From contig CAVQFQ010000021.1 of NCBI GenBank assembly GCA_963711835.1, positions 160,001-224,000 on the forward strand: 64,000 nucleotides of DNA, read 5' to 3'. Both the position numbers and the translations under genes were made by a program. The stretch is from an uncultured delta proteobacterium. Lineage in GTDB: Bacteria; Desulfobacterota; RBG-13-43-22. Shown here one piece after another: positions 1 through 64,000 of the stretch. The notes below the pieces were generated by a model. It ran no database searches and was not told where the DNA came from. It saw only the letters and a program-made list of their open reading frames with translations. Position 1 is the stretch's first letter. Each line of letters begins with the position of its first letter.

Positions 1-154
1 AATAATCTATAGGATGCCTCATTTCTTATCACGAGCTCTCGGAAAAAGTCAAGGGAACCGCTGGGGGTCGACAGGCCGGCGGCCGTAAACGGTTCCTTGC
101 CTGGCCTTGGATTGATGGTTATCTTTATTTTTAAAAAAGTTTAAAAAAAGAAGG

Positions 155-535
155 GTGCTTATCTTGTTCAGACTTAAAAAAAGAGAATCGGAAATCCCCC
201 GCTGCCCTTTTTGTCAAACACCTTTTGGGAGATTGACTAATCAGGCCCAGGGGCGGCGGGAAAATTTTTTTAAATGGACCTGCGCCTGCGGGGCCCTGGG
301 AATTTTTGATGCTACCGGCAATACTATGGGGGAGGCCATGCTGGAGGGCCTGCTCCTGGCCTGCGGGGAGGATTGGGAAAAAGCCGCCGCCCTGGAAGCC
401 GACCGGGACTATGAGGTAAAATTCCTGGAAGGCTACTCCAGGCATGAACATCGCGTTTTAGGGCTTCAGAGAACCTATAAAAGCGGTTTTGGGGCTTTTG
501 TCTTTATCCGGCTTCTTCCTGAAATAGGTACTTGA
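155..535 (+). CDS. Hypothetical protein with Zn-ribbon-like CxxC...CxCG motif
   Basis: 126-aa ORF with CPFC and CACG, convergent with the 545 gene; start uncertain. Confidence 0.65.
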   Translation: MLILFRLKKRESEIPRCPFCQTPFGRLTNQAQGRRENFFKWTCACGALGIFDATGNTMGEAMLEGLLLACGEDWEKAAALEADRDYEVKFLEGYSRHEHRVLGLQRTYKSGFGAFVFIRLLPEIGT

Positions 536-544
536 AGAAATAAA

Positions 545-889
545 CTACTTCAAACCCGACTTGGCCGCTTCTTTTTCATACCAGAGGGAAAAGGCATACA
601 TACCCAGAAAACGCTCGTCTTCTTCCATGATGCCCCGGCACATCTCCCAGGCCCCCTGTCCAAAGGCATTGCTGTAACTCGAGGCGTCGCAAGTCGTTAA
701 GAAGGCCCTGGTCAATTCCATGGCGGTCCGTTTTAATTTACCACGGCGCAAATCAATGGGATCCTTGGGCTGCACAAAGGGATCCCAGATCTCATACCCC
801 TTTCTCCGCACCCGTTCCTGCACCCTGGGGGACATGCTGTCAAATATGGCCTTCTTTCTTTTTTCCTCTTCAGGGGTCAACTGGGCCAT
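545..889 (-). CDS. Small hypothetical protein, third gene of YcaO-YkgJ operon
   Basis: 114-aa ORF, SD AGGAGG upstream, 14 bp after the YkgJ stop. Confidence 0.8.
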   Translation of the reverse strand: MAQLTPEEEKRKKAIFDSMSPRVQERVRRKGYEIWDPFVQPKDPIDLRRGKLKRTAMELTRAFLTTCDASSYSNAFGQGAWEMCRGIMEEDERFLGMYAFSLWYEKEAAKSGLK

Positions 890-903
890 CGGGGTGCCCT
901 CCT

Positions 904-1551
904 TTATTCCAAGCCAAAGTATGTTTCATTATAATCGGTCAGCAGACTGGTGGAGAGGGGAACCAGCTCGATCGCCTTTTGAGGATCGGCCGCCTGGATT
1001 TCCTCCAGCAAATCCCTGGAAAGGACCAAGAGGCGCTGATGAAGTCGGTCCATATTGACCGTGGGATAGGAGACCCCCTGGGTGAAACCCGACCGGCCGC
1101 AGGTAAACCCTTTCCCTTGAATGGAGGTCGGAAGCCCATAGACCCTGCAGGTCAGGGGCCGGTGCTCATAGAGATCACAGAGATCCCTGTCGTTGAGAAA
1201 GGGGCAGCGGATCCTTTCCTCTGCCAGGCGGCTCAGCACCTCTTCCTCCCTGGCCCCCTCCTGGGTCATCATCTTGTGAACTTTGCGTTTTAACTGATAA
1301 AATTTTCTATCTGCCCTTTCGGCCCTCTCCAGGATCTGCTCCTGCTTTTCCTTGGTCAGGCCATGGAAAAAATGAAGATTGATATAAACGGATTCGATCA
1401 GAGAAAGGTCAAAAACGGCCTGACAACAGTCGGCACATTGTTCCCGACAGAGAAAATTCTCGGGATAGTCAGCCTTTACCCGAGAGGTGAGGCTCTCTAA
1501 CTGGTTGACGAAGGCCTCGTATTTTCCAAAAGTCTGTGAGTAATCCAACAT
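904..1551 (-). CDS. YkgJ family (CxxCxxCC) cysteine-cluster protein
   Basis: CREQCADCC, RCPFL...CDLYEHRPLTCRVYG motifs. Confidence 0.9.
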   Translation of the reverse strand: MLDYSQTFGKYEAFVNQLESLTSRVKADYPENFLCREQCADCCQAVFDLSLIESVYINLHFFHGLTKEKQEQILERAERADRKFYQLKRKVHKMMTQEGAREEEVLSRLAEERIRCPFLNDRDLCDLYEHRPLTCRVYGLPTSIQGKGFTCGRSGFTQGVSYPTVNMDRLHQRLLVLSRDLLEEIQAADPQKAIELVPLSTSLLTDYNETYFGLE

Positions 1552-1602
1552 CCGCGTTTTCCTTCCTGCCGCTTCCTTTTTTGGCCCGGGGTTTGGACGA
1601 CC

Positions 1603-3357
1603 TCAGCTTTTTGAGGGCGGTTCTTCCTGCCCGACCATCAGGCCGAGTTTGGCCAGGTTGTCCCTGGCAAAATCAAGAGAAGGATCCAGTTCCAGGGCCA
1701 TTTGATACAGTTTGACGGCTTCCCGGTAGAACCCCAATTCCCTTAGGTTGGACCCTATATTGGCATAATCGATGCCGGATCCGGGATCGATCTCGATGGC
1801 CCGCTCGAAGGCTTCGATGGCTTTATGATGGTCCTTTAATTTATAATAACAGAAACCCAGGACATTATGGATTTCTTTCTGGGCTTCATTATACGATTTG
1901 GCCTGATCCAGGTAGGGAAGGGCCTGACGGTATTCGCCCATATCTTTAAGGCAGACGCCGATATGGCAATAGATGCTGCTCAGATCGATATCCCTTGGAT
2001 TCAACTCCAGGGCCTTCCGGAAGTGGACCAAGGCCTCCTGCGGCCGATCCTGGCGCTCCAGGGCATAGCCCAGGAAGAAGTGGACTTCGTAACGTTCCGC
2101 GAAAAGGGCCTCCATCTTTCGAAGCTCGCTGACCGCTCTTTCCGGATCTTCCAGCATGGAAAGCAACTTAACCATGTGGAAAAGCACTCCCGTATGCCGG
2201 GTCCGGTCACGGAAATGGGCCCCCGGGATAATGGTATAGACGGCCGGTATTCCCAACAGAGGATGGGTCACATTGACGATAAGGACCTCCAACCCTACCC
2301 GGGCCAGGGCTTCGCAGCAGGCTTCAATTTCCAGCCGCATATTAGGGTGGGCCAGATCAGGCAATTCATTCAGGGCAACGATCTTCGGAGAGGTCATAAC
2401 ATACCGGGCTTCTTCCAGATTCCGATATTTCGGCAACGTGGGGCGGTACTGGGTCCGGTTGATGAAATCACCGGCCAACTGGGCGATCTCCGTTACAGCC
2501 CGGATCAACGATTTAGCCGGACTGGTAGTGGTGCCGGCCGTGAAGACGATTTCACTTTTCTCCGGGAAAGTGGCCGGATCATAGGCTAGAGACCCTACCG
2601 TGGGAATCCCGGTATCCAGTGAAAAATCCTTCAGGAACAGCTTGATTCCCAACCGGTCGAATTTCCCGATCAATTCTCCGGCAACGGGATCAGTTACGGA
2701 AGCCGGATCGATTGAGGGGGTCAAAAGGAAGTCATGGCTGATGACCGAAGAGACATGCCGCTCCACCACCTCGCACAGGCCCTGCAGGATGGCTTCTTCC
2801 AGGGTATTGCCGGCTGAAGGGCCGTTGTATTCGTGAATCAGATAAAACCACTGGATCGGGACCAGGACATCCTTTTTACGGGTCAGATTATAAGCCCAGA
2901 CCCAGTTAAGAGGCATCTGATCATAAACTTTCCTCAACTGCGGCAACTCCGGCGACCGGTCGTAAAAAGACAGGGCCAGCGAGTCAAAAGGCAAGGCCCG
3001 CTCACTGACGGCTTCATAGCGTTCCTCAAAAAAAGGGGCCGTCTTGATAAAATGGAAGAAACTGAATCGTTCCACCAGTTCCATAAGGGCGCTGGCTTCC
3101 GATTGTTCGGCCGTTCCCCCCTTTCCCATCTGTTTCTGAGTCCCTATGACTTCAACGGCATCCTTCCCGCAGCGACTGATATAAATGGGGATGTCTAATC
3201 GTCCGCTGTCGATCCGGAGGGTTTCTTTGAGGATATCCAGGTCAACCATTTTTAACTTGGCCCGTACCCGGGCAATGGTCTCCCGGGGATCAGCGGCTTT
3301 TTCCTGGTCGTAGGTATAGCTCTTAAAACTGTCTTTTAACAGGATTCCTGATGACAT
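1603..3357 (-). CDS. YcaO-family ATP-dependent enzyme with C-terminal TPR domain
   Basis: QMGKG, SALMELVERFS, NGPSAGNTLEEAILQGLCEVVERH YcaO motifs; last ~150 aa are TPRs; start placed at MSSG behind SD GAGGGGG. Confidence 0.9.
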   Translation of the reverse strand: MSSGILLKDSFKSYTYDQEKAADPRETIARVRAKLKMVDLDILKETLRIDSGRLDIPIYISRCGKDAVEVIGTQKQMGKGGTAEQSEASALMELVERFSFFHFIKTAPFFEERYEAVSERALPFDSLALSFYDRSPELPQLRKVYDQMPLNWVWAYNLTRKKDVLVPIQWFYLIHEYNGPSAGNTLEEAILQGLCEVVERHVSSVISHDFLLTPSIDPASVTDPVAGELIGKFDRLGIKLFLKDFSLDTGIPTVGSLAYDPATFPEKSEIVFTAGTTTSPAKSLIRAVTEIAQLAGDFINRTQYRPTLPKYRNLEEARYVMTSPKIVALNELPDLAHPNMRLEIEACCEALARVGLEVLIVNVTHPLLGIPAVYTIIPGAHFRDRTRHTGVLFHMVKLLSMLEDPERAVSELRKMEALFAERYEVHFFLGYALERQDRPQEALVHFRKALELNPRDIDLSSIYCHIGVCLKDMGEYRQALPYLDQAKSYNEAQKEIHNVLGFCYYKLKDHHKAIEAFERAIEIDPGSGIDYANIGSNLRELGFYREAVKLYQMALELDPSLDFARDNLAKLGLMVGQEEPPSKS

Positions 3358-3430
3358 GTTTTGATCCCCCTCTTTACCTAAGCTCCCCATAAATTCATCA
3401 CTACCAAAGAAGCACTTTACCTAAATTAAC

Positions 3431-3459
3431 TTGAAAAAGGCCGCCATTGGATCTATAGT
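3431..3459 (+). promoter_or_regulatory. sigma70-type promoter of DUF151 gene
   Basis: TTGAAA-N17-TATAGT. Confidence 0.55.
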
Positions 3460-3486
3460 TTCGATAAATCCTAAGGCGAGGCAACG

Positions 3487-3942
3487 ATGGCAGAATCCCC
3501 TTTTGTGGCCATAGATGAAATCATCCTGAAAGCCGAAAGCGATGCGGGGAAGACCCTGATCTTGAAAGAAAACAAGGACTCGGATTCGGCCTTAGTCATG
3601 TTTGTCGGGGAGCCCGAATTCATAGCCATCGCCAAAGAAAAAGGGCTCATCCAGACTCCGCGGCCCTTAACCCACGAACTCTATTTGAAGATCCTGGAAA
3701 ATCTGGGGGTCCGCTTCCTCCGGGTTGAGATTTATGATCTTCGAGACCAGGCCTATTTGGCCAACGTCCTTTATGATAAGGATGGGAGCGAAGCGACCGT
3801 GGATGCTCGGCCCAGTGATGCCCTGGCCTTGGCCCTGAACCGCCGACTCCCGGTCTTCGTCCATCAAAAACTTCTACGCAAGCAAATAACCCCCGAACAG
3901 GTTGAATCTTATAAGGATCTGATTAAGTCCGTCAGGTTTTAA
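3487..3942 (+). CDS. Bifunctional nuclease family protein (DUF151)
   Basis: PRPLTHEL and DARPSDALALAL motifs. Confidence 0.9.
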   Translation: MAESPFVAIDEIILKAESDAGKTLILKENKDSDSALVMFVGEPEFIAIAKEKGLIQTPRPLTHELYLKILENLGVRFLRVEIYDLRDQAYLANVLYDKDGSEATVDARPSDALALALNRRLPVFVHQKLLRKQITPEQVESYKDLIKSVRF

Positions 3943-4633
3943 AGCAAGCCCTCTCCCCTTTTTCGACGAAACCTCTTTTGGCGAATCCGTCCATTTCAAA
4001 AATAACCGGGCTACCGGTCGCAATTTCCAGCCTGGCCACCTCCTCCGGGGGCAGGCCTTTTATGATCATCATCAGGGCTCGCAGCGGACTGCCGTGGGCC
4101 GCCACCAGGACGTTCTGATTTTGGTCCAGGCAAGGGGAAATCTGTTCCCAAAAATAGGGAATAACGCGTTCCGTCAGGTTCTTTTGCGACTCTCCCCCGG
4201 GCGGCGCCTGGTCATAACTTCGACGCCAGAGTTGGACCTGTCCCCGGCCCCATCGTTCGGCGCAATACCCTTTCTCCAGGCCCTGAAGTTCCCCGTAATG
4301 GCGTTCCATTAAGGCCGGAGTGCGGTAAACCGGCAATTCGCATTCCCGGTTTTGTCCGGGTCGCTTCCCTATGGCCGGGCTGCGCCGGTCCTCCGGCATC
4401 AGGATGGGAGTCCGTTGATCCTGATTTCCGCTTAAGACCAGCAAGACCGTTTCAAGCGCCCTGATTAAGGGGCTGGAAAAGGCCACATCAAAGAGGATGT
4501 TCTTGACCTGTCGGCCGGCTTCTTTGGCCTGCTCCCGACCCTGATTACACAGGGGAACGTCCACCCAGCCCGTGAATCGATTTTCGAGATTCCATTGTGA
4601 TTGACCGTGACGGATCAATACCAGTTTGCCCAA
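3932..4633 (-). CDS. gpmA: 2,3-bisphosphoglycerate-dependent phosphoglycerate mutase
   Basis: LIRHGQSQWNLENRFTGWVDVPL, ERHYGELQG, WRRSYD, VAAHGS. Confidence 0.9.
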   Translation of the reverse strand: MGKLVLIRHGQSQWNLENRFTGWVDVPLCNQGREQAKEAGRQVKNILFDVAFSSPLIRALETVLLVLSGNQDQRTPILMPEDRRSPAIGKRPGQNRECELPVYRTPALMERHYGELQGLEKGYCAERWGRGQVQLWRRSYDQAPPGGESQKNLTERVIPYFWEQISPCLDQNQNVLVAAHGSPLRALMMIIKGLPPEEVARLEIATGSPVIFEMDGFAKRGFVEKGERACFKT

Positions 4634-4711
4634 GAAGAGAAAACCTCCTTGCCTTAAAGCCTAATCAAAGATAGTTGAAATTTTACTCCACCGTTGATCG
4701 TTAGGGTGGTT

Positions 4712-4777
4712 GGGGGTCTTGTTTTTTGAGTTTTCCAAAAGGGGACTCGGCGCCCTAAATCCGGCCCGAATCAGTTA
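4712..4777 (-). repeat. Truncated copy (3' end only) of the ~230-bp structured repeat family
   Basis: gggggtcttg..ttttccaaaaggggactcggcgccctaaatccggccc aligns by eye with 47815-47870. Confidence 0.6.
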
Positions 4778-5173
4778 ATGGGAAGGGATCATCCGCACCA
4801 ATACTTTTCGGCTTCGTGGCCCGTCAAATTCACAAAAAAAAATCGACTGCCAGGTTCCCAGAACAAGGCGGCCTGACTCCACTAAAACCGCCACCGAGGA
4901 TCCTATCAAGCCAGCCTTGATATGGGCTGGTGAATTTCCTTCTCCGTGCCGGTAAGGACCTTTGGAGGGCACAATCTGGTTCAGGGCCGTCAGGATATCC
5001 GCCTGAACGCTTGGATCCGCCCCCTCATTGATGGTAATACCGGCGGTGGTATGGGGTATGAAAACAAAGGCGATCCCTTCCGAAACCCGGCTTGCTGCAA
5101 TCGCCTGCTCCACCTGCCTTGTAATATCAATAAATTCGGTTTGTCCGGAGGTGGTGACGGAGAAAGTAACCAT
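4775..5173 (-). CDS. yjbQ: YjbQ family protein (secondary thiamine-phosphate synthase-like)
   Basis: HTTAGITINE, HGEGNSPAHIK, LGTWQSIFFCEFDGPR. Confidence 0.9.
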   Translation of the reverse strand: MVTFSVTTSGQTEFIDITRQVEQAIAASRVSEGIAFVFIPHTTAGITINEGADPSVQADILTALNQIVPSKGPYRHGEGNSPAHIKAGLIGSSVAVLVESGRLVLGTWQSIFFCEFDGPRSRKVLVRMIPSH

Positions 5174-5310
5174 GCCTTTTAATCTCCCTTTGAACAATTC
5201 AAAAAATAAGACCTACTAAGATCGCCTGTCCATGATGAATATAATTTTCTGGATAGTCCCAAAGTTACGTAATTCTCAAACCGAAGGGGTAGCCTCTTAA
5301 AATATTAAAT

Positions 5311-5550
5311 CACCCCAAAGGGCTTCAGGGGTCTTGATTTCAAGGATTGTCCGCCAAAACGCCAGCAGCCTAACCCCGGGCAGGAAGTTTATAAGTAGTT
5401 TTAGAAACAGGCCAACACCAAAACGATTTATCGTCTTGGGTGAATGCCCGGCTCCTAATCAACTTGGAAATTCGGGCCGGGTTGGGGCAACGGATTACCG
5501 TTCGGACAACCTTGGAATCAAGACCCCTGAAGCCCTCTATGAATGGGGTG
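5311..5550 (+). repeat. Structured repeat family copy 1 (long terminal inverted repeat; MITE-like or ncRNA)
   Basis: agggcttcaggggtcttgatttcaagg ... ccttggaatcaagacccctgaagccct; core shared with 28063 and 47808. Confidence 0.85.
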
Positions 5551-5601
5551 CTTAAAAATCACGTAACTTTGGGACAAACTCCAGTTTTCAGATGGCTTTG
5601 T

Positions 5602-6852
5602 TTAAGTTCCGCTTTTAACCCAAGAGGGCAAAATGATCCCACCCTCGGTTCTTTTTTCAGGGGCGGCCTCCTCGGCCGCTTTTTCCGACTCTTCCGGCAG
5701 GAGCGATTTTCCAACCAGCCAGGATAAAAAAGGATTTTCCTTCCCGGAAGACCTATCTTCTTCGGCCGTTAAAGAAGAAGCGGTTTGAAAAAGGGATACG
5801 GCCTGAGTCCTTTGGTTTTTCAGATAATAAAGATAAGCGGCCTCCTCCAGAAATCGTTTCAGCCTTTCTATTTCCTCTTTCGGGAACAATTCCCGGACTG
5901 CCTTCCGGACGATCTCCTGGATTTGGTCCCGCTTCTGGGCCTCGCTCAGGATCAAGACGCTTTCCTTGACCCGTTTGATCTCTTCCAGAAAAGGCCCGGA
6001 TTTCTCCGGGTTCAAGGAAAAATAAAAAACTTCCGGAATAAGGCTTAAAACCGAGGGATCCGGGAATTCCCCAGAGTCGGGGGCCTGCTCCGAGAAAAGA
6101 GTTGTTCTTAAAGGAAAAGGCCGAACCTCTCCGGCCTTCTCGATAAAACCCATTACGGCCTCAAAGACCTTCTCATCCTCCACAGAGAGTTTGGATCCCT
6201 GCTGATGAGCCTCTTTTATAAGAAAGGCCAAGTGCCCGGCATCGGCCGCTAAGAACGGTTGCCCGACCCCTTCTTCCATCTCTCGTAAAAGCTTCCTGGC
6301 TTCTTTTTTACTGGCCTCCATGGCCCTCACATCCTCAAGACCCCCCTGAGAACCGATGAGGGCGAAGGTGAAGATCCGTCCTCCCTGAGGTTGGGGAAGG
6401 AGTAGAGCTGCCATCCGGCTGCCGGACCCGTCATATTCTGAGATATGCCCTTCCATGGGAACTGGAGGAATTTCCTTTAAGATTCCGCGCCTGTTTCCCT
6501 CTGTTTTCTCCTCATGGAACTGGACCTTTAAGCCTTTTTGTCTAAGTTGATAGAGTGCCCGCCGGATTATTTTTTGAACACCCTTTTCGGAGATCTCGCT
6601 CTGGAGTCGAAGTAACTGGTTGATGGTCCATTCATCGGGCTGGGCTGTGAAACTCTGGAAGAAAAGTTCCGCCAGCAAACGGTCCGACTCCAATTGGTGA
6701 GCTATTTGGCTCAGGGCGTCAAAGGCAACACCCTCCCGCCCATCTTCCGATCTCAGGGTTTGGATAAAGGCGCTGACCTTCCCCAAACGAAGAGAGTCCG
6801 TTTCCTTGGCCTTCTGGTTAAGGTTGGTCTTTACTGAAGAGACCATAGACAT
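5602..6852 (-). CDS. Hypothetical protein (416 aa)
   Basis: Long ORF with normal composition; no recognised motif. Confidence 0.8.
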   Translation of the reverse strand: MSMVSSVKTNLNQKAKETDSLRLGKVSAFIQTLRSEDGREGVAFDALSQIAHQLESDRLLAELFFQSFTAQPDEWTINQLLRLQSEISEKGVQKIIRRALYQLRQKGLKVQFHEEKTEGNRRGILKEIPPVPMEGHISEYDGSGSRMAALLLPQPQGGRIFTFALIGSQGGLEDVRAMEASKKEARKLLREMEEGVGQPFLAADAGHLAFLIKEAHQQGSKLSVEDEKVFEAVMGFIEKAGEVRPFPLRTTLFSEQAPDSGEFPDPSVLSLIPEVFYFSLNPEKSGPFLEEIKRVKESVLILSEAQKRDQIQEIVRKAVRELFPKEEIERLKRFLEEAAYLYYLKNQRTQAVSLFQTASSLTAEEDRSSGKENPFLSWLVGKSLLPEESEKAAEEAAPEKRTEGGIILPSWVKSGT

Positions 6853-6940
6853 CCTTTCACCTTCAATAGACGCTAACTAAAAGGGTAGATATTGGCATGC
6901 TTACCTTGATTTTGTCTATAAAAATTTAGAATCATTTCCT

Positions 6941-7009
6941 AAAATAAAAAGCCGGCTTGTTTAAGGCCGGCTTTTTAAGAGGAAAGGAGAAAAAGAGATT
7001 TTTTGTTGC
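6941..7009 (-). ncRNA. Putative sigma54-dependent small RNA (~68 nt) with CU-rich anti-Shine-Dalgarno segment
   Basis: Lies between a consensus -24/-12 promoter and an intrinsic terminator, has no ORF, contains CUUUUUCUCCUUUCCUC. Confidence 0.65.
6946..6976. terminator. Intrinsic (bidirectional-type) terminator
   Basis: AAAAAGCCGGC-N9-GCCGGCTTTTT. Confidence 0.85.
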
Positions 7010-7019
7010 TTCTCTTTAC

Positions 7020-7036
7020 TGCAAGCATGGTGCCAA
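7020..7036 (-). promoter_or_regulatory. sigma54 -24/-12 promoter
   Basis: Minus strand TTGGCACCATGCTTGCA matches TGGCAC-N5-TTGC. Confidence 0.85.
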
Positions 7037-7063
7037 ACTGGAAGTTGCGAGGCCTTCCCTATC

Positions 7064-7076
7064 TAACATCATGATT
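7064..7076 (-). promoter_or_regulatory. IHF-like site
   Basis: AATCATGATGTTA, one mismatch to WATCARNNNNTTR, about -55 to -67, with AT tract upstream. Confidence 0.5.
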
Positions 7077-7131
7077 TTTATAATTAATTTTAATTTTTAG
7101 GCTTATCCTGGTTGTTTATTGCGTCTCTGAA

Positions 7132-7151
7132 AAGTAAAAATATTTTTACTT
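7132..7151. promoter_or_regulatory. Putative enhancer (UAS) for the adjacent NtrC-family activator
   Basis: Perfect 20-bp palindrome AAGTAAAAATATTTTTACTT about 130 bp upstream of the predicted start. Confidence 0.55.
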
Positions 7152-7240
7152 AATTAAAAGGTCACTGGGCTTTAAACGATATAACAGTTTAAAATAATTA
7201 AAAAATTTCATGTAAAAAATTTTAGCCTCCTTATCCGGCT

Positions 7241-8608
7241 TCAGGAAAGATTATATTTCTTTATCTTATATCTCAGCAGGTTCTTTTCAATCCCCAGGAG
7301 TTCCGCGGCCCGGCTTTGGACATAACCGGATGCCGTCAGCGCCCGGGTTATCATCTTTATTTCTATCATTTCAAGGACCTCATTTAATTTGGCCCCGGCC
7401 GGAATAAATCTTTCCGTCAGCCATTCAGGATCGACGGAGGACTTCTTCCCTAAAGGCAGGTCTTCCGGCCGGATGGACGGACCGGAATGGAGTATAACCG
7501 CCCTTTCCAGCATATTTTCTAATTCTCTGATGTTCCCGGGCCAGTCATACGTCAGCAGCCCTTCCATCGCCTCGGGAGATAAACGCGGGACCTCTTTCCT
7601 GTTCATTTCCCTTGAGAATCGTTCCAGGAAATAGCGGATAAGCAGAGGCAGGTCTTCCTTCCTTTCTCTAAGGGGAGGAACCTCTATGTGAACCACGTTC
7701 AAGCGGTAAAAAAGGTCCTCCCGAAAGTTGCCCTTGGCAATTTCTTCTCTCAAATCCTTGTTGGAAGCGGCCATGACCCTTACATCCACCTTGATGGTCT
7801 TGTTGCCTCCCACCCGCTCGAATTCTTTATTTTGAAGGACCCGGAGCATGGTCACCTGAACCGAGGGAGACATCTCGCCTACTTCATCCAGAAAGAGCGT
7901 GCCCTCGTTGGCCAATTCAAATCGTCCCTTACGCTGGCTGACCGCCCCGGTAAAGGATCCCCGTTCATGGCCGAACAGCTCGCTTTCCAGCAGGGTTTCG
8001 GTTAAGGCCGAACAATTGACCGAAATAAGGGGCTTGTCCTTCCGGTCGCTGCTGAAATGAACGGCCCGGGCCACCAGTTCTTTGCCCGTACCCGACTCCC
8101 CGGTGATCAACACCGTAGCGCGGGTACCGGCCACCTTGGCGATCAGATCCCGGACTTGTCTCATGGGCAGACTATTCCCCACCAAATCGGTGGGGCCGAA
8201 TTTTTCCTTCAGTTCCTTGGAGAGCAGCCGGTTTTCCTTGATGATTCGGCCCAGGGCCAGGGCTCGGGCAATCGTTTTCTTTAAGACCTCATTGTCAAAG
8301 GGTTTGGTGATATAATCGGAAGCCCCTTTTTTCATGGCTTCAACGGCCTTTTCCACCGTCCCGTAAGCGGTCATCATGATGACCGGAAGGTGGAGGTCTC
8401 TCTCTTTCAAGAGGCTGAGCAATTCCATACCGCTCATGGCCGGCATTTTCATATCGGTAATAACCAGATCCAGGTCGTTTTCCTGGATGAGGCTCAAGGC
8501 TTTCGAGGCCGATTGAGCGCTCAGGACTTCGTAGCCCTCCTCCTCGAGTAATTCGGTCAACACCAAAAGGTAATTTTTTTCATCATCGACCACTAAAATG
8601 GTTTCCAT
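7241..8608 (-). CDS. sigma54-dependent response regulator (NtrC/AtoC family)
   Basis: REC domain, GESGTGKEL, GSFTGA, FREDLFYRLNV, WPGNIREL, C-terminal HTH. Confidence 0.95.
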   Translation of the reverse strand: METILVVDDEKNYLLVLTELLEEEGYEVLSAQSASKALSLIQENDLDLVITDMKMPAMSGMELLSLLKERDLHLPVIMMTAYGTVEKAVEAMKKGASDYITKPFDNEVLKKTIARALALGRIIKENRLLSKELKEKFGPTDLVGNSLPMRQVRDLIAKVAGTRATVLITGESGTGKELVARAVHFSSDRKDKPLISVNCSALTETLLESELFGHERGSFTGAVSQRKGRFELANEGTLFLDEVGEMSPSVQVTMLRVLQNKEFERVGGNKTIKVDVRVMAASNKDLREEIAKGNFREDLFYRLNVVHIEVPPLRERKEDLPLLIRYFLERFSREMNRKEVPRLSPEAMEGLLTYDWPGNIRELENMLERAVILHSGPSIRPEDLPLGKKSSVDPEWLTERFIPAGAKLNEVLEMIEIKMITRALTASGYVQSRAAELLGIEKNLLRYKIKKYNLS

Positions 8609-8672
8609 CTTCTTAACACCTTCGTCACATTCGTTGCTGCTGCCTGGTCTTCTTTTCCGAAGGGGAAAGAAA

Positions 8673-10094
8673 TTAGACCGGCCTTTCCCTGGGCAGGGTC
8701 AGTCTGATCAATACGCCACTCTTCTCCCCCAACATCATTTGGATCTGGCCGCGATGGGCCTCAATGATATTCCGGACAATCGGCAAGCCCAGTCCGCTGC
8801 CCTTTTCTTTCGTGGTATAGAAAGGATCAAAGGCCCGGTTCAGTGCTTCCGGGGACAATCCTGGACCGGTGTCACTGATCTCCACCTGCACCTGCCTCGG
8901 TTCATAGCGGACCTTAATCCCGATGGTCCCCCCCTCCGGCAGGGCCTGAAGGGCATTGATAAAAATATTTAAAAAAGCCCGGTAGAGAAGATCCTGGTCG
9001 GCTTCTACCGGTTGGGAATGGGCTTCTGAAAAATCCTTTTCAACACCGATCCCCTGCCGTTCCAATTCAGGGCCCAGGAAATTTAAATTTTTTTCCAGGA
9101 TGATTTCGATCCGAATCGGGGCATAACGGGGCACCTGAGGCCGGGCGAAATCCAGGAACTCGGTTACGATCCGGTTTAGACGATCGGCCTCTTCTCGGAT
9201 GACCGAGGCCAGTTGGTTCCCGGGATCGTGTTGGGCGACCTTTCTTTCGAGCAATTCGGCGGTACTGCGAATAATCCCCAGGGGGTTTTTTATTTCATGA
9301 GAGACCGAGGCAATCATTTCTCCCAGGCTGGCCAAGCGTTCCGCCTGATGCAGTTTGGCGACCAGACGTTTTTCGCCTTCGGCCCGCTTGGCCATTATCA
9401 CCTCACCCCGTTTTACAATAAAGAGCAGTATGAGGTACAATAAAGCCATGAGGCCGATGGAAATCAGGACCATCAGATATTGGTCCCGGATAATCTCCTC
9501 GTAATCATCGGAAATATTCTGGGTGATTTCAAAAACCCCCAAGATCTGGCCGGTGGGCTTATAGGCCGGACTCTCCACCCGGAAAGAAATGGTGGTGATC
9601 AGCTTTCGGACGGGCGTCTCTCCCCAGGTCGGGATGCGGAAAGACACATCCTCCGAAAGCAAACGGGAAGTATGCCGGCCCTGGGCGGCCTTTTTAAAGT
9701 CGGTCCCCCCCAGATTTTTTTTCCCCACCAGGGAGCGCTCCGTACTGTAGGCCAGGACATTGGATAAGTCATAGATATTGACCTTCTCAATCTTAAAGCT
9801 GTGAATGGTATTCCGGACGATCAGGTCCAGAACTTTGAATTGCTCGGGGTCCCGGAGCTGCACCTTTCCAATCCGCACCGTGACGGGCAGGACGAAATTG
9901 AAAAAAACCTGATGGTTAAGATTTTCCGCCAGCAAAAGAGCGAAGGATTCCGTCTTCTTTAATAAAGCCTCCTTGGAGCGCTGGGTGATGATAAAGGTCA
10001 GGGAGACGGCAAAAAGCATCATCACGATGAAACTACTCAAGAAAAAATACTTGACCAGTTTAAAGGGCTTGACGTTTTCCGGTAACATTTCCAT
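8673..10094 (-). CDS. Membrane sensor histidine kinase
   Basis: 2 TM segments, SHEIKNPL H-box, DTGPG, FYTTKEKGSGLGL. Confidence 0.95.
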   Translation of the reverse strand: MEMLPENVKPFKLVKYFFLSSFIVMMLFAVSLTFIITQRSKEALLKKTESFALLLAENLNHQVFFNFVLPVTVRIGKVQLRDPEQFKVLDLIVRNTIHSFKIEKVNIYDLSNVLAYSTERSLVGKKNLGGTDFKKAAQGRHTSRLLSEDVSFRIPTWGETPVRKLITTISFRVESPAYKPTGQILGVFEITQNISDDYEEIIRDQYLMVLISIGLMALLYLILLFIVKRGEVIMAKRAEGEKRLVAKLHQAERLASLGEMIASVSHEIKNPLGIIRSTAELLERKVAQHDPGNQLASVIREEADRLNRIVTEFLDFARPQVPRYAPIRIEIILEKNLNFLGPELERQGIGVEKDFSEAHSQPVEADQDLLYRAFLNIFINALQALPEGGTIGIKVRYEPRQVQVEISDTGPGLSPEALNRAFDPFYTTKEKGSGLGLPIVRNIIEAHRGQIQMMLGEKSGVLIRLTLPRERPV

Positions 10095-10103
10095 AGCGGT
10101 CGG

Positions 10104-11543
10104 CTAACTCAGATACTTCTTTCTGGATTTGGTGTACGGCCCCCACTCTTTGACTTTATCCTCGTAGCCCTTCCTCCCCAAATAGGCATAGGCCAGATTC
10201 TTGCCTTCTTCAACCCCGGGCTGATCCAAAGGATTGATCCCTAGCAGATGACCGCAGAGGGTGGTTTCCAATTCCCAGAGCATCATCAGTTGTCCAACCG
10301 TAAAGGGATTCACTTTGGGCAGCATCAAGGTCAGGCTGGGGCGCCCGCCTTTCACCAGGGTCAAACGGGTCGCCAGCATTTCAGCTTGAATCAATTCATT
10401 GAGGCTGTGGCCCCCCAGATAGGAAAGGGCTTCCAGCTTGGGATAGAGCTTGGGCAGGGATAGCAGGTTGACATAATGCTTTACCCCCACAAAGGTAAAA
10501 ACCTTGTCCCCGGGTCCTTCATGATACAACTGGAGCTGGGAATGTTGATCGGTGGCCCCCAGGGCCACCAGCGGAGTTTGTCCGGTCCAGACTTCTTTTC
10601 CTTTGGTATTCAACTTTTTTCCCAGGCTCTCGGCCCAAAGCTGACAAAACCAATCTCCTACACCTTTCAGGGCATCGGCATAGGGCATGACCACCCGGAT
10701 ATTTTTTTTCTTCTGTTTATAGACCAGGGTGGCCAGGGCAGCACAGAGATAGGCCGGGTTCTCCCAGATCGAATCGGTCCGGCAGCGTTTTTCCATCTCC
10801 CGGGCCCCGGCCAGCAATTCTTCCAGATCGATATCCCCCATGGCAGCGGGCAGCAGCCCCACGGCCGAAAAAACCGAATAACGTCCGCCCAGTAAGGGGT
10901 GGATCTCGAAACTCTGGATCTGTTCCTCCCCGGCGATCTTTCTCAGCACCCCTTGTTCCGGATCGGTGGTGATGACCAAGTGTTCCTTTTCTTTCCGGTT
11001 TCCAAGACGTTTCTTAAGCAAATCCCGGATGATCAAGAACTGGCTCATCGTTTCCGCTGTGCCCCCGGATTTACTAATGACATTAAAAAGGGTCTTTCTA
11101 ATATCCAGCAGGTCCAGCAAGGCCTTAAAGCCGTCCGGATCGATATTGTCGGCCACAAATACCCGGGGGAAACCCTTCCGCATGGTCTTGGATAATAAAT
11201 TATAATGGGGGTGGTTGAGGGCCGTCTGCAGGGCCTTGGCCCCGAGGGCCGACCCGCCGATCCCCAGAACGACAAAATTTTCAATCCAGTTTTTATTTCC
11301 TTGAACGAAACTTTTGATCCGGGGCGCTAAGGAGGAATCATAAGGAAGGGTTAAGAAAGGAAGTTGCCCCTGATCTTTTTTCTCCTGAATCTCTTGCCGG
11401 ATGGCCTGGAGGGCGGGAATCAAATGTTCAATTTCCTCCTCGGCAATCCCCTCTTTTTCCCCTAATAAAGGGCTCATCATAAAATTGACATCCAGGGCCA
11501 ATCTCATCTCTTGAACCCAATTTGGATCCATCCAGCGTTTCAT
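10104..11543 (-). CDS. pgi: Glucose-6-phosphate isomerase
   Basis: GIGGSALG, SKSGGTAET, GGRYSV, QLWAESLGK, DQPGVEEGK. Confidence 0.95.
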   Translation of the reverse strand: MKRWMDPNWVQEMRLALDVNFMMSPLLGEKEGIAEEEIEHLIPALQAIRQEIQEKKDQGQLPFLTLPYDSSLAPRIKSFVQGNKNWIENFVVLGIGGSALGAKALQTALNHPHYNLLSKTMRKGFPRVFVADNIDPDGFKALLDLLDIRKTLFNVISKSGGTAETMSQFLIIRDLLKKRLGNRKEKEHLVITTDPEQGVLRKIAGEEQIQSFEIHPLLGGRYSVFSAVGLLPAAMGDIDLEELLAGAREMEKRCRTDSIWENPAYLCAALATLVYKQKKKNIRVVMPYADALKGVGDWFCQLWAESLGKKLNTKGKEVWTGQTPLVALGATDQHSQLQLYHEGPGDKVFTFVGVKHYVNLLSLPKLYPKLEALSYLGGHSLNELIQAEMLATRLTLVKGGRPSLTLMLPKVNPFTVGQLMMLWELETTLCGHLLGINPLDQPGVEEGKNLAYAYLGRKGYEDKVKEWGPYTKSRKKYLS

Positions 11544-11612
11544 TTAGTTAAGCTCCCTTCCGTGTGGGCTTGTTGCCTTATCGGTTAAAAATCCGTCCCC
11601 TTTTCTACCATA

Positions 11613-12944
11613 TTACTCTTTTTTAATCGAATTCAATTTCCTCCGCCAGGCTTCCAAGCGTTCCTTGACCAATTTTTCATAGCCCCGATCGGTGGGCTGG
11701 TAATATCTTCGGCCCGTCAACTCATCGGGCAGATTTTTTTGAGCGACCAGGGCCTCCGGATAATCATGGGCATAGCGGTATCCCTTTCCGTACCCCAACC
11801 CCTTCATTAGAGCAGTCGGGGCATTGCGCAGATGGAGCGGGACCGGCAGGCTCTGGGTTTTCTCAATCTCCTTTTGAACCCCCCCATAGGCCCGGTATAG
11901 GGCATTGCTCTTGGGGGCCGTGGCCAGATAAATCACCGCCTGGACTAGGGCCAATTCCCCTTCCGGGGATCCCAAGAAATGATAGGCCTCCTTGGCGGCC
12001 ACGGTTAAAGACAGGGCCTGAGGATCAGCCAGGCCTACATCTTCCATAGCGAACCGAATCAATCGTCGGGCAAGGTAAAGAGGATCTTCTCCGGCTGCCA
12101 GCATCCGGGCCAGCCAATAGAGGGCGGCGTCGGGGTCGCTGCCGCGAAGACTTTTATGCAGGGCCGAGATCAGGTTGTAATGTTCTTCCCCGGCCTTGTC
12201 GTAGACCAAGGCCTTTCGCTGGAGGGCTTCCTCAACCAGGGGCAAGCTGATCCCATATTCTCCTGTTTTATCCGGTTGGGTCAAGGCCAGGGATTGCTCC
12301 AGGGTATTGAGGGCCATCCGGGCATCCCCATCGGCCATGTGGGTTAGAAAATCCATGGCCTCCGGGGTCAACCGAACCGGCCGTTGTCCCAGCCCTCTCA
12401 CCGGGTCGCGGAGGGCCTGGAGCAAAATTTTCTCAATATCGTCAGCCTGGAGGCGGTTCAGGACCAACACCTTGCATCGGGACAGCAGAGGGGCAATGAT
12501 CTCAAAGGAAGGATTCTCGGTCGTAGCACCGATGAGGATAAGACGCCCCTTTTCCACGTGAGGCAGAAAAGCATCCTGCTGGGCCTTGTTGAAACGATGA
12601 ATTTCGTCCACAAAAAGGATCGTGGCTTGCCCGTGCTGCAACCGCTCTTCCGCCTCCCTGACCACCTCCCGAATTTCTTTTACCCCGGAAAGAACCGCGG
12701 AGAATTGGATAAAATGGGCCTTGACATAGCGGGCGATCAACAGGGCCAGGCTGGTCTTCCCCGAACCCGGAGGACCCCAAAAAAGAAGCGAAAAGATCTT
12801 CCCTGTATCCAGCATCCGCTTCAAAAATTTACCCGGTCCCAGCAAATGCCCCTGGCCGAAAAATTCCTCCAGGGCTTGAGGCCGCATCCGCTCCGCCAGA
12901 GGGATGTTTTCCGGAATCCTGTTGCTGAACATATCAAGGGTCAT
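11613..12944 (-). CDS. rarA: Replication-associated recombination protein A (RarA/MgsA)
   Basis: [48 protein letters not shown]. Confidence 0.95.
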
Positions 12945-12957
12945 CTTATTTAACTCC

Positions 12958-13154
12958 GATACCGGATGCTGGATACTGGATAAATTCAATTATAATCATC
13001 CTGCTGAACTTCACCAATTGGCCATCAAACGATCACGATCCGGGATGCAGGCGAGTCACGGTGCGGGAGAGAAAAACGACCTGGAAGCGAGCTTAAAGTC
13101 ATGTAACTCAAGCTGTTCTGTCGTTCCTGTATCCTGAATCCAGAATCCAGTATC
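12958..13154. repeat. Inverted pair of heptamer tandem arrays
   Basis: GATACCG/GATGCTG/GATACTG at 12958-12978 and TCCTGTA/TCCTGAA/TCCAGAA/TCCAGTA at 13125-13152. Confidence 0.7.
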
Positions 13155-13185
13155 GTCTTTCGTTTTTATCGAGTATCCTAATGCT

Positions 13186-13899
13186 TTAATTCTCCCCCAG
13201 ATAGGCCTGGCGGACCCGTTCATCCTGAAGCAACTCCTGGCCCGGCCCTTCCAGGGTCAGCCTCCCGGTCTCCAGGACATAACCGTAATCCGCCGCTTCC
13301 AAGGCCGCCCAGGCGTTTTGTTCGATCAGCAGGAGGGTGGTTCCTTTTTGATGAATTTTTTTGATGATCCGGAAGACCTCTTCCACCAGTTGGGGGGCCA
13401 GCCCCAGGGAGGGCTCATCCATCATCAGGAGCTCCGGGGCGGCCATCAAGGCCCGGCTGAGAGCCAGCATCTGTTGTTCCCCTCCGGATAAGGTGCCGGC
13501 CTTTTGCTTCAAACGGTCCTTCAGCCGGGGGAAAACGGAAAAAATCCATTCCAGATCTCTCCGGAAATTCCTGTCGCTGGGACGAGTATAGCCTCCTATC
13601 TTGAGATTTTCATCTACCGTCAAATTGGCAAAGACCCTTCGACCTTCAGGCACCAGACTGATTCCTTTCCGGGCAATTACATGGGCCGGTCTATTGGAAA
13701 TGTCGGCTCCTTTAAAATAAACCTTCCCCTCCTGGCTGCGGACCAGACCGGCCACCGTCCTTAAGAGGGAGCTTTTCCCGGCGCCGTTGGCCCCGATCAG
13801 GGTTACGACCTTCCCCTCCGGCACCCGTAAAGAAATGTCTTTCAAGGCCGGGATCCCCTGATAAGCAACCTGTAGGGCCTTAACGTCCAGCATCGGCAT
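13186..13899 (-). CDS. livF: Branched-chain amino acid ABC transporter ATPase
   Basis: GANGAGKS, VPEGRRVF, LSGGEQQML, DEPSLGLAP. Confidence 0.92.
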   Translation of the reverse strand: MPMLDVKALQVAYQGIPALKDISLRVPEGKVVTLIGANGAGKSSLLRTVAGLVRSQEGKVYFKGADISNRPAHVIARKGISLVPEGRRVFANLTVDENLKIGGYTRPSDRNFRRDLEWIFSVFPRLKDRLKQKAGTLSGGEQQMLALSRALMAAPELLMMDEPSLGLAPQLVEEVFRIIKKIHQKGTTLLLIEQNAWAALEAADYGYVLETGRLTLEGPGQELLQDERVRQAYLGEN

Positions 13900-14653
13900 T
13901 TTTCCTTCCCAGATAAGCCTCAATGACCTTGGGATGATGCCGGATCTCCTGGGGAGTGCCCTCGGCAATGGAGGCCCCGTAGTCCAGAACCTTTATGGCC
14001 CGGCAGAGTCCCATGATGACCTTCATGTCATGCTCAATGATCAGGATGGTCAATCGGAAATCGGCTTGGATTTTCCGGATCAGTTCCATCAACTCCTCAG
14101 TCTCCCTGGGATTCATCCCGGCGGCCGGTTCATCCAGCAGGAGCAGTTCAGGCTGGGTGGCCAGGGCCCGGGCTATCTCCAGTTTCCTTTGCTGGCCAAA
14201 GGACAGGGACCGGATAACGCTCCGATCCAGACCCTCCAGACCCAGAGCGGACAGCAAATCCCGAGCCGATTCCCTGAGAGCGCGCTCTTCCCGAAGGGTG
14301 CCGGGGCTATGAAACACAGCCCCCCAAAAGGAAAAAGACCTTCGGCCATGAAAAGCAACTAATAGATTTTCCAAAACGGATAATTCCGGAAAAAGGCGCA
14401 GCGTTTGGAAGGTCCGGGCAATGCCTTTCCGAGTAACGGCATGAGCAGGAAAACCGGTAATCTCCTCCCCCTTAAAAAGGACTTGGCCTGCCTGAGGGAT
14501 CAGGCCGCCGGTGATGACATTAAAAACCGTGGTCTTCCCGGCCCCATTGGGCCCGATCAGGCCCAGAATGGATCCCCGGGACACCCGCCAGGAAAAGTCA
14601 TTCAAGGCCATTAAGCCGTCGAAACTCAGGCTGACCTGGGAAAGTTCAATCAT
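13880..14653 (-). CDS. livG: Branched-chain amino acid ABC transporter ATPase
   Basis: GPNGAGKTT, GIARTFQ, DEPAAGMNP, IEHDM, VIEAYLG. Confidence 0.92.
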   Translation of the reverse strand: MIELSQVSLSFDGLMALNDFSWRVSRGSILGLIGPNGAGKTTVFNVITGGLIPQAGQVLFKGEEITGFPAHAVTRKGIARTFQTLRLFPELSVLENLLVAFHGRRSFSFWGAVFHSPGTLREERALRESARDLLSALGLEGLDRSVIRSLSFGQQRKLEIARALATQPELLLLDEPAAGMNPRETEELMELIRKIQADFRLTILIIEHDMKVIMGLCRAIKVLDYGASIAEGTPQEIRHHPKVIEAYLGRKNADAGR

Positions 14654-15677
14654 GATTCTTTCCAAACAGTCCGGCCCAGGAAAACTCTTTGCGACCCATG
14701 AGGCCTTCACGGGCAAAGATCATCACCAGGATCAGGATGAGCGAGAAGAGGACCATCCGCATCCCAGGAATGCCCGGCCAGGTCAGCCGGCCCCATTGCA
14801 TAGGTTCTTCCACCACCCGAAGCCATTCTCCGGCCCAGGTAAAAAGAGCGGCTGAAACGACCGACCCGGTGATACTGCCCAATCCCCCGACTACGATAAT
14901 GATGAGCAGGTTGAAGGTCAGGAAAAAAGAAAAAAGGCCGGGAGATATGGTGGTGATCAGGTGGGCCAGTAGACCCCCGGCCAGACCTGCAAAGAAGGCG
15001 CTCACAGTAAAAGCGAGCATTTTATGCCAAAAGGTATTGATGCCCAGGGCTTCGGCGGCCCCTTCATCCTGCCGAATGGTTTTAAAGGCCCGTCCATAGC
15101 TGCTCTTAACCAGTCGCTGGATAAAAAAAACCGTGGCCACGGCCACGCCCCAGGACCACCAAAGGTTGGTATGGGGCTCCAGGCCCTTGAGGCCCAAAGG
15201 TCCGTTGGTGATGGATTGCAGGTTATTGGCCGTCACCCGAACCACTTCCCCAAAGCCCAGAGTCACAATGGCCAGGTAATCCCCCCGAACCCGGAAGACC
15301 GGGAAGCCTATCAGAAACCCGAATAAAGCCGTAACCAGACCGGCCAGGGGCAACGAAATTAAAAAAGGCAGGCTGATCTGGCTCAGCGGCCATTTAAGCG
15401 GTTCGATAATGAAAGTGAGCTCCTTCTCGGCCGGGCTCAGGGTCAGGAGAGCCGAGGTATAGGCCCCGACAGCCACGAAGGCATTGGGGGCCAGGGAAAA
15501 TTGGCCCGTGACGCCGGTGATCAGATTATAGCTTACGGCCAAGGTAATGAAGATGGCGATGAGATTCAAGATCCGGATCTGATAGTCGGAGGCCTCCCTC
15601 TGGCACAGATAAAGGAATAGGAAAAGAACCAGGCAGCCCAGATAGGAAAGCCATTTACCGCTGAAGGCTGAATTCAA
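14646..15677 (-). CDS. livM: Branched-chain amino acid ABC transporter permease
   Basis: RGDYLAIVTLGFGEV, GGLGSITG. Confidence 0.92.
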   Translation of the reverse strand: MNSAFSGKWLSYLGCLVLFLFLYLCQREASDYQIRILNLIAIFITLAVSYNLITGVTGQFSLAPNAFVAVGAYTSALLTLSPAEKELTFIIEPLKWPLSQISLPFLISLPLAGLVTALFGFLIGFPVFRVRGDYLAIVTLGFGEVVRVTANNLQSITNGPLGLKGLEPHTNLWWSWGVAVATVFFIQRLVKSSYGRAFKTIRQDEGAAEALGINTFWHKMLAFTVSAFFAGLAGGLLAHLITTISPGLFSFFLTFNLLIIIVVGGLGSITGSVVSAALFTWAGEWLRVVEEPMQWGRLTWPGIPGMRMVLFSLILILVMIFAREGLMGRKEFSWAGLFGKNHD

Positions 15678-15687
15678 GATCTCCTCC

Positions 15688-16569
15688 TCATTCCGGTAAT
15701 TTTTCTCCCAGAATTCCGGTAGGCCGCACCAGGAGAAGAATAATCAGTAAGGCAAAGGCCAGGGCATCCCGATACCCTGCCAGGGAAGGCAATAAAGCCA
15801 CCAGAAGGATTTCCATCAGTCCCAGGATGAGCCCCCCGATGACGGCTCCGACCACGTTCCCGATCCCTCCCAGGACCGCTGCCACAAAGGCCTTTAATCC
15901 GGGCATGATCCCCATCAGGGGATTGATTTGAGGATATTTCATGGCCCAAAGAATACCGCCGGCGGCCGCCAGGGCCGACCCCAGAGCAAAGGTTAAACTG
16001 ATGATCCGGTTCAGGGGAACCCCCATCAATTGAACGGTTTCCGCGTCCCGGGAGATGGCCCTCATGGCCAGGCCGACTTTAGTCCGGTAAAGGATAAGAA
16101 AGACGGCCAGCAGAAGCCCCAAGGTCAGTAAAAAAGTCCAGGGACTCAGGCTGAGGATGCGAAGGTCACCCCAGGTATAGACCTGGCTTAAGGCCGGGGG
16201 ACGGTAAAAGGCCTTCGGCCGGCCCCCCCAGAGGACCAGGCCCAGGTTTTCCAGAAAAAAGGAGACCCCGATGGCGGTAATCAGCGCAGAAATACGAGGG
16301 GCCTGCCTCACCGGCAGATAAGCCCCCCGGTCAATGGCTACCCCTAACAGGGCCGTTAATATAAGGGCCAGCAGGCCTGAAAGCCACCAGGGGAGCATAA
16401 AGTGGATCACCCCGAAGTAAGCGAAATAGGTACCCACCATCAGGACATCGCCGTGGGCAAAATTAATCATCCTCAGGATGCCGTAAACCATGGTGTAGCC
16501 GACGGCGATCAGACCGTACAAACAGCCCAGGTTCAAGCCGTTGATCAGTTGTTGGAGGACGAGGGTCAC
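15688..16569 (-). CDS. livH: Branched-chain amino acid ABC transporter permease
   Basis: QQLINGL..YGLIAVGYTMVYGILRMINFAHG; GTG start overlaps the upstream stop. Confidence 0.92.
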   Translation of the reverse strand: MTLVLQQLINGLNLGCLYGLIAVGYTMVYGILRMINFAHGDVLMVGTYFAYFGVIHFMLPWWLSGLLALILTALLGVAIDRGAYLPVRQAPRISALITAIGVSFFLENLGLVLWGGRPKAFYRPPALSQVYTWGDLRILSLSPWTFLLTLGLLLAVFLILYRTKVGLAMRAISRDAETVQLMGVPLNRIISLTFALGSALAAAGGILWAMKYPQINPLMGIMPGLKAFVAAVLGGIGNVVGAVIGGLILGLMEILLVALLPSLAGYRDALAFALLIILLLVRPTGILGEKLPE

Positions 16570-17399
16570 TTGCCTTTTCCGGAAAAGGACCACATCAGTT
16601 CGCCGCCCAGGACGAAGAGCAGGCAGGAATAATAGATCCACAAGATAAAAACGACCAGCAGGCCCAATGACCCGTAAATCGCAGTAAACCCGTTGATAAA
16701 ATCCACGTAAAGCCGAAAAAGATATTTGGCCATCTCCCATAGGCCGGCAATGAGCAGGGCCGACATGAAGGCCGCCCGGCTGGCTGGTTTTTTGCTGGGC
16801 AAAAAACGAAACAGGATAAAAAACATCAATACCGAAAAAAAATAAGCGACCAGGATTCCGGCCGTCCAGCCCCACCACTTCAGGTCCAATAAGGGGGGAA
16901 GCCCCAGCTTGGCCGGGATGGTCCTGATCAGGCCGAAAATACCGCTTAAGACAATGGACAAGAGAAATAAAATCCCGGTGATCACCACATAGAGCAGATC
17001 ATGGAATTTATCCCGAAGATATCCATGTTGGGAGGTGATCTCCAGGGTCTTGTTCAGGACGGATCGAATAGAACCGAAAAGGCGCATGGCCGTCCAGATT
17101 AAGCCTATAAAACCTACCAGCCCGACGATCTGGCGGTCCTTGACCAGGTTCATGATATTGGCCGTCAGCCTGGGTGAAGACTGGGGAAGAATCCGGACCA
17201 GATAGGTTCGGACATAATCCAAAATCTCCCGGGAGGAATGGAGGAAAAACCCCAGTACGGACAGGATGACCAAAATCAACGGGATAAAACAGATCAGGAA
17301 GTCAAAGGCCAGACCGGAAGCCAAAAAAAAGACGTCATCCTGATCCAGTTTTCGGATCAATCCCCTCGATTTCAAGGACCTACCTTTTATTGATCTCAT
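16566..17399 (-). CDS. YihY/BrkB family membrane protein
   Basis: ASGLAF..FIPL, IYGSLG..FILWIYYS..GGE. Confidence 0.9.
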   Translation of the reverse strand: MRSIKGRSLKSRGLIRKLDQDDVFFLASGLAFDFLICFIPLILVILSVLGFFLHSSREILDYVRTYLVRILPQSSPRLTANIMNLVKDRQIVGLVGFIGLIWTAMRLFGSIRSVLNKTLEITSQHGYLRDKFHDLLYVVITGILFLLSIVLSGIFGLIRTIPAKLGLPPLLDLKWWGWTAGILVAYFFSVLMFFILFRFLPSKKPASRAAFMSALLIAGLWEMAKYLFRLYVDFINGFTAIYGSLGLLVVFILWIYYSCLLFVLGGELMWSFSGKGK

Positions 17400-17752
17400 G
17401 GAGCTTCTTTTTTACCCACGGCTTCGATTTTATCCTGGGCCTTTTCCAGGCGGAGGGCGGAATCTTCGGTCTTTTCGGAGGCCTTCTCTACCCGCTTCAG
17501 GGCCTCTTCAGTCCTTTTTTGCGTTTCCAGGAGCCTTTTTTCCGCTTGTTCCAATTGCTGCAGGAGCTTTTCGAGCCGCAGAATTTCTTCTGCAGGAGAT
17601 GGGATGCGGGTATCGGCTTCCCGGGGTTCCGCCGAAGGCTCCCAAGAGGCCTCTCCGGGGAACTCGATGATTTGTTTGGGCGGCAAACACCCGCTTAGGC
17701 ATACCGAAAGCACAAGCCCGGCCCAAATAAAGGCGCTGATTCTTTTTTCCAT
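17396..17752 (-). CDS. Coiled-coil lipoprotein
   Basis: Lipobox LSGC and heptad-rich C-terminus. Confidence 0.7.
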   Translation of the reverse strand: MEKRISAFIWAGLVLSVCLSGCLPPKQIIEFPGEASWEPSAEPREADTRIPSPAEEILRLEKLLQQLEQAEKRLLETQKRTEEALKRVEKASEKTEDSALRLEKAQDKIEAVGKKEAP

Positions 17753-17806
17753 ACCGTATCTTTATCCTTGTTGAAATTCTCAAGAAATCATTTCCTACCA
17801 GCTCTC

Positions 17807-18496
17807 CTACCTCCAACTCCCTTCCCGGATCAGAGGAGGGAGATTTTCAAAATCCTTTAAAGGGCATTCTCCGCAACGGGGATTGGTTTTTTTGCAAAAC
17901 TCTTTTCCCAGGCGGACCAGCAGGGCATGGTATTCATTGTAGAGTTGCGGGTCTTCGGGCAACCGGTCCATAAAATACGCCCGAAGTTCTTCATAACCCA
18001 CCTCCTCCGTGATCCACTGATGACGCGAGAAAATCCGGTAGGTATACGTATCCACCACAAAGGTAGGCATCCCCAGGGCATAGAGCAGGATGCTGTCGGC
18101 GGTTTCAGGCCCGATGCCCTTGATCATCAGCAGTTGCTCCCGCAACAGGTCCAGGGGCTGCCGTCGCATGTCTTCAATCCGGCCCTGATAGACGGAGGCC
18201 AGAAAGGTAAAATAAGCCTTCAGACGTTTGGCCTTGACCCGGTAGTACCCGGCCGACCGAATCCACTCCGCCAGGGACCCCTCATCCACCTGATGAAGCA
18301 GGGAAACGGAAAGGGCTTTTTCTTTTTTTAACCGTTCCAGAGCCCGCTGCACATTAGCCCAGGCGGTGTTTTGGGTCAGGATGGCCCCGACCATGATTTC
18401 CAAAGGGCTGTCGCCGGGCCACCAGTGACTGGGACCCAACTGCTCTAATAAGCGATTGTAAATAGTCAAAGGCGGCGAGTTCTTTTTAGTCTTCAT
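17807..18496 (-). CDS. Endonuclease III / HhH-GPD family DNA glycosylase
   Basis: GAILTQNTAW, KGIGPETADSILLY, C-terminal CKKTNPRCGECPL Fe-S motif. Confidence 0.9.
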   Translation of the reverse strand: MKTKKNSPPLTIYNRLLEQLGPSHWWPGDSPLEIMVGAILTQNTAWANVQRALERLKKEKALSVSLLHQVDEGSLAEWIRSAGYYRVKAKRLKAYFTFLASVYQGRIEDMRRQPLDLLREQLLMIKGIGPETADSILLYALGMPTFVVDTYTYRIFSRHQWITEEVGYEELRAYFMDRLPEDPQLYNEYHALLVRLGKEFCKKTNPRCGECPLKDFENLPPLIREGSWR

Positions 18497-18585
18497 GAAA
18501 AAAAGTATAGCAAAGCCGTCCCCTTCGGACAAGAGCAAATAGCCCCCTCCTTCTTTCCGGTGCCGGATCCTCCGCTTTTCCCCTC

Positions 18586-18614
18586 TTGACGAACCCGTCA
18601 AAATAGCCTAAAGT
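18586..18614 (+). promoter_or_regulatory. sigma70 promoter of EF-G gene with palindrome over -35
   Basis: TTGACG-N17-TAAAGT; TTGACG-AACC-CGTCAA inverted repeat. Confidence 0.5.
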
Positions 18615-18643
18615 TCGGCTGTTTTTAGGAGAAACGGGAAGCC

Positions 18644-20710
18644 ATGGCAGGAGAAGCACGACTTCGCAAAACCAGGAACATCGGCATCATGGCCCATATT
18701 GATGCCGGCAAGACCACCCTGACGGAACGGATTCTGTATTATACCGGCCGCTCCCACAAGATGGGGGAAGTCCACGACGGAGAAGCGGTCATGGACTGGA
18801 TGCCGGAAGAACAGGAGCGGGGGATCACCATCACCTCGGCCGTTACTACCTGCCAGTGGCTGCAGCACACCATCAACATCATCGACACTCCTGGGCACGT
18901 GGATTTTACGATCGAGGTCGAAAGGTCCCTGCGTATCCTGGATGGGGTGGTGGCGGTATTCGACGCCGTAGGGGGTGTGGAACCGCAATCGGAAACAGTC
19001 TGGCACCAGGCCGACAAATACCATGTGCCTAAAATGGCCTTTGTCAACAAGATGGATCGCATCGGAGCCGATTTTAAGAATACCGTTGAACAGATCCGTG
19101 AAAAATTAGGGGCCCGCCCCCTGATTATTCATTTGCCCTGGGGCAAGGAAGACGGCTTTAAGGGCAGCATTGATCTGCTGAACATGAAGGCTGTTCAGTG
19201 GCGGGAAGAGACCCTGGGTATGGAATACCAAGACCTGGATATCCCGGAATCGATGCTCGAGGAAGCCCTGCTGCAGCGTGAGGCCTTACTGGAAACCCTC
19301 TCCGATCTGGATGACACGGTCCTGGACCGCTACTTGGGAGGTCAGGACATCCCCGCTTCGGAACTGATCCCGGTCATCCGCCGGGGGACCATTGATCTCA
19401 AGATCGTCCCTATTTTCTGCGGTGCCGCCTTGCGAAATAAGGGGGTTCAGCCCCTGTTGGATGGTATCGTCAACTTCCTCCCCACCCCCATGGATATCCC
19501 GCCGGTCAGCGGCCACAACCCCCTGAGCGGCCAGATGGAAAACCGCCCGGCCCGCGATGACGCTCCCTTTTCGGGCCTGGCCTTCAAAATCAGTATGGAT
19601 CAGGGCCGGAAGCTGACCTATCTCCGCATCTATTCCGGCTCGGTTTCGGTTGGGCAGGAAGTTTTGAACCCAACTAAAAATATTCGGGAACGGGTCGCCC
19701 GCATCCTGCGCATGCATGCCAACAAACGGGAGCGGCTGGAGCAGGCCCGGGCCGGAGAGATTGTGGGACTCATGGGCTTGAAGAGCACCGGCACCGGCGA
19801 CAGCCTGACCGACCCCGACCACCCCGTCATCCTGGAAGCGATCGAGGTCTATCAGCCGGTTATTTCCCTGGCCATCGAACCCAAGACCGTAGGCCAGCAG
19901 GAAAAAATTAACGGTGTTCTGGAAAAGATTTCCGAGGAAGACCCGACCTTCCAGTTCCGCTACGATGAAGACTCCGGACAGACCATCATTTCCGGGATGG
20001 GGGAGTTGCATCTTGATGTTCTGCTGCACCGGATGGAAAGGGAATATCATCTTTCGGTGAGTACCGGTAAGCCTCAGGTGGTCTATCAAGAGACGATCGA
20101 ACAGGCCGGAGAAATCGAAGAAACCTTTGATCGGGAATTGGGAGGGATCCGGCATCAAGCCCGGGTCAGACTCCGTCTCCTCCCCAACAAACCGGGAGAA
20201 GGGAATCTCTTCCTTAACCTTATCCCCGAAGACACTCTGCCCAGGCCTCCGCTGGAGGCCATTGAATCGGCCATCCACGAATCCTTCACCTCCGGTGTCC
20301 TGGCCGGTTATCCGGTAACGGATGTCAAGGTCATTCTGGAGGCTGCCCAGAGCATGGAGAGCCAATTCTCGGAAATGGCCTTCCGGGTAGCCGCGGCCAT
20401 GGCCTTCCGCAACGGCTGCCTGCGGGCCTCTCCGGTCCTGTTGGAACCGATCATGAAATTGGAGATCATTGTGCCCGATGAATTCCTGGGCGAAATCATC
20501 GGGGATATCAATGCCCGCAAGGGGAAAATCGAACAGATTCTTTCCCGGAAGAAGGTCCAGCAGATCCAGGCCCTGGCCCCCCTGTCCCAGTTGTTCGGCT
20601 ACTCTACGGCCCTTCGCTCCGCCAGCCAGGGCCGGGCCACCTTTACCATGCAGTTTGCCCGCTACAGCAAGGTGGCCGGTCCGTCCGATCAAGGTCTTTC
20701 CAGACGCTGA
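18644..20710 (+). CDS. fusA: Elongation factor G, stand-alone paralogue
   Basis: [31 protein letters not shown]; outside the str operon; domain IV loop divergent ([10 protein letters not shown]). Confidence 0.93.
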
Positions 20711-20934
20711 CCGCGTTTTTCTTCATCCTCCACAAACACCAATCCCGGTCCCCAGTCAGGCAATAATGGGTCAATGCCAAAATGTTTGAACGATACCAGA
20801 GGATTATTTTTGGATTGCTTTTTCCATCGGATAAAATAAGATTAACCTTCAGGAAGGATTATTGAGTCGGTCCATCCTCAGGGAACATCAGGGAAGGGGA
20901 ACAGGGTCGGGGGAAAACGGCCCCATCGGTCTGC

Positions 20935-21891
20935 TTGAGGAGGAATAAGGCCATAAAAGAGAGCCAGTATAAGCGTCTGGCCACAGCAGGGATGACGGTT
21001 TTGGGGGTGTTGCTTTCCTGTTTACTCCCGGCCCCGGGACAGCCCTTTACGGTCGATGCCTATTACGCGGGCAGCTACTCGGCGCGCAGCCTTGGTTCGG
21101 TAACCAATCTTCCCCCCCTATATGGCGGGCTGACCTTCAAATACAATGACCCGAACACCATCATCATCGGGGGAGATGCCACTTCCGCCAACGGCAAACT
21201 CTATGCCGTGGGCGTCGTCCGCGGTGCCGGGAACCATATCACCGGCTTTTCCGGATCGCCCTTCCTTTTTGCCGACGGGGCCTATAATGACGGCGGGGTC
21301 GTCTACGGTCCCAATAACGTCCTTTTCCTGGCCCGCTGGCCGGTAAACCAATTGGGCCAGACCAAACCCGGCAGCACTATCACAGACAAGACCATCGAAT
21401 TAGGTCCATTGGGGGTGAATCCATCTCCGGGAGGGCTTAATTTCGTTCCGGCCGGATTACCGGGTGCCGGTCAGTTAAAGGTGGTTTCCTACGACGACAA
21501 CCGCTGGTATACCCTGGGTTATGCACCGGATGGATCGGGGACCTATAACATCACCTCAGCCACCTTTCAGGTTACTATTTCAGGCGGGCCGGAAGGAATA
21601 TTCTATGTTCCCACCGGCTCCCCTCTTTTTACGGTGCCGAGTGTCCTGGTTTCGGAATACTCCATTGGCAGTATCGGGGCCTATGAAATTAATTCCAACG
21701 GGGATCCTATTCCGGGAACCCGCCGCGATTTCATTACCGACTTAGAGGGAGCCGAGGGCGCGGCCATCGATCCTTTGACCGGGGATTTTCTTTTTTCAAC
21801 TTTTGGAGAAAGCAATCAAATCATCATTGTCCAGGGCTTCAAAAAACCGTTAAAAAATCGCCTGTTTTTACCGACGCTGTTTAAACCCTGA
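20935..21891 (+). CDS. Secreted Gly-rich (beta-propeller-like) protein with C-terminal LFLPxxxK tail
   Basis: Signal-peptide-like N-terminus, G/Y/T-rich body, ends RLFLPTLFKP; start uncertain. Confidence 0.75.
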   Translation: MRRNKAIKESQYKRLATAGMTVLGVLLSCLLPAPGQPFTVDAYYAGSYSARSLGSVTNLPPLYGGLTFKYNDPNTIIIGGDATSANGKLYAVGVVRGAGNHITGFSGSPFLFADGAYNDGGVVYGPNNVLFLARWPVNQLGQTKPGSTITDKTIELGPLGVNPSPGGLNFVPAGLPGAGQLKVVSYDDNRWYTLGYAPDGSGTYNITSATFQVTISGGPEGIFYVPTGSPLFTVPSVLVSEYSIGSIGAYEINSNGDPIPGTRRDFITDLEGAEGAAIDPLTGDFLFSTFGESNQIIIVQGFKKPLKNRLFLPTLFKP

Positions 21892-21896
21892 CCAAA

Positions 21897-22066
21897 GAGA
21901 CTTTTGCAAAAGTCCAGTGATGTCATTCCGGCGAAAGCCGGAATCCAGTCTTTTCCATGCATTCTGGACACCGGCGCCTGCCCTGGATCCCGGATCGGGG
22001 TCCGGGACAGGCTCTGATCCGGGGTTCGCCGGTGTGACGAAATTTTAGAGATTTGCAAGAACCTCC
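21897..22066. repeat. Nested REP/RPE-like palindromic element
   Basis: GTCATTCCGGCGAAAGCCGGAATCCAG ... CTGGACACCGGC..TTCGCCGGTGTGAC with nested hairpins, between convergent genes. Confidence 0.75.
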
Positions 22067-22124
22067 AAAGTTATTTGAAATTTTCCCTCTCCGGCAACAC
22101 CGCAGGGCATTGCGGTCTTCCAAA

Positions 22125-23810
22125 TCATCCCCTGGTTAAATGCCGGTATTTGATGCGGTGGGGTTGTGAGGCAGCAGACCCCAGGCGGGCTTTGCGATCG
22201 GCCTCGTACTCCGAATAGTTGCCCTCAAACCAGAGGACCTTGCTCTCCCCTTCAAAGGCCAGGATGTGGGTCACGATGCGATCCAGAAACCAGCGGTCAT
22301 GGCTGATAATAAGGGCACACCCGCCGAAATTCTCCAAGGCTTCCTCCAGGGCCCTCATGGTATTTACATCCAGGTCGTTGGTCGGTTCATCCAGAAGCAG
22401 CACATTGGCCCCTTCCTTGAGCATCCGCGCCAGATGAACCCGGTTTCGTTCTCCACCGGAAAGGAGGCCCACTTTTTTCTGCTGGTCGCTGCCGGAAAAA
22501 TTAAAGCGGGCCACATAGGCCCTGGAATTGACCTCTCTGGTCCCCAACGCAATGAGGTCCTGACCTCCTGAGATCATTTCCCAAATCGTTTTTTCCGGAT
22601 CGAGCACTTCTCGGCTTTGATCGACATAAGCGAGCTTAACTGTTTCACCCATTCGCAAGGTGCCGGTGTCCGGTTTTTCCTGGCCGGTAATCATTCGAAA
22701 AAGCGTGGTCTTACCGGCACCGTTGGGGCCGATAACCCCCACGATTCCGCCGGGCGGGATGCTGAAGGAGACATCTTCCAGCAACAGGTTGTCGCCGTAA
22801 GCCTTGCTGAGATGTTCGCCCTGAATGACCAGGTTCCCCAGCCTGGGGCCGGGAGGAATATAAATTTCGAGGTCTTTTTCCCTTTTTTCGCTTTCCTGGC
22901 TGACCAGGGCCTCATAGGAATGAAGGCGCGCCTTGGCCTTGGTATGGCGGCCCTTAGGAGACATCCGGATCCATTCCAATTCCCGCTGCAGGGTCCTTTG
23001 CCGTTTACTTTCACCCTTTTCCTCCAGGCGCAGCCGGTTCTGTTTTTGTTCCAGCCAGGAGGAGTAGTTGCCCTTCCAGGGGATGCCCTCTCCCCGATCC
23101 AGCTCCAGGATCCAGCCGGCCACGTTATCCAGGAAATAACGGTCGTGGGTCACGGCAATAACGGTTCCGGCATAGCGCTGTAAATGGTTTTCCAACCAGG
23201 CTACCGATTCGGCGTCGAGATGATTCGTGGGCTCATCCAGGAGAAGGATGTCGGGCTTTTGAAGCAGGAGCCGGCAGAGGGCCACCCGCCGTCTTTCCCC
23301 GCCCGAAAGAATGGTGACCGGGGTATCGCCGGAAGGGCAGCGCAGGGCCTCCATGGCCATATCCAGTCTGGAATCCAATTCCCAGGCCTCGGCCGCATCC
23401 AGTTTCTCCTGCACCTGGGATTGGCGCTCCAGGAGCTTATCCATCTCCTGGTCCGACATGGGCTCGGCAAAACGCTCATTGATGCGGTTAAACTCATTGA
23501 GCAGGTCCACCACCGGCTGGACCCCTTGTTCCACGATCTCTTTCACGGTCTTGGTTTCATCCAGATGGGGCTCCTGCTCCAGCAACCCCACCGAATAGCC
23601 CGGAGAAAGAATGGTCTGGCCGTTGAACTCCGAATCCACCCCGGCCAGGATCCGAAGCAGGGAGCTTTTCCCGGATCCGTTAAGCCCCAGCACCCCTATC
23701 TTGGCCCCGTAAAAATAGGACAGGGAGATGTCCTTCAGGATCGGCTTCTTGTCATAATATTTGCTTACCCGGATCATGGTATAGATAACTTTATTCGGTT
23801 CCGCACCCAT
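22125..23810 (-). CDS. ettA: Energy-dependent translational throttle protein (ABC-F)
   Basis: GAKIGVLGLNGSGKS, PWKGNYSSWLEQK, ELEWIRMSPKGR, QPHRIKY. Confidence 0.95.
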   Translation of the reverse strand: MGAEPNKVIYTMIRVSKYYDKKPILKDISLSYFYGAKIGVLGLNGSGKSSLLRILAGVDSEFNGQTILSPGYSVGLLEQEPHLDETKTVKEIVEQGVQPVVDLLNEFNRINERFAEPMSDQEMDKLLERQSQVQEKLDAAEAWELDSRLDMAMEALRCPSGDTPVTILSGGERRRVALCRLLLQKPDILLLDEPTNHLDAESVAWLENHLQRYAGTVIAVTHDRYFLDNVAGWILELDRGEGIPWKGNYSSWLEQKQNRLRLEEKGESKRQRTLQRELEWIRMSPKGRHTKAKARLHSYEALVSQESEKREKDLEIYIPPGPRLGNLVIQGEHLSKAYGDNLLLEDVSFSIPPGGIVGVIGPNGAGKTTLFRMITGQEKPDTGTLRMGETVKLAYVDQSREVLDPEKTIWEMISGGQDLIALGTREVNSRAYVARFNFSGSDQQKKVGLLSGGERNRVHLARMLKEGANVLLLDEPTNDLDVNTMRALEEALENFGGCALIISHDRWFLDRIVTHILAFEGESKVLWFEGNYSEYEADRKARLGSAASQPHRIKYRHLTRG

Positions 23811-23966
23811 CCGCTTTTAACCCTTCTGGTTCCTTTTCAGGCCTGAGCCAACTGCCCCGGCCAAAATTCGAGGACCCATTTATTTTATTTGCAGGGAAAT
23901 AGATTTTATAGGAAAATACGATTAAGATCAGGTTCAGCCAGCTTTAAAGGTCAGGAAGCGACGCCC

Positions 23967-24491
23967 ATGCAACCACACCCAATCGCCGAAGAAACGACCC
24001 CCGGGATACCGGGACCCAGTCTGGAGATTTCCGTACAGGCAGTCCCTTCCACCCTTCAGCTAACCGGGGGTCAGGTGATTCCTTTCAGGAGGGCCATGCT
24101 TATAATGCGCAATACCGACCAATTGACCTTAAACGGATTTGTTCCCCACGCCACCATAGCCCAGGAAGGCGGATCAATCCAGGATGGAACCGAGGCTCTT
24201 TCCCGATCTAATCCGCTGGGTGTCCTACCGGCCGGAGGAACCCTGGCCTGGGATGTGTACGAACTGCTGATCTCGGTCAACCCAGGGGTAGCCAGCAAGG
24301 TTCACCTTTTCGGTCACAAAGCGGTCCTGAACTGGTGGTATGATCTGACTGCCTGGGCCGAGGTCCTGATCTCAGGGGAATCCACCTCGATTCAAACGCC
24401 GATCTATCAATGGAAATTGCGCTGGAGCCAGGCGAGGAATCCTAAGGATGGGATTGAGCTGTCCCTTGACCCTGGTGGGGCAAAAAAATAA
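23967..24491 (+). CDS. Hypothetical protein
   Basis: ORF with plausible SD (AGGAAG) before MQPHP; no family recognised. Confidence 0.6.
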   Translation: MQPHPIAEETTPGIPGPSLEISVQAVPSTLQLTGGQVIPFRRAMLIMRNTDQLTLNGFVPHATIAQEGGSIQDGTEALSRSNPLGVLPAGGTLAWDVYELLISVNPGVASKVHLFGHKAVLNWWYDLTAWAEVLISGESTSIQTPIYQWKLRWSQARNPKDGIELSLDPGGAKK

Positions 24492-24501
24492 GGCCGGAAT
24501 A

Positions 24502-24756
24502 TTAGTGCCGGTGGCCGCAACAACTTCCCGGTCCGGCGCAGCCGGCGGCCTGAGCGGGGGTTGAACCGCAGCAAGCCGTGTCCCCCGGTCCCGGCAGGCT
24601 GTTTCGGGATACCCCGGAAAGAGAAGAAGGAGCCGAAAGCAGGCGCTTCAATTTCCGGCTTCCACAAGCGCTGCAGGCCGGGGCTTCGCCTGCGCCGGTC
24701 AACAGAGTTTCGCTCACCTGGCCGCATTCCAGGCATAAAAAATCAAACAGGGGCAT
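24502..24756 (-). CDS. FmdB family zinc-ribbon protein
   Basis: MPLFDFLCLECG..CSACGS..LKRLLS with Cys-rich tail. Confidence 0.85.
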   Translation of the reverse strand: MPLFDFLCLECGQVSETLLTGAGEAPACSACGSRKLKRLLSAPSSLSGVSRNSLPGPGDTACCGSTPAQAAGCAGPGSCCGHRH

Positions 24757-24775
24757 TTTTTATTCTCCTTCCCGA

Positions 24776-25219
24776 TTAAGCCTTTTCATTTTTTTCTTGA
24801 TATTCCCCGATGGCCTTCTCAAGGGTCTTGACCGCCAATCGGATACAGTGCTGTTTTTGATCAGGGATCTGGACCAGCTCCCTGAAAACATCCCCGTCCT
24901 TGACTTGAAGGGCACCAACCAAGTCTTTCCCTTTGACCAAATCGGCCAGGGCCATGGCGGCCGAAATAGCCCCCGGGCAACCCAGCACCTGATACCTGAC
25001 ATCTCGGATCGTCATCGTCCCTTGGTCAACTTTCAAATAGCATTTCATCGTGTCCCCGCAAGGGCCGGTCATTTCCGTTACCAGATCGGCATCAGCCAGC
25101 GGCCCCTGATTGGGTTTGGTCAGGTAATATTCAATGGCCTTTTCTCCATAACCCGAACTTAAAAGCATCTCCCGAATCCCGGTCAGCTCATTTATATTCG
25201 GCCTTAACTCCTGCTCCAT
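24776..25219 (-). CDS. IscU/NifU-like Fe-S scaffold protein
   Basis: GPCGDTM, GCPGAISA, KQHCIRLA. Confidence 0.88.
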   Translation of the reverse strand: MEQELRPNINELTGIREMLLSSGYGEKAIEYYLTKPNQGPLADADLVTEMTGPCGDTMKCYLKVDQGTMTIRDVRYQVLGCPGAISAAMALADLVKGKDLVGALQVKDGDVFRELVQIPDQKQHCIRLAVKTLEKAIGEYQEKNEKA

Positions 25220-25233
25220 GTTCAACTTCCTCT

Positions 25234-25614
25234 TTAGTGATGGCAGCCCGTACCGCCCTGGTGGCCCGCACAAGTCATATTTGCTGCGAATTCAGGCAGT
25301 TTACCGGAGTTCAGAAGCTCCAGGTTTTCCTGTACATTGCCTTCTACCGCCCTGAAAACCCGTATTCCCAGACCTTGCAGTTTCATGAGGGCCCCCGCTC
25401 CGATCCCGCCGACTACTACCAGATCCACCGGTGTTCCACCCAAAGCCTTGATCGGTTGACACTGGCCGTGGACGTGGTGGGCGTCCGTATTCCCTATGGA
25501 CTGAAAGGCTCCGTTGGTACTGTCCAAAACCATAAAAAGCGGCGCCGAACCAAAATGACCATAAACAGGGCTTTCCAATCCCTGATCCTCCGTTACCGGA
25601 AAAGCAATTCGCAT
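25234..25614 (-). CDS. NifB/NifX family Fe-Mo cluster-binding protein
   Basis: MRIAFP..GHFGSAP..HGQCQP..GGIGAGA. Confidence 0.9.
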   Translation of the reverse strand: MRIAFPVTEDQGLESPVYGHFGSAPLFMVLDSTNGAFQSIGNTDAHHVHGQCQPIKALGGTPVDLVVVGGIGAGALMKLQGLGIRVFRAVEGNVQENLELLNSGKLPEFAANMTCAGHQGGTGCHH

Positions 25615-25673
25615 ACCTTTTATTCCTCCATCAGTTTAAATCTCCGGGCAATCACCTCACCCTTTGTGAGCGC

Positions 25674-25702
25674 ATAATAAGACCAGTCGCGCATGAAGTC
25701 AA
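25674..25702 (-). promoter_or_regulatory. sigma70 promoter of NifX-IscU-FmdB operon
   Basis: TTGACT-N17-TATTAT on minus strand, with an ATGCGC direct repeat overlapping it. Confidence 0.55.
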
Positions 25703-25727
25703 GGTTCTGTTTCGATGCCAAACAGCC

Positions 25728-27557
25728 TCAAAAACCCCGGCCCCCCGGACTCAGGGGGAACTTGACGATCATGGTAGTTGAATCCTTGCCCACCTTCACT
25801 TCGATTTTGCCTTTAAGCAAGCGAAGGATACGCTGGGTTATGGTGATCCCTCGACCCCGCCCTTCTCCCTCCAGAAGCCGCAGACGGTCCTCCTCGGAGA
25901 TCAGGCCGGTATTGGTAATCTCAGCGCAGGCCCAGGGGTTCTCGGCATAAGTCTGTACGGCCAGCTCCCCCCCCTTCAGAGGGATGGCCTTGGTGGCATT
26001 ATTAAGCAGGTTGTCCAGAATCCGTTCCAGATGTATGGGATAACAGCGTACCGGGAGAAAATCCTGGAAAGGTCCCTCCTGGATAGTCACATTGGCTTTG
26101 AGCATTTCCCGGATGGCCTCCTGGTTGATTGCAAAACGCTTTTTCAGGATCGCCGTCAAATTTACGATCTGCTCCTGGCCCGCCTGATGAATGCTTAAAG
26201 CCATCTCCTGCATCCGGCTGGTCTCATCCACCAGAATATCCAGGTAGGTTTTGATGGTGGATTTTCCTCTCAGCGTGGCTTCCTGTTCAAGCATGGTTTT
26301 CAGCCTTCTGGCAAAACCGGCAATTGCGATGGCCGGGTTCTTGAAGTCATGGAGGGTATCATCCAGCCGTTCCATTCTCTGGGCCTGCATGAGTTCCCGG
26401 CCCAAGAAAAGAAAGATCTCGATCTCCCACTCGCTATAGCCTTTTCTAAGGTCCAGGGCATCAAAGGTCATGAAGTGGGTAATCTCCTCACCGGCGTTCA
26501 GCGGTACATAGAGAATGGAGTTGATATTGTGATCGGCTGCAAATTTTTTCAGGTTCCCAGAGATCTTCTCACTCTTCCTCGGGTCGATGATCAGAACGTA
26601 AGAGGGGGTCACCACTTCATAGGGGGTTTCCTCCGGGTGGTTTTCTCGTTTTAAAAGGAGTTCAAAGGCCGGTTCGCTTTTCACCGGGAAACTCGTGCCG
26701 ATGCCGTGATACCCGGTTGTTTCCGGGTATCCGGCCTCAAGAACCACCTGTTCCGGGTCTTCGGAGACGGAAAAAAGGGCGCAGCTTTGGACATTGACAA
26801 TGTCGGCAATCTCAGGGATCACCCGGTTGAAGACCTCTTTCATCTTGACCCCGGCCCGGGAACCCATTTTCTGGAAAATCTTCTGAACAATGGCTTCTTT
26901 CTTCTCGTTGACCCGGTAAAGGGCCAGGATCTTCTTACGGGCCATGACGAAGCTGAGTCTTCGGGCCATGAGTTCCGCCATCTTGATTTCCAGAGGAGGG
27001 AAGGCCCGGTCTTCCTCGGGATAATAAATCTGGATTACGCCCACCGTTTCCCTTTCGTGGGGAAAGAAGCGGGGAATGGCGAAGGGAATGGCCATCAGGG
27101 AGTGGGCCCCTTTGCCTTCCACCACCCCCTTGTCCGAATAGCGCTCTTCCTTCAGGATGCTGGGTACAAGATGGGGCTTCTGAGTTTTGACCACATCCCC
27201 GGCTATGGTATTCTCCAGGGGGATGTAGGTTGCCCGAGAAGCCTCCTGAAAGGGATAAGATCCATAAGACAACATCTGGCCGGTATTCGGATCATAAATC
27301 CTGACCGAGGCGGACAGGGCCTTCAGGAACTCCACCATGGTTGTGGTTACCCTGGTCAGGATTTCCGGTTCGGATAGGTCCGGGTTGATTTCTATAATCT
27401 CCTCCACCTTGTGGGAGATTTCATCGAGGAAATCGGGTAGAAAAAAATTTTGCAGGGTTTGTGCCAGATGATTCCGGAATCCCTTACCCCGGTCTGGCCC
27501 AAACCAGGGTTCGCTTTCTATGCTTTCTATGAACTTTTCGATGGAACGCCAAATCAT
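25728..27557 (-). CDS. Cytoplasmic GAF-GAF sensor histidine kinase (atypical ATPase boxes)
   Basis: Two GAF-like segments, HDFKNP H-box, LDNLLNNA N-box, ITNTG, GRGITI. Confidence 0.85.
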   Translation of the reverse strand: MIWRSIEKFIESIESEPWFGPDRGKGFRNHLAQTLQNFFLPDFLDEISHKVEEIIEINPDLSEPEILTRVTTTMVEFLKALSASVRIYDPNTGQMLSYGSYPFQEASRATYIPLENTIAGDVVKTQKPHLVPSILKEERYSDKGVVEGKGAHSLMAIPFAIPRFFPHERETVGVIQIYYPEEDRAFPPLEIKMAELMARRLSFVMARKKILALYRVNEKKEAIVQKIFQKMGSRAGVKMKEVFNRVIPEIADIVNVQSCALFSVSEDPEQVVLEAGYPETTGYHGIGTSFPVKSEPAFELLLKRENHPEETPYEVVTPSYVLIIDPRKSEKISGNLKKFAADHNINSILYVPLNAGEEITHFMTFDALDLRKGYSEWEIEIFLFLGRELMQAQRMERLDDTLHDFKNPAIAIAGFARRLKTMLEQEATLRGKSTIKTYLDILVDETSRMQEMALSIHQAGQEQIVNLTAILKKRFAINQEAIREMLKANVTIQEGPFQDFLPVRCYPIHLERILDNLLNNATKAIPLKGGELAVQTYAENPWACAEITNTGLISEEDRLRLLEGEGRGRGITITQRILRLLKGKIEVKVGKDSTTMIVKFPLSPGGRGF

Positions 27558-27843
27558 GTTACTATCCTAAAGTCTCATGGTCTTTCGGGGCCTTTTTATC
27601 GACCCCCCGCCTGGCAAGGTCAAAGGTCTGTCTCCAGTTCTATCTTTAATATACCCTATAACTGCGAACCAGGCTATTTTATTCTTGAACCTGGGTTATT
27701 AGGATCCGAACGTCTTTTGGTTCTTAGCTTACTTTTTCTGCCGAAAACCCGGCCGGAACAAGGGGTAAGGTCGAAGAGGAAGGCAGGCCAAATTGGAATG
27801 AACCCCTCCTTTTCCGAGTCTTCGACGATCCCTCCATTCCCGG

Positions 27844-27921
27844 TTGACTAAGTTATTTTTCTATTTTATAAATCGTTACCGATAAGAAGCCTTGACAGAA
27901 GTCTCGGACCTCCCCTATATT
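27844..27921 (+). promoter_or_regulatory. Tandem sigma70 promoters upstream of the catabolic cluster
   Basis: TTGACT-N17-TATAAA (27844) and TTGACA-N18-TATATT (27892). Confidence 0.55.
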
Positions 27922-28062
27922 GTAGCTATTTTACAGCTTCATATTTCTGAGTTTGAGATGCTCAGGATGAGGACCAAACTTTAACCCGATTTCCGATGCT
28001 CCTCTCCTTCCAAATCCTGTGGTATCGTTCAAAAGTTGTGGCATTATATTTCTGATAACCGT

Positions 28063-28301
28063 TGACTGAGGATCGGGGGTCTTGATTTCAAGGTTGTCCA
28101 CCATAAACTCCTCACCTTGAAATCCCGCTTTTAGCGGGACTGGAAGGATGACGATAATGCCTTAAGCAGGCCTTCACCAAAGCTATTTTTCCGGTTGGGT
28201 GAATGCCCGGCTCTAAACCAACCTTAGAGATTTGGGCCGGATTGGCGGGAAGGATCGCCCTTTGGACAATCCTTGAAATCAAGATCCCCGGTCCTCGGTC
28301 A
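28063..28301 (+). repeat. Structured repeat family copy 2
   Basis: tgactgaggatcgggggtcttgatttcaaggttgtcc ... ggacaatccttgaaatcaagatccccggtcctcggtca. Confidence 0.85.
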
Positions 28302-28369
28302 GACAATAATGCGCTAATGCCAAAACTTTTGAACGACACTGATTCTATCTTAAAGTTTAGGAGGCTTCC

Positions 28370-29560
28370 ATGGATCCCATCCGTCAGTTGACCGTCCTCT
28401 CCCTGGAACAGGCTACCGTTTTACCCTATCTGACTTTTCGCCTGGTTCAGGATGGGGTTCAGGTTATCCGCCTCGAACATCCGGTCTTCGGCGACCCGAA
28501 CCGCCTGGTGGGCGATAATGTGCTGCACGAAGAACGGATGAATACCTATTTCATGGCCATCAATGCCGGCAAAAAAGCCCTGACCTTGAACTTAGGGGAG
28601 CCGGAAGGCCGGGAACTTCTAAAAAAACTCCTCTTGCAGTTAAAAGTTGATATTTTCGCCACCAACCAGCTTCCCCGGAATTATTCCAAACTGGGGATAG
28701 ATTATGAAACCCTGCAATCCATCAGACCGGATCTGATCTGGCTGGGGATTACCGGCTTCGGGCCGGACAGCAATGAAGCCGCTTATGACCCCATTCTTCA
28801 GGCCCGCGGCGGGCTGATGGAGTTGACCGGGGAACCGGACGGGGAACCCCAGGTTTTAGGCATCCCCCTGCCTGATATGGGCGCCAGCGAACACGCCTAC
28901 GGCCTGATCATGAAGGCCCTGTACCGGAGGGCGGTAACCGGCCAGGGGTCTCGCCTTGACCTGTCTATGTTTGAAAGCACGGTTTCCTGGTTGACGGTCC
29001 CGATTACCTTGAGCCAATCCTTCGGAAATAAAATTACCCGCCGGGGCAACACCCATGAATTCTTTGCTCCGGTCTCCGTCTTTCCCACCTCGGACGGGTA
29101 TGTCTATATCGCCATGGGCAATGACAAACAATGGGGGACCCTGACCGAAGCTCCAGAGTTCAAAAGCCTGGCAAAGGAAACCTATAAAAAGAACGCCGGC
29201 CGCATTGCCGATGTGAAAAAGCTGAACCGGGACTTGACGGCCATCTTCGGGAAATTCAAAACCACTGAAGTAATTTCCCTGTTTAATAAACTGGGCATTC
29301 CTATTTCAGAGATCAACTCCATGGACCAGGTAGCCAGAGACCCGCTGGTAGCAAAAAATATGCTCAAGGCCAAGGACCCCAAAACCGAGACGGAACTGAC
29401 TCTGGCGCCTGCGCCGAACATGACCGATTATCTGCGATCGGTAAATCAACGGCTTTCTTTCCCGCCACGTTTTGGCGAACAAAATCACGAAATCTACGGA
29501 AAGATTTTGGGTTATAGTGAAGAACAATTAAAGACCTTCAAGGAAAAGGGCATTATTTAA
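28370..29560 (+). CDS. CoA-transferase family III (CaiB/BaiF)
   Basis: NAGKKALTLNL, ITGFGPD, AYDPILQARGGLM, PPRFGEQN. Confidence 0.92.
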   Translation: MDPIRQLTVLSLEQATVLPYLTFRLVQDGVQVIRLEHPVFGDPNRLVGDNVLHEERMNTYFMAINAGKKALTLNLGEPEGRELLKKLLLQLKVDIFATNQLPRNYSKLGIDYETLQSIRPDLIWLGITGFGPDSNEAAYDPILQARGGLMELTGEPDGEPQVLGIPLPDMGASEHAYGLIMKALYRRAVTGQGSRLDLSMFESTVSWLTVPITLSQSFGNKITRRGNTHEFFAPVSVFPTSDGYVYIAMGNDKQWGTLTEAPEFKSLAKETYKKNAGRIADVKKLNRDLTAIFGKFKTTEVISLFNKLGIPISEINSMDQVARDPLVAKNMLKAKDPKTETELTLAPAPNMTDYLRSVNQRLSFPPRFGEQNHEIYGKILGYSEEQLKTFKEKGII

Positions 29561-29589
29561 CGGATCCCCTTTCCACATATGGAGCGGTT

Positions 29590-29997
29590 ATGACTGCTGA
29601 GAAGAAAAAACGCCCTATCCGGGTCCTTATCGCCAAACCGGGCCTGGATGGGCATGATCGGGGGGCCAAGGTGGTGGCCCATGCCTTACGCGATGCCGGC
29701 ATGGAGGTCATTTACACCGGTCTGCATCAAAGTGTCGAAGGTATCGTCCAGGCCGCCATCCAGGAAGACGTGGATGTGATCGGCCTTTCCATCATGTCCG
29801 GCGCCCATCTTCCCATTTGCCGAAAACTGATGGGACTGCTTTCAGAGAAAGGGTCCTTGGACAAAAAGGTGGTCGTCGGCGGAGTCATCCCTAAACGGGA
29901 TATTCCGGCCCTGAAAGAACTGGGCGTGGCCGGCGTTTTCCCGGGGGGAACCCCTTTTTCAGTTCCCATAGAGTTTATCAAAACAAACATAAAATAA
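29590..29997 (+). CDS. Acyl-CoA mutase small (cobalamin-binding) subunit
   Basis: KPGLDGHDRGAK (DxHxxG), SIMSGAH, GGVIP. Confidence 0.95.
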   Translation: MTAEKKKRPIRVLIAKPGLDGHDRGAKVVAHALRDAGMEVIYTGLHQSVEGIVQAAIQEDVDVIGLSIMSGAHLPICRKLMGLLSEKGSLDKKVVVGGVIPKRDIPALKELGVAGVFPGGTPFSVPIEFIKTNIK

Positions 29998-30090
29998 GGG
30001 TTCAAGGCTTAAGACGCATGGCACAAGGAAAAGCTTGAAAAAGGATTCACCCTTTCTGCCTTGAACCTTATGCCCTGCACCTTGCGCCGG
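29998..30090. repeat. Inverted heptamer arrays between mutase subunit genes
   Basis: gttcaag/gcttaag/acgcatg/gcacaag ... ccttgaa/ccttatg/ccctgca/ccttgcg. Confidence 0.6.
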
Positions 30091-30106
30091 TATTTTAGGA
30101 GATACC

Positions 30107-31735
30107 ATGGGAGTAGCCAAATACACCAAAGACAAAAAAGACGGGATCCAGGAGGTAACTCTCCAGTCAGGGATCAGGGTCAAGCCGCTCTATACGCCCC
30201 AAGACCTGGCTGATAGCGGCTTTGATTATCAGCAAGACCTGGCCGACCCCGGCCAATACCCCTTTACCCGGGGCATACATCCCCTGGGTTATCGCAGCCG
30301 GGCCTGGACCACCCGACAGTACACCGGCTTCGGCACACCGGCCGAAACCAATGAACGCTTCAAACTGATGATCGCCCACGGCCAGACCGGTTTGAATGTG
30401 GCTTTTGATCTTCCTACCCAGATGGGGCTAGACTCCGACGACCCCCTGGCCGAAGGGGAAGTGGGCCGGGTGGGCATGGCCGTCGATTCCCTGCGGGATT
30501 TTGAAATCGCCTTCAAAGATATCCAGCTTGATAAGATCGGGGTCGGGTTAACCATCAACGCCGTGGCGTCCATCATGCTGGCCATGTATCAGGCCATGGC
30601 CGAGAAAATCGGTTATACCAAAGAACAAATCAGTGCTACACCTCAGAACGATATCCTTAAGGAAATGATCGGCCGGGGGGCCTGGATCTTTCCCGTCGAA
30701 CCGGCGGTCCGGCTTATCGGCGACACCATCGAATACTCCATAAAAGAACTTCCCAAGTGCAATCCGGTCAGCGTCTGCGGCTATCATATCCGGGAATCCG
30801 GGGCCACCGCCTCCCAGGAGATCGCTTACGCCATCCTGATTGCCAACGCCTATATTGACGAGGTCGTCGGCCGGGGATATACCGTCGAAGATTTCGTGGG
30901 TCGCTTCTCCTTTAACATAAACATCTTCGGCAATCTCTGGGAACAGGTGGCCAAGTTCCGGGCCGCCCGCAAACTCTGGGCCGTAAACCTGAGGGAAAAG
31001 TACGGCGTCCGAAAGACAAGAACCTCTATTTCCGGGGTCTTTTCGGCGGCGGGGGCTACGGCTTGACCAAAGCCCAACCGGAAAACAACATCATCCGGGG
31101 CGCCTATTATGCCCTGGCCGCGGCCTTGGGCGGAGCCCAGACCACGGCCCTGTGCTCTTTCGATGAAGCCTACACCATCCCCACCCCGCGGGCCGCCCTG
31201 CTCTCCCTGCGGACCCTCGAGCTTCTTATGGAGGAAGTAGGCTTGCGGGATACGGTGGATCCCCTGGCCGGATCCTACTTCATTGAAACCCTGACCAAAG
31301 AGATGGAAAATAAAATCAAGGAAGAGATGAAAGAGGTTGAGGGATTCGGCGGCATCGTTCAGGCCGTGGGCCAGGGCTACCATCCAGAAAAAAGTTTCCC
31401 GCCAGGCCTATGAGTTTGAGAAAGGCCTCCAGGAGGGTGAATTGATCAAAGTCGGGGTCAATAAATATGTGGAAGGCGAAGAAGAAGACGTCGACCTCCA
31501 TGAATACCGGGAAGAATCGGCTGAAGAAAAAATCAGAGACTTGAAGGCCTTGCGCCGGGAGCGCTCCTCCCAGGAAGTGACTCGCACCCTCAAGGCCCTG
31601 GAGACCGCGGTCAAGGAAAAGAAAAACGTCATGCCGCTTCTGGTTGATTGCTGCAAGGCCTACTGCACGGTTGGAGAGATGACCCGGGTCTTCAAGGACA
31701 GTTACGGGGAGTTTGAAGAGCCCGGGTTGTTCTGA
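30107..31735 (+). pseudogene. Methylmalonyl-CoA mutase-like large subunit, frameshifted (~31015, ~31385; possibly artefact)
   Basis: PGQYPFTRGI, WTTRQYTGFG, AFDLPTQMG, QNDILKE, GYHIRESGA, DPLAGSYFIE, TVGEM spread over 3 frames. Confidence 0.88.
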
Positions 31736-31770
31736 AACCGGAAGGAATGAAAGTTCAGTTTGGAGGAAAA

Positions 31771-33875
31771 ATGGCAGATAGGGATTACCGGCTAGGCTGT
31801 GACATCGGCGGCACCTTTACCGACTTTGTCCTGCTTAACGATCAGACCGGGGAGATAAAGACCGGCAAGTGCCTGACCACCCCCCAGGACCCCTCGGATG
31901 CCGTTGAAGAGGGGATACGGGTGCTGGAAGCGACCACGCCGGACTTTGTCGGCCAAGCTGGATGAGCTGATTCATGGAACGACCCTCGTCATCAATTCCA
32001 TCATCGAGAGAAAGGGGGCCAGAACAGGGCTGATCACGACCAAGGGCTTCAGGGATGTCCTGGAAATCGGCAGGGAGATGCGCTACGCCCCCTATGACAT
32101 ATTCGCCGAATTCCCCAGGCCTCTGATCCCCCGAAGATATCGCATCGAAGTGGATGAGCGGATCCGCAGCGACGGGAGCGTCCTAAAGGCCCTGGACCCG
32201 GAAGAGGCACGACAGGCGGTCCGTACCCTCCTCAGACATGGGCGTTGAATCGATCGCTGTCTGTCTCATCAATTCTTTCGAGAATCCGGCCCATGAGCTG
32301 ATGCTCGAGGAGATCATCGACGAGGAAGCGCCGGGGATTTCCGTCTCCATTTCCTACCGCGTTTTGCCGCAGATCAAGGAGTATGAGAGAACGAGCACCA
32401 CGGTTACCAATGCCTACGTCAAGCCCCTGACGGGGCGGTATCTGTCCAAACTGGCCGGCCGGCTTGAGATCGATCGGTTTCAAGGGCAAGCTCTTTATCA
32501 TGCTTTCGAGCGGCGGCGTTACTTCTGTGGAAACGGCGGCCGAGTTTCCGGTCAGGATTATCGAGTCGGGACCGACCGCGGCGGTCATCGCCGGCCAATA
32601 CTACGGCAAGCACTTCAATATTTCGGAGATGTTCTGCTTTGACATGGGAGGCACAACGGCCAAGTCGTGCCTGATCCAGAAAGGGGTTGCCGGCGTCGTG
32701 CCGACCTTCGAGGTCGGACGCGTCCAACGGTTCATGAAGGGGAGCGGCCTCACCATCCAGGTGCCCGGTCGTCGATCTGATGGAGATAGGTGCCGGGGGC
32801 GGCAGCATCGCAAAGGTAAGCAAGATGGGCACGCTTCAGGTCGGGCCGGAAAGTTCCGGAGCAGCACCCGGACCTATCTGCTACGGGAGGGGAGGCACGG
32901 ACCCTTGCGTGACCGATGCCGATCTCCTGCTGGGCTATCTGGACGAGGACTATTTTCTCGGCGGCGACGATGAAGCTCGACAAGGAGGCGGCCAGGCGCG
33001 GCGTCGAGGAAAAGATTGCCAAACCGCTCGGGGTCTCCTTTATCCAGGCTATCTGGGGGATCCATGATCTCATCAATGAAACCATGGCGGCGGCCGCCAA
33101 GACCCATATCGCCGAAAAAGGCGGAAACCCCAAGATCGTAACTATCGCCGCCTTTGGAGGGGCGGGGCCGGTTCACGCTTATGGTCTGGCCAAGAAACTG
33201 GGGGCCCCCCGTTTGCTGGTGCCGCCGAATGCCGGGGTGGGTTCGGCTATGGGTTTTTTCACCGCTCCCCGGGCTTTTGATCTTCTCCGGAGCCACAAGG
33301 TTTCCCTGACCGATGCCGCCTTCGCTGAAATAGAGAACATCTTCAAGGGGCTTGGAAGCGGATGCGGCAAAAATACTGAAGAAGGAAGCGGCGAAACGAA
33401 CCGATCCATTTCGAACGGTCGCTCGACATGCGCTTCGTGGGACAGGGTTCGGAAATCAATGTTCCCCTGCCTGCCGGAGACTTCACCAAACTCGAGAAAG
33501 CGAAGGTTCGGCACCTCTTCGATGATGTCTATGAGAAACTCTATGGCCGAACCTATCCTGACTCCGAGGTGGAGTTCATCAATTTCAAGGTGAGGGCCAG
33601 CCTGCCCGAGCGGCTCCTGCAACTGCCCAAACTTGGACGTAAAGAAAGGGCAGTCTCTTGAGACGGCCATCAAGGGAAAGCGTCCGGCTTACTCCCCGAT
33701 GGCCCGGGATTTTATCCCCTATACGGTCTACGATCGATACAACTCTTTCCAGCAGCCCGGTTTTCAGGTCCGGCCATAATCGAGGAGAAGGAGTCGACCC
33801 TCATCGTGGGCGAGGATGCCCGGGTATCCGTCGGATGACTTCGGATTTCTCTGGATTGATCTTAAGGAGGCATGA
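31771..33875 (+). pseudogene. Hydantoinase A/5-oxoprolinase family ATP-binding subunit, multiply frameshifted (possibly artefact)
   Basis: [60 protein letters not shown] in successive frames. Confidence 0.88.
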
Positions 33876-33878
33876 ATA

Positions 33879-35592
33879 ATGGGCCGCGTATTCGATCCGA
33901 TCACCTTAGAGATCTTATGGCGCAGGCTGATTTCCATTGTCGACGAGGCAGACGGCAGCGTCGCCCGAACGGCCTTCTCGAGCCTGCTCCGGGATGCCCA
34001 TGACTACACCTGCATGTTTACCGACAAGTGGGGCCGGGAACTGGCCCAGGGGAGCTTTGCCACCCCCGGGCAGTCGGGGGCTATGGCCCTGGGGGTGAAG
34101 AACGCTCATCAAACAGTTTCCCTGCGACTATTACCAGCCCGGCGATGTCTTTATCACGAATGATCCCTGGGCCTTGGCGGGCCATCTGAATGATGTCTGC
34201 GTCATGAGCCCCATCTTCTACCAAAGACAATTGGTCGCCTTTACGGCCTGTGTTTTCCATCACTCCGATATTGGCGGCCGCGTGGCCTCCGACAACCATG
34301 ACGTCTTCGAGGAAGGCCTTTTCATCCCTCTTGTGAAGCTCTATGACCGAGGGGTCCTCAATCAGTCGGTCCTGGATATGATCCGGTGGAATGTACGGAC
34401 GCCTGATGAGGTGATCGGGGATATCCGGTCGCAGATTGCGGCGAACCACGTCTGTGCCGAAAAGATAGGCCAGATGCTTAAGGAGAGCGACCTTGAGAAC
34501 CTGGACGACCTGGCGGACCAGATTATCGGTCTCACGGAGAAAAGCATGCGGGAGGAGATCGAAAAGATCCCGGACGGTATCTACCGGGCCAAAGGCATCA
34601 TCGAGCAGACGAAGGGCAAGGAGGACATCGTTATCCAGGCCAAGGTCGAGATAAAGGGGAGCGATATCCTCGTGGACCTCGACGGCTCTTCCGGGCAGGT
34701 AAACTGGGGCGGCAACGTGGTTTTCAATTTTACCTATGCCTATGTATTCATGGCCATCAAAAGCATGTTTGCCCCGGATATCCCCAACAACGACGGCTGC
34801 GCCAGGCCGATAAAATTGACCGCCCCTGAGGGGAGTGTGGTAAACTGCAAGTTTCCGGCAGCCGTGGCGGCCCGGATGGGGGTGGGTCATTTCATGACCG
34901 AGGTCATTTACCGGGCCCTTTCCGACGTTTTACCCCGGAAGGTGATTGCCGGATCCGGCGGTACGCCGGCCGCGATGAACGTCTTTTACGGGAGAAGGAA
35001 AGACGGGAAACCCTGGCATTCCGTGATCATCAGGGGAGGCGGCATGGGAGCAGGAGCGGCCAATGACGGCAATTACGTCTACATCTTCCCGGCCAACGGC
35101 GCCAATACCCCCGTTGAAATATTTGAAAGCGACACCCCGCTTATTGTGGAAAGGCGGGAGCTCCTCATCGATTCCGGGGGACCTGGAAAGATGAAGGGCG
35201 GCCTCGGAAAAAGAGAGATTTTCAGGATACCCGACGACGAGTACGCCCCGATCCCGCCGGTCAACCTGGGAATCCAGGCGGGAAGGTTTGTTTATCCGGC
35301 GGAAGGGCTCTTTGACGGTAACCCCGGCACCAGGGCCCAGTTCCTCGTCAACGGCGCGCCGGGAAATTCCTATGGATTAACCCAGTTGAAGCCCGGGGAC
35401 GTGGTGACCATCGATGCCCCCGGCGGAGGCGGCTACGGCCATCCCTTCGAACGCGAGCCCGAGATGGTGGCCGGCGACGTGCTCGAAGGATATGTCAGCC
35501 TGGCCAAGGCCAGGAGCGATTATGGGGTTGAGATAGACCCCACCACCAATGAAGCCGATCTGGTTGAAACGAAAAAGCTTCGCGAGCGATGA
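33879..35592 (+). pseudogene. Hydantoinase B/oxoprolinase family subunit, frameshift near 34110 (possibly artefact)
   Basis: DPITLEI, RTAFS, NDPW..GHLND, HHSDIGG, NTPVEIFE, DSGGPG, PGGGGYGHP. Confidence 0.88.
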
Positions 35593-35734
35593 GGGCGACC
35601 TACACCACAGCTCCTGTTACTGATCGGACTATTTAGGGAATCGGATTTACGAATCTCAACTGTTTTTGAATTAAAAATATATTCTCAGATTTTATTGGGT
35701 AAAAATTCAACCCAATGACGCAAGAGGTTTTTTT

Positions 35735-37027
35735 ATGCCCCAAACCTTCATGCCGAGTTTCAAATCCCCTGATGAGTTGAAAGCCCATCAGTTAAAGGGA
35801 TTGCAATGGACCGTAAACCATGCCTATCAGGGGTCCTCTTTTTATCGCCGGAAGTTCGATGAAGTAGGAATCAAACCGGAAGATATCCGGACCTTGGAGG
35901 ATTTAAGCCGTTTGCCTTTTCTAACCGCCCAGGACCTTCGGGACGGCTATCCCTTCCCTTTGCTTTCCGTGCCTCTGGAAAAAGTGGTCCGCATCCATGC
36001 CTCTACCGGCACCACCGGCAAGCGCAAGATCCTGGCCTATACCCAGAAGGACCTTGACGACTGGATCTATTTCTTTGCCCGCTGCTACGAAATGGCCGGA
36101 TTGACCCGGGAAGACCGGGTTCAGATTGCCGTCGGTTACGGGGTCTGGACGGCCGGGGTGGGGTTTCAACTGGGCTGCGAACGGTTTGGCGCCCTGGCCA
36201 TACCCATAGGCCCGGGAAACATTGATCTGCAGTGTGAATTTTTAGTCGACCTTCAGTCCACGGTCCTCTGCTCCACAGCCTCCATGGCCCTGCTCATGGC
36301 CGAAGAAGTGGATCGGCGGGGCCTGCGGGACAAGATCTCTCTGAAAAAAATAATCTTCGGCTCGGAACGGAGCAGCGAGGCCCAGCGCAAGAAAATACAG
36401 GCGCTCTTGGGTCTGGAGGAGATGTTCGACATCCCGGGCATGACCGAATTGTACGGCCCGGGAACCGGCCTGGACTGCTCCCGTCACGAGGGGATTCACT
36501 ATTGGGCCGACTATTACCTCCTCGAATTGCTCCATCCGATAACCTTAGAGCCGGTGGGACCCGGAGAAACCGGAGAAATGGTGGTCACTACCTTATGCAA
36601 AGAGGCCGCCCCCCTGGTCCGCTATCGGACCCGGGATCTGACCCGTTTAATCGATCATCCCTGCTCCTGCGGAAATATCCTGCCCCTCCACGACCGCATT
36701 TTAGGCCGTTCCGATGACATGATCATCTTCCGGGGTGTCAATCTCTATCCGGCCCATGTGGATGAAATTCTTTCCCAGACCCCGGGAATCGGCAGTGAAT
36801 ACCAGATCCACTTGAACCGTCTGGAAGACGGCAAAGATTATATGGTCATCAAGGTGGAAAGGGCCGATGCCGCTGATCCCCAGGGGGACCCTGCTTTCAG
36901 CCGCTCCATTGCCGCCGCCATCCGGAAAAAACTGCTGGTCAGCGGCGAGGTGGAGATGGTTTCTTATGGGGCCTTGCCCCGGTCAGAACGAAAAAGCAAA
37001 CGCGTTTTTGATAATCGTGGTTTTTAA
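35735..37027 (+). CDS. Phenylacetate-CoA ligase family protein
   Basis: RIHASTGTTGK, RYRTRDLT, GRSDDMIIFRGVN, KSKRVFD. Confidence 0.92.
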   Translation: MPQTFMPSFKSPDELKAHQLKGLQWTVNHAYQGSSFYRRKFDEVGIKPEDIRTLEDLSRLPFLTAQDLRDGYPFPLLSVPLEKVVRIHASTGTTGKRKILAYTQKDLDDWIYFFARCYEMAGLTREDRVQIAVGYGVWTAGVGFQLGCERFGALAIPIGPGNIDLQCEFLVDLQSTVLCSTASMALLMAEEVDRRGLRDKISLKKIIFGSERSSEAQRKKIQALLGLEEMFDIPGMTELYGPGTGLDCSRHEGIHYWADYYLLELLHPITLEPVGPGETGEMVVTTLCKEAAPLVRYRTRDLTRLIDHPCSCGNILPLHDRILGRSDDMIIFRGVNLYPAHVDEILSQTPGIGSEYQIHLNRLEDGKDYMVIKVERADAADPQGDPAFSRSIAAAIRKKLLVSGEVEMVSYGALPRSERKSKRVFDNRGF

Positions 37028-37103
37028 GAGGAGGTGATGAGCCGCACCGGCGAATAAACTTGGGAATTTCTTAAAAACAAAAAAAGTTCAATAATTTTCC
37101 CAA

Positions 37104-38156
37104 ATGGAGGAAAACAAAATGAAAAAAATCAGTTTCAGTAGCTGTTCTGCAGTGGTAGCCTTTCTAATCTTCCTGACCTTCTTGACCCTCAACGCCGCAC
37201 CTGCGGCAGCCCAAATCAAACTGACCTACGCCAATTTCCCCCCGGCTTCCACTTTCCCCTGCGTACAAATGGAAAGATGGAAAACGGAGGTAGAGAAGAG
37301 AAGCCACGGTAAAGTGATGGTTCAAACCTTCCCCGGGGGAACCTTGTTGCCGGCTAAAAACATCTTTGACGGGGTTATTGCCGGAACGGCCGACATCGGC
37401 AATCTGGCCATGAGTTACCAACCGGGCCGCTTCCCTGTTTCAGAAGCCATTGACATGCCCCTTGGTTTTACCAGTGCCAAAGCAGCCAGCCTGGCCCTTT
37501 ACGATCTGATTGAAAAATATAATCCCAAAGAATTTGAAAAAGTAAAAATCCTTACCTTGTTTACCTGTCCCCCGGCTGATTTTATGACCAGCAAACCCAT
37601 CAAGTCCTTAAAAGATCTTACGGGCATGGAATTGCGAGTAGCCGGAACGGGGGCTGATATCATCAAACGGCTGGGAGGCATCCCCATTGCCATGCCCCAG
37701 TCCGAAACCCCGGAAGCCATTCAAAAAGGGGTGGTTAAGGGCATGGTTTCTTCGATGGAGATTTTAAAGGATTTTAATTTTGCCGCTTACTGCCCTTTTG
37801 CTACCGAGGCCAACCTTTTTGTAGTTACCTTTGCGGTAGTCATGAACAAGGAGAAATGGAACGCCCTGCCGGACGATATCAAAAAACTCCTGGACGATTT
37901 ACGGCGGGAACAGGCCCTTTGGACAGGGACCTACGTAGACAATCATGTCAAGGAAGCCGTGGCCTGGTCTAAGGAAAAGTATAAACTCCAACTCCTTGAA
38001 TTGCCGGCCGGCGATAAAGCCGAGATCCCGAAACTCTTAAAACCAATGCTGGATGAGTATGTCAAGAGGGTTTCGACGGCCGGACTACCGGGTGATCAAA
38101 TTCTGAAGGATGCTTTTGCCTTAAAAGACAAGTACGAAAAGCAATATAAAAAATAA
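37104..38156 (+). CDS. TRAP transporter substrate-binding protein (DctP)
   Basis: Signal peptide, FPGGTLL, YQPGRFP, LRVAG, MNKEKWNALP. Confidence 0.92.
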   Translation: MEENKMKKISFSSCSAVVAFLIFLTFLTLNAAPAAAQIKLTYANFPPASTFPCVQMERWKTEVEKRSHGKVMVQTFPGGTLLPAKNIFDGVIAGTADIGNLAMSYQPGRFPVSEAIDMPLGFTSAKAASLALYDLIEKYNPKEFEKVKILTLFTCPPADFMTSKPIKSLKDLTGMELRVAGTGADIIKRLGGIPIAMPQSETPEAIQKGVVKGMVSSMEILKDFNFAAYCPFATEANLFVVTFAVVMNKEKWNALPDDIKKLLDDLRREQALWTGTYVDNHVKEAVAWSKEKYKLQLLELPAGDKAEIPKLLKPMLDEYVKRVSTAGLPGDQILKDAFALKDKYEKQYKK

Positions 38157-38208
38157 TCCCTCTCCCTTCCCTGCCCTCTCCCTCTGCCGGAGAGGGCAGG
38201 TGGAGGGA
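38157..38208 (+). repeat. GC-rich hairpin between dctP and dctQ (REP-like mRNA stabiliser or attenuator)
   Basis: cctgccctctcc..ggagagggcagg stem with outer tccctc/gaggga. Confidence 0.55.
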
Positions 38209-38229
38209 CGGCCCCTTAAGAGGAACCTT

Positions 38230-38712
38230 ATGGACATTCTCGAAAAATTCAATGATTTTTTAAATAAAATCATGCTGATTCTTGGAGGAATCGCCGTCCT
38301 GGCTCTGATGCTCCTGGCCACCAGCAATGTGACCTTAAGAATCTTTCATGTCCCCTTCCGAGGCACCTATGAAATCGTGGGTTTTTTAGGAGCCATCGTG
38401 ATTGCCTTTGCCCTGGGTTATACCCAAAAAAGAAAAGACAACATTGTGGTGGATATCCTCACTGAAAAATTTCCCAAAAAGATTAATCGGGTCCTTAACG
38501 CCATAAGTTACTTTTCCACCATGGTTTTTTTCGCCATCATCGCCTGGCAGGTCTTGGTTTGGGGGATAAAACTGTTTAAAGCCGGTGAGGTTTCCGAAAC
38601 CTTAAAAATCATCTTTTACCCTTTTGTTTTTTCAGTGGCCTTGGGATTTGCGGTCCTGTCTTTCACGCTCCTCATTGATTTTCTGAAAACAGTTCACGGC
38701 CGAAAGGAATAA
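38230..38712 (+). CDS. TRAP transporter small permease (DctQ)
   Basis: 4 TM segments, position between dctP and dctM. Confidence 0.9.
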   Translation: MDILEKFNDFLNKIMLILGGIAVLALMLLATSNVTLRIFHVPFRGTYEIVGFLGAIVIAFALGYTQKRKDNIVVDILTEKFPKKINRVLNAISYFSTMVFFAIIAWQVLVWGIKLFKAGEVSETLKIIFYPFVFSVALGFAVLSFTLLIDFLKTVHGRKE

Positions 38713-38718
38713 CCTGAC

Positions 38719-40026
38719 ATGGACGGACCTCTGGTAGGTGTTTACGGCATTATCATCATGTTTCTGGTCCTCTTTCTGTTGCGGATCCCGGCCGGTTTTA
38801 CCATGGCCTTGGTAGGGTTTTTAGGGGTGGCCTATGTTACTACCTTTAAGGCCGCCCTGGGTATGATCGGGACCGATATGTGGAACATCTTCTCCAATTA
38901 CGGCCTGACCGTCATTCCCATGTTCATCCTGGTGGGAGAATTTGTCCACTATGGGGGCTATAATGACGGATTGTACTACGCTACCTACCGTTGGTTTGGA
39001 CATTATAAAGGAGGATTGGCCATCACGACCATTATGGCCTGTGCGGCCTTTTCGGCCATCAGCGGTTCCAATACCGCCACAGCCGCGACTATGAGCACCG
39101 TAGCGATTCCGGCCATGAGGAAATATAAATATCACCCTATGCTCAATGCCGGCTCGGTGGTAGCCGGGTCTACCCTTGGAGTAATGATCCCGCCCAGTAT
39201 CGTTTTGGTGGTCTATGGAATTTACACCGGTCAATCCATTGGGAAATTATTCTTTGGTAATGTGATCCCCAGTGTGATCCTGACCGTTCTGATTGCCGCC
39301 ACGGTAATCTATATCTGCTTTCGTCATCCGGATTGGGGACCCAAGGGACCCAAAAGCACCTGGAAGGAACGCTGGCAAGCCCTGCCCGAAGTGGTGGATA
39401 TCTTGATTCTCTTTGCCATCATTATGTATGCCCTGTTCACCGGGGTGGTGACCGCCACCGAAGCCGCCGCCGCCAGTTGCACCCTGGGACTGATCATCTG
39501 CTTAATCCGGAGAAAGCTTTCCTGGGAGGGATTCAAGAAATCCCTTGTTGATACCCTGCGCATCTCCTGTCTGGTCTTCATGATCGTGGCCGGGGCGACG
39601 ATCTTCGGACGTTTTCTGGCCTTGACCCGCCTTCCTTTTGAAGCCGCCGGCTGGATCAGCACCCTGGATATGCCAAACTGGGTGATGCTCTGGTTTGTCT
39701 TGATCTGTTATATTATCGGGGGCTGCGTCATGGATGCCCTGGCTTTCTTATTGGTTTCTCTACCCATCTTTTATCCCTTGGTCATGTCTATGGGCTATGA
39801 CCCTATCTGGTTCGGGCAAGTCATTACGATCGTGACTACCATGGGCGCCATTATGCCACCCATAGGTATTTGTTGTTATGTAGTAGCCGGCATGGCCAAA
39901 GACATCCCCCTGGCAACGGTATTTAGAGGGGGATTGTATTATATTCCTTCCTATATCATTGCGATTATCCTTTTGATGCTTTCCCCGTATTGGACGGTAT
40001 TGGTCTTATCGAATTGGGTGAAATAA
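38719..40026 (+). CDS. TRAP transporter large permease (DctM)
   Basis: SAISGSNTATAA, GSTLGVMIPPS, TATEAAA, GYDPIWFG. Confidence 0.93.
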   Translation: MDGPLVGVYGIIIMFLVLFLLRIPAGFTMALVGFLGVAYVTTFKAALGMIGTDMWNIFSNYGLTVIPMFILVGEFVHYGGYNDGLYYATYRWFGHYKGGLAITTIMACAAFSAISGSNTATAATMSTVAIPAMRKYKYHPMLNAGSVVAGSTLGVMIPPSIVLVVYGIYTGQSIGKLFFGNVIPSVILTVLIAATVIYICFRHPDWGPKGPKSTWKERWQALPEVVDILILFAIIMYALFTGVVTATEAAAASCTLGLIICLIRRKLSWEGFKKSLVDTLRISCLVFMIVAGATIFGRFLALTRLPFEAAGWISTLDMPNWVMLWFVLICYIIGGCVMDALAFLLVSLPIFYPLVMSMGYDPIWFGQVITIVTTMGAIMPPIGICCYVVAGMAKDIPLATVFRGGLYYIPSYIIAIILLMLSPYWTVLVLSNWVK

Positions 40027-40106
40027 AATTCACGGAGCAGGGTTCAAAATGCCAGGTTCCCGAGCCCCGATGCAGGGAAAAAATAAAAAGATTTTGGGAG
40101 GTTGGC

Positions 40107-40980
40107 TTGAAAAAATTTGAATATCTGCAGCCCAGGTCGATCGATGAAGCCATTTCCATTCTGGTTTCTCATGGAGAAAAAGCCCGCTACATCGCCGGCG
40201 GAACGGATGTTATGGTCAAAATCAAGGAGGGAAAGATAGAACCCCTTTATCTGGTCTCCTTACAAAGGGTTTCAGAGCTGGCTTTCATCCAGAGGGACCC
40301 GGAGGGCATCCTGCACATCGGGGCCTTGACCACCCACCGGATGCTGGAGAAGTCCTCATTGATTCGCCGGCACTATCCCTGCATCACCGACGCCGTCGAG
40401 AACATAGGCTCCGTACAAATTCGAAATGTGGCCACCATCGGGGGAAATATCTGCAATGCCGTTCCCTCGGCCGACGGCGTGATCCCTTTACTGATTCTGG
40501 GGGCGCATCTCACCCTGGTCGGCCCCAAAGGAAAACGGTCTCTGCCCTTAAAAAGCTTCTTTCTGGGTCCCGGTCAAACCCTGATCGAACCGGGGGAAAT
40601 TTTAACGGAGTTTTTCATACCCTCCTCTTCCGCCTCGATCCGGCGGGGCTTATATCAAGCACACCCGACGGGAGGCCATGGAACTGCCTCTCCTGGGGGT
40701 CGGGATGGTCTTGTCCCTGGCGGAAGATAACAAGACCTGCCTCAAGGTTCGGATCGGTTTGGGAGTGGCGGCCCCTACGCCCCTGCGGGCCTTTGAAGCG
40801 GAGGCCTATCTAACCGGCAAAGAAATCAACGACACAACGTTGGCTGAAACAGCCCGGGTGACCGTCAAAGAAACCCGGATGCGGGACAGTATCCGCGGCC
40901 GGGCCTGGTATCGCCGCGAAATGGTCGGGGTTCTGATCCCTCGGCTGGGCCAAAGATGCCTTGAACGAATAAAGGGATAA
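40107..40980 (+). pseudogene. Xanthine dehydrogenase-family FAD subunit, one frameshift near 40625 (possibly artefact)
   Basis: IAGGTDV, QIRNVATIGGNICNAVPSAD, VAAPTPLRA, DSIRGRAWYR. Confidence 0.88.
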
Positions 40981-41006
40981 TTTTTCCTGCGGAGGTTCAA
41001 TCCCAA

Positions 41007-41504
41007 ATGAATAAAATCGCCTTACAATTGAACGGCCACGACCTTGAGACCTTGGTGGAGCCCCACTGGACCCTGCTGGAATTTCTAAGGGATCGGATGG
41101 AACTTACCGGAACCAAAGAAGGCTGCGGCGAAGGGGAATGCGGGGCCTGCACGGTTCTGGTCAATGGAAAGGCTGTCAATGCCTGTCTCTTTCCGATCCT
41201 GGAAGCCTACGGAACCGAGGTGGTCACTATAGAAGGTTTGATCAAGGAAGACGGCAGTCTTCATCCCCTGCAGCAGGCCTTTATTAATCAGGGAGCGGTT
41301 CAGTGCGGCTTCTGCTCCCCGGGGATGATCCTTTCAGCCAAGGCCCTGTTGGATGAAACCCCTCATCCCACGGAAGATGAGATCCGCACCGCCCTGGCCG
41401 GCAACTTCTGCCGCTGTACCGGCTATGCCCAGATTATTCAGGCTATACAATCCGTCGGCGGCTATGAAGAAAAAGAAGTTTCGGTCATGCCGAGGGAGAC
41501 TTGA
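41007..41504 (+). CDS. Xanthine dehydrogenase-family 2x[2Fe-2S] subunit
   Basis: GCGEGECGAC, QCGFCSPG, CRCTGY. Confidence 0.95.
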   Translation: MNKIALQLNGHDLETLVEPHWTLLEFLRDRMELTGTKEGCGEGECGACTVLVNGKAVNACLFPILEAYGTEVVTIEGLIKEDGSLHPLQQAFINQGAVQCGFCSPGMILSAKALLDETPHPTEDEIRTALAGNFCRCTGYAQIIQAIQSVGGYEEKEVSVMPRET

Positions 41505-41511
41505 TTAAAAA

Positions 41512-41582
41512 CGTTCGGAGTTCGGCGTTGAGCGTTCGGCCTATGAAAAAGGCTAACCGCTGATAGCTGAAAGCTAATAGCT
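41512..41582. repeat. Heptamer arrays between XDH subunit genes
   Basis: gttcgga/gttcggc/gttgagc ... gctaacc/gctgata/gctgaaa/gctaata. Confidence 0.6.
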
Positions 41583-41601
41583 TTATCAAGCGAGGAGAAA
41601 T

Positions 41602-43872
41602 ATGGAAGAACTACAGGTGGTGGGTCAGCGCATTCCCAAGGTGGATGCCCTGGATAAAGTCACCGGCCGGGCCAAATACATCCAGGACGTCAAACTGCCG
41701 GGCATGCTTTTCGGAAAAATCCTCTACAGCAAGTTTGCCCATGCCCGCATTGCCCATATGGACATTTCCAAGGCCGAAAAATTACCCGGGGTCCGGGTGA
41801 TCCTCACCGGGGAAACCATACCTCCCCTGCGCTTTGGATTTTATAAAGACAATGCTCCCCTCAAGGCCGGCAAGGTCCGTTCCTTTCGGGACGAGGTGGC
41901 GGCGGTAGCGGCCACGGATCCGGAAATCGCCCGGGAAGCCTTGGACCTGATCGAAGTCACCTATGAACCCCTGCCGCCGCTCTTCGACCCGGAAGAGGCC
42001 ATGAAGGAAGGGGCAGCCCTGATCCATGAAGCCCATAAAACCAATGTCCTGAAAATGCCCTGGAAGTTGATCTGCGGCGATGTGGAACAGGCCCGTCAGT
42101 CTTCGGCCTTCACGGCCCAAGACCGCTTCAAGGTCACCTGGGTAACCCATTGCTGCCTGGGCACCAGCGGCTGCATCGCCGATTTCGACCTGAGAAACAA
42201 TTTAACGCTCCACAGCACCACCCAGATCCCCTCCCTGGCCCAGAAGGACTACCTGGAATTTCTCAAAGGCATGGGCCTGCCTGATTCGCGGGTGCGGATC
42301 ATCCAGACTGCTATCGGCGGGGCCTTCGGCAGCAAACTCGACACCTATGCCTTCGAATACATCGCCATTCTGTTGGCCCATAAAACCAGAAAGCCGGTTA
42401 AGATCCTCTTTGACCGCCGGGAAGAATTCAAGGCCACCTCCACCCGCCAGCCGGCCGTCATTGACATTTCCCAGGGCTGCACCAAAGAGGGAAAACTGAC
42501 CTTCCGGGATATGACCATGATCCTGGACAACGGGGCCTATACCTCCTGGGGAGCCACCACCCCGTCGGTGATGATGATGCCCATTTCCTCCCTCTATCGG
42601 GTCCCCAATGTGCGCTATATCGCCAAATGCGTCTATACCAACAACACCTACAGCCAAGCCATGCGCGGCTACGGCAACCCCCAGGCCACCTTTGCCATTG
42701 AAAGCCAGATCGACATCCTGGCCGAACAAGCCGGGATTGATCCCTACGAATTTCGTCTTCTCAACAGCAACCAGCCGGGTGAAGTCTCGCCTCAGGGATT
42801 TAAAATCACCACCTGCGGCCTGAAGGACTGCCTCCAGGCCGTGGCCGGGGAATTGAACTGGAAAGAAAAACACGGCCAAGGGAAAAGGCGGGGGGTCGGC
42901 CTGGCCTCTCTGATTCATGTCGGGGGCGGGGCCCGAGTCTATAAATCGGACGGTTGCGGGACGATCATTAAAATGGACGACTTCGGCCGGGCCGATGTTT
43001 TTACCGGGGCCACCGAAATCGGCCAGGGATCGGATACGGTCATTGCCCAGATCGTGGCCGAGGAATTGGGCCTGCGCATCGAAGACGTCAATATCATCAA
43101 CAACGATACCGACGTCTGCCCCTGGGATGTGGGGGTTCACGCCAGCCGGACTACCTTTGTTGCCGGTAACGCCGCCCAGGGTGCGGCCCGGAAGGTCAAA
43201 GAACAGATCCTGACCCTGGCCGCCCGGGAAATGGAGGCCAATATCAAAGACCTGGTCCTTCAAGACCGCAAGGTCTTTGTCAAGGGCAGTCCGGACCGGT
43301 CTCTCTCGCTGGAAAAGATCCTGCGCAAGGCCCATTACAGCAACCAGGGTCAAATGATCATGGCGGACTATTTTTACGATCCGGCCAATGAAAATCTGGA
43401 CCGGGAATTCAAGGGAAACCTCTCCATGACCTATGCCTTTGGAGCCCATGGCGTTGAAGTGGAGGTGGATGAAGAAACCGGCAAGGTCAAGATCCTTAAT
43501 TACGTGGCGGCCCACGACGTCGGACGGGCCATCAATCCCATGCTTTTGGAGGGACAGGTTTACGGCGGGGTGGTCATGGGCGTAGGCTATGCCTTGACCG
43601 AAGAGCTTATCCTGCACAAGGGAGAGGTCATGAATCCCAACTTTCGCGATTATAAGCTGCTGACCTGCAAAGACCGCATCCCGATCAAAACCATCGTCGT
43701 CGAAACCCAGGACCCCGCCGGGCCCTTCGGGGCCAAAGGGATCGGAGAGCCGGGCTGCGTGCCAACCGCCCCGGCCATCGCCAACGCCGTCTATGATGCC
43801 ATCGGGGTGCGGATAAAAGAACTGCCCATTACCCCGGAAAAAATCGTGGCGGCCCTGAAACAGAAAAAATAA
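41602..43872 (+). CDS. Xanthine dehydrogenase-family molybdopterin-binding subunit
   Basis: GGAFGSK, AMRGYGNPQ, EIGQG, ASRTT, AKGIGEPG. Confidence 0.95.
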   Translation: MEELQVVGQRIPKVDALDKVTGRAKYIQDVKLPGMLFGKILYSKFAHARIAHMDISKAEKLPGVRVILTGETIPPLRFGFYKDNAPLKAGKVRSFRDEVAAVAATDPEIAREALDLIEVTYEPLPPLFDPEEAMKEGAALIHEAHKTNVLKMPWKLICGDVEQARQSSAFTAQDRFKVTWVTHCCLGTSGCIADFDLRNNLTLHSTTQIPSLAQKDYLEFLKGMGLPDSRVRIIQTAIGGAFGSKLDTYAFEYIAILLAHKTRKPVKILFDRREEFKATSTRQPAVIDISQGCTKEGKLTFRDMTMILDNGAYTSWGATTPSVMMMPISSLYRVPNVRYIAKCVYTNNTYSQAMRGYGNPQATFAIESQIDILAEQAGIDPYEFRLLNSNQPGEVSPQGFKITTCGLKDCLQAVAGELNWKEKHGQGKRRGVGLASLIHVGGGARVYKSDGCGTIIKMDDFGRADVFTGATEIGQGSDTVIAQIVAEELGLRIEDVNIINNDTDVCPWDVGVHASRTTFVAGNAAQGAARKVKEQILTLAAREMEANIKDLVLQDRKVFVKGSPDRSLSLEKILRKAHYSNQGQMIMADYFYDPANENLDREFKGNLSMTYAFGAHGVEVEVDEETGKVKILNYVAAHDVGRAINPMLLEGQVYGGVVMGVGYALTEELILHKGEVMNPNFRDYKLLTCKDRIPIKTIVVETQDPAGPFGAKGIGEPGCVPTAPAIANAVYDAIGVRIKELPITPEKIVAALKQKK

Positions 43873-43934
43873 CCCGGCTCCTGCCCTCTAAACTCGGACC
43901 GAAGGCCATCTTCTCAGATAAAGGACAAAAAGCC

Positions 43935-44192
43935 ATGCAAGAATTGCTTAGGGAACTTAAAATCAAAATCGTCGAGGAACTCCAGCTCCTGGATGTAAAT
44001 CCGGAGGAACTGGCCGATGACACCCCTTTTTTCGACGGGGGACTGGGCCTCTACTCCGTGGATCTTTTGGTCCTGGTAGCCCTCCTGGATCGGGACTACG
44101 GCGTTGAGATCTTCACCCGGGAACTGGGAGAGAAGGTTTTCATCAACCTTTCCACCTTGGCCGCCTATATAAAGGAAAATCGAAAAAAATGA
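43935..44192 (+). CDS. Acyl carrier protein-like (variant GLYS motif)
   Basis: Acidic 85 aa, FFDGGLGLYSVDLL, LAAYI. Confidence 0.8.
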   Translation: MQELLRELKIKIVEELQLLDVNPEELADDTPFFDGGLGLYSVDLLVLVALLDRDYGVEIFTRELGEKVFINLSTLAAYIKENRKK

Positions 44193-45823
44193 ATAAACCC
44201 TGGCTCAAACACTACGAGAAACACGTCCCTCAGACACTCAGCTACCCGAAAATACCCCTCCACCGGTTCCTCCTGGATACGGTGGACAATCACCCGGATC
44301 ACGTGGCGATTTCCTTTAATGAGATCCATCTCTCCTATGCCGAGGTGAATGATCGGGTAAACCGGTTCGCCCAGGCCCTGCACCGGACAGGGGTGGAGAA
44401 AGGGGAGCGCATCGCTTTACTCCTGGTCAATTCCCCCACCTATGTCTTCGCCTTCTTCGCGGCCATGAAACTCGGGGCCGTGGTGGTCAATCTTAACGTA
44501 GGGATCCAGGGGGAGGAACTGGCCCGCTGTCTGAATGACTCCGCTGCCAAGGTAGTGGTTACCCTGGACCTGTTCGCCCCGAATGTTTACCAGGTGATTG
44601 CCAAGACCGGGGTGAAAACCGTTATCCTCCACTCGGTCTTCGGCCTGGAAAAAACCATGACCTTCGAGCCAGGGGTCCCTCAGCCCCGGCTCTTCCAGGA
44701 AGTGATCGCCTCAGCCGGGTCCGGGGAAGAGCCGTCCTTCCAGGTCTCACCCCAGGACGTGGCCGTCCTCCAGTATACCAGCGGCTCTACCGGAGCGCCC
44801 AAGGCCGCGACCCTGACCCACGCCAATATCCTTTCCAGCGTGCTCCAGACCGATGCCTGGGTGGGGATAGAAGGGGCTGGAAACGCCGCGGTCATTTGCC
44901 TGATCCCCTTCTTCCATGTCTTCGGCATGTCGGCCTGCCTTGTTACTTCGGTCCTCAAAGGGTACCGGATGGTGCTGCTGCCCAGGATGGACCTGATGGA
45001 TATCCTGTCCCTGATAAACATCCTGGAGACCTATAAACCGCTCTCCTTTCCGGCCGTGCCCGGCCTCTGGACAGCGATCCTCTCCCTTCCGCCTGAGGTG
45101 GCCGGGAAACACCTAACCTCCATTCAGGTGGCCATCAGCGGCGGGGCTCCGCTCCCGATTTGGACCGCTGAACGCTTTGAGGCCCTGACCGGGAGGAGAA
45201 TCCTCGAGGCCTACGGCCTATCGGAAGCCTCATCCGCCACACACTTGTCCCCTTATCCCACCGGCGGTCCCTGGAGCTCTATTGGACTGCCGCTTCCTGA
45301 TACCGAGGCCAGGATCCTGGACCTTGAAACCGGGGAAAAAGATTGCCCCATTGGGGAGATCGGCGAACTGCTGGTCAAAGGACCCCAGATCATGCAGGGT
45401 TACTGGAACAACCCGGATCTTACCGCCGGCGCCTTGAGGGATGGCTGGCTCCACACCGGAGACCTGGCCCGCATGGATCAGGATGGTTTTTTCTATTTGG
45501 TGGACCGGAAGGATGACTTGATCATCTCCAGCGGGTTTAATGTCTATCCCAGTCAGATCGAGGAGGTCTTGAAGCGGCATCCCAAAGTCAAGGACGCGGC
45601 CGTCGTCGGCCTGGATGACCGAATCAAGGGCCAGGCGATTTTGGCCCTGATAGCCCTGGAAGAAGGGGCCGAAGGAGACCGGGAAGAATTCCTGAAATAC
45701 TGCCAAGACAACCTGCCCGATTACAGAAGGCCAAAGGCCATCCGCTTCCGAAAGGAAATCCCCAGGGATCCGGCGGGCAAGATCCTGAGGAGGATCGTCC
45801 GCCAGGAGGCCGGGGCGGTTTAA
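44189..45823 (+). CDS. Long-chain fatty acid-CoA/AMP ligase
   Basis: QYTSGSTGAPK, YGLSE, GWLHTGD, DRKDDLII, GKILRR. Confidence 0.93.
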   Translation: MNKPWLKHYEKHVPQTLSYPKIPLHRFLLDTVDNHPDHVAISFNEIHLSYAEVNDRVNRFAQALHRTGVEKGERIALLLVNSPTYVFAFFAAMKLGAVVVNLNVGIQGEELARCLNDSAAKVVVTLDLFAPNVYQVIAKTGVKTVILHSVFGLEKTMTFEPGVPQPRLFQEVIASAGSGEEPSFQVSPQDVAVLQYTSGSTGAPKAATLTHANILSSVLQTDAWVGIEGAGNAAVICLIPFFHVFGMSACLVTSVLKGYRMVLLPRMDLMDILSLINILETYKPLSFPAVPGLWTAILSLPPEVAGKHLTSIQVAISGGAPLPIWTAERFEALTGRRILEAYGLSEASSATHLSPYPTGGPWSSIGLPLPDTEARILDLETGEKDCPIGEIGELLVKGPQIMQGYWNNPDLTAGALRDGWLHTGDLARMDQDGFFYLVDRKDDLIISSGFNVYPSQIEEVLKRHPKVKDAAVVGLDDRIKGQAILALIALEEGAEGDREEFLKYCQDNLPDYRRPKAIRFRKEIPRDPAGKILRRIVRQEAGAV

Positions 45824-45853
45824 GGAAGACCTGTTTTTCAGGCCCAACTCGGG

Positions 45854-46531
45854 TCAACAACTCTTTAGGGTGATCACCTGGCCGTCACCCTCTCCGTGGC
45901 TGACCGGGCCGACCCTCTTTTGATAGCGCATCAGACTCTCCGCCTCGCCCACTCGGACCACCTCCACCTCCCGGATGGCTGTTTCAAGGTCCAGGCCCAG
46001 GGCCTTGGCCGCCGCTTCCTTGATGGTCCAGACGCGCGCTGCAACCCGTTCCGGGCTCAGGCCGGATCTCGAGAGGAGGTCCTGTTCCCGGGGAGACATG
46101 AAGAGCTGCCGGACTCTCACCATCTTGGCTGAAACACATTCCAGATCTACCCCAACGGGGCGAACATGGCCGACCGCGGCTACAAACCGATCCGTATGGG
46201 AAACGGAGCAGTACAACCCGCTTCCGGGCAAACAGGGCTTGGCGGGATCAGGGCCGAGCGTTTCAATAGCCGAATCCGGCCGGTCTTCCTCCACCAGACC
46301 CAGTTGGCGGGCCAGTTGCTTCAGAGCCGCCCGTGCCGCCCTATAGCTTCTCCGTCTCCGGGGCCCTGATCCCTGAGCCTGCAGCGCTTCCCGGGGGGTA
46401 AAGAGACCTTCCTCTAAAGCGGAAATCTCCTCAATCTCCATTAAGACCAGGCCTGAACAGGCGGACCGGATACCTTCCAGCCCCGGCCAAAGGACTGGGG
46501 TTATTGAAAATGTCACAGGTTTTTCCTTCAA
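45854..46531 (-). CDS. 4'-phosphopantetheinyl transferase (Sfp-like)
   Basis: KP..SVSHT, VGVDLE, WTIKEAAAKALG. Confidence 0.88.
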   Translation of the reverse strand: MKEKPVTFSITPVLWPGLEGIRSACSGLVLMEIEEISALEEGLFTPREALQAQGSGPRRRRSYRAARAALKQLARQLGLVEEDRPDSAIETLGPDPAKPCLPGSGLYCSVSHTDRFVAAVGHVRPVGVDLECVSAKMVRVRQLFMSPREQDLLSRSGLSPERVAARVWTIKEAAAKALGLDLETAIREVEVVRVGEAESLMRYQKRVGPVSHGEGDGQVITLKSC

Positions 46532-46640
46532 TAAAAATGTTTCCTTCTCCTAAGCCTTTCTGATAGATTACAGTGTACAACATCATCTTCTCAAGTTCCA
46601 TTTTCATTTTAAGGCCGCAGGACCTTTTTATAGGGATTAT

Positions 46641-47798
46641 ATGGATGCCGATAAAAGCTGCTGTCTATTGCTTTATAATGAAGACTACCTGAAGTTCGAC
46701 TACGGGCCGTATCACCCCCTTCAAGTGGGCAGGTTGAAACTGACCCTGGACCTGATTCAAACCTATGGCCTGCTATCCGGTGAGAAAAGCCATCAGGAAG
46801 AAACCCGCCAGGCCACCCAGGAAGAAACCCTGACCTTTCATACCCCTGACTACTGGGAGGTCCTCCGGCAGGCCAATCAGGGCCATTCGGACCTGGACCT
46901 CTCCGCCTATGGGTTAGGCCCTGGAGATAATCCCATATTCCCCGGGGTGCTGGATTGGGCCCGCTTCTGCGGCGGCGGGGCCATCCAGGCCGGGGAATGG
47001 GTCGCTTCAGGCCGGGGTCGGATTGCTTTTCATATCGCCGGGGGCATGCATCATGCCCATAAGAACCTGGCCTCCGGTTTTTGTTATATCAATGATCCGG
47101 TCCTGGTCATCTTATATTTGCTCTCCCTTGGTAAAAAGGTGGCCTACATTGACATTGATGCTCATCACGGCGACGGGGTCCAGGAAGCCTTCTATCGAAC
47201 CAACCGGGTCCTGACCGTCTCCTTTCACCAGAACGGACAAACCTTGTTCCCCTCCACCGGTTTTGTGCCTGAAATAGGCCTCGGCCAAGGGTTGGGTTAT
47301 TCGGTCAATGTCCCCTTCTACCCCTGGACGGATGATGAGATTTTTATCTGGGCTTTCCATGAAGTGGTGCCGCCCCTCATCAAGACCTTTGATCCGGAGG
47401 TGATCGTCACCCAGTTGGGAGTGGATTCTTTTTACAATGATCCCCTGGCCAATCTTAACCTGACCAGCAGGGGATTCTGCTCGGCAATACGATTTTTCAA
47501 GGATCTCGGCCTGCCCTGGGTGGCCCTGGGAGGAGGGGGGTATCATCAGGTCAATGTAGCCCGGGCCTGGACTTTGGCCTGGTCCATCATGCTGGATCAG
47601 GAACTTAAACAGCAAAGGCTGCCTAAAGCGGTTCGGGAAACCTTGCGGCGTCTGAATTATGATGAAGAATGGCTCCGGGACGAAGACATCCCGGAAGACC
47701 CATTAAAAAAAGAGCGGGCCTTTCACGAGGCCCGAAGGACCGTCAAGGCCCTGAAAGAAACCATTTTCCCTCTGCTATTAAAGGTCTCAAAATATTAG
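46641..47798 (+). CDS. acuC: Acetoin utilisation AcuC / HDAC-family deacetylase
   Basis: GGMHHA, ASGFCYIND, DIDAHHGDGVQ, QLGVD, GGGGY. Confidence 0.9.
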   Translation: MDADKSCCLLLYNEDYLKFDYGPYHPLQVGRLKLTLDLIQTYGLLSGEKSHQEETRQATQEETLTFHTPDYWEVLRQANQGHSDLDLSAYGLGPGDNPIFPGVLDWARFCGGGAIQAGEWVASGRGRIAFHIAGGMHHAHKNLASGFCYINDPVLVILYLLSLGKKVAYIDIDAHHGDGVQEAFYRTNRVLTVSFHQNGQTLFPSTGFVPEIGLGQGLGYSVNVPFYPWTDDEIFIWAFHEVVPPLIKTFDPEVIVTQLGVDSFYNDPLANLNLTSRGFCSAIRFFKDLGLPWVALGGGGYHQVNVARAWTLAWSIMLDQELKQQRLPKAVRETLRRLNYDEEWLRDEDIPEDPLKKERAFHEARRTVKALKETIFPLLLKVSKY

Positions 47799-47807
47799 TG
47801 ACCACCA

Positions 47808-48022
47808 GGGACCGGGGGGTCTTCTTTTCTGTGGTTGTCCAAAGGGTAACTCATCGCCCTATCCCGGCCCGGACGGCTAAGTGGGTTAGGTGCAGGGCAT
47901 TCACTTAAGTCCATTTCGGGCATTCGTGTAGGCCTGTCTCTGGATTAAATCCCGAATTTGGCCCGGCAAAGAAACTTTAGTCTTGAAGGTGGACAACCCA
48001 GAAAAGAAGACCCCCCGGTCCC
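47808..48022 (-). repeat. Structured repeat family copy 3 (reverse orientation)
   Basis: 24-bp perfect IR gggaccggggggtcttcttttctg; internal gggcattcac is the reverse complement of gtgaatgccc. Confidence 0.82.
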
Positions 48023-48108
48023 ATTTAATGCAAGCTCATCAATTTCATGTCAAGACTATGATGAAACTCTTAATAAGAACGTAAGGATCATCTCCAAAAA
48101 AGTCGGCG

Positions 48109-49533
48109 ATGATCCGGGAGTCAAGGATGAGGCACACGGATCAGGGAAGGCCTGAAAAAACAAACGGTGTGACTCTGCTGGGGATCTTCGCCTGGTGGTG
48201 GCTAGTTATGTTCACCAATCCGGGCTACGCCGCGGATGCCGGGAGTACCTTCAATCAAGGGAAGGCCTATTTTGAACAGGGAAAATATGGTGAGGCGATT
48301 GCTTCGTTCACCAAAACCATTGAGAAGGATCCCCGGTCTTCCAGCGCCTATACCTGGCGGGGTCGGGCCAAAGTCAGACTCAATGATGACGAAGGGGCCT
48401 TGGCCGATTATTACCGGGCTATCGAACTCGAGCCTAAAAATGATACCGCCTACAATAATCGGGGAACCATTAAAGAGCGGCGGGGTGATGGCGAGGGGGC
48501 CCTGGCCGATTACACCCGGGCCATCGAAATCAATCCCAACAAAAACAGTATGGCCTACGCCAATCGCGGCTTTCTTCGGGCCAAGCGGGGCGATCCGGAT
48601 GGGGCCATGGCCGACTATTACCGGGCCCTGGAAATCGACCCCAAGAATGACCACGCCTACGTAAACCGGGGCTTGGGGAAAGAGAAACGAGGGGATTTTG
48701 ATGGAGCGACCGCCGATTATACCCGAGCCATCGAGCTCAATCCCAGGAATAAAGATGCTTATCGCGATCGGGGACTATTGAAACAGAAACGGGGGGATCT
48801 GGACGGGGCTTTGGCGGATTTTAATCAGGCCATTTCGCTGGATCCTAAGGCGCCTAAATTATATAATTGGAGGGGAATTCTGAAATATAGGCGCGGCGAT
48901 TGGGATGGCGCCCTGGCCGATTACACCCGGGCTTTGGAAGTCAATCCCAAATTTGTGGAGCCGGTTCATAATCGGGGAATCATTGAATACAAACGGGGAG
49001 ACATGGATGGGGCTCTGGCCGACTATAACCGGGCCATTGAGTTGAATCCGAAATTTGCTCCCTCCTATAACGGCCGGGGTCTTATTAAAGTGAAGCGGGG
49101 AGATTGGGAGGGGGCCCTGGCTGACTATAATCGAGCCGTCGAATTGGATCCTACCCGCAGTTTTCCCTACAAAAACAGGGGCAATCTCAAGAAAGACCGC
49201 CAGGACTTACCAGGGGCCTTAGCCGATTATAACCGGGCCATCGAATTGGATCTCAAGAACAAAGAAGCCTTTCTGGGCCGGGGAGAAGTCAGGGAGAAAG
49301 AGAGAAATTTTCAGAGCGCCCTAGCCGACTATCAAAGGGCCCTGGAATTAGATCCGGCTTATCTGGAGGCCGGCCAACGGATTGAGGCCCTTCGGGCAAG
49401 GATGTCGGAGGGGACCAAACGGGAACGGAAGAAAATAATCCCCAAGACCCCGGTCAAGACAGCCCGGCCCCAACCCTCCCGATTGGAACCGCCGGATCAA
49501 ATGGAATTCATGCCGGCCTTCGGGCCCCGGTGA
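48109..49533 (+). CDS. Secreted TPR-repeat protein (~11 repeats)
   Basis: 34-aa repeats RG...GD.DGALADY.RAIEL.P; signal-like N-terminus; start uncertain. Confidence 0.9.
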   Translation: MIRESRMRHTDQGRPEKTNGVTLLGIFAWWWLVMFTNPGYAADAGSTFNQGKAYFEQGKYGEAIASFTKTIEKDPRSSSAYTWRGRAKVRLNDDEGALADYYRAIELEPKNDTAYNNRGTIKERRGDGEGALADYTRAIEINPNKNSMAYANRGFLRAKRGDPDGAMADYYRALEIDPKNDHAYVNRGLGKEKRGDFDGATADYTRAIELNPRNKDAYRDRGLLKQKRGDLDGALADFNQAISLDPKAPKLYNWRGILKYRRGDWDGALADYTRALEVNPKFVEPVHNRGIIEYKRGDMDGALADYNRAIELNPKFAPSYNGRGLIKVKRGDWEGALADYNRAVELDPTRSFPYKNRGNLKKDRQDLPGALADYNRAIELDLKNKEAFLGRGEVREKERNFQSALADYQRALELDPAYLEAGQRIEALRARMSEGTKRERKKIIPKTPVKTARPQPSRLEPPDQMEFMPAFGPR

Positions 49534-49547
49534 GGCCCACCACCAAG

Positions 49548-49982
49548 ATGAAAAACGAGAAGGAGCCCCTTTCAAGAGGCGATATGGAAACTCTGTTTCA
49601 AAAGGCCCTGGATCTATTCGAGTGCACTGTCTGTGGCACCTGCTGCCAAGGCGAGGGCGGGATTTTCATGGCCCCGGAGGAAATCGAGCGCATTGCCGCA
49701 TTCCTGAGCCTTTCCCCTCAGGTCTTCCTGACACAATACTGCATTGAAAGAAATGGCAAGATCTATATTCACATCAGGGAGGACGGCTTCTGCCACTTCG
49801 CCAAAGAGGGCCAATGCACCATCCATCCGGTAAAACCCAGCCCCTGCCATAAATGGCCGTTTTTTGATGCCGTGCTGAAAGATCAGGCCAACTGGGAAGT
49901 GGCCCGCAACTCCTGCCCGGCCCTGGCCCCTTTTAAAACATTGGACGATTTCCTATCCAACCGCCCGGCAAATTCAAATTAA
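49548..49982 (+). CDS. YkgJ family (CxxCxxCC) cysteine-cluster protein
   Basis: FECTVCGTCC, CHF..CTIHPVKPSPCHKWPF, CP. Confidence 0.9.
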   Translation: MKNEKEPLSRGDMETLFQKALDLFECTVCGTCCQGEGGIFMAPEEIERIAAFLSLSPQVFLTQYCIERNGKIYIHIREDGFCHFAKEGQCTIHPVKPSPCHKWPFFDAVLKDQANWEVARNSCPALAPFKTLDDFLSNRPANSN

Positions 49983-50019
49983 ATTTTTCCATCCATTCTT
50001 AGGTTAATCCAAAACCAAC

Positions 50020-50829
50020 ATGCCAACTTCCCCCTTTCCAGGCGTAAACACTGACCAGGTTATGGTTAAACTGACTAACGTCAGCCTCTGGCGGGACCGT
50101 CCCCTTCTGGAAAACATCAACTGGACAGTCTATCACCATCAAAATTGGGTGGTTCTGGGCCGGAATGGTGCGGGCAAGACCCTTCTCTTGCGGATCATAG
50201 CCGGATACCTCTGGCCCAGCCAAGGAGAGGTGGACGTGCTGGGTGAAAGATTCGGCCAAGTGGATCTGCGGGAATTGCGCCAGGGTCTGGGCTGGGTTTC
50301 AACTGCTCTGGCCGAAAGAATACCGGGGCACGACACGGCCCGGGAGGTGGTCCTCTCCGGCGCCTTTGCCACCTTCGGTCTCTATCAGCCTGTATCGGCT
50401 GAACTGCACAACAGGGCCGATAAGCTCTTGGCCGAAATGGGCCTGGCCGCCCTGGCCGACCGGAAATTCGAAAACCTTTCAGCCGGCGAAAGACAAAGGG
50501 TGCTTCTGGCCCGCAGCCGCATGCCTGAGCCGAGGCTGCTGATCCTGGACGAACCCTGCGCCGGTCTGGACCTGGCGGCCCGGGAAAAACTATTGTCCCT
50601 TATCAGCCTCATGGCCGCTGATCCGACCGGACCCACCATGATCATGGTTACCCACCGCGTTTCCGATATCGTTCCCGGCTTTAGCCATGGATTGTTGATT
50701 CACCAGGGCCGCATCGCAGCCGCCGGTCCCTTGGATTTGGTTATGACCGATGATCTGCTGAGCCGCACCCTGGAGATGCCCCTCCATATCACCCGCCGCC
50801 AGGGCCGCTGGCTGTTGGAGGTAATTTAA
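50020..50829 (+). CDS. ABC ATPase (ModF-like), no adjacent permease
   Basis: GRNGAGKT, LSAGERQR, LDEPCAGLD, VTH. Confidence 0.9.
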   Translation: MPTSPFPGVNTDQVMVKLTNVSLWRDRPLLENINWTVYHHQNWVVLGRNGAGKTLLLRIIAGYLWPSQGEVDVLGERFGQVDLRELRQGLGWVSTALAERIPGHDTAREVVLSGAFATFGLYQPVSAELHNRADKLLAEMGLAALADRKFENLSAGERQRVLLARSRMPEPRLLILDEPCAGLDLAAREKLLSLISLMAADPTGPTMIMVTHRVSDIVPGFSHGLLIHQGRIAAAGPLDLVMTDDLLSRTLEMPLHITRRQGRWLLEVI

Positions 50830-50841
50830 GGAGGCCGAACC

Positions 50842-51630
50842 ATGCAAGTCAGAACCAACGGCATTCTGATGGAATATGAACTTTCCGGCAAACAGGACGC
50901 ACCCATGGTCATGATGAGCCATTCCCTGGGTTGCGATCTGGCCCTGTGGGCTTTTCAATTAGAGACCCTCGAACCTCATTTTCGGGTGCTTCGCTATGAT
51001 ACCCGCGGCCACGGCGGCAGCCAGGCGACGGAGGGAGCCTACACCCTTGAGCAGCTTGGTTTGGATGCCGTTTCTTTGCTGGATGCCCTGGGGGTGGAAA
51101 GGGTTCACTGGGTGGGGATTTCCTTGGGCGGAATGATCGGACAGGAGCTGGCCTTGAACCATCCCGACCGCATCCTGAGCCTGTCTTTATGTGATACGGC
51201 CGCCAACCTTCCCCCGGAGGCGCAGCCGCTCTGGCAGGAGCGGATCGAAACGGTTCGGACCAAAGGCCTGGGGGCACTGGTCGAGGCAACCCTGGAACGC
51301 TGGTTTACCACGGCCTTTCTGGCCGGGAATCCAGCACAGGTCGAGCGGATACGCCGTCAATTTCTGACCACACCGGCTGCCGGGTTTATCGGATGCGTTG
51401 AAGCCATTCGGGGCTTGAATTATCTGGACCGCCTGCCTGAGATCCGGATCCCGACCCTGATTATCGTCGGCGAGGACGATCCCGGAACGCCCGTGGCTTT
51501 TTCGGAGGCCATCCATGAACGCATTGCCGGCTCTCAGCTGGTCGTGCTCCCAAAAGCAGCCCATCTCTCCAATGTAGAACAGAGCCGGGCCTTCAACCAG
51601 GCCCTCTTAGAATTTCTAAAGAAATTCTGA
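50842..51630 (+). CDS. pcaD: 3-oxoadipate enol-lactonase-like alpha/beta hydrolase
   Basis: RYDTRGHG, GISLGG, ERWFT, AAHLSNVEQ. Confidence 0.85.
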   Translation: MQVRTNGILMEYELSGKQDAPMVMMSHSLGCDLALWAFQLETLEPHFRVLRYDTRGHGGSQATEGAYTLEQLGLDAVSLLDALGVERVHWVGISLGGMIGQELALNHPDRILSLSLCDTAANLPPEAQPLWQERIETVRTKGLGALVEATLERWFTTAFLAGNPAQVERIRRQFLTTPAAGFIGCVEAIRGLNYLDRLPEIRIPTLIIVGEDDPGTPVAFSEAIHERIAGSQLVVLPKAAHLSNVEQSRAFNQALLEFLKKF

Positions 51631-51693
51631 ATATGCCGGTCAAGGAACGCAAGAAACTGTTTTCGGTTATAGTTAGTAATGGGTTCAATAGGG

Positions 51694-51875
51694 TCAGATC
51701 TGCTCTTGACTCTTGGTCATTTTAAAAACGAGCAGGGTCATCCTCGGATTCTGCCCCGACACTATTTCAAAACGCCGGTGGCCGCCACAGAAACGGCGGA
51801 CTAATTCGGTTACCTCTTTGCAGACGTGCTCTATCTCCACGGGCGGCACAGGGGGAAAGGCCTTCCAGGCTGAAC
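51694..51875 (-). pseudogene. Possible C-terminal remnant of a B3/B4 (PheT-like) domain protein
   Basis: Minus frame reads PPVPPVEIEHVCKEVTELVRRFCGG..IVSGQNP with no start; resemblance from memory only. Confidence 0.3.
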
Positions 51876-52009
51876 TCGATGGCTTGGGTGTCGATTCGGG
51901 TCAGGGTATGATCGGCCTGGCGCCGAGTCAGCACGCCCCCCCTTCGGCGGAGACAATTTCAGCGGGGAATTTCCTGGTTATGGGCTTGACAGCTCTTTTT
52001 TTTCTGCAA

Positions 52010-52041
52010 TTGTTAACTTTATTTTTTAGTCAGGTTAACTA
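52010..52041. promoter_or_regulatory. BirA-type operator upstream of bioB
   Basis: TTGTTAACT-N14-GGTTAACTA, just downstream of TTGACA (51986). Confidence 0.7.
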
Positions 52042-52054
52042 CTAAAGGTATCCG

Positions 52055-53047
52055 ATGGAAGCACGTATCGCCTCTTTGGGCAGAAAAGTACTTGAAGAAA
52101 ATCTCCTCTCTCCTGAAGAAGCCCTGCCTTTGACCGGAGTCTGCGAACCGGAAGCTGTTTTTGAACTTCTTTTCTGGGCCAATCGGATCCGGCATCGCTT
52201 CAAAGGCCGGGCCATCGACCTCTGCGCCATCGTCAACGCCAAATCGGGCCGCTGCTCCGAGGACTGCGCTTTCTGCGCCCAATCGGCACGCTTTCCCACC
52301 CGGGCGCCCGCCTACCCCCTGATGGATTTTGCAGAAATGCTTTCCGCAGCTCAGAGGGCCTTTGAGGGCGGGGCCCGTCGCTTTAGTCTGGTCACCAGCG
52401 GCCGGGGCTTGTCCGACCCGGAAGAGATCGGCCGGGTCTGCCGGGTCATTTCCGAACTCTTGACCGGAAAACAAGTCAGCCCCTGCGCCTCTCTGGGCCT
52501 GCTCAGCCCTGAAACAGCCGCCCGCCTGAAAAAATCCGGACTGGTCAGATACCATCACAATATTGAAACCGCGCCCAGTTTTTATCCCTCTATCTGCAGC
52601 ACGCATTCCATAGAGGCCCGCCTGGAAACCATCCGGACCGCCCGGGCAGCGGGCCTGGAAGTATGTTCCGGAGGAATTCTCGGCTTAGGGGAAACCTGGG
52701 AGCAGCGGATCGAAATGGCCTTTGCCCTGCGGGAGCTCGGAGTGGATTCCATTCCCCTGAATTTTCTGAATCCAATTCCCGGCACCCCGCTGGAGGGACA
52801 GCCGCCCCTGCCGCCCCTGGAGATACTCAAATCCATTGCCCTCTTCCGTTTTATTCTGCCCCGGGCCGATATCCGGACCTGCGGGGGCCGGGAAAAGGGC
52901 CTGCGCACCTTGCAGCCCTTGATGTACCTGGCCGGCTGCAACGGAACCATGATCGGCAGCTATTTGACCACTGAGGGGCGAAGCCCGGAGATTGATCTGC
53001 AGGAGATCCTTGATTTGGGACTTGTCCCCAGCCCTAAATCAATCTAA
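52055..53047 (+). CDS. bioB: Biotin synthase
   Basis: NAKSGRCSEDCAFCAQS, YHHNIET, CSGGILGLGE, PLNFLNPIPGTP, YLTT. Confidence 0.95.
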   Translation: MEARIASLGRKVLEENLLSPEEALPLTGVCEPEAVFELLFWANRIRHRFKGRAIDLCAIVNAKSGRCSEDCAFCAQSARFPTRAPAYPLMDFAEMLSAAQRAFEGGARRFSLVTSGRGLSDPEEIGRVCRVISELLTGKQVSPCASLGLLSPETAARLKKSGLVRYHHNIETAPSFYPSICSTHSIEARLETIRTARAAGLEVCSGGILGLGETWEQRIEMAFALRELGVDSIPLNFLNPIPGTPLEGQPPLPPLEILKSIALFRFILPRADIRTCGGREKGLRTLQPLMYLAGCNGTMIGSYLTTEGRSPEIDLQEILDLGLVPSPKSI

Positions 53048-53099
53048 TACAGATACGTTAAAAACCCTGGTAAGCCCTTTGGGGGCCAGGGCGAAGCTG

Positions 53100-53390
53100 C
53101 TGACCATGGGGACTTCAGTAAAGCCTTGGGATCTCTGGGCGGCTTTATTAGCGGGGCGGAAGAGATCAGGGATTACCTGCAGAATAAAGCTCGGACCCTT
53201 TTTTATTCCACGGCCCTGCCTCCGGCGGTCTGTGCCTCCATTCTTTCAGCTCTGGATAGTGTTAGAAATCAACCAGATACAAGAAATAAGCTTAAGCAGA
53301 ATATTACCTATTTTCAGGCCGGCTATCAGGCCGCCTGCGCATCAGCCTCATGGCCGGTCACACCCGAGAGCACCTGGTCCGACCAGGACC
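53100..53390 (+). pseudogene. bioF: Collapsed 8-amino-7-oxononanoate synthase remnant
   Basis: MGT/SKALGSLGGF..YLQNKAR.LFYSTALPP, then in another frame GRLRISLMAGHTREHL; N-terminal half absent. Confidence 0.8.
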
Positions 53391-53494
53391 GGCCCGACTC
53401 GGCCAACAAATCGCTGAAGCCTGAGAATCGCCTTTAACAGGTCTTCCTTTTTCTTCTGGCCCTTGACTCTTGACTCCTGTATTCTAACACCCTT

Positions 53495-54928
53495 ATGTCC
53501 TCCACTGCAGATTCCACTTTAAGCCTGACCCTCTCCGGCAACCTTTATCTGGGTCTGTGGAGGAATTTCTGGCCAATGCTGCTGATCATGGTCCTTAATT
53601 TCCTGGTCGGTTTGACTGATGTCTATGTAGCCGGTCTGATCAGTTCCCAGGTGCAAGGGGCCATCGGCTATATCACCCAGCTCTTTTTTCTTTTAATCAT
53701 CCTGGCCAATGCTATCGGCATCGGGACCGTCTCCCTGGTTTCCCAGGCCAGCGGAGCCGGGCAAACCCAGGAAGTGATTCACCTCTCCCGGCAATCCCTT
53801 ATTTTCGGGATCCTGATCGCCTTCTTTCTCAGCCTGGGCGGATGGTTTTTCCCGGATTGGATCGTCCGCTTAAGCGGGGTGCCGGAACCAATCCGGACCG
53901 TGGCCGCCACTTTTTTAAGGATCTTTGCCCTGGCCCTGGGTCCCAATTACTTTCTCATCATTTCCGGGGCTGTTTTCCGGGCTCGAGGAGAACCCAAGAA
54001 GCCGCTTCTGATCATGACTGTGGTCAGCCTCTTGAACATACTCCTGGAGTTCGGACTGGTCTTCGGGTATGGACCGTTGCCGGAATTGGGCTATGCCGGG
54101 ATCGCCGTAGCCACGGCCATAGCCTTCGTAGCCGGGGCCATGCTGACCTTCCTGCTTCTTTTACACCCTTCCTGGCGGCCGGTCCTTCGACCCCCCTTTC
54201 GCCTGGAATGGGGCTTTGTCAAAGTCCTTTCCACCCGGAGCTGGCCCATAGCCCTGCTGCAATTGGTCTGGAATGCCGGCAGCGTAGCCCTTTTTTATCT
54301 GTTGGGACGCCTGGGTCCGGAAAGCATTTTTGCCCTGGCCGCCTTTTCCAACGGCCTCCGCCTGGAGGCGGTTATTTATCTTCCGGCCTTTGCCCTGCAC
54401 ATGGCCGCCTCGGTTATGGTGGGTCAAAACTTAGGGGCGGGATTGGAGGACCGGGCTGCCCGGTCGGGCTGGCAGATCGCCGGCACCGGGGCCGCGGTCC
54501 TGGGGATCCTGGCCGGGGTCATCTATTTTTTATCCGAAATCCTGGCCGGTTTCCTGACTACCGATCCCCTGGTCTTCCGGGAAACGGTCCGCTATTTGAA
54601 GATCGGTATGTTTTCCGAACCCTTCATGGCGGCCAGCCTGGCTTTGTCCGGGGGAATGCAGGGAGCCGGTGATTCCCGAAGCCCGCTCTATGTCATCTCA
54701 GCGGCCATGTGGCTGGTTCGCCTTCCTCTGGCTTATCTCTTCGCCTTTTCGCTGGCCCTGGGTCCTACCGGAATCTGGCTGGCCATGACCATCTCCATGA
54801 TCATCCAGGGCATACTTATGGCCTGGCGGTTTAATTCAGGGCGCTGGAAAGAAGCAGGAAAAAGGAGAGACAGAACCGTGATGGGAATTAAAAAGCCCGA
54901 GAGATCCTATCGGCAGGAAGTTAATTGA
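53495..54928 (+). CDS. MATE family efflux transporter
   Basis: ~12 TM segments, LVSQASGA, RARGEPKKP, MVGQNLGAG, QGAGDS. Confidence 0.92.
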   Translation: MSSTADSTLSLTLSGNLYLGLWRNFWPMLLIMVLNFLVGLTDVYVAGLISSQVQGAIGYITQLFFLLIILANAIGIGTVSLVSQASGAGQTQEVIHLSRQSLIFGILIAFFLSLGGWFFPDWIVRLSGVPEPIRTVAATFLRIFALALGPNYFLIISGAVFRARGEPKKPLLIMTVVSLLNILLEFGLVFGYGPLPELGYAGIAVATAIAFVAGAMLTFLLLLHPSWRPVLRPPFRLEWGFVKVLSTRSWPIALLQLVWNAGSVALFYLLGRLGPESIFALAAFSNGLRLEAVIYLPAFALHMAASVMVGQNLGAGLEDRAARSGWQIAGTGAAVLGILAGVIYFLSEILAGFLTTDPLVFRETVRYLKIGMFSEPFMAASLALSGGMQGAGDSRSPLYVISAAMWLVRLPLAYLFAFSLALGPTGIWLAMTISMIIQGILMAWRFNSGRWKEAGKRRDRTVMGIKKPERSYRQEVN

Positions 54929-54929
54929 C

Positions 54930-55165
54930 GTATTCGCCGTACCGGACCAGGGCATCCGCCAGGTCGGGTGTTTCAGGCATGTCGGCGATGTTCCTGGTGA
55001 CCTTCAGCCCGAGTATCTCGGGTTCCCTGGGAGTCACAGGATAGAGTATTCCCCCGGAACCCGCCGTCGATCATGTGTTTAAGGGTCAGGAAACCCCATT
55101 TCCCCGGATCACTGGAAGCGCCCACAAAGGCCACCGATCGCGCATTAAATAAAGAAGTTAGTGGT
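54930..55165 (-). pseudogene. Truncated CoA-binding N-terminus of an ADP-forming acyl-CoA synthetase
   Basis: LFNARSVAFVGASSDPGKWG..GGFRG, frameshift, then YPVTPREPEILGLK..MPETPDLA, then lost. Confidence 0.75.
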
Positions 55166-55279
55166 GTTGGACTCAGTCTCAATTTTTTCCTTTCCGAATA
55201 GGGCCGACAGCCCCATAATCGCATCATTCCCATGACCTGTTTGTTCGATAGTCTGGTATTACTTTCCAGCAGGCCGTTC

Positions 55280-56386
55280 TTAGGTTTTCGCCTCTTTCTC
55301 CTCCAATATCCTTTGATGTAGTTCTCGGAAAGTCGAGGCGGGCTTTACCCCGATCTTGTCCTCTCTCGCCTTCAAGACCACAGCATCGGTTGGGCACACT
55401 GTTGCACATACACCACAACCGATACACCAATCACGATCGATGATCGGTACGCCGTCTTCCATTTGCACTGCCTCGACCGGACAAATCGTTGCACACTCTC
55501 CACAACCCGAACATCCGTTGGACTCGGTTTCTCTCATGAAGTACGTCGCCATGATGAAATCTCGCGGAATTTTTCTCCTCCGAATGTTGCCCACATTCCA
55601 GCAGGCACAGCCGCAACAGTTGCAGTTGTGTTTGATTTCGCCCTCTGCGTTGTCCACGAAGTGAACCAGTCCGGCCTCTTCTGTTACGCGGATCACGTCG
55701 AGGGCCTCTTCCTTGGTAAGCTCACGGGCTAGCCCTTTATTAATAACGAAGTCGGCCAACTCGTCGAATTTCATGCAAACTTCGGTGGGATGCTCGCATC
55801 CTCTGCCTACCAGTCGGTAGGAGACGCGGCAGGGACAGTGAGCTACGGCGATACGCCTGGCCTTGGTAATGACCTGCTCCATAAGTTGTACTGGGAAGAC
55901 CGCCTGCAAATCAGGTTTGATCGCTTTTCCTAAAGGGATGTATCTGTATTGCTTGCTCTTAGTGCCGTATGCCTCCGAGGTAACCTCCCGGTTAAAGTAC
56001 TTCGCCACCAAGAGAGCCATCTTGCGAGCGTGCGGAGTGTCTTCGCCCTTCCAGAAAAAGGTCTGGGGGAACCCGAATCCCACATGCAACAGGGCGTACC
56101 CCTTTTCACCGGTCGAGGTCGGTCCCACGTACAAGAGCCCTTTTTCGGCAAGACGGTCTAGAGTCGATTCCAATTCCTCTTGGGACATCGTAACTCGGGT
56201 CCCTATCTCGGAAACACAGACAGTTGAAAAAGGGATAACACCTGTAGGAAGCTTCAAAGCGATTTCCGCTTCTGATGAGTTGAAATTTTCTCTTAGTATT
56301 TCCAGCAGCGTTTCTCTGACAGGGTAACCCATGCCGACATTGCTCAAGTGATCGGCCAACCTTTGATAGACATTCTGTTCTTCCAT
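55280..56386 (-). CDS. 4Fe-4S binding protein (HTH-like N-terminus, Cys-rich core, 2x ferredoxin motif)
   Basis: CPCR, CNCCGCAC, CSGCGECATICP, CIGCGVCATVCP; SD AAGGAG before MEEQ. Confidence 0.9.
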   Translation of the reverse strand: MEEQNVYQRLADHLSNVGMGYPVRETLLEILRENFNSSEAEIALKLPTGVIPFSTVCVSEIGTRVTMSQEELESTLDRLAEKGLLYVGPTSTGEKGYALLHVGFGFPQTFFWKGEDTPHARKMALLVAKYFNREVTSEAYGTKSKQYRYIPLGKAIKPDLQAVFPVQLMEQVITKARRIAVAHCPCRVSYRLVGRGCEHPTEVCMKFDELADFVINKGLARELTKEEALDVIRVTEEAGLVHFVDNAEGEIKHNCNCCGCACWNVGNIRRRKIPRDFIMATYFMRETESNGCSGCGECATICPVEAVQMEDGVPIIDRDWCIGCGVCATVCPTDAVVLKAREDKIGVKPASTFRELHQRILEEKEAKT

Positions 56387-56813
56387 AGCTTTTTCTCCTT
56401 GAACTGCATTATCCGGGATTGCGAACCGGTAACTCTTGGACCTGTCCCCTTCCCGTTTTTTGATAAGAACTTGCTTTTTGATGGGAGGAGTATAAGACAA
56501 GGAAAAGACAGAATCAAGAAATTGATGCCTTAGAATAGCTGGCGGCCATGACCCCTCATATCCCCGATCACGGGGAATCCCGCAAGCGGGAGTTCTCTAT
56601 TATGGCTACGATAGTAATCTTTCCTGGGGACTTGGTCAAAAGGTGAATCAGGATACCCTCATTCCCTGCTTCCTGGATTTAGATGGAAACCCAAAACCCA
56701 ACTGAAAGTGGGTTAGGGTGATTCATGAACAGTATATGCAATGTATGGCGCAGCAGGTGATATGAGTACACTTGTCGGCACTCCCATAATCTGCATAACT
56801 TCTGTCGACCCTC

Positions 56814-57620
56814 TTATTTCTTCTGTTCCCTCATTAACGGCTTAACAAAACGGGACACCAGCTCAAAGTAACCTTCCCCGCAGCGGGCGAAGATGTCATT
56901 GTGCCCGGCGCCCGGGACCAGGACCAATTCCTTCCGGTGCGCCCCGGATTGCTGGAGGAGGATTTCGGATTCGGTGTATGGGATCAGCTCGTCCCGCTGT
57001 CCGGCGATCAGCAAGGTCGGTTTGGAGATAAAGACGATTTTTTCATAATTTCTGAATCCATCCTCCTCCCGGATTTTCAGGGTTTCCACCGGGATCCCCA
57101 GCAGGTTCAATAGCGGCAGCGAATAAGCGAAGGCGCTGTCCAGGATCAGGGCGGCGATCCGGTCCTTTCGCCGGTAGGCGATCTCGATGGCCGGGGCGCT
57201 GCCCAGCGATCGGCCCATGACCAGAAAGGGGCCGGTGCGCCCTCGATCCCGGCGCCAGTCATTGACCTGATCAAAGACCGCCAGGGCATCCGAAAGCAGG
57301 GTGCTGACGGATGGGATTCCCAGGCTCCGGCCGTATCCGCGATAATCCGCTACCAGAAGACTGATACCCAGCCGGTTGAATCCCGGACCAGCCTCGTCGT
57401 AATCGGAAGCGATTTCGCCGTTGCCATGAAAGAACAGTAAGTCAGGACCGGCCGGGTCGGCCGGGTAAAAACGGCCGCCGATTTCGATCCCGGAATCCAC
57501 CGGGAATAATGGATCTTCGGCTCCGGCAGGAAGCTGGGAGGAGGTTTCAGGACGCGGATAAAAAATCCGCTGATCGATCAGGGAGAAGTCAAATTGGGAA
57601 AAAGGGGAGGCGTCGGTCAT
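56814..57620 (-). CDS. Alpha/beta hydrolase (BEM46/ABHD17-like)
   Basis: FFHGNGE, DYRGYG, GRSLGS, GAGHND. Confidence 0.9.
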   Translation of the reverse strand: MTDASPFSQFDFSLIDQRIFYPRPETSSQLPAGAEDPLFPVDSGIEIGGRFYPADPAGPDLLFFHGNGEIASDYDEAGPGFNRLGISLLVADYRGYGRSLGIPSVSTLLSDALAVFDQVNDWRRDRGRTGPFLVMGRSLGSAPAIEIAYRRKDRIAALILDSAFAYSLPLLNLLGIPVETLKIREEDGFRNYEKIVFISKPTLLIAGQRDELIPYTESEILLQQSGAHRKELVLVPGAGHNDIFARCGEGYFELVSRFVKPLMREQKK

Positions 57621-57682
57621 CAGGGTTCCTTTTTTTGATAAAACATAAGGGAAAGGTTAAAGAATAAAAATGGGTGTACTCT

Positions 57683-57824
57683 TTCGAGGCGCAAAGTTGG
57701 CTGAGTTATGAATTTTTCATTTGCCTGTGAGAGGCGGGAAAATGAAAAAGCTCGTTTTGCTTTCCGCCCTCTCAGCGGAAAGCAAAAAATATTCTTCTCT
57801 GCGTCCTTTGCGTCTTTGCGGTGA
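57683..57824. repeat. Twin-hairpin element with complementary loops and (CTYTGCGTC)n flank
   Basis: Hairpins 57713-57749 (loop TGAGAGG) and 57755-57787 (loop CCTCTCA). Confidence 0.7.
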
Positions 57825-57866
57825 AAGGTAACATTTATTCGCTCTGATTAGTAGGTGATGGGTGGT

Positions 57867-59042
57867 TTAGAGGTCGGCAATCAAGGCCACCATGTCGCCC
57901 ACGGCTTGTTCCAAGCCGACATAGACGGCCCGGGCAATAATACTGTGGCCGATGCTGTATTCCTCGATTTCAGGAATTCCGGTAAAGCGTTTGATGTTGG
58001 TATAGTTCAGCCCATGGCCGGCGCTGACCAACAGCCCAAGCTGGACACCCAATTGAGCCCCGTTGGCCACCCGATCGAATTGCTTTTGGGCCTCTTTTTC
58101 ATTTTTGGCATCGGCATAATGACCGGTGTGCAGTTCGATGATATCGGCCCCCACCTCATGGGCGGCCCGGATCTGTTCGGGAACGGCGTCAATAAAAAGG
58201 CTGACCTTGATCCGGGCCCGGTGAAAGCGCCGAATCACCTCCTGCAGATTCTTTTTTTGCCGCCGGACCTCCAGGCCTCCTTCCGTGGTCAACTCCTGTC
58301 TTTTCTCCGGCACCAGGGTGACCATATCCGGACGGACCTTCAAAGCGATTCGGATGATTTCTTCGGCGGCCGCCATTTCCAGGTTCAATTTGGTCTTGAC
58401 GGTTTCCTTAAGCAAGGTCAGATCCCGGTCCTGGATGTGCCGGCGATCCTCCCTGAGGTGGATGATGATCCCTTCCGCTCCGGCCAGTTCGGCCAGGCCG
58501 GCCGCCATCACCGGATCGGGTTCGTTAATTTTCCGGGCCTGCCGGACCGTAGCGACATGATCCACATTAACCGCTAAGCGAGGTCGCTGCATACTCTTTT
58601 CCCCCTTCTGGCTGGCCTCTATCTGGGCCATAATTTCCTCAGTCTTTTGATCCATGCGGGCGGCCGCTTGGTCCGATCCTTCATGGTCGAACCCCATTAA
58701 ATGCAGGAGTCCGTGCACCAGGAGAAACGACAAACGATCCACCGTAGAAATTCCGCTGCTCCGGGCCTCGCGCCGGGCGGTTTCGGTGGAAATGATGATG
58801 TCCCCCCAAAGTTGAGGATTAATATCCGCATAAGGGCCTTCCCGCATGGGGAAGGACAGGACATTGGTCGGACCCCGGCGCCCGCGATAACGCCGGTTAA
58901 ACTCGGCCATCTCCCGGTCCTCGACCAACAACAAGCTGACCTCTCCTTCAGGAAAGGCCGAGGCTCTTAGGATTCGCCGGATAGCCTTCTCGATCTCTTC
59001 CGGGTCTATCAATCCCTGACGATTGTTTGTCTGAATCTCCAT
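57867..59042 (-). CDS. ybeY-pdxJ: YbeY endoribonuclease in frame with pyridoxine 5'-phosphate synthase PdxJ
   Basis: PTNVLSF, HGLLHLMGFDH; then LAVNVDHVATVRQAR, HLREDRRHI, LTTEGGL, AGHGL. Confidence 0.9.
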   Translation of the reverse strand: MEIQTNNRQGLIDPEEIEKAIRRILRASAFPEGEVSLLLVEDREMAEFNRRYRGRRGPTNVLSFPMREGPYADINPQLWGDIIISTETARREARSSGISTVDRLSFLLVHGLLHLMGFDHEGSDQAAARMDQKTEEIMAQIEASQKGEKSMQRPRLAVNVDHVATVRQARKINEPDPVMAAGLAELAGAEGIIIHLREDRRHIQDRDLTLLKETVKTKLNLEMAAAEEIIRIALKVRPDMVTLVPEKRQELTTEGGLEVRRQKKNLQEVIRRFHRARIKVSLFIDAVPEQIRAAHEVGADIIELHTGHYADAKNEKEAQKQFDRVANGAQLGVQLGLLVSAGHGLNYTNIKRFTGIPEIEEYSIGHSIIARAVYVGLEQAVGDMVALIADL

Positions 59043-61362
59043 TGCTTTTTTTCTTCACGTTGCCGATTTTGGCTGTCGGGTCCGGGTACTCGATCCGGTG
59101 ATGAAAGATGGCGTTTAATATCTTGGTAAAACTGACCTCGATTAAATTCAGGTCTTTTAGGGTCAGACCGCATTCATCCAGTTGCCCGTCTGAAAAGGCA
59201 TTCTGGATAATTTTTTTAACCAGGCCCTGAAGGCGGGACGGCGTCGGGTCCACCAGGGTCCTGGAAGCGGCTTCGGTTGCATCGGCCAGCATAACCAGCC
59301 CGGCCTCGCGGGTTTGAGGTTTGGGGCCGGGATACCGAAAGTCCTGCATGGAGACCTGATTCGGATCTCCCCCTTTCAACTCGACCGCTTTCTGATAAAA
59401 ATAAGAAATTAAACTGGTCCCATGATGCTGATTGATGATATCCACGATAGGAGTCTCCAGTTTAACCTGCCGGGCCATTTCCAGCCCGTCCTTGACATGG
59501 CCGATTAAGATCAGGCTGCTCATGGACGGGGCCAGTTTTTCATGTTTGTTTTCACCGCCGAGCTGGTTTTCAATGAAATAAAGAGGCTTGGGAATCTTGC
59601 CGATATCGTGATAATAGGCGCTGACCCTGGCCAGCAGGGACTTGGCCCCAATGGCTTCGGCAGCCGCCTCGACCATATTCCCGACAATGACGCTGTGGTA
59701 ATAGGTCCCGGGGGCCTTGAGCATCAATTCCCGCATCAGGGGTTGATCCATATTGGCTTTTTCCAACAAGGTCATGTCCGTGGTATACCCGAAGATCTTT
59801 TCCACCAGGGGGCTGAATCCGGTCACCACAATCCCGGCCATGATGCCGCCCAGCAAGGCGAATAGAAGGTTCAGGGGCGTTTCAAACTGGATCAATCTGC
59901 CGTTCATGATTTGGCGGGCCAAGGCGCTGGCCATATTGATCAACCCTAAGGCTCCTCCCAGATGGATCAGATCCCAGCGATTGTGGCAGATATTTTGACA
60001 GCGGGAGGCATAGAGGCCCCCAATGGTAAAGTAGAGGGCCAAACCCGGACCCCCTTCCAGAAATAAAACCACCGGAAAGGCCTGGATCAGGGCAAACAGG
60101 ATAGCCGGCATGGGTCCCAAAACCAGCCCCACCAGCATCGGGGCCGCCGCCAAAGGTATGGCCAGGAGGACATTTTGAGGATTAATATTCGCCAGGCCGC
60201 CGACCAGAATTTGGGAGACGAAGTCGGCGGTCCGGATGCTAAGAAAAGATGCGGCCAGCAGGGACGTTAAAAAAATCAGGTCCCGCAAACTATCGGTCAG
60301 GATCCTCCCCCCCCGCAACACATTATGATAGACCATAAAGACGAACAATCCCCAGAGCAGTGCCAGACCGATCGAGGTGGATAGGGCTTCCCGTCCGGTT
60401 TGGCTTCTGGTGGCCATCCGGATTTTGGCTAACTGGTTCTCATTAATCCTTTCCCCTTCCCGGACAATGACTTCTCCCCTTTTAATTTGAAACAGCACCG
60501 GGCGCACTTCCTGAACCGCCTTACTTTTTCGATCCTGGGTCTCGGCGGCATTTAAAATGAGATTGGGGACGATCATTTTTTGGGCCAGGCCGACGGCGAC
60601 CCTCCTCATGGGCCGATTCTCCCCGGTGAAGATATAGGCGGATCTTTTATCAATCTGATCTCGGGCTTCATTCGGGTCCGGAAATCTTTCCAGTTCTTTA
60701 ACTCGAAGCTCTTGTTTGGAAGGCAACTTTCGAATAATGATCCCCTTCCCCTGCTCGTTCATCAAGAGCATTTTATTATTGACTACTCCTACACCCAAAA
60801 TGGGTTGAACCAGTTGGATCAGGTTTTTTTCAAAGGTCTCGGAGAATCGGTCCCGGAGCAAAGCCGAAAATTCTTCCGGGCTGATTTCAATCCCCCAGAT
60901 TTTCTCCAGTTCGCGGCGCTTCTCTCTTTCTCCGTTGGATAACCCGGAGGCTGTTTTTTGCAGGCCGGCCCGTAAGGCCTGAAACCCTTGCCGGATCCGC
61001 TTGTGCAATTCCTCTCCGGCTCTTTCATCAAAATCATAGAGGACTAAAGTGCCGTGGGCTGTTTCCTGTCGTTTTATTTCGGTGCCCTCCCCATCCTCTA
61101 CCAACATATCCCGGGTGGCCTTGACCTCAAAAGAAACCGTCTCGCCGATCCGGTAGGTATGGGTCGGGATAAAAAGACTGGGGGCATTAACCAGGGCCAA
61201 AAAAAGACAGAAGAGAAATAAGATGAAAAATTTTTCCCGCGAAAGAGAAAGAAGCGTTGTCCAGACCTGTTTTAGTTGATCTTTAAGCGGTACCTGTTTG
61301 GGCCCCGGTAAACGGGGAACCCGGGAAGATCGTAATTTGGCTTCCTTGTCTGATTTTTCCAC
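58948..61362 (-). CDS. 7TM-HD (HDIG) phosphohydrolase, PgpH-like
   Basis: Extracellular domain, multiple TMs, APGTYYHS, YHDIGK, HHGT, MLAD; start estimated. Confidence 0.9.
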   Translation of the reverse strand: MEKSDKEAKLRSSRVPRLPGPKQVPLKDQLKQVWTTLLSLSREKFFILFLFCLFLALVNAPSLFIPTHTYRIGETVSFEVKATRDMLVEDGEGTEIKRQETAHGTLVLYDFDERAGEELHKRIRQGFQALRAGLQKTASGLSNGEREKRRELEKIWGIEISPEEFSALLRDRFSETFEKNLIQLVQPILGVGVVNNKMLLMNEQGKGIIIRKLPSKQELRVKELERFPDPNEARDQIDKRSAYIFTGENRPMRRVAVGLAQKMIVPNLILNAAETQDRKSKAVQEVRPVLFQIKRGEVIVREGERINENQLAKIRMATRSQTGREALSTSIGLALLWGLFVFMVYHNVLRGGRILTDSLRDLIFLTSLLAASFLSIRTADFVSQILVGGLANINPQNVLLAIPLAAAPMLVGLVLGPMPAILFALIQAFPVVLFLEGGPGLALYFTIGGLYASRCQNICHNRWDLIHLGGALGLINMASALARQIMNGRLIQFETPLNLLFALLGGIMAGIVVTGFSPLVEKIFGYTTDMTLLEKANMDQPLMRELMLKAPGTYYHSVIVGNMVEAAAEAIGAKSLLARVSAYYHDIGKIPKPLYFIENQLGGENKHEKLAPSMSSLILIGHVKDGLEMARQVKLETPIVDIINQHHGTSLISYFYQKAVELKGGDPNQVSMQDFRYPGPKPQTREAGLVMLADATEAASRTLVDPTPSRLQGLVKKIIQNAFSDGQLDECGLTLKDLNLIEVSFTKILNAIFHHRIEYPDPTAKIGNVKKKSNGDSDKQSSGIDRPGRDREGYPANPKSLGLS

Positions 61363-61384
61363 GCCGGTCTCTCCCCGCCCCTGT

Positions 61385-62386
61385 TCAATTCTTTTGCTTT
61401 TTTTTCTCCAAGGCTTCATAGGCCTCGATGATTTCCTGAACCAAAGGATGGCGGATGACATCCCTTTTGGAGAAAGTTACAAAAGCAATCCCTTCGACCC
61501 CTTGCAGCAGCCCCTGGGCCTCGACCAATCCGGAAGTCTTACCCTCGGGCAGATCGATCTGGGTAATATCCCCGGTAATGACGGCCTTGGAGCTGAATCC
61601 CAGTCGGGTCAGAAACATCTTCATCTGTTCCGTGGTGGTATTCTGGGCTTCATCCAGAATGACGAAGGAATCGTTCAGCGTGCGGCCTCTCATAAAGGCC
61701 AAGGGTGCCACCTCGATAACCCCGCGCTGAACCAGTTTAGAGGCCTTTTCAAAATTCATCATATCATAAAGGGCATCGTATAAGGGGCGAAGATAGGGAT
61801 TGACCTTTTCGTAGAGATCGCCGGGAAGAAACCCCAGTTTCTCCCCCGCTTCCACGGCCGGCCTGGCCAGGACAATCCGGATCACCTCGTTCTTCATCAG
61901 GGCCGCAATAGCCATGGACATGGCCAAGTAGGTTTTTCCGGTACCGGCCGGCCCGATTCCAAAAACAATATCAAAGTTTCGGATGGCTTCGATGTAATCC
62001 TTCTGGGTCTGAGTCTTGGGCGTGATAATCCGTTTCTGGGAGGTCACAAAAACCGCGTCCAGGAAGACATCCTGGAGACCGGCCTCTCCATTTTCCCGGA
62101 GAAAGCGGATGGCATAATCAATATCGTTGCCGTAAAGCGGATAGCCTTTTTCCAAGAGACGATAGAGTTCGGAAAACAACCTCCGAGCCAGCACCACATC
62201 GGGTTGGTCCCCGCGGATCTGAAGGGCATTGCCTTTGGTGGAAAGACGGAGCCCCAGCCGCTGCTCAATTAATTTAATGTGTTGATTATGTTCCCCGAAC
62301 AGAGTCTGAGCCAGTTGGTTGTTTTCAAAGCTCAGTCTTTCCACAGCCTCGGAATCTCCGATTTCAAAAGTCAACGGCTTTCCCAT
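61385..62386 (-). CDS. phoH: PhoH family ATPase
   Basis: GPAGTGKTYLA, RPAVEAGEKLGFLPGD, LAFMRGRT, LDEAQN. Confidence 0.95.
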   Translation of the reverse strand: MGKPLTFEIGDSEAVERLSFENNQLAQTLFGEHNQHIKLIEQRLGLRLSTKGNALQIRGDQPDVVLARRLFSELYRLLEKGYPLYGNDIDYAIRFLRENGEAGLQDVFLDAVFVTSQKRIITPKTQTQKDYIEAIRNFDIVFGIGPAGTGKTYLAMSMAIAALMKNEVIRIVLARPAVEAGEKLGFLPGDLYEKVNPYLRPLYDALYDMMNFEKASKLVQRGVIEVAPLAFMRGRTLNDSFVILDEAQNTTTEQMKMFLTRLGFSSKAVITGDITQIDLPEGKTSGLVEAQGLLQGVEGIAFVTFSKRDVIRHPLVQEIIEAYEALEKKKQKN

Positions 62387-62736
62387 CCCTTAAGTTTCAG
62401 ATGATCCTAATCAAACCTCCCCAGGAAGGAAGGCCTCATACCCACCGGCCTGATCTGACTGAAAACCGGGGGGCTTTAGGTTAATGATCTGTATTATAGC
62501 ATATTTTTTTTAATCCATATTATTTTTAACCCCTTCGAGCCGACCCGCGGCCGGATCCGGGGGAAGCCCGCCTACTAAAATCCTTGACTAATCGCCTTCC
62601 CTTTGTTACCAGAATAGAAGGGTCCCTTTCATTTGATTTCATCCCGGCGTGCCGAGGACCGGGGGCCCTTGCTTGTTGGGCAAATTCTTAGGGGTTACGA
62701 GGGCACTTCCTCGACAAGAGGATCCGGAAAGGGGTT

Positions 62737-63318
62737 TTGATGAATTTGTTTGATATCGGCATCCTGCTGGTCATGGCCCTTTTTACCGTACGCGGTTTCG
62801 TCCGGGGGATTATTCAGGAGGCGGCCACACTGATCGGCGTCATTGTAAGCTTTTTTTTGGCCGCCTTCTATTACAGTCAGGCCGCCCGTCTTCTGGCCTC
62901 CACCTTTCCCAATCACCATATTTTGCTGTCTTTCTTTTGCTTTGTCTTCCTCTTTGGCTTTTGCTGGCTGCTGTTTCATTTTCTGGGGATCATGGCCAAA
63001 AAGATGGTCCGTTTGACTCTCCTGGGCTGGGTCGACCGGGGCTTTGGCGGGGTTTTCGGCCTCCTCAAGGGGGCTATTATCATCTTTATCCTGGTCTCTC
63101 TTTTGACCTTTTTTATGCCCAAGAGCAAAACCATTGTCGGCAACTCCCGCTTATATCCCCAGGTCCTGGCCATTAACCAGAAGCTTACCCTCCTAATCCC
63201 CTCCCGGGTATCGGAAGATTATTTTGCCAGGAAAAGGGAACTGCGGGAATACTGGGAAGCCAAGGAACAAAATATTCGAAAATTACAGCGACTCCCCCTG
63301 AATGACAAATCCAAATAA
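62737..63318 (+). CDS. cvpA: CvpA family membrane protein
   Basis: GFVRGII.E, LGWVDRGFGGVFGLLKG. Confidence 0.88.
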   Translation: MMNLFDIGILLVMALFTVRGFVRGIIQEAATLIGVIVSFFLAAFYYSQAARLLASTFPNHHILLSFFCFVFLFGFCWLLFHFLGIMAKKMVRLTLLGWVDRGFGGVFGLLKGAIIIFILVSLLTFFMPKSKTIVGNSRLYPQVLAINQKLTLLIPSRVSEDYFARKRELREYWEAKEQNIRKLQRLPLNDKSK

Positions 63319-64000
63319 ATCCCCCGTAACCCTGGATGATCTCAGGGCCTTGATGGCCCGCTTGCGCAGTCCGGAAGGCTGTCCCTGGGATCGGAAGCAG
63401 GACCGACATAGTTTAAAAATATATCTCCTGGAAGAAGGCTATGAACTGGCCGAGGCCCTGGATCATGGGGACCCGGAGGAGGTTAAGGAAGAATTAGGGG
63501 ATCTGTTATTCCAAATCGTCTTTCTTTCAGGCTTGTATGAGGAACAGGGGGACTTTGATCTCCCCCAGGTCCTTCAAACCATTTATCAGAAGATGGTCCG
63601 CCGCCATCCCCACGTTTTCGGCGATCAGAGATGGAAAAACCCGGAAGAGGTCGTTCAAGGCTGGCAGGCCATTAAAGCCCAAGAAAAAGACCAGGCGGAT
63701 CCTTTCGTATCCGTTCCCGTGGCCCTGCCCTCTCTCTTAAAAGCCCACCGGATTTCCCAGAGAGCGGCCGGCCTTGGTTTTGATTGGCCTGATATAGCCG
63801 GGGTAATCGAAAAAGTTAAAGAGGAACTGGGAGAATTGGAAGAGGCTATACGGGATAACAACCTGCCGGCCGCCCAAGAAGAATTAGGGGATCTCCTTTT
63901 CACCGCGGTCAATCTGGGCAGGTTTTTAGGGATCCAGGCGGAAAATGCCTTGAGGCTGACCCTGCAGAAATTTTTAAAACGGTTTCGGGCCATGCTCTCC
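63302..64000 (+). CDS. mazG: Nucleoside triphosphate pyrophosphohydrolase MazG (runs off window)
   Basis: LRSPEGCPWDRKQ, EELGDLLFQ, RRHPHVF, GFDW, second EELGDLLF. Confidence 0.93.
   Translation, partial: MTNPNKSPVTLDDLRALMARLRSPEGCPWDRKQDRHSLKIYLLEEGYELAEALDHGDPEEVKEELGDLLFQIVFLSGLYEEQGDFDLPQVLQTIYQKMVRRHPHVFGDQRWKNPEEVVQGWQAIKAQEKDQADPFVSVPVALPSLLKAHRISQRAAGLGFDWPDIAGVIEKVKEELGELEEAIRDNNLPAAQEELGDLLFTAVNLGRFLGIQAENALRLTLQKFLKRFRAMLS

Follow-up and report, generated by a model that had tools for sequence, protein, structure and literature searches.

The locus studied here raises a question of output: what does a sensor kinase and sigma54 activator pair control when the sigma54 promoter behind its genes runs almost directly into a terminator? 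We analysed a stretch of 64,000 nucleotides (the window) of contig CAVQFQ010000021.1 from an uncultured delta proteobacterium. A sequence-only reading had proposed that the output is a trans-acting translational repressor RNA. Sequence comparison supported this proposal and supplied a specific predicted target, the mRNA of an outer-membrane porin. The best reading, with a probability of roughly 0.8, is that this two-component system acts mainly through a sigma54-dependent small RNA (sRNA) repressing porin translation.

Anatomy of the locus

Table 1. Features of the sRNA unit and the genes upstream of it, in window coordinates.
Feature	Position	Strand	Remarks
pgi (glucose-6-phosphate isomerase)	10104..11543	-	PF00342; first in the conserved block of pgi, kinase and activator; given for context
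Sensor histidine kinase, 473 aa	8673..10094	-	Periplasmic domain, then HisKA and HATPase
Sigma54 enhancer-binding response regulator, 455 aa	7241..8608	-	Receiver-AAA+-HTH_8, GSFTGA loop
Distal degenerate enhancer site	7212..7227	-	11/16 consensus matches; 78 bp upstream of proximal site
Proximal enhancer palindrome, predicted activator site	7132..7151	.	Profile built from relatives
IHF-like site	7064..7076	-	Same position in 12/22 family units
Sigma54 -24/-12 promoter	7020..7036	-	Sole full TTGGCAC-N5-TTGCA match of the genome; conserved
Predicted sRNA without ORF, about 64-69 nt	6941..7009	-	Sequence and fold; predicted +1 at 7009
Single-stranded CU-rich seed	6979..7000	-	Complementary to the porin mRNA leader at two sites
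Intrinsic terminator	6941..6976	-	Hairpin 6976-6946, A-tract, U-tract to 6941; likely bidirectional

The elements that the sequence-only reading had placed on the minus strand were all found there (Table 1): the kinase and NtrC-type activator genes upstream, the palindrome, the IHF-like site, the sigma54 box, and a spacing of about 68 nt between promoter and terminator. The distal enhancer site had been missed. The gene order pgi-kinase-activator was kept in most loci of the family, and rpoN was found in the source genome. In the kinase, the periplasmic domain, a putative sensor, lies between two hydrophobic stretches whose windows begin at about 13-20 and 205-215. The N-terminal 240 aa were present in 130/401 genomes of the phylum, and the Atlas lead for this region was sCache_3_2, covering 20% of one cluster. 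Searches with the sensor domain found no PDB relative and no plasmid match. The signal is most likely a periplasmic or outer-membrane cue.

We compared these elements with chance expectation. The full promoter motif occurred once in the 3.9-Mb genome and the shorter TGGCAC-N5-TTGC eight times; within the window the promoter pattern was observed once against 0.11 expected, and 10 of 100 shuffles reached one. Perfect palindromes of at least 20 bp numbered 27 in the source genome, which makes a palindrome weak evidence when taken singly, and the IHF-like motif was at chance level when taken alone (4 occurrences, 3.6 expected). What supports these two sites is their conserved position and not their rarity, the IHF-like one being a candidate. 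The proximal palindrome was also the top genome-wide match of the profile built from relatives, with 24.2 bits compared to 17.3 for the runner-up.

The predicted RNA has no ORF and contained no AUG, GUG, UUG or GGA. Its 73-nt fold had a z-score of -4.0 and left the 5' half single-stranded, which bears out the unstructured CU-rich tract. Two stem pairs of the terminator carried compensatory changes in the source genome. The hairpin has a loop of 9 nt and was not listed by a terminator scanner with a limit of 8. We rejected an opposite-strand small protein, as the frames there had just 4-18 codons and were unconserved. No Rfam 15 family, Pxr, Qrr, MicA and RybB included, matched above its gathering threshold (best 27.4 bits against a cut-off of 54, E 1.8), Rfam covariance models gave no match on 10 related loci, and a literature search found no paper on the sRNA unit.

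Conservation of the unit

Promoter, CU tract and terminator were kept together in 20/21 family genomes, compared to none for a control pattern; conservation behind orthologous regulators had been suggested as a check on the RNA. The exception, G007 (90% complete), lacked both the unit and a kinase orthologue, and it retained the porin site though no sRNA was detected. Among the 22 family units, 13 lay directly behind the activator and nine were detached yet had both enhancer sites. The palindrome pair was present in 20/22 units at about -190 and -112, with a spacing of 76-79 bp, and the IHF-like match in 12/22 units at -39 to -42. The enhancer motif spans 16 bp and reads GT-W-M-AA-N4-TT-K-W-AC. 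Since the palindrome occurs almost only at the sRNA unit in this family, the sRNA is probably the main output of the two-component system. Another enhancer-like site, which precedes a PII gene (G000:C10:187293) and is accompanied by a sigma54 box, was set aside as probably not bound by this regulator; it overlaps a DVU1949-type nitrogen motif.

Similar units were found in 14 families of the phylum, and a related enhancer motif also occurred in other families. There, the unit lay directly behind 21 of 48 activator orthologues, and additionally at loci L129, L131 and L135; for the remaining 27 no unit was found directly behind. A search that ignored the seed (enhancer plus TGGCA) gave 18 matches in 16/101 genomes, with one in the control, and 15 of the 18 ran on into a -12 box, CU seed and hairpin. 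Units were absent from the interval between the kinase and activator genes, apart from one in L384 that lies upstream of the activator. Loci sought via the activator mostly returned non-orthologous activators. In genus g44 no unit was found; relaxed-pattern matches in 13/21 of its genomes looked like coding sequence or chance, and controls were similar in size. All of these counts come from genomes related by descent and are not independent. The unit that follows this conserved sensor-activator gene pair of sulfate-reducing bacteria and their relatives holds no gene and likely produces a regulatory RNA of about 69 bases.

Complementarity of the seed to porin mRNAs

In the source genome, the predicted target is G000:C17:341256, whose predicted fold and Atlas features mark it as a porin. 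A single-sequence fold reached a pLDDT of 31 only, so a 12-sequence alignment was used instead; the resulting model (pLDDT 80) matched DcaP, Omp38, PorB and OmpF in Foldseek. The protein matched no Pfam or NCBIfam porin model. Its mRNA leader has two sites complementary to the seed. The first lies some 30-40 nt ahead of the start and offers 13 contiguous pairs; the second, over the Shine-Dalgarno site, offers 14 pairs with one bulge. This porin ranked 8/3509 for seed against Shine-Dalgarno region, 77/3509 by its best single site and 3/3509 by two sites. A genome-wide duplex ranking allowing G-U pairs, which was dominated by noise, did not place it among the best 45. Complementarity was weaker here than in most relatives, and 7/18 foreign porins paired equally well with the RNA.

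The seed differed between families, and its complement was the ribosome-binding site and start of the porin gene of the same lineage; the longest uninterrupted Watson-Crick match had 25 pairs. In a pairing matrix, the own family's porin was the best on average in 8/8 families compared, and in 25/33 genomes no foreign-family porin paired as well; the porin had been chosen by seed match in 10 of these 33, which makes that part circular. In a blind set, 0/37 foreign porins paired as well as the own one in G293 and 2/37 in both G186 and G317. Among porins found by profile, G214 (14/37) and G313 (35/35) were misfits and G158 (9/37) fitted partially. The f1 porin profile found homologues in just 2/23 foreign genomes and a second profile in 7/15.

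Searches with each genome's own seed gave perfect matches at porins in G095 (a 23-mer), G125 and G289, while the best non-self matches in G362 and G059 were porins and G264 perfectly matched a G289-type seed. In G384 just one other match fell within two mismatches, a perfect 21-mer where a signal-peptide gene begins; the contig end cuts this gene off. In G185 the perfect match lay at a non-porin gene and the own porin matched with one mismatch, and no porin target was found for G210, G053, G402, G336, G238 and G313. A prediction test in f41, a family whose Desulfovibrio-like label is inferred, found detached units in 3/5 genomes, and the seeds matched perfectly over 16 nt to porins found independently by NF033939. 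Targets in f41 passed the NF033939 cut-off and those in f56, f39 and f71 matched below it. G463 had a 15-nt match. A start-site pattern, tuned after the porin leaders had been viewed, gave 24 distinct matches in 17/21 family genomes, of which 17 were this porin family and two other beta-barrel-like proteins. Across many families, the match between seed and porin has shifted along with the porin itself.

Alternatives and proposed circuit

The strongest rival, which we regard as improbable though worth weighing, is that the RNA is real and acts as a broad anti-Shine-Dalgarno regulator, in which case the porin would be a single target among many and, in the source genome, possibly not the chief one. 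The seed does pair with many purine-rich starts, several genes of the source genome rank above the porin when single-site energies are compared, and further matches include rplK, S1-like, transketolase-like and HU-like genes (names read from translations). However, these extra matches were not common to several genomes, whereas porins recurred in every tested family with a match, and in f95, f56 and f80 the pairing reached the start codon of the porin and the first codons after it.

It is very unlikely that the RNA binds a protein as a CsrA-type sponge, or stabilises the porin message instead of repressing it. Hfq (PF17209) was found in 0/5 genomes tested, two of them single-contig, whereas 5/14 controls were positive, which leaves room for another cofactor; however, the RNA lacks the GGA motif, and the pairing covers the Shine-Dalgarno site and in many cases also the start codon, as is usual for repression. 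Slightly less probable still is that the 416-aa gene at 6852 is expressed from the sigma54 promoter by way of a leader or attenuator, or that the hairpin is a mere operon terminator, with no free sRNA: a homologue of this gene comes next in 13/22 family units and longer folds show the CU tract alternatively paired with downstream sequence, but the next gene differs in the other nine (an opposite-strand ORF in seven), next genes are unrelated in other families, G446 has six tandem copies of the unit, many units carry a -35-like box (TAGACA/TGGACA) in the interval from the terminator to the next gene, and a terminator has no need of a conserved upstream seed. This leader alternative, raised in the sequence-only reading itself, fails because the unit is often detached from the activator or faces a convergent gene.

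For the sRNA acting on porin mRNA, we propose the following circuit. Phosphorylation of the activator by the kinase is likely, as is binding of the activator to the two palindromes, which would turn on transcription of the RNA of about 69 nt. The CU-rich seed would then pair with the ribosome-binding site of the porin mRNA, presumably independently of Hfq, and less porin would be made.

The D. vulgaris pair DVU3221/DVU3220 is probably orthologous to this kinase and activator, and is alike in gene order (pgi being DVU3222), GSFTGA loop and wide conservation. The orthology is probable and not settled, because the DNA-binding domain matching our activator is labelled DVU3305 in file 2 of PMC4641369; a table in the portion of that paper available gives DVU3305 as GAFSGA with a different motif, and a swap of labels is possible. 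In the portions available of PMC3333781 and PMC4641369, DVU3220 is a putative nitrogen regulator, a role that is guessed, with one EMSA on DVU1231, no DAP-chip data and no motif. DVU3221, DVU3220 and rpoN were flagged essential in both transposon libraries (part of PMC10102598, Suppl. Table 5), so that why sigma54 is essential in D. vulgaris becomes directly testable. We supply a motif, promoter, RNA and target, all predicted, for a response regulator that is among the two best conserved in Desulfovibrio. The unit also offers a clear case, phylum-wide, of an sRNA seed that shifts as its target does, although the cells yielded no Hfq in our searches, and points to control of outer-membrane permeability in sulfate reducers. 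More speculatively, and with clear doubt on our part, a phylum-wide Hfq-free sigma54 circuit might be the Desulfobacterota answer to the sigmaE/MicA-RybB arm, with the sRNA capping outer-membrane porin load and loss of the circuit explaining the essentiality of DVU3221, DVU3220 and sigma54. If so, less porin expression, or the sRNA expressed from another promoter, should rescue their deletion. On this speculative reading the activator may also act directly on porin promoters, as L480 and L488 have an enhancer-like site immediately before porin-like genes.

Vibrio LuxO/Qrr1 has the order kinase, sigma54 activator, then sRNA. MicA, RybB, MicF and MicC pair through a short seed with the translation start of outer-membrane protein mRNAs, and the enterobacterial porin-repressing sRNAs need Hfq and are under the control of sigmaE or sigma70 regulators. 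A seed complementary to a porin mRNA translation start is the trait that our RNA has in common with MicA, RybB and MicF; unlike those RNAs and MicC, it combines sigma54 and a dedicated activator with long, near-perfect pairing that shifts with the target, and Hfq was not found. NcS25 of Burkholderia likewise uses a short seed on an outer-membrane protein mRNA translation start (available part of PMC10117139). Myxococcus PxrK/PxrR and Pxr share the layout of kinase, sigma54 activator and sRNA (PMC10217877, in part); Pxr has three stem-loops (PMC5684412, in part), whereas our RNA has a single terminator hairpin. The present RNA also differs from Pxr and Qrr in having a porin as predicted target, and matched neither at Rfam gathering level. 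DseA, a SAM riboswitch/sRNA, was rejected as the same kind of RNA. DVU0799 is the major D. vulgaris porin (PMC5686591, in part), and DESULF_POR1 porins correspond to NF033939; the f41 targets fit this class, whereas the source-genome target matches no porin model.

The closest published systems lie in the same phylum. In the available parts of PMC3333781 and PMC4641369, the sigma54 activators DVU0679, with Dv_sRNA2, and DVU0653, with a downstream ncRNA, target such RNAs. The sites listed there for the four D. vulgaris sigma54 ncRNAs (DVU0653, DVU0679, DVU1419 and DVU2359 regulons) were unlike our motif when compared by eye. DVU0679 and DVU0653 resemble the present system as two-component sigma54 activators with a small RNA downstream of their own gene. 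They differ in activator and binding motif, the same sources name no target for their RNAs, and the unit studied here is far more widespread.

A stand-alone unit behind the kinase-activator pair

All elements that the sequence-only reading had listed on the minus strand behind the kinase and activator genes were found where it had placed them. The 3.9-Mb genome has rpoN and holds a single copy of the full sigma54 consensus. The palindrome and the IHF-like site were each unremarkable alone; the remarkable part was their conserved positions. The predicted RNA folded with an unpaired 5' half and a single terminator hairpin (z -4.0). It lacked GGA and any start codon, which agrees with the earlier claim that it holds no ORF.

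Features of the locus and of related places in the window's genome (G000; C, contigs) and in genome G446
Feature	Location	Strand	Remarks
pgi	10104..11543	-	first in gene order
Kinase	8673..10094	-	second; 473 aa
Sigma54 activator	7241..8608	-	third; 455 aa, GSFTGA loop
Palindrome	7132..7151	-	
IHF-like site	7064..7076	-	
Predicted RNA	7009 to ~6941	-	
Unnamed gene	5602-6852	-	416 aa, no Pfam or NCBIfam match; in the family conserved beside or near the unit, before yjbQ
Gene block	545-3390	-	YcaO-TPR fusion (595 aa), CxxCxxCC-domain protein, small unknown protein
Porin gene	G000:C17:341256-342476		406 aa
Repeat copies	G000:C12:131803, 132678, 134355; C10:46491		four, near-identical, with TGGCAC-N5-TTGC; by appearance a repeated element, not promoters
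Sigma54 box	G000:C11:50299		then A-/U-rich sequence, no obvious early ORF within 110 bases; possible second non-coding unit
Nitrogen cluster	G000:C10:184586-192078		beta-barrel-like protein, amt, two PII genes, glnD-like, glnA
Tandem units (L366)	G446:C161:6112-7406		six promoter-seed-terminator copies ~227 bp apart, N gap; either a true amplification or an artefact of assembly

The first search of the 20 other genomes of the window's family recovered the kinase at orthologue level (E below 1e-130) in 18, and not in G007 and G019. Conservation behind orthologous regulators, which the sequence-only reading had named as a check, was borne out. The promoter-plus-seed pattern (the seed being the single-stranded CU-rich tract) matched 20 of the 21 family genomes with G007 as the single miss, and control hits were 0. 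Upstream of 20 of 22 units lay a pair of palindromes, near -190 and -112 and 76-79 bp from each other, and in the family the fully palindromic form was almost confined to these units (one exception, G016:C46). Alignment of the units revealed variable spacers between conserved promoter, seed and terminator, and two terminator stem pairs were altered on both sides in the window's genome.

We also considered the unit as a leader of the following gene. This gene was a homologue of the gene starting at 6852 in 13 of 22 cases and another in 9, with an opposite-strand ORF in 7 of those 9; the unit itself was directly behind the activator in 13 of 22 cases and detached in 9. Since units are detached and the next genes are varied or on the opposite strand, the leader was ruled out and the unit is a stand-alone gene. 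We put the probability that it is a true sRNA gene at about 0.9. At several loci (L114; L123 in G010 and G014; L128; L226-L230) no activator stood directly behind the kinase, the pair being split in these genomes.

Range across the phylum

The N-terminal 240 residues of the kinase were matched in 130 of 401 phylum genomes. Downstream stretches were fetched for 61, and 48 had an adjacent activator by the filter. A sigma54 box, CU seed and hairpin followed 21 of these 48 activators, in 11 families (one of the 21 was added by eye); no unit was found directly behind the other 27. Three further units lay outside the 48 loci. In f41, a Desulfovibrio-like family (label inferred), the units were detached, and a promoter-plus-TCCTCC pattern found them in 3 of 5 genomes. 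A wider unit pattern matched 38 of 61 genomes, many matches being chance. An enhancer-plus-TGGCA pattern, which holds no seed information, gave 18 matches in 16 of 101 genomes, and in 15 of the 18 a -12 box, a CU seed and a hairpin came next. In total, units were found in 14 families, f1 and f9 included, and pattern searches found none in genus g44. Two units per genome were present in G028 (L129), G019, G018, G488, G425 and G457, with seeds differing in some; these are possibly paralogous sRNAs serving porin paralogues.

Predicted seed pairing with porin starts

Besides the units, the first pattern search of the family gave matches on the reverse strand at the Shine-Dalgarno sequence and start codon of genes that encode a signal peptide and a final Phe; these made up 3 of the 6 distinct non-sRNA places. 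The leader of the homologue in the window's genome has two seed-complementary sites. The protein was modelled as an all-beta barrel (pLDDT 80) matching DcaP, Omp38, PorB and OmpF; the Atlas was in accord with a beta-barrel or porin reading, and no porin model in Pfam or NCBIfam matched. A start-site pattern, tuned after viewing these leaders, found 24 distinct sites in 17 of the 21 family genomes: 17 in this porin family, 2 in other beta-barrel-like proteins and 5 unrelated. The window's genome is one of the weaker seed-porin cases. Depending on which of three measures was used, its porin ranked 8, 77 or 3 among 3509 gene-like ORFs. Of 18 foreign porins, 7 paired equally well with the window's RNA at the SD site. 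Several porin genes of genus g2 and G012 (L176/L199, L191/L213, L173/L200, L188, L222) looked interrupted by frameshifts or stops, from either assembly error or decay.

In other families, each genome was searched with its own seed. Porin or porin-like starts were the perfect or best non-self match in G384, G095, G125, G289, G264, G362 and G059, and occurred with 1-3 mismatches, among other matches, in G185, G094, G155, G058 and G340. The search found nothing in G210 and G053 and no porin in G402, G336, G238 and G313. The f41 porins were located by NF033939, a choice that owed nothing to the seed apart from its 6-nt core, and 15-16 contiguous bases paired in G096, G157, G294 and G463. A pairing matrix was set up with 38 genomes, and 33 were used (the script found no unit in G009, G264, G028 and G446, and no porin start was found in G058). 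Pairing was strongest within the family in each of the 8 families, and foreign-family porins never paired as well in 25 of 33 genomes, with only f1, f41 and f106 being fair tests because 10 of the 33 porins had been chosen by seed match. In a blind set, whose porins had been identified with a profile, G293, G186 and G317 fitted, G158 fitted partially, and G214 and G313 did not fit.

As a working model, the kinase would most likely sense a periplasmic cue (two membrane segments; sCache-like lead), the activator would act from the two enhancer sites to open the sigma54 promoter, and the RNA would occlude the porin ribosome-binding site. Porin repression is the likely mechanism of the sRNA, as predicted from sequence pairing. 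Hfq was not found in any of the five genomes tested, and action without a chaperone would fit the long pairing and the exposed seed. At L480 (G442:C90) and L488 (G424:C1), porin-like signal-peptide genes had the enhancer motif ~70-125 bp before their start and no sigma54 -12 box; the activator possibly controls these porin promoters directly.

Relation to D. vulgaris and known sRNA systems

The kinase-activator pair is probably orthologous to DVU3221/DVU3220 of D. vulgaris. In the available parts of the published sources, DVU3222 is pgi (PMC10920352), DVU3220 has the GSFTGA loop (PMC4641369) and is conserved across all Desulfovibrio examined (PMC3333781). The order and strand of DVU3222-DVU3221-DVU3220 agree with those of the window's three genes. 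Against this orthology, file 2 of PMC4641369 puts the matching DNA-binding domain under the label DVU3305. The accessible portions of PMC3333781 and PMC4641369 give neither DAP-chip data nor a motif for DVU3220, and its EMSA target DVU1231 was picked on a functional guess. In Supplementary Table 5 of PMC10102598, as available, DVU3220, DVU3221, pgi and rpoN carry the essential flag in both libraries, and DVU3305 and DVU0799 do not; the main text seen does not name these genes, and DVU0799 was earlier suggested to be essential (PMC5686591, in part). A polar effect on pgi does not account for the DVU3220 flag, since on the strand this gene comes after the other two. A counterpart sRNA is predicted for D. 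vulgaris. In the nitrogen cluster of the window's genome, ahead of the second PII gene lies a sigma54 box, along with an A/T-rich site that resembles both the enhancer here and the DVU1949 motif; this site may be relevant to the gel shift of DVU1231 by DVU3220 in the literature.

No Rfam family matches the predicted RNA. MicA, RybB and MicF are porin-repressing sRNAs of enterobacteria. Neither the RNA nor sRNA control of porins in the phylum was described in the literature searched, subscription papers being mostly outside reach, including the available text of PMC5686591, PMC11124144 and bioRxiv 10.1101/803072, supplements excluded. The kinase-activator-sRNA layout is known, as the sequence-only reading had noted, from PxrK/PxrR-Pxr (PMC10217877, in the part available). 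The same layout is known for D. vulgaris DVU0679 and DVU0653 (available parts of PMC3333781 and PMC4641369), whose binding motifs differ from the motif found here.
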